Virus record (IMG/VR): IMGVR_UViG_3300023192_000859
Span: 1 to 6,015 of that record
Strand: one strand, 5' to 3'
DNA: 6,015 nt
This document shows positions 1 through 6,015 of the stretch, in pieces. The notes beneath the pieces were generated by a model. That model had not been told where the DNA came from, searched no databases, and saw only the letters and a program-made list of their open reading frames with translations. The number at the start of each line of letters is the position of its first letter. Within the stretch, counting starts at the first letter, position 1. A program made the translations under genes and the position numbers.

Positions 1-354
1 CCCTACAAATTTTCCATTTAGTTTCAGAAAACTCTTTGCAATTTCTCTCAACATATATAAATCTGTAGGTGTTACTGGTATTGGTTGTTCGGTTCCACTT
101 TCATAGTCCTCATCAGTAACTTGTAAGACTGCCATCCCTATCTTATCTAACAAATCTACGGGGGCCGGTAAGCCAGCAGTAGCTGTGATGGGAACTACCG
201 TTGTGAAATTCTCTGCCCGTCCATCTTTCTCAATCATCATAGTTAATCTATCATCTATAAACAATACTTCATCTCTGGTAAGGCGAAGAATCTTAAGTTC
301 TTCTTCCTCACATTCTTCATGCCCACAATCAAAGGATTCATTATTTGTAGTCAT
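1..354 (-). CDS. Hypothetical protein, 3'-truncated by the window edge (>=118 aa; MTTNNESFDCGHEECEEEELKILRLTRDEVLFIDDRLTMMIEK...)
   Basis: Not in the ORF track. Hand translation is open from ATG 354 to position 1. The ATG overlaps the upstream TGA (ATGA coupling) and follows GAAGGTGA. Confidence 0.8.
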   Translation of the reverse strand, partial: MTTNNESFDCGHEECEEEELKILRLTRDEVLFIDDRLTMMIEKDGRAENFTTVVPITATAGLPAPVDLLDKIGMAVLQVTDEDYESGTEQPIPVTPTDLYMLREIAKSFLKLNGKFVG

Positions 355-521
355 TCATCACCTTCTGTTTCCATGTTATCCCAAATAGCTTCTTTATCCC
401 GCCTAGCTTGTTTTATCTCCTTCTTTTTATATTTATCTTTCTGTGATGTTTCTTTAAAAAGAGGGAAAGATTTCTTTCTCTTTTTGTCTAGCTTGTTGTC
501 TCTATTCTCCCATTTATTCAT
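351..521 (-). CDS. Small Lys-rich hypothetical protein, 56 aa (MNKWENRDNKLDKKRKKSFPLFKETSQKDKYKKKEIKQARRDKEAIWDNMETEGDE)
   Basis: Hand translated. Fills the gap exactly: starts 2 nt after the stop at 524 and its TGA overlaps the next ATG. Confidence 0.7.
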   Translation of the reverse strand: MNKWENRDNKLDKKRKKSFPLFKETSQKDKYKKKEIKQARRDKEAIWDNMETEGDE

Positions 522-523
522 AA

Positions 524-679
524 CTATTTAACCATCCCTGGAATATCTACTGCTAAATACAATAGATTTTTATTAGGTCTTCCTCCTTTACAACTAGAGC
601 ATTGTTTTATTTTCTTGTCTGGCCCGTTGTCACAGATGATACAATAACCGAATCGCACAAGCATGTCAAGTCCTGGCAT
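524..679 (-). CDS. Small zinc-ribbon-like protein, 51 aa (MPGLDMLVRFGYCIICDNGPDKKIKQCSSCKGGRPNKNLLYLAVDIPGMVK)
   Basis: Hand translated. CIIC-x10-CSSC motif, AAGGA upstream of ATG 679, and it fills the gap between the trypsin gene and 351..521. Confidence 0.65.
   Translation of the reverse strand: MPGLDMLVRFGYCIICDNGPDKKIKQCSSCKGGRPNKNLLYLAVDIPGMVK
641..669 (-). promoter_or_regulatory. Possible internal sigma70-type promoter (TTGACA-17 nt-TATTGT)
   Basis: Perfect -35 at 664-669, 17-nt spacer, 4/6 -10 at 641-646. It lies inside a probable CDS, so it may be chance. Confidence 0.3.
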
Positions 680-707
680 TTTTCAATTTCCTTTGCTTCT
701 TCATACC

Positions 708-1532
708 TTAAGGACTCTCCCCTTTAGATTCAAACAAGAGATTCCGTAAAGCTTCATGCCTACGATTTTCTCTACGGACTTTCGCCTCATGATAATTATC
801 ACTATCGTCATACAAGAACTGTAGTTCTTGATGGTCAAAGAATTCATACAACCTTTCTGGGTGGGTACTAAACCCCATCCAGGTCATAATGTCTATACCG
901 AATCCAAGTTGGGTAGCAGTAATTCTAGATGTTAACCCTAACAAATGCCCGGTGTCTCCATGAAACAAACCTCCACCAGAGTTCCCGAATATGCTAGGAG
1001 CATTCTGCATCAGGTATGATTTCTGGTCAATGATTTCACGAAGATATGTTAGGTTACCTGGACTTGGGAAAGGGTCATGAAGTAAAGAACATCCACAAAC
1101 CCATACAGGATCAGTTACTTGTAGTTCTTTTATCTCTTCCTTAGGGATAATACTAGCTACATTCCTCATAGGTCTAGTATTGTTTAATTGCACCGCAGCT
1201 ATATCATGATGCTTATCATAAGCAATGATTTGTGCTGTAGTAGAATTAGCGGAGACTACTTTGCTCCTATCGTAATCAAAGACTTCAATACGAACTTCCT
1301 CTAGTACATCAGTCTTTACATCTTTCTTTAAGACGTTATCCCATTGTTCGGAAACTTTAATTGCTCCATCAATAACATGTTGACAAGTTAAAGCAATATT
1401 AATAAAATCACCTGGTTTATCAGGGTCTTCTTCACTATAAACTAAGACCCCACTTCCCCCTGCATTTCCTGCCAAGACTTTAGTAACGGGATACAAAACT
1501 TTCTCATGAATTTCTATCTGTGATAAACTCAT
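708..1532 (-). CDS. Trypsin-like (S1, HtrA/Trypsin_2-type) serine protease, no signal peptide or PDZ domain evident
   Basis: Motifs GSGVLV, LTCQH (His52), HDIAAVQL (Asp110), GNSGGGLF (Ser185) and LLGL. Strong RBS AGGAGG at 1540-1545. Confidence 0.93.
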   Translation of the reverse strand: MSLSQIEIHEKVLYPVTKVLAGNAGGSGVLVYSEEDPDKPGDFINIALTCQHVIDGAIKVSEQWDNVLKKDVKTDVLEEVRIEVFDYDRSKVVSANSTTAQIIAYDKHHDIAAVQLNNTRPMRNVASIIPKEEIKELQVTDPVWVCGCSLLHDPFPSPGNLTYLREIIDQKSYLMQNAPSIFGNSGGGLFHGDTGHLLGLTSRITATQLGFGIDIMTWMGFSTHPERLYEFFDHQELQFLYDDSDNYHEAKVRRENRRHEALRNLLFESKGESP

Positions 1533-1548
1533 ACTTATCCCTCCTAAT

Positions 1549-1731
1549 CTATTTTAATGTACGTACTATATCGGATATATTATCCAATTCTTTATTTAAA
1601 GCATTGGATATCACACTAATATTATACTCCAAAATTTCTATTTTAACCATCATTTTGTCAATCTTATTTTCAATTTCATCTACTCGTTTCGTATATTCTG
1701 AGTTAGATTGTACTAAATATGACATTACCAT
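1549..1731 (-). CDS. Small coiled-coil hypothetical protein, 60 aa
   Basis: Heptad pattern RVDEIENKIDKMMVKIEILE. Overlaps the upstream gene by 7 nt and fits the packing. Confidence 0.7.
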   Translation of the reverse strand: MVMSYLVQSNSEYTKRVDEIENKIDKMMVKIEILEYNISVISNALNKELDNISDIVRTLK

Positions 1732-2027
1732 AATTTCTCTACAGCTCCCACTGATTTTTTAACATATGTTCCTAACATAAATGCACATTGCATTAAGCTT
1801 CGTACTTCTGCTACCGACCACATGGCTGTTGGATATCCTTCAGTAGCACATTTATAACCTTGAGGTATAGAACAAAATAGCATATACAAAGCGGGGTCTA
1901 CCCCAGGCGCATGGAGTAAACGGAATGCTTCTTGATAAGAAGTTTCATCCATTGACCCCTCTAATAATTCTACGCCTAGGGAAAACCATTCAGGCATGGG
2001 GTTATTTCCATTTATATCTTTATTCAC
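1725..2027 (-). CDS. Hypothetical protein, 100 aa (GTG start; alternative ATG at 1997)
   Basis: ORF track. The GTG start overlaps the TGA of the 23-aa upstream peptide (GTGA coupling). No recognisable family. Confidence 0.75.
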   Translation of the reverse strand: MNKDINGNNPMPEWFSLGVELLEGSMDETSYQEAFRLLHAPGVDPALYMLFCSIPQGYKCATEGYPTAMWSVAEVRSLMQCAFMLGTYVKKSVGAVEKLW

Positions 2028-2095
2028 AATGCACTACAAACTACACCTACAAATACCATGACCCAAAAGAATCGTACTGGATTGTCAATGCTCAT
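2024..2095 (-). CDS. 23-aa single-transmembrane peptide (MSIDNPVRFFWVMVFVGVVCSAL)
   Basis: Hand translated. AGGAGG (2101-2106) 5 nt before ATG 2095, first ORF after a consensus promoter, stop overlaps the next start. Confidence 0.65.
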   Translation of the reverse strand: MSIDNPVRFFWVMVFVGVVCSAL

Positions 2096-2122
2096 GCCAA
2101 CCTCCTAAAATTGATTTCCATC

Positions 2123-2151
2123 AGCATAGCACACCCAGCAGAAGGGGTCAA
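2123..2151 (-). promoter_or_regulatory. Sigma70-type promoter (TTGACC-17 nt-TATGCT, extended -10 TG)
   Basis: -35 at 2146-2151, -10 at 2123-2128, TGC immediately before the -10, intergenic and followed by a strong RBS. Confidence 0.7.
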
Positions 2152-2158
2152 GTGGTTA

Positions 2159-2224
2159 GGGGCACCTTGATAGGTGCCCCCATAGGTGAGAATGAATCAC
2201 CTCCTTACTCCCTAAATAGGGAGT
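2159..2224. other. Three tandem stem-loops containing a perfect extended Shine-Dalgarno; structured RNA or atypical terminator/processing site
   Basis: Inverted repeats 2159-2167/2172-2180 (9 bp), 2184-2189/2197-2202 (6 bp) and 2207-2213/2218-2224 (7 bp). Minus-strand TAAGGAGGTGAT at 2196-2207. No U-tract. Confidence 0.7.
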
Positions 2225-2230
2225 TCTACT

Positions 2231-2698
2231 TTAAATTACAATAAATCCTGACTCACATTTATATAATCCCTTTCCCATTTGCTTAGTGACAATCATATCA
2301 TTTTGTGGTTCAAATAATTCGGCTGTGCCATCAGCGAAGACCACACAATTATAAGCGTGGCTCCCCGAATAGTCAACCACCAATCCCACATTGTTTAAAT
2401 GAAATCGCCTATCCATCCTAGCTTTAAAGCTAAAGGCAAAATTATCACAATCATATTTTTCTTTTACGAAACGTTTCTTGTCTGTCCAATCCCACCTGAT
2501 TATAGCATCGAAGTCAAGGCGAGTGCAAGTCCAATACTTATTGTCTAGAACTTTTCTCTTCATTCCCACATTCATTATCTTAGCATTAATTAATTGTTGT
2601 GCTATCCATACTGTATCATGTTCTACTAAAGGTTCTGATAATTCAGGTGGGGTAATTAACTTCTTTATAGCTAAAACTTTATTAGTTATTATTCCCAT
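2231..2698 (-). CDS. Papain/transglutaminase-like cysteine peptidase (resembles the MOA agglutinin C-terminal domain type)
   Basis: YDCDNFA (Cys84), SHAYN (His114) and LFEPQND (Glu130), with upstream DxxY motif (LDNKY). Overlaps the upstream gene by 10 nt. Confidence 0.8.
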   Translation of the reverse strand: MGIITNKVLAIKKLITPPELSEPLVEHDTVWIAQQLINAKIMNVGMKRKVLDNKYWTCTRLDFDAIIRWDWTDKKRFVKEKYDCDNFAFSFKARMDRRFHLNNVGLVVDYSGSHAYNCVVFADGTAELFEPQNDMIVTKQMGKGLYKCESGFIVI

Positions 2699-2886
2699 TT
2701 TTTAATAGCTTCTTCTAAATCATCTAGTATCTGCATAGCATCTTCCTGGTCTTTCTCTAAGACAGCAACTTTAGCCTTTAAGGTTACAATTTCTTGGACA
2801 TCAGAATATTGTTTAGTGTGGGTAGCTTCCATCTTAAGGAAGATGGTTTTAAGCCGCATGATTAAATCTAGTAAACGTTCAAGCAT
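2689..2886 (-). CDS. Coiled-coil hypothetical protein, 65 aa (start revised to ATG 2886, MLERLLDL...)
   Basis: GGGGGTGGG upstream of ATG 2886 and an 8-nt overlap with the upstream gene. Heptads IVTLKAKVAVLEKDQEDAMQILDDLEEAIKKW. Confidence 0.75.
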   Translation of the reverse strand: MLERLLDLIMRLKTIFLKMEATHTKQYSDVQEIVTLKAKVAVLEKDQEDAMQILDDLEEAIKKWE

Positions 2887-3199
2887 TTTTATTCCCACCC
2901 CCTGTTTTTTCAATTGCATGGTCTTTCAAGTCTTTAATGAGAGTAGTAAGAGCTTTATCTAAACTCCTTTTAGTAGTAGTTAGTTTGTCTGCTAGATCTA
3001 GATCTTCTTCAGCACTTAGCTTACGATCTCTAAGAGCATCTACAACTGCTATAACAATCATTCCCGTATCTCTTCCTGCATCCATAACATGAGTAACCGT
3101 TTCTTTGTATCTAGTCAAATTTTTCTTTACTATAAAAAACCCTAGTACATCCATCCCTACAAAAATAATCTTATTTAGTAGAGTTCTATTAACTACCAT
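2879..3199 (-). CDS. Helical hypothetical protein, 106 aa, moderately hydrophobic N-terminus (start revised to ATG 3199)
   Basis: AAGGAAGGAAG directly upstream of ATG 3199. Segment IIFVGMDVLGFFIV and motif VDALRDRKLSAEE, of the A-x2-D-x-K-I/L-T/S-x-E-E type often seen in small phage membrane-associated proteins. Confidence 0.75.
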   Translation of the reverse strand: MVVNRTLLNKIIFVGMDVLGFFIVKKNLTRYKETVTHVMDAGRDTGMIVIAVVDALRDRKLSAEEDLDLADKLTTTKRSLDKALTTLIKDLKDHAIEKTGGGNKNA

Positions 3200-3392
3200 C
3201 ACTTCCTTCCTTACAACTACAGTTACTGCCCCCACAAGAACACATATCTACAGACCACATATCAATCTTATTAGGACAATCACAGATGTCACATTCACAC
3301 TCACACCCTATTTCACACTCACATAAACCCTTTAATGAATACATATTATTTTCACAATCACAATCCGCAGGTACATCAAAATCAGTTGCCAT
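3189..3392 (-). CDS. Acidic Cys-rich metallothionein-like protein, 67 aa
   Basis: 13 Cys, all in CxC or CxCxC motifs, 15 Asp/Glu, no His. RBS AAGGAGTGGAG before ATG 3392. Confidence 0.75.
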   Translation of the reverse strand: MATDFDVPADCDCENNMYSLKGLCECEIGCECECDICDCPNKIDMWSVDMCSCGGSNCSCKEGSDGS

Positions 3393-3409
3393 TTCTCCAC
3401 TCCTTATTA

Positions 3410-3541
3410 TTACCTAAACTTTCCACCAGTATGAACAGTCTTACCTTGTTTATGGCATGGGCCACACATTGTTCCCGCTTTAGTAGTCTTAGCGTGTTGC
3501 TTTCTCTTACAACCAGGACATCTTACCCAACTCTTTTTCAT
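3410..3541 (-). CDS. Basic zinc-ribbon microprotein, 43 aa (MKKSWVRCPGCKRKQHAKTTKAGTMCGPCHKQGKTVHTGGKFR)
   Basis: Hand translated. CPGC-x14-CGPC, ATGA overlap with the upstream gene, GGAG upstream, ends in TAA TAA TAA. Confidence 0.75.
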   Translation of the reverse strand: MKKSWVRCPGCKRKQHAKTTKAGTMCGPCHKQGKTVHTGGKFR

Positions 3542-3690
3542 TTATCAGACTCCAAAACTTTCATTCCCAATGCCCCTAATAAAGTAATACACCCCGTAGT
3601 AATTTCAATATGCCCTAAATCTAAGGAGACTATTGCGATAACTCCTAAAATAATGATACATATCAAAATTTGGGGGCGTAAATTTTTCAT
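3538..3690 (-). CDS. Small two-helix membrane protein, 50 aa, holin-like topology (MKNLRPQILICIIILGVIAIVSLDLGHIEITTGCITLLGALGMKVLESDK)
   Basis: Hand translated. Two hydrophobic segments, basic N-terminus, charged C-terminus. Starts 3 nt after the upstream stop and its stop overlaps the next ATG. Confidence 0.75.
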   Translation of the reverse strand: MKNLRPQILICIIILGVIAIVSLDLGHIEITTGCITLLGALGMKVLESDK

Positions 3691-3693
3691 CCT

Positions 3694-3876
3694 CTAACCT
3701 ACGATATATAAATTATAATCGAACTTGTCATCTACGGATGGGGGTGGACAGCCATTGTTTGTCACATATGTATAATATGCCATAGAATAATGTTTGTGTT
3801 GTATTTTGCTTACTATACGAGCTAGTGCAATAAAAGTTCCCGCAACACCGATACCAAAACATATACTACCTATCAT
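3694..3876 (-). CDS. Small protein with N-terminal transmembrane anchor, 60 aa
   Basis: Hydrophobic residues 2-22 followed by basic residues. First ORF after the promoter. AGAAGGAGG at 3892-3900, with a long 15-nt spacing to the ATG. Confidence 0.6.
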   Translation of the reverse strand: MIGSICFGIGVAGTFIALARIVSKIQHKHYSMAYYTYVTNNGCPPPSVDDKFDYNLYIVG

Positions 3877-3918
3877 ATTCCTGTTATCAAACCTCCTTCT
3901 AACTTATGATGTTATTTA

Positions 3919-3946
3919 ATTATACACCAATTTAGAAGAAAGTCAA
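3919..3946 (-). promoter_or_regulatory. Sigma70-type promoter (TTGACT-16 nt-TATAAT)
   Basis: -35 at 3941-3946, perfect -10 at 3919-3924, AT-rich upstream, in the intergenic gap after the protease stop. Confidence 0.72.
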
Positions 3947-3967
3947 GCTTAATATTCTATATTGTGA

Positions 3968-5434
3968 TTATAGGTGACCCTTATTATTCTCTAACCAATT
4001 GGAAAAAGATTTCCGTATTGGAAAAGCCACCTTTATTTCCGTAGAAAACCAAGGGTGCATATTAGTTTGCAAATCCTTATGTGCCTTAGCAGCTAGAGAA
4101 GTATCGTAAGTGGGAGCATCAGCATCTAATTTAGTTCCCAGATGTGACCCAGCTTCGTTAACAGTCCAAGGAGGTTTCATATGAACAGGAATTCCAAAGT
4201 CATCTGTTTCTGTTTCTATTACTGGAGTGTACCGCATAGCCTCAGGGGGTTGTTCAGAAGGAAATCCATACTCCCGTAGTAATTGATGATGTTCTGCTTG
4301 CCTTCCCGCAGTATTAAATAAAGTTGCAAAGGTACCAGCCATGTCTTTTTTCGATGACGGTTTAACTTGTTTAGCCATCCATTCCAAGAAAGAGCCTGTA
4401 AAATCAATTGACCCATCTGCTTTTTCCATTAACATAGTAAACTCCCTTCCTTCATCAATAGTTGGTGATTCATCTACAGGAGAAAAAAGTTTGCAATACA
4501 TATGTTCTGCAATCATTCCTTCTACTATATCACAAGTTTGGTCTGCTTTATTAAAAAATTTACATGTCCCACACATGATTCCATTTCGTTTCTCTACATC
4601 AGTGGCATCCCGATATCCTGAATCTACTTGAGTAACCTTTCCTTCTTCCTTGGACAAAAGGCAACTACCGTCAATACAAGTAGAGACGGCACCATTAGCT
4701 TTCAGTATCTCAAACCCAGCACTTTGATTTACACCCTTCTCACAAACTGTAACTTCTGCCAGTTCCATTTCGTCTACTTGCATATAAGGTTGTAAACCTT
4801 TCTGCATATTCTGTACTTTGGTTGCACTTCCCGCAATGGAATAACTCTTTAGCTTTCCTTCATTAACTTGATCCATAACTCGTTGGGCAATTTTTGTATC
4901 ATCCCGCAATTCTGTAATGAAGAAGAGTCCATTCTCACCTACCCCAGATTTAAAAATCTGTCCACCTTTAGAAATATATGCGGGTAATGCCCAACCTACT
5001 TGAACATCTGAATGTAATACCATTGTATTCCTGGTACGGAAGTTATTCATATACTTTTCAAAAGCTTTCTCTAGAGCTTGTGTAGTAATTAAATGGCCTT
5101 CCCTATCAATTAATTCTACAGATGCGGGGCCACCTAACACCATAGCATCGCCTTCACTCAATTTAGACATAGCTTTAGTATATGTAACATCATCTGGATA
5201 TGCTCTAGATAGAGTAATAATCTCTGCTTTAGATGCTATTCCCGCTTTAAATAAACGCTTATATTCATCAAGAGCATCTGAAATATCTTCTAAAGAAACC
5301 TTACCACTATCTTGTTTTTCAATAGGGAGGATGGTTGCATCAACATTTACAGTTTGATACATCTGAGTATTGTAGGCCCAGTTAGATGGACTAGGTATTT
5401 CTCCTACAGCAGTTTGAATTGTCTCCGTAACCAT
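3968..5434 (-). CDS. Phage prohead (capsid maturation) serine protease, HK97/XkdF-like, with internal HiPIP-like module and long N- and C-terminal extensions, 488 aa
   Basis: Residues ~98-246 carry VLGGPASVELIDREGHLI, MVLH (His141) SDVQVG, GKLKSYSIAG (Ser199) and ELAEVTVCEKGVN (Glu227). TAATG overlap with the upstream gene. Confidence 0.88.
   Translation of the reverse strand: MVTETIQTAVGEIPSPSNWAYNTQMYQTVNVDATILPIEKQDSGKVSLEDISDALDEYKRLFKAGIASKAEIITLSRAYPDDVTYTKAMSKLSEGDAMVLGGPASVELIDREGHLITTQALEKAFEKYMNNFRTRNTMVLHSDVQVGWALPAYISKGGQIFKSGVGENGLFFITELRDDTKIAQRVMDQVNEGKLKSYSIAGSATKVQNMQKGLQPYMQVDEMELAEVTVCEKGVNQSAGFEILKANGAVSTCIDGSCLLSKEEGKVTQVDSGYRDATDVEKRNGIMCGTCKFFNKADQTCDIVEGMIAEHMYCKLFSPVDESPTIDEGREFTMLMEKADGSIDFTGSFLEWMAKQVKPSSKKDMAGTFATLFNTAGRQAEHHQLLREYGFPSEQPPEAMRYTPVIETETDDFGIPVHMKPPWTVNEAGSHLGTKLDADAPTYDTSLAAKAHKDLQTNMHPWFSTEIKVAFPIRKSFSNWLENNKGHL
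4478..4639 (-). other. HiPIP-like [4Fe-4S] domain within the prohead protease (residues ~266-319)
   Basis: KVTQVDSGYRD...CGTCKFF...TCDIVEGMIAEHMYCKLFSP gives Tyr274 plus C288-x2-C291-x9-C301-x12-C314, with the aromatic and V-x-G-x-I positions typical of small HiPIPs. Confidence 0.72.
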
Positions 5435-6015
5435 TAACCATTAACTCCCCAGATTACTCCACTAACAGTAGGAGTACCCGAAGCAGATATAACAGATACT
5501 TTATCTCTAAAATCTACGGGGAAATTAGATTCATAAGTAGCTCCCGCTAATACTGATATTCCCGTACTAGAGGAAGCAATGGTATCAAAAGCTACATACA
5601 CAATTTCAGCACTGGTACCTGATTCATTCTTAATCTGTATACCACGTATAACAGACATAGCAGGACGCTTTCTAGAAGTAGAAGCATTGGCAGTTCCCGA
5701 CCATTCGTAATTCAATCCAGACGCTCCATCAACATAAGTAGATACAGCATTAGTATCTTCCCGTACTTCAAACATAATCTTATCAGTATACCAATCAATG
5801 TTATGGTTAGCAGCACTAACAACATAAACTCTATACGCTGCTGCCGTAGTACTTCCTGCTACTGAATAAGAAGCCGTAATACGTGCAAAGCTAGTGGTTA
5901 GGTCAGTATCGGCAGAGGTAGCCAATTCAGTTCCCGAAGCATCAGTAATCTGTATCTTAACACTCCCTGACGCAGAAGCTCCCCTAACTTCACATTGAGC
6001 CGTTATGTGTTGAGG
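5434..6015 (-). CDS. Ser/Thr/Ala-rich beta-sandwich virion-type protein, 5'-truncated (carbohydrate-binding-module-like region plus small C-terminal beta domain)
   Basis: The frame stays open upstream of the track's TTG 5925 to the window edge (PQHITAQCEVRGASASGSVKIQITDASGTEL...). Beta-strand pattern ending WYTDKIMFE, then YVDG...WSGTANASTS as seen in phage structural proteins. Adjacent to the prohead protease. Confidence 0.65.
   Translation of the reverse strand, partial: PQHITAQCEVRGASASGSVKIQITDASGTELATSADTDLTTSFARITASYSVAGSTTAAAYRVYVVSAANHNIDWYTDKIMFEVREDTNAVSTYVDGASGLNYEWSGTANASTSRKRPAMSVIRGIQIKNESGTSAEIVYVAFDTIASSSTGISVLAGATYESNFPVDFRDKVSVISASGTPTVSGVIWGVNG

What the first reader, a model, noticed from the sequence alone, without database searches (positions are those of the whole stretch)
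3189..3392. Phage-encoded acidic metallothionein-like protein
Seen: 67 aa, 13 Cys (19%) as CDC, CEC, CECEC, CDC, CSC, CSC, with 15 acidic residues, 3 Lys, no His and a strong RBS. Known: CxC arrays typify metallothioneins, while bacterial SmtA/BmtA types use His ligands as well. Inference: a distinct viral metal-buffering or metal-donor protein, possibly serving the adjacent zinc ribbon or the Fe-S module.
Basis: partly seen in the sequence, partly recalled or inferred. Interest (0 to 1): 0.62.

Follow-up and report, generated by a model that had tools for sequence, protein, structure and literature searches.

The report
Phage-only metallothionein-like cysteine cluster protein
A widespread group of uncultured marine phages carries a tiny, very acidic protein whose 13 cysteines never change and are spaced like those of metallothionein, so it is probably a metal-cluster protein of a new, virus-only family, though no metal binding has been measured.

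Summary
The ORF is real. It lies on the minus strand at 3189..3392 and encodes 67 aa with 13 Cys (19.4%, against 1.8% in the neighbouring genes), 15 acidic residues, 3 Lys and no His. It has an AAGGAG ribosome-binding site.

It is a conserved gene. Syntenic homologues in diverged phage contigs keep all 13 Cys, with dN/dS 0.07-0.6 and saturated synonymous sites. The family has about 32 clusters. All are marine metagenomic and unnamed, and none was found in 185,579 prokaryote genomes or in cultured phages.

The protein has two modules. A rigid 9-Cys core (CxC-x10-CxC-x3-CxCxC-x2-CxC) is joined by a variable linker to a CxC-x2-4-CxC module. More distant phages of the lineage carry, at the same position, a homologue (hhalign 96.9%) with other loops but again 9+4 Cys. 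That core lines up Cys for Cys with the mammalian metallothionein beta-domain, though not significantly. Metallothionein families are the only recurrent Pfam matches, and all are below threshold. AlphaFold2 predicts no fold.

The gene follows a conserved sigma-70 promoter and a conserved 50-aa membrane protein. The zinc-ribbon neighbour is often absent.

Verdict: a metallothionein-like metal-thiolate protein of a new phage-restricted family. Its role (metal sink or donor, or metal-scaffolded acidic effector) is open. Metal binding and expression are untested.

The parts
3189..3392 (-). Gene for the 67-aa acidic 13-Cys protein (P0001), stop codon included
   Evidence: Exact copies lie on 4 contigs. 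Syntenic homologues carry 13 invariant Cys. dN/dS is 0.07-0.6.
3276..3362 (-). 9-Cys core, residues 11-39: CxC-x10-CxC-x3-CxCxC-x2-CxC, including the conserved N..L.G loop
   Evidence: Cys spacing is 1-10-1-3-1-1-2-1 in nearly all members. The core occurs alone in P0047 and P0049, and at the C-terminus of P0048. It is homologous to the [CxC]4-C core of the sister clade.
3243..3275 (-). Linker, residues 40-50, of variable length (11-21 aa across the family), with near-invariant Trp46 and Asp49
3213..3242 (-). C-terminal 4-Cys module, residues 51-60 (CSCGGSNCSC; family form C.CGGNC.C)
   Evidence: Spacing is 1-(2 to 4)-1. The module is duplicated in P0046/P0053/P0054 and placed N-terminally in P0048 and L152-L155. 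It is the best-conserved stretch between the two clades.
3400..3405 (-). Shine-Dalgarno AAGGAG, 7 nt upstream of the ATG
3919..3946 (-). Sigma-70-type promoter TTGACT-N16-TATAAT heading the small-gene cluster that contains the Cys-rich gene
   Evidence: It matches 11 of 12 consensus positions. It is identical in 11 of 13 diverged loci, within an otherwise variable spacer. In the 64.7-kb relative it is one of only two intergenic near-consensus promoters on the coding strand.
3694..3876 (-). 60-aa ORF with a hydrophobic N-terminus (likely membrane protein), first gene after the promoter
3538..3690 (-). Conserved 50-aa hydrophobic mini-protein (likely membrane). Across the wider lineage the Cys-rich gene sits directly after it.
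   Evidence: 40 of 44 informative loci. Start and stop coordinates coincide in several distant-clade loci.
3410..3541 (-). 43-aa zinc-ribbon protein. It is a facultative neighbour, not a constant partner.
   Evidence: Weak zinc-ribbon Pfam hits. Present upstream in 11 of 17 loci and absent in 6.
2879..3199 (-). Downstream 106-aa ORF whose ATG overlaps the end of the Cys-rich gene by 11 nt. The longer 118-aa GTG ORF is an artefact of reading the TGT-rich codons in another frame.
   Evidence: The same frame artefact appears in relatives. This gene is absent in the L013-L018 clade.

Best explanation
The gene encodes a cytoplasmic metal-thiolate cluster protein. It is a functional analogue of metallothionein that belongs to a new, phage-restricted family.

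Shown: it is a real gene under purifying selection. Its 13 Cys are invariant. It is built from a rigid 9-Cys core and one or more 4-Cys CxC-x2-4-CxC modules. It is strongly acidic, has no signal peptide or hydrophobic stretch visible in the sequence, and has no predictable fold of its own.

Inferred: the 9-Cys core wraps a three-metal M(II)3Cys9 cluster, as 9-Cys metallothionein beta-domains do, or a larger Cu(I) cluster. The 4-Cys module holds one further ion. That gives about 4 Zn/Cd per 67-aa protein.

Inferred from the conserved sigma-70 promoter: it is transcribed by the unmodified host RNA polymerase, probably early in infection, together with small membrane proteins.

Most likely role: a high-affinity cytosolic sink that captures labile Zn (or Cu/Cd) in the infected cell and holds or hands it over for phage needs. 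A related phage genome of this lineage (G001) encodes a CHC2 zinc-finger DnaG-type primase, and the window itself encodes a zinc-ribbon protein. It is not a host-derived detoxification gene.
For: Gene reality and Cys invariance:
- 13 of 13 Cys are invariant in 10 diverged loci. dN/dS is 0.07-0.6 while synonymous sites are saturated.
- Cys is enriched 11-fold over the neighbouring genes, P 1.6e-10.

Modular build:
- The core spacing is fixed, the linker varies from 11 to 21 aa, and the 4-Cys module is duplicated, moved or separated.
- The sister clade at the same genomic position has different loops but again 9+4 = 13 Cys. It is homologous by hhalign at 96.9%, E 1.7e-10. So the Cys count and the acidity are conserved, not a particular surface.

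Likeness to metallothionein:
- The three best PDB matches of the sister-clade profile are MT beta-domains (2mrt, 9q7p, 1dft), with all nine Cys in register.
- Metallothionein families are the only recurrent Pfam matches: PF02067 in 13 of 26 members, PF02068 in 9 of 26, PF12749, and PF00131 at E 9e-4.
- 9-Cys MT domains bind three divalent ions (PMC7826182).
- AlphaFold2 gives pLDDT 42-45 with two alignments, and the ESM Atlas model has pLDDT 0.28. This is what a fold that needs metal would give.

Context:
- The sigma-70 promoter is conserved.
- The gene is near-universal in the lineage: 14 of 14 close relatives and 43 of 44 informative loci.
- No cellular homologue was found.
- The relative G001 encodes a DnaG-type primase with a CHC2 zinc finger.
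Against: - No metal binding has been measured, and every likeness to metallothionein families is below significance and partly compositional.
- The residues between the cysteines are acidic rather than Lys/Ser-rich. This is unusual for metallothioneins and would add charge to already anionic clusters.
- Near-invariant non-Cys residues within the window's clade (Asn16, Leu20, Gly22, Glu25, Trp46, Asp49) hint at a defined surface.
- The gene is a near-constant member of the phage genome and is absent from hosts. That fits a phage-specific effector as well as it fits a metal buffer.
- There is no evidence of expression: RNA-library contigs do not cover it.
- Early timing is inferred from a promoter consensus only.
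Confidence: 0.45

Rival explanations
1. The metal clusters are only scaffolding. The protein is a small, highly anionic decoy or inhibitor, such as a nucleic-acid mimic or host-takeover/anti-defence factor, that binds a specific host protein.
For: - The net charge is conserved: on average 15.7 acidic against 2.4 basic residues.
- It is phage-restricted.
- It sits behind a host-type promoter among small genes of unknown function.
- It evolves much faster than the structural genes: 44-57% identity against 79-89% for the protease in the same genomes.
- The window's clade has an invariant loop and Trp.
Against: That loop is not kept in the sister clade. Only the Cys count, the acidity and the C.CGGNC.C module are conserved there. 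No fold or surface can be predicted. No match was found in PADLOC-independent libraries, and I did not run the PADLOC library itself.
Confidence: 0.25
2. It works together with the conserved 50-aa membrane mini-protein encoded just upstream. It would be the cytoplasmic metal- or redox-sensing part of a membrane module, such as a lysis-timing, superinfection-exclusion or ion-channel unit.
For: In 40 of 44 informative loci the gene directly follows the membrane gene, and in several loci the stop and start coordinates coincide. The neighbourhood is rich in small membrane and coiled-coil proteins. These give weak holin and Rz-like spanin PHROG hits (E 0.002-0.01). A papain-fold-like 155-aa protein lies nearby.
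Against: All lysis-type hits are weak. In the window's clade a zinc-ribbon gene or an OB-fold gene is often inserted between the two. In L152-L155 the order is reversed. I ran no interaction test.
Confidence: 0.12
3. It is an iron-sulfur or redox-active (thiol/disulfide) protein rather than a Zn/Cu thiolate protein.
For: Some relatives carry a 2x[4Fe-4S] ferredoxin gene directly downstream (L132-L135; Fer4_7, E 1.5e-7). The Cys density is high.
Against: There is no CxxC or CxxCxxC...CP ferredoxin-type spacing. No Fe-S family matched even at E 10. Dense CxC arrays are typical of thiolate clusters. The protein has no signal peptide, so it stays in the reducing cytoplasm.
Confidence: 0.05
4. It is a precursor peptide of a ribosomally made, post-translationally modified Cys-rich product.
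For: It is a small Cys-rich ORF, and two peptidase-like genes lie within 2.5 kb.
Against: No radical-SAM, lanthionine-synthetase or YcaO-type gene lies in the conserved neighbourhood. There is no leader/core division. The number of Cys is conserved rather than a core peptide.
Confidence: 0.03

Closest known systems
Metallothionein 9-Cys beta-domains of animals (vertebrate MT-1/MT-2 beta; mollusc beta2, [CxC]4-C)
   Same: Both have nine Cys in CxC pairs within about 25-30 residues. The sister clade's core (CxC-x5-CxC-x4-CxCxCxC-x2-C) aligns with all nine Cys of rat and mouse MT beta-domains. Both are built from Cys modules joined by linkers, as described for MTs (PMC7826182). Neither has a fold of its own.
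   Different: There is no significant sequence similarity (E 0.28-0.67; Pfam scores are below the cut-offs). The window's clade has a 10-residue structured-looking loop and a [CxC]3-C-[CxC] layout. The residues between the Cys are acidic instead of Lys/Ser. The second unit is a 4-Cys module, not an 11-12-Cys alpha-domain. The protein is encoded by phages.
CxCGxxCxC units of insect (Pfam PF02067) and plant Ec (PF02068) metallothioneins
   Same: The C-terminal C.CGGNC.C module has the same spacing. These two families are the commonest sub-threshold Pfam matches, in 13 and 9 of 26 members.
   Different: The best E-values are 0.41 and 0.028, and the one bit score listed for each family (7.7 and 11.6) is far below the 25-31.8-bit cut-offs. 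The phage protein has no His ligands, unlike Ec-type proteins (from my own knowledge).
Bacterial metallothioneins SmtA/BmtA (Pfam PF02069) and mycobacterial MymT
   Same: All are small cytosolic prokaryote-world proteins that bind Zn/Cd (SmtA/BmtA) or Cu(I) (MymT) through Cys. This rests on established knowledge; reviews are listed.
   Different: No match to PF02069 even at E 10. The phage protein has no His. No homologue was found in 185,579 prokaryote genomes.
Zn3Cys9 cluster domains of chromatin proteins (tesmin/MSL2 CXC domain, pre-SET domain)
   Same: Nine Cys hold a trinuclear zinc cluster that scaffolds a small binding domain (my own knowledge). This is the model for the 'metal as scaffold' rival.
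   Different: No Pfam match at E up to 10. The spacing differs, and those domains are basic DNA or histone binders, whereas this protein is strongly acidic.

Membership tests
Metallothionein superfamily (operational definition, PMC7826182) | Small intracellular protein (<100 aa) | tested here: met
   The protein is 67 aa and most family members are 44-99 aa. By eye the sequence has no N-terminal signal peptide or hydrophobic stretch; I ran no prediction program.
Metallothionein superfamily (operational definition, PMC7826182) | Cys content about 15-30%, arranged in CxC/CC motifs | tested here: met
   Cys content is 19.4% with 7 CxC motifs, and 27% in the 49-aa relatives.
Metallothionein superfamily (operational definition, PMC7826182) | Cys motifs grouped in domains of fixed Cys number that are conserved in evolution | tested here: met
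   The 9+4 Cys count is invariant in the window's clade and kept in the sister clade despite different spacing.
Metallothionein superfamily (operational definition, PMC7826182) | Few aromatic residues and few His | tested here: inconclusive
   There is no His, but there are 3 aromatic residues, including a near-invariant Trp.
Metallothionein superfamily (operational definition, PMC7826182) | Binds several metal ions in thiolate clusters (stoichiometry, spectroscopy) | not testable with these tools
   This needs expression followed by ICP-MS, native MS, and UV/CD or 113Cd NMR.
Curated Pfam metallothionein families (PF00131, PF02067, PF02068, PF12749, PF02069) | Score at or above the family's gathering threshold | tested here: not met
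   P0001 has no match at E up to 10. Relatives give only sub-threshold matches; the two scores listed are 7.7 and 11.6 bits against cut-offs of 25-31.8, and the best E-value is 9e-4 for PF00131 in 1 of 16 members. PF02069 is never matched.
Bacterial SmtA/BmtA type | His ligands beside Cys, and homologues in bacterial genomes | tested here: not met
   There is no His. No relative was found in genome contigs by two scans.
Iron-sulfur proteins (ferredoxin, HiPIP, rubredoxin) | CxxC-type cluster motifs and a match to an Fe-S family | tested here: not met
   No such motif, and no Fe-S family at E up to 10.
Auxiliary metabolic gene acquired from a host | Recognisable cellular homologues and patchy distribution among related phages | tested here: not met
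   No cellular homologue was found. The gene is present in 14 of 14 close relatives and 43 of 44 informative loci of the lineage.

The most novel reading that the evidence does not exclude
A whole lineage of abundant marine phages makes, from a host-type promoter and probably early in infection, its own thionein that seizes the infected cell's labile zinc (or copper). This would both stock metal for phage enzymes and mimic metal starvation in the host, for instance by derepressing uptake systems. It would be the first virus-specific metallothionein and a new form of viral control over host metal economy. A subclade may even tune the product by reading through an in-frame UGA between the 9-Cys core and the 4-Cys module.
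Probability: 0.2. Interest if true: 0.82.

Novelty: new variant of a known kind. Interest (0 to 1): 0.62.

Why it matters
Metallothioneins are known from eukaryotes and a few bacteria. In the open literature I could search, the phrases 'viral metallothionein', 'virus-encoded metallothionein' and 'phage metallothionein' occur in no paper. One 2026 preprint lists metallothioneins among candidate auxiliary genes of fumarole viruses (PMC13317609).

Here the protein is not a sporadic host-derived passenger. It is a near-constant, virus-only gene of a phage lineage. Relatives of that lineage's prohead-protease gene lie on about 300 IMG/VR contigs, and parts of this window are held by runs of 13 sequencing studies from seawater, marine sediment and hydrothermal vents.

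If it binds metal as predicted, trace-metal handling would join the list of host processes that marine phages manage themselves, in waters where zinc is scarce. It would also give metallobiology a compact natural two-module system. There are 9-Cys, 13-Cys and 17-21-Cys natural variants on which to test how Cys number sets metal stoichiometry. It is cheap to test: the protein is 49-67 aa and can be expressed in E. coli.

Tried and rejected
Searches that found nothing:
- Pfam, PHROGs and NCBIfam scans of the protein gave no family.
- Word search with the single protein found only itself. Homologues came from synteny and then from profiles.
- PDB sequence search with the family profile gave nothing at E 10.
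- tblastn against 50,697 cultured or deposited phage records gave nothing for either clade.
- Megablast of the whole window against phages gave nothing.

Structure:
- The ESM Atlas feature and structure neighbours were uninformative; its own model has pLDDT 0.28.
- Two AlphaFold2 runs, with 26 and 35 sequences, gave pLDDT 41.7 and 44.5. I therefore ran no fold search, because matches of such models are meaningless.

Cellular genomes:
- A profile-derived peptide pattern matched 4 stretches, none a relative.
- A second profile scan failed for lack of conserved columns.
- A DNA pattern for the core's Cys spacing matched 79 stretches. These were simple TG repeats, off-frame matches or unrelated Cys-rich tails, and none carried the family signature.

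Hypotheses rejected:
- Archaeal host. This was suggested because the capsid and protease are nearest to haloarchaeal tailed viruses. I rejected it because the 64.7-kb relative encodes a sigma-70 factor, DnaB, a DnaG-type primase, PolA and bacterial RecA, and the lineage has canonical sigma-70 promoters.
- Selenocysteine at the in-frame TGA of a subclade. There is no SECIS-like Rfam match and no significant hairpin, and the TGA is not at a Cys column. TGA is an ordinary stop elsewhere in these genomes, so I name no alternative code.

Expression: contigs of two RNA-type libraries lie on other parts of the window but not on this gene.

Full report
**Observation**

The ORF exists as described, but on the minus strand: window 3189..3392, 67 aa plus TAA. 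It has 13 Cys arranged as CDC, CEC, CECEC, CDC, CSC, CSC. It also has 15 acidic residues, 3 Lys, no Arg and no His. AAGGAG lies 7 nt before the ATG. Cys makes up 19.4% of the protein, against 1.76% in the other 14 ORFs of the window. The binomial P is 1.6e-10, and no other 67-residue stretch in any frame comes close. The window is a whole 6,015-bp IMG/VR contig that CheckV rates at 8% of a genome.

**It is a real, constrained gene**

The exact protein is encoded on four contigs from different samples. I followed its neighbours (the trypsin-like protease and the zinc ribbon) into related contigs. That gave diverged copies of the gene at the same position, each with exactly 13 Cys.

Ten diverged loci were compared codon by codon:
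- dN/dS is 0.07-0.6.
- Synonymous sites are near saturation.
- Every Cys codon is kept.

The plus-strand ORFs over the same DNA are frame shadows.

**How large the family is and where it lives**

| Search | Result |
|---|---|
| Profile searches of 5.8 billion proteins | 23, then 32 clusters at 90% identity |
| Profile search of 1.84 billion representatives | 10 representatives at 50% identity |
| Pfam, PHROGs, NCBIfam at their thresholds | no family |
| PDB sequences with the family profile | nothing |
| 50,697 phage records | nothing |
| One genome for each of 185,579 prokaryote species | no relative |

All members are short. None carries a name beyond 'hypothetical protein'. In the genome scan, the 79 DNA-pattern matches were TG repeats, off-frame hits or unrelated Cys-rich tails.

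Parts of the window are held by 20 runs of 13 studies, labelled seawater, marine sediment, marine and hydrothermal-vent metagenomes.

**Architecture**

The Cys spacing of the N-terminal part is fixed (1-10-1-3-1-1-2-1, nine Cys). The linker varies from 11 to 21 residues. The last four Cys form CxC-x2-4-CxC, usually C.CGGNC.C.

The units behave as modules:
- Core alone: P0047, P0049.
- Core followed by two 4-Cys units: P0046, P0053, P0054.
- Two 4-Cys units in front of the core: P0048, L152-L155.

Beyond Cys, the window's clade keeps Asn16, Leu20, Gly22, Glu25, Trp46, Asp49 and Gly54. On average the family has 15.7 acidic and 2.4 basic residues.

**A wider superfamily**

I used the prohead-protease-like neighbour as a handle. 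About 300 IMG/VR contigs encode a relative of it, and 80 were fetched.

- All 14 close relatives with enough downstream sequence carry the gene.
- In more distant relatives (protease 48-61% identical) the family HMM mostly failed. Inspection showed, directly after the conserved 50-aa membrane gene, another small acidic ORF with different loops.
- That ORF again has 13 Cys: CxC-x5-CxC-x4-CxCxCxC-x2-C, a linker, then CPCGGNCGC. Some are only 49 aa, or 27% Cys.
- In 40 of 44 informative loci such an ORF follows the membrane gene. In three more it precedes it.
- The two clades are homologous by profile-profile comparison: 96.9%, E 1.7e-10.

So the 9+4 cysteine count, the acidity and the C.CGGNC.C unit are conserved over the whole lineage. 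A particular loop or surface is not.

**Likeness to metallothionein**

Against PDB sequences, the three best matches of the sister-clade profile are the beta-domains of rat MT-2, human MT-1A (in a fusion protein) and mouse MT-1. All nine Cys are in register. The E-values are 0.28-0.67, so this is a shared pattern and not proof of homology.

In Pfam, metallothionein families are the only ones that recur among members:
- PF02067 in 13 of 26 members.
- PF02068 in 9 of 26.
- PF12749 once.
- PF00131 at E 9e-4 in 1 of 16.

All are below the curated cut-offs.

The literature defines metallothioneins as intracellular proteins of under 100 aa with 15-30% Cys in CxC/CC motifs. They are built from modules, and a 9-Cys domain holds three divalent ions. 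They are regarded as intrinsically disordered without metal and prone to arise de novo (PMC7826182). AlphaFold2 gave no fold with either alignment (pLDDT 41.7 and 44.5), and the ESM Atlas model is equally poor. That fits a fold that depends on metal.

**Genomic setting**

All genes of the window are on one strand. In transcription order they are:
- a 307-aa-type protein (cut at the window's end)
- a 488-aa prohead-protease-like protein (Peptidase_S78, E 3e-5)
- two small membrane proteins
- the zinc ribbon
- the Cys-rich gene
- a 106-aa gene overlapping it by 11 nt
- a coiled-coil protein
- a 155-aa protein with a fungal-lectin C-terminal (papain-like) domain
- a trypsin-like protease

Relatives show an SU10-type capsid gene upstream.

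A 64.7-kb relative (83% complete) encodes a sigma-70 family factor, DnaB, a DnaG-type primase with a CHC2 zinc finger, PolA, bacterial RecA and a ribonucleotide reductase. The host is therefore a bacterium. This holds even though the capsid and protease are nearest to haloarchaeal tailed viruses (25-31% identity). Terminase and polymerase are at most 28% identical to anything deposited.

Between the protease gene and the small-gene cluster lies TTGACT-N16-TATAAT. It is identical in 11 of 13 diverged loci, within an otherwise variable spacer. In the 64.7-kb genome it is one of only two intergenic near-consensus promoters on the coding strand. The other precedes the sigma-factor and replication genes. 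From this I infer transcription by unmodified host polymerase, hence probably early. This is inference only.

The zinc ribbon is missing upstream in 6 of 17 loci. In one relative an OB-fold gene precedes the Cys-rich gene and thyX follows it. In L132-L135 a ferredoxin follows it. The Cys-rich protein is 44-57% identical among genomes whose protease is 79-89% identical.

**Mechanism**

Thirteen invariant cysteines in a small cytoplasmic protein are best explained by metal-thiolate clusters. The protein has no signal peptide and no fold of its own, and the Cys number is conserved while the spacing drifts.

By analogy with 9-Cys metallothionein domains, I propose:
- The core holds M(II)3Cys9, or a Cu(I) cluster.
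- Each 4-Cys unit holds one ion.
- That gives about four Zn/Cd per protein.

I hold the multi-metal binding itself to be likely, about 0.8.

The physiological role is less certain. I favour a cytosolic sink or donor made early in infection (overall confidence 0.45). It would not be a detoxification gene taken from a host: it has no cellular relatives and is nearly universal in the lineage, whatever the habitat.

The main rival is that the metals only scaffold a very acidic decoy or inhibitor (0.25). Next is a role coupled to the adjacent membrane protein (0.12). Fe-S or redox function (0.05) and a modified-peptide precursor (0.03) are minor.

**Comparison and novelty**

The protein works, by prediction, like a metallothionein. 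It meets the operational criteria that can be checked in silico. It fails membership of every curated metallothionein family and of the bacterial SmtA/BmtA type (no His, no PF02069 match, no bacterial homologues).

I therefore rate it a new variant of a known kind. It is a phage-restricted, acidic, 9+4-Cys thionein-like family.

In the searchable literature, phrases for viral or phage metallothionein occur in no paper. One preprint lists metallothioneins among candidate auxiliary genes of fumarole viruses.

**Limits**

- No metal, RNA or protein evidence exists.
- Every likeness to metallothionein is sub-significant and partly compositional.
- Promoter timing is inferred.
- The host is unknown.

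Noticed in passing
L019:6520-6729, L121:3473-3682, L208:1003-1212 (also L209-L213); not in the window: A subclade has an in-frame TGA at codon 47, between the 9-Cys core and the 4-Cys module. The module continues intact in the same frame. Between diverged copies it differs by 3 synonymous and 0 nonsynonymous changes, so it still seems to be translated. This holds for 3 distinct sequences on 9 contigs. There is no SECIS-like element, and TGA is an ordinary stop in neighbouring genes. Possibly programmed read-through giving two isoforms.
   Followed up: partly
window 3941-3977 (minus strand), just after the protease gene stop: A roughly 27-nt AT-rich element (CTATCTATAATCATAATATATAATATT-like) directly downstream of the protease stop codon is conserved in 12 of 13 diverged loci. 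It lies upstream of the conserved sigma-70 promoter. Its function is unknown (operator, phage-sigma promoter or terminator substitute?).
   Followed up: no
window 4493-4573 (minus strand), residues 288-314 of the 488-aa protein: The prohead-protease-like protein carries a long C-terminal extension with an invariant CG.C...C...C four-Cys motif, plus three further invariant Cys upstream. It matches no Pfam family, and there is only a weak PHROG hit of unknown function.
   Followed up: partly
window 2231-2698 (minus strand): The 155-aa protein matches the C-terminal domain of fungal ricin-type lectins (PF18022, E 7e-9; PF18021). From my own knowledge these have a papain-like fold, so this may be a cysteine peptidase or amidase, an odd domain for a phage.
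   Followed up: no
window 708-1532 (minus strand): A trypsin-like serine protease (PF13365, E 5e-11) is conserved throughout the lineage, in addition to the prohead protease.
   Followed up: no
L006:3750-5087 and window 3968-5434: The capsid (SU10_MCP) and prohead protease are closest to haloarchaeal tailed viruses HVTV-1/HCTV-1/5 and a Methanofastidiosa virus (25-31% identity). The replication genes of the same lineage are bacterial in type. So the head module is shared across domains.
   Followed up: partly
L132:5192-5482 and L132:5657-6010: In some distant relatives the Cys-rich gene is followed by a 2x[4Fe-4S] ferredoxin and then a SET-domain protein. In L029 it is preceded by an OB-fold (tRNA_anti-like) gene and followed by thyX. 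The slot around the gene collects varied accessory genes.
   Followed up: partly
L155:5306-5440: A second, different CxC-rich mini-ORF (45 aa, 10 Cys, acidic) lies two genes downstream of the Cys-rich gene in one relative.
   Followed up: no
window 2879-3235 and equivalents in L020, L021, L026, L028: The runs of TGT codons read in the +1 frame give open Val-rich stretches. ORF lists and some gene callers therefore extend the downstream gene backwards over the Cys-rich gene (a 118-aa GTG ORF against the real 106-aa ORF). In distant relatives this can hide the Cys-rich gene.
   Followed up: yes
L040:3362-3409 (Acholeplasmataceae MAG); L074 and L108 (Faecousia MAGs): The DNA-pattern scan turned up unrelated cellular CxC-rich stretches. 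One runs in frame into a sequence that, by eye only, resembles the start of a peroxiredoxin or thioredoxin-fold protein. Two others are acidic CxC tails in Firmicutes. They are not relatives of this family, but may be further undescribed thionein-like modules.
   Followed up: no
window 3037-3540: In a hydrothermal-vent run, one contig joins window 3037 to 3540 with 353 other letters in between. So a related phage there carries a replaced version of the segment that holds the zinc-ribbon and Cys-rich genes.
   Followed up: no

What the first reader, a model, noticed from the sequence alone, without database searches (positions are those of the whole stretch)
4478..4639. Prohead protease fused to a HiPIP-like high-potential iron-sulfur domain
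Seen: just after the protease domain lies K-x7-Y-x13-C-x2-C-x-FF-x6-C-x-IVEGMI-x5-C-x2-F. Known: small HiPIPs such as Acidithiobacillus Iro have (from memory) Y...C-x2-C-x2-F-x5-C-x-VV-x-G-x-I-x4-W-C-x2-F and are normally Tat-exported periplasmic electron carriers. Here Tyr replaces the Trp before the last Cys and there is no signal peptide. Inference: an Fe-S module is built into the head maturation protein. It could be an iron- or redox-dependent checkpoint on capsid maturation, or Fe-S cargo packaged into virions. I do not know of a characterised example, but cannot exclude that such fusions already exist in databases.
Basis: partly seen in the sequence, partly recalled or inferred. Interest (0 to 1): 0.85.

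Follow-up and report, generated by a model that had tools for sequence, protein, structure and literature searches.

The report
Iron-sulfur module in viral head protease
The enzyme that matures this marine virus's capsid contains a small domain that is a true relative of bacterial high-potential iron-sulfur proteins. The same pairing recurs in several unrelated phage head proteases, which points to an unstudied metal cofactor in capsid assembly.

Summary
Residues 266-319 of the 488-aa prohead protease (window 3968-5434, minus strand) carry K-x7-Y-x13-C-x2-C-x9-C-x12-C-x2-F exactly as described.

It is not a chance motif:
- A profile of 35 homologous modules finds only HiPIPs at the top of the PDB (PioC, E 6.6e-7).
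- The same profile matches Tat-signal HiPIPs at hhalign probability 99.1% (E 7.6e-19).
- The AlphaFold model (core pLDDT about 90) matches only HiPIP structures: all 16 Foldseek hits.
- The four Cys, one Gly and one Ile are invariant down to 26% identity.
- dN/dS of the module is 0.09.

The module is a cassette on disordered linkers between the protease domain and a conserved C-terminal region. It is present in 93 of 120 relatives and was lost at least twice. The virus is a marine tailed virus whose only cultured relatives are haloarchaeal viruses (magrovirus-like), and their protease lacks the module.

HiPIP-like modules are also fused to XkdF-type, Mu gpI-type and DUF2213-type head proteases, and sit N-terminally in Pontimonas phage phiPsal1. 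I found no paper describing this.

Metal binding and function are untested. My best reading is a [4Fe-4S] accessory bead carried into the prohead.

The parts
3968..5434 (-). Prohead (head maturation) protease gene, 488 aa including the inserted module
   Evidence: ORF. Pfam Peptidase_S78 24.6 bits against a cut-off of 21, and phrog_23555 head maturation protease 1e-15. 628 homologues. Top structural matches of the full-length model are herpesvirus assemblin proteases.
5153..5434 (-). N-terminal region, residues 1-94: helical from about residue 52, the first 45 residues low confidence
   Evidence: AF2 per-block pLDDT and DSSP. dN/dS 0.13.
4700..5152 (-). Protease domain, residues about 95-245, with invariant H141-S142-D143 and S197-Y-S199-I-A-G-S203 motifs
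   Evidence: Invariant columns of A1. pLDDT 75-92. dN/dS 0.058. That H141 and S199 are the catalytic residues is inferred from motif resemblance, not tested.
4640..4699 (-). Disordered linker, residues 246-265, holding the nearly invariant C253-x-D-G-S-C258 motif (4661-4678)
   Evidence: pLDDT below 50 for residues 243-264. C253, D255, G256, S257 and C258 are at least 90% conserved, including in homologues that lack the module.
4475..4639 (-). HiPIP-like module, residues 266-320. Putative cluster ligands C288 (4571-4573), C291 (4562-4564), C301 (4532-4534) and C314 (4493-4495). Aromatic shell Y274, F293, F294, Y313, F317. Invariant G306 and I308.
4430..4474 (-). Second disordered linker, residues 321-335
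   Evidence: pLDDT below 50 for residues 322-332. Length is variable, and long disordered inserts occur here in the 600-850 aa forms P0053 and P0058; the 1100-1300 aa forms P0121 and P0129 are extended after the C-terminal motif instead.
3971..4429 (-). Conserved C-terminal region, residues 336-488, with a motif of the type GR-x-AEHHQLLREYGFPSE ... KPPW-x-VNEAG. Presumed docking or scaffold-like part.
   Evidence: Consensus and invariant columns R378, H382, G390, P392, R401, P404, E407, P422, N426, G429. Kept in all long and short forms. No Pfam family. The role is inferred only.

Best explanation
The segment is a true HiPIP-fold domain of about 55 residues. It was inserted as a cassette, on flexible linkers, between the catalytic domain and the conserved C-terminal region of the prohead protease of a marine tailed virus of the halovirus/magrovirus kind.

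Most likely sequence of events: the host Fe-S assembly machinery loads a [4Fe-4S] cluster onto C288, C291, C301 and C314, shielded by Y274, F293/F294, Y313 and F317. The holo-domain then travels with the protease into the procapsid. There it acts as an accessory, cluster-stabilised, proteolysis-resistant bead that helps position or restrain the protease, and possibly stays behind as an internal capsid protein. It does not act as a soluble respiratory electron carrier.

Shown here: the motif, the homology, the predicted fold, the cassette nature, the conservation, and the recurrence of the pairing with head proteases. Inferred: metal identity, packaging and role. The HiPIP cage is the most oxygen-tolerant [4Fe-4S] environment known (general knowledge). 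That suits an aerobic host and a particle that must persist in oxic seawater.
For: Homology:
- PDB profile search puts five HiPIPs on top: PioC 6.6e-7, R. marinus HiPIP 8e-4, 1isu 9e-3.
- hhalign against 17 Tat-signal proteins, 16 of which hit Pfam HIPIP: probability 99.1%, E 7.6e-19, with Tyr, four Cys, V-x-G-x-I and [WY]-C all in register.
- 6 of 73 family members reach Pfam HIPIP at E<=0.01, best 8e-6.

Fold:
- Domain model pLDDT 80.5, core about 90.
- All 16 Foldseek PDB hits are HiPIPs; PioC has TM 0.70 and rmsd 2.2 A over 54 residues.

Constraint:
- C, C, C, G, I, C are invariant in 35 sequences down to 26% identity.
- dN/dS is 0.089 for the module against 0.058 for the protease domain.

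Cassette on linkers.

Association with head proteases beyond this family:
- XkdF type: P0159, P0252, P0177.
- Mu gpI type: P0181, P0188.
- DUF2213 type: P0162.
- S78 with an N-terminal module in phage phiPsal1.

- BFVD hits described as XkdF, prohead protease and SppA/ClpP-class protease.

Precedent for a [4Fe-4S] cluster of unknown function in a phage virion protein: lambda gpL (PMC10721106).
Against: - No metal data of any kind.
- AF2 does not model the cluster and I could not read coordinates, so Cys convergence is inferred from alignment to HiPIP ligands only.
- The window protein alone gives no Pfam HIPIP hit at E<=1.
- The module is dispensable in some lineages: a clade of 16, plus P0120, plus P0110 nested in a 99% supported module-bearing clade.
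- The conserved Tyr is Leu in one clade.
- Packaging or retention in the capsid is not shown for any member.
- HiPIP-like modules are also fused to non-protease enzymes (RNase H-like, HNH, phosphatases), so the link may be to packaged proteins in general, or to nothing specific.
Confidence: 0.5

Rival explanations
1. Redox or iron checkpoint: the cluster state (holo/apo, or 2+/3+) switches the protease on or off, so that capsid maturation depends on host iron or redox status.
For: The module is fused repeatedly and in both orientations to head proteases of several families. It is tethered directly next to the catalytic domain. How prohead proteases are kept inactive before assembly is generally unsolved (general knowledge).
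Against: The module was lost at least twice, with the protease and C-terminal region otherwise intact, so it cannot be obligatory. HiPIP clusters are built to be inert to O2 and stay in one state in the cytoplasm (general knowledge), which makes a poor sensor. No predicted contact with the protease domain; both linkers are disordered.
Confidence: 0.15
2. Packaged cargo: the linkers are cut by the protease, the Fe-S bead stays in the mature capsid, and it is delivered with the DNA or simply makes the virion an iron carrier.
For: The module has flexible linkers on both sides. HiPIP-like modules also occur in multi-domain proteins of the polyvalent type: 2H-SAK+InPase, D12 methylase+XkdF, LMW phosphatase. 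That class is proposed to be packaged and processed by C-terminal assemblin-like peptidases (PMC5512222). The HiPIP cage would survive oxic seawater (general knowledge).
Against: No cleavage sites identified and no virion proteomics. A folded cluster domain cannot pass a tail channel without unfolding and losing the cluster (inference).
Confidence: 0.15
3. The fold is HiPIP-derived, but it binds Zn or forms disulfides and serves only as a small rigid knuckle.
For: Four-Cys sites are often misassigned between Zn and Fe-S. The neighbouring linker has further Cys motifs: C-x-D-G-S-C, and a C-x-C-x-C mini-motif in module-less relatives. This hints at a general need for a Cys-metal knot at this position.
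Against: The aromatic shell typical of HiPIP cluster cages is kept: Y/L, F-F, [WY]-C-x2-[FYH]. No zinc-finger structure appears among sequence hits below E 0.1 or among fold hits. The Cys spacing matches HiPIP ligands one to one.
Confidence: 0.15
4. Auxiliary metabolic gene: the module is released as a soluble HiPIP that feeds electrons into host respiration or phototrophy.
For: It is homologous to electron carriers. Standalone signal-less HiPIP-like genes exist in phage-like contigs and in Synechococcus phage S-SRM01.
Against: No Tat signal, and an internal position in a cytoplasmic structural protein. No partner redox genes in 20 kb around the gene in relatives. The fusion partner is a capsid protease.
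Confidence: 0.04
5. Chance cysteine pattern or a mis-called ORF.
For: None beyond the failure of the single sequence to hit Pfam HIPIP.
Against: E-values of 6.6e-7 and 7.6e-19, conservation, dN/dS and fold. 356 IMG/VR loci encode relatives of the protein.
Confidence: 0.01

Closest known systems
PioC of Rhodopseudomonas palustris TIE-1 (PDB 6xyv) and other small HiPIPs
   Same: Size of about 54 residues. A Tyr upstream, C-x2-C, a third Cys followed by [ILV]-V-x-G-x-I, an aromatic residue before the fourth Cys and an aromatic three residues after it. Predicted fold: TM 0.70, rmsd 2.2 A.
   Different: No Tat signal and not periplasmic. It is an internal domain of a viral structural enzyme. Tyr replaces Trp before the last Cys in the window's clade. 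12 rather than 13 residues between the third and fourth Cys. No redox partner in the neighbourhood.
HK97-type (Pfam S78) prohead proteases, and the protease of Haloarcula virus HVTV-1 (gene 119), the nearest cultured relative
   Same: Catalytic domain: 31% identity over residues 91-252 with HVTV-1. Assemblin-like fold. Position in a head gene block with an HK97-fold capsid protein.
   Different: After the protease domain HVTV-1 has a long acidic tail and no Cys module. In the window's lineage the protease gene lies downstream of the capsid gene, with two genes between them.
Prohead protease of Pontimonas phage phiPsal1 (MG835450, AUV61415)
   Same: An S78 protease that also carries a HiPIP-like module: C-x2-C-x15-C-x12-C-x2-W, A2-profile E 4e-6, Pfam HIPIP E 0.014.
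   Different: The module is N-terminal (about residues 62-118), roughly 140 residues before the protease domain. The host is bacterial (actinobacterial). It is annotated only as prohead protease, and the phage was lost (PMC6106888).
Lambda gpL and related tail tip proteins with a [4Fe-4S] cluster
   Same: An Fe-S cluster in a structural or morphogenetic protein of a tailed phage, with function still unknown (PMC10721106).
   Different: A different fold and ligand pattern, an oxygen-sensitive cluster, located in the tail tip and not the head. No homology.
Polyvalent proteins of phages (Iyer et al. 2017, PMC5512222)
   Same: Some HiPIP-like modules sit in such multi-domain proteins together with a C-terminal assemblin-like/XkdF peptidase, e.g. 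P0177 and P0158.
   Different: The window protein has a single enzymatic domain. The paper does not mention any Fe-S or HiPIP domain.

Membership tests
HiPIP (Pfam PF01355) | Four Cys ligands with spacing C-x2-C-x(8-16)-C-x(12-14)-C | tested here: met
   C288-x2-C291-x9-C301-x12-C314. All four are invariant in 35 homologues and aligned to the four Cys of PioC, 3h31, 1isu, 3hip and 2hip.
HiPIP (Pfam PF01355) | Aromatic cage: a Tyr about 13 residues before the first Cys, an aromatic after C-x2-C, [WY] before the last Cys, and an aromatic at +3 | tested here: met
   Y274, F293/F294, Y313 and F317 in the window. The corresponding columns are conserved in A2 and aligned to the Y, F and W-C columns of Tat-HiPIPs. 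Tyr is Leu in one clade.
HiPIP (Pfam PF01355) | Score above the curated Pfam threshold (22 bits) | tested here: not met
   No HIPIP hit at E<=1 for the window protein or its excised domain. 6 of 73 relatives hit at E<=0.01, best 8.1e-6. Profile methods do establish homology.
HiPIP (Pfam PF01355) | HiPIP fold | tested here: met
   Predicted only. pLDDT 80.5, and all 16 Foldseek PDB matches are HiPIPs, with TM up to 0.70.
HiPIP (Pfam PF01355) | Tat signal peptide and periplasmic location | tested here: not met
   The domain is internal, at residues 266-320 of a 488-aa protein without a signal.
HiPIP (Pfam PF01355) | [4Fe-4S] cluster cycling 2+/3+ at high potential | not testable with these tools
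   Needs expression, Fe/S analysis, UV-vis, EPR and voltammetry.
HiPIP (Pfam PF01355) | Soluble electron carrier between membrane redox complexes | tested here: inconclusive
   No redox partner genes within 10 kb on either side in relatives. The context argues against it but cannot exclude it.
Caudovirus prohead serine protease (Pfam S78, HK97 gp4 type) | Profile match above threshold and assemblin-like fold | tested here: met
   PF04586 24.6 bits against a cut-off of 21. All 73 aligned relatives hit it. phrog_23555 1e-15. Herpesvirus proteases are the top fold matches.
Caudovirus prohead serine protease (Pfam S78, HK97 gp4 type) | Conserved His and Ser catalytic residues | tested here: inconclusive
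   H141 and S199/S203 are invariant in 73 sequences. Their assignment as catalytic rests on motif resemblance only.
Caudovirus prohead serine protease (Pfam S78, HK97 gp4 type) | Location in a head morphogenesis gene block | tested here: met
   In relatives L081-L083 the capsid protein gene (PF17236) lies about 1.4 kb upstream on the same strand. That capsid protein matches only archaeal virus capsid proteins in the phage collection.
Magroviruses (viruses of Marine Group II archaea / Poseidoniales) | Capsid protein and protease whose only cultured relatives are haloarchaeal tailed viruses at about 30% identity; marine metagenomic origin; genomes of about 65-100 kb | tested here: inconclusive
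   The similarity pattern matches the description in PMC5434244. Related contigs reach 52-97 kb. No replication module or host link was seen. The four hits in reference MAGs are labelled Nitrosopelagicus, Dehalococcoidia and 'bacterium'.

The most novel reading that the evidence does not exclude
HiPIP-type [4Fe-4S] modules are a general, so far unrecognised accessory of head maturation proteases in tailed viruses of both bacteria and archaea. They were recruited independently by at least four protease families and are carried into the procapsid. There they would either make capsid maturation depend on the cluster (iron or redox state) or remain in the virion as oxygen-stable Fe-S cargo. In the second case, abundant oceanic viruses would be a distinct pool of protein-bound iron.
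Probability: 0.3. Interest if true: 0.85.

Novelty: new variant of a known kind. Interest (0 to 1): 0.66.

Why it matters
How prohead proteases are targeted, timed and disposed of is poorly understood, and no cofactor has been implicated. A conserved iron-sulfur domain that several unrelated head protease families acquired independently would give a concrete handle on that problem: spectroscopy, Cys mutants, module deletions.

It would also add a second, head-located case of Fe-S clusters in phage particles, beside lambda gpL.

This lineage is widespread in marine metagenomes: 628 protein clusters and 356 IMG/VR loci. Surface-ocean iron is scarce, so a structural protein that spends four iron atoms per copy implies strong selection. 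If the module is retained in virions, it bears on how much iron marine viruses hold.

It also shows that the HiPIP fold, regarded as a periplasmic bacterial electron carrier, has a large signal-less, mostly viral branch. The module profile matched 1389 clusters.

Tried and rejected
- Pfam on the window protein and on the excised domain: no HIPIP hit at E<=1. This is a sensitivity limit of a single sequence and was resolved with profiles.
- phrog_6304, E 0.0018: too weak and without annotation.
- blastn of the whole window against cultured phages: nothing.
- tblastn of the domain against cultured phages: four weak hits. The Microviridae 'peptidase' hits are spurious, since the protein has no Cys motif. 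The Vibrio phage hit was not pursued. Only phiPsal1 is real.
- tblastn of the standalone module P0163 against cultured phages: nothing.
- Burkholderia phage BgManors32 DUF2213 protease: no module.
- Search for a standalone HiPIP-like gene that might replace the module in module-less loci: none within the fetched flanks.
- Contexts of small standalone homologues: contigs too short (P0200, P0141) or uninformative (P0163, in a block of small genes of a phage-like contig).
- Host assignment through reference genomes: inconclusive.
- Cluster names: none.
- Literature: no paper combines HiPIP with prohead protease, capsid or cyanophage. The magrovirus papers and the polyvalent-protein paper do not mention it.
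- I could not read model coordinates, so Cys-Cys distances were not measured.

Full report
**1. The observation**

The window is a whole 6015-bp IMG/VR contig (IMGVR_UViG_3300023192_000859), 37.5% G+C. Its longest ORF, 3968-5434 on the minus strand, encodes 488 aa.

The rest of the protein is a prohead protease:
- Pfam Peptidase_S78 scores 24.6 bits against a cut-off of 21.
- phrog_23555, head maturation protease, scores 1e-15.
- The full-length model's best structural matches are herpesvirus assemblin proteases.

**2. Is the motif a HiPIP relative or a chance Cys pattern?**

The single sequence fails Pfam's HIPIP model (no hit at E<=1). Searched against all PDB sequences, however, its only significant hit is the 54-residue HiPIP PioC (E 1.9e-4), with the Tyr and all four Cys aligned.

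I built a module alignment, A2, from 35 homologues taken from the window and IMG/VR loci (26-82% identity to the window). In it the four Cys, G306 and I308 are invariant. As a profile:
- The top five PDB matches are all HiPIPs: PioC 6.6e-7, Rhodothermus marinus 8e-4, 1isu 9e-3, 3hip, 2hip.
- Against 17 Tat-signal proteins, 16 of which are Pfam HIPIP members, hhalign gives probability 99.1% and E 7.6e-19 over 58 columns.
- 6 of 73 full-length relatives reach Pfam HIPIP on their own, best 8.1e-6.

The AlphaFold model of the module has mean pLDDT 80.5 and about 90 in the core. All 16 of its Foldseek matches in the PDB are HiPIPs; PioC has TM 0.70 and rmsd 2.2 A over its whole length.

Among 18 close relatives the pooled dN/dS of the module is 0.089. 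The protease domain gives 0.058 and the C-terminal region 0.160.

Homology to HiPIPs and functional constraint are therefore established as far as computation can go. Cluster binding is inferred from them.

**3. Anatomy**

The full-length model shows four parts:
- a confident protease domain, about residues 50-235;
- a disordered linker, 243-264, that holds a nearly invariant C-x-D-G-S-C motif;
- the module, 268-320, at pLDDT about 80-85;
- a second disordered linker, 322-332, and then a helical C-terminal region of modest confidence.

Across homologues the module behaves as a clean cassette between two conserved flanks. The C-terminal motif (GR-x-AEHHQLLREYGFPSE ... KPPW-x-VNEAG) is always kept. 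This holds even in the longer forms (about 600-1300 aa), which carry extra disordered G/R/K/P-rich stretches either between the module and that motif or after it.

**4. Distribution within the family**

- 93 of the 120 best homologues and 75 of the 80 best IMG/VR loci carry the module.
- Most have Trp before the last Cys; the window's clade has Tyr.
- I built a tree on the protease and C-terminal columns only. Module-bearing proteins occupy all deep branches.
- Module-less proteins form one clade of 16, plus P0120, plus P0110 nested inside a 99%-supported module-bearing clade. That needs at least three changes, best read as an ancestral module lost repeatedly.
- Some module-less forms carry a short C-x-C-x-C stretch at the same place.
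- No standalone HiPIP-like gene was found in the fetched flanks of module-less loci.

The module is therefore useful but not indispensable.

**5. What virus is this?**

In the collection of cultured phages, the protease matches only haloarchaeal tailed viruses: HVTV-1, HCTV-5 and HCTV-1, about 31% identity over the catalytic domain.

In closely related contigs the capsid gene lies about 1.4 kb upstream. It matches only those viruses and a Methanofastidiosa virus.

This is the pattern reported for magroviruses of Marine Group II archaea (PMC5434244). Related contigs reach 52-97 kb. I found no direct host link, so 'magrovirus-like archaeal virus' is an inference. The HVTV-1 protease has an acidic tail and no Cys module.

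**6. The wider picture**

The module profile matched 1389 clusters at E<=1e-3 among 1.84 billion representatives. Apart from this protease family they include:
- canonical Tat-signal HiPIPs;
- many signal-less proteins of 53-75 aa;
- tandem two-module proteins of 170-190 aa;
- fusions.

The fusions include three further head-protease families:
- XkdF/S78_2: P0159, P0252, P0177.
- Mu gpI type: P0181 with two modules, and P0188.
- DUF2213 (phrog_530 and phrog_12864, head maturation protease): P0162 with two modules.

Pontimonas phage phiPsal1 has an S78 protease with the module at the N-terminus.

A fold search of predicted viral structures adds proteins described as XkdF, prohead protease and SppA/ClpP-class protease. 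It also adds a 67-aa protein of Synechococcus phage S-SRM01 that UniProt already labels with the HiPIP profile. I did not verify these further.

Other partners are RNase H-like, HNH+PAP2, 2H-SAK+InPase, LMW phosphatase, zeta-toxin-domain, HAD and ParB-like proteins. Several of these are of the 'polyvalent protein' type, which is thought to be packaged and processed by C-terminal assemblin-like peptidases (PMC5512222).

**7. Mechanism**

Shown: a constrained HiPIP-fold cassette on flexible tethers inside a prohead protease, and a recurrent pairing with head proteases.

Inferred: a [4Fe-4S] cluster on the four Cys; entry into the procapsid with the protease; and a role as an accessory, cluster-stabilised bead that positions or restrains the protease or stays behind as an internal protein.

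I prefer this to a strict checkpoint for two reasons. The module was lost repeatedly, and HiPIP clusters are built to be unreactive. I prefer it to an electron-carrier role because there is no signal peptide, no partner gene, and the fusion partner is structural.

Zn binding remains a real alternative. My rough probabilities are:
- HiPIP homology and fold: 0.95.
- Fe-S binding: about 0.75.
- The specific role stated: about 0.4.

**8. Novelty**

I found no paper that links HiPIP domains with prohead proteases, capsids or magroviruses. The only comparable known case is the unrelated [4Fe-4S] domain of lambda gpL in the tail tip, whose function is also unknown.

The sequences themselves are abundant in databases, and a few phage proteins already carry an automatic HiPIP label. 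What is new is a variant of known parts and a recurrent architecture, not a new fold or chemistry.

Noticed in passing
window 4661-4678 (-), residues 253-258: A C-x-D-G-S-C motif in the disordered linker just after the protease domain is at least 90% conserved across the family, including proteins without the HiPIP module. The window's nearest relatives (499 aa) have an 11-residue insertion that duplicates it (E-C-D/N-G-S-C). One subgroup lacks it and has a lone Cys before the Tyr instead. It could be a cleavage site, a disulfide loop or part of another metal site.
   Followed up: partly
module-less relatives such as P0019, P0023, P0025, P0034: Where the HiPIP cassette is missing, several proteins have a short C-x-C-x-C stretch at the same position, next to the C-x-D-G-S-C motif. 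That gives five Cys within about 21 residues.
   Followed up: no
window 3189-3392 (-): A 67-aa ORF with 13 Cys in C-x-C repeats, metallothionein-like. It is conserved in a relative (55% identity over 40 residues to the 70-aa gene at L081 11965-12177). No family match.
   Followed up: partly
window 3410-3541 (-): A 43-aa basic ORF with C-P-G-C ... C-G-P-C, which looks like a zinc ribbon. It is followed by two small hydrophobic ORFs (3538-3690, 3694-3876).
   Followed up: no
window 708-1532 (-): A second protease in the same gene block: 274 aa, trypsin-like (Pfam Trypsin_2, 4.8e-11). It is syntenic in relatives L081-L083.
   Followed up: no
window 2231-2698 (-): A 155-aa protein matching the C-terminal domain of ricin-type lectins and agglutinins (PF18022, 7e-9). 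It is conserved in relatives.
   Followed up: no
window 5434-6015 (-), runs off the end: The gene directly upstream of the protease is cut by the contig end. It ends where the protease gene starts. In L081 it is 306 aa with a weak carbohydrate-binding-module-like match (PF02018, E 0.0076), possibly a capsid decoration protein.
   Followed up: partly
L081-L083 (relatives at 80% protein identity): The gene order is capsid protein, 95-aa gene, 306-aa gene, protease. The protease therefore lies downstream of the capsid gene, unlike HVTV-1 where the protease directly precedes it. A Mom-like gene lies about 7 kb downstream of the protease.
   Followed up: no
P0121-P0129, P0053, P0058: Forms of the same protease of 600-1300 aa carry long disordered, basic, G/R/K/P-rich stretches, either between the module and the C-terminal motif or after it.
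   Followed up: partly
P0141, P0145, P0148 and about 25 further clusters: A family of 170-190 aa signal-less proteins with two HiPIP-like modules. The second module ends in C-C rather than W-C. No Pfam or PHROG match.
   Followed up: partly
L093 (CAYVWD010000055.1, 87-kb contig): A relative of the protease (60% identity) sits on an 87-kb contig binned into a Candidatus Nitrosopelagicus MAG. This is either a mis-binned viral genome or a hint at a thaumarchaeal host.
   Followed up: no
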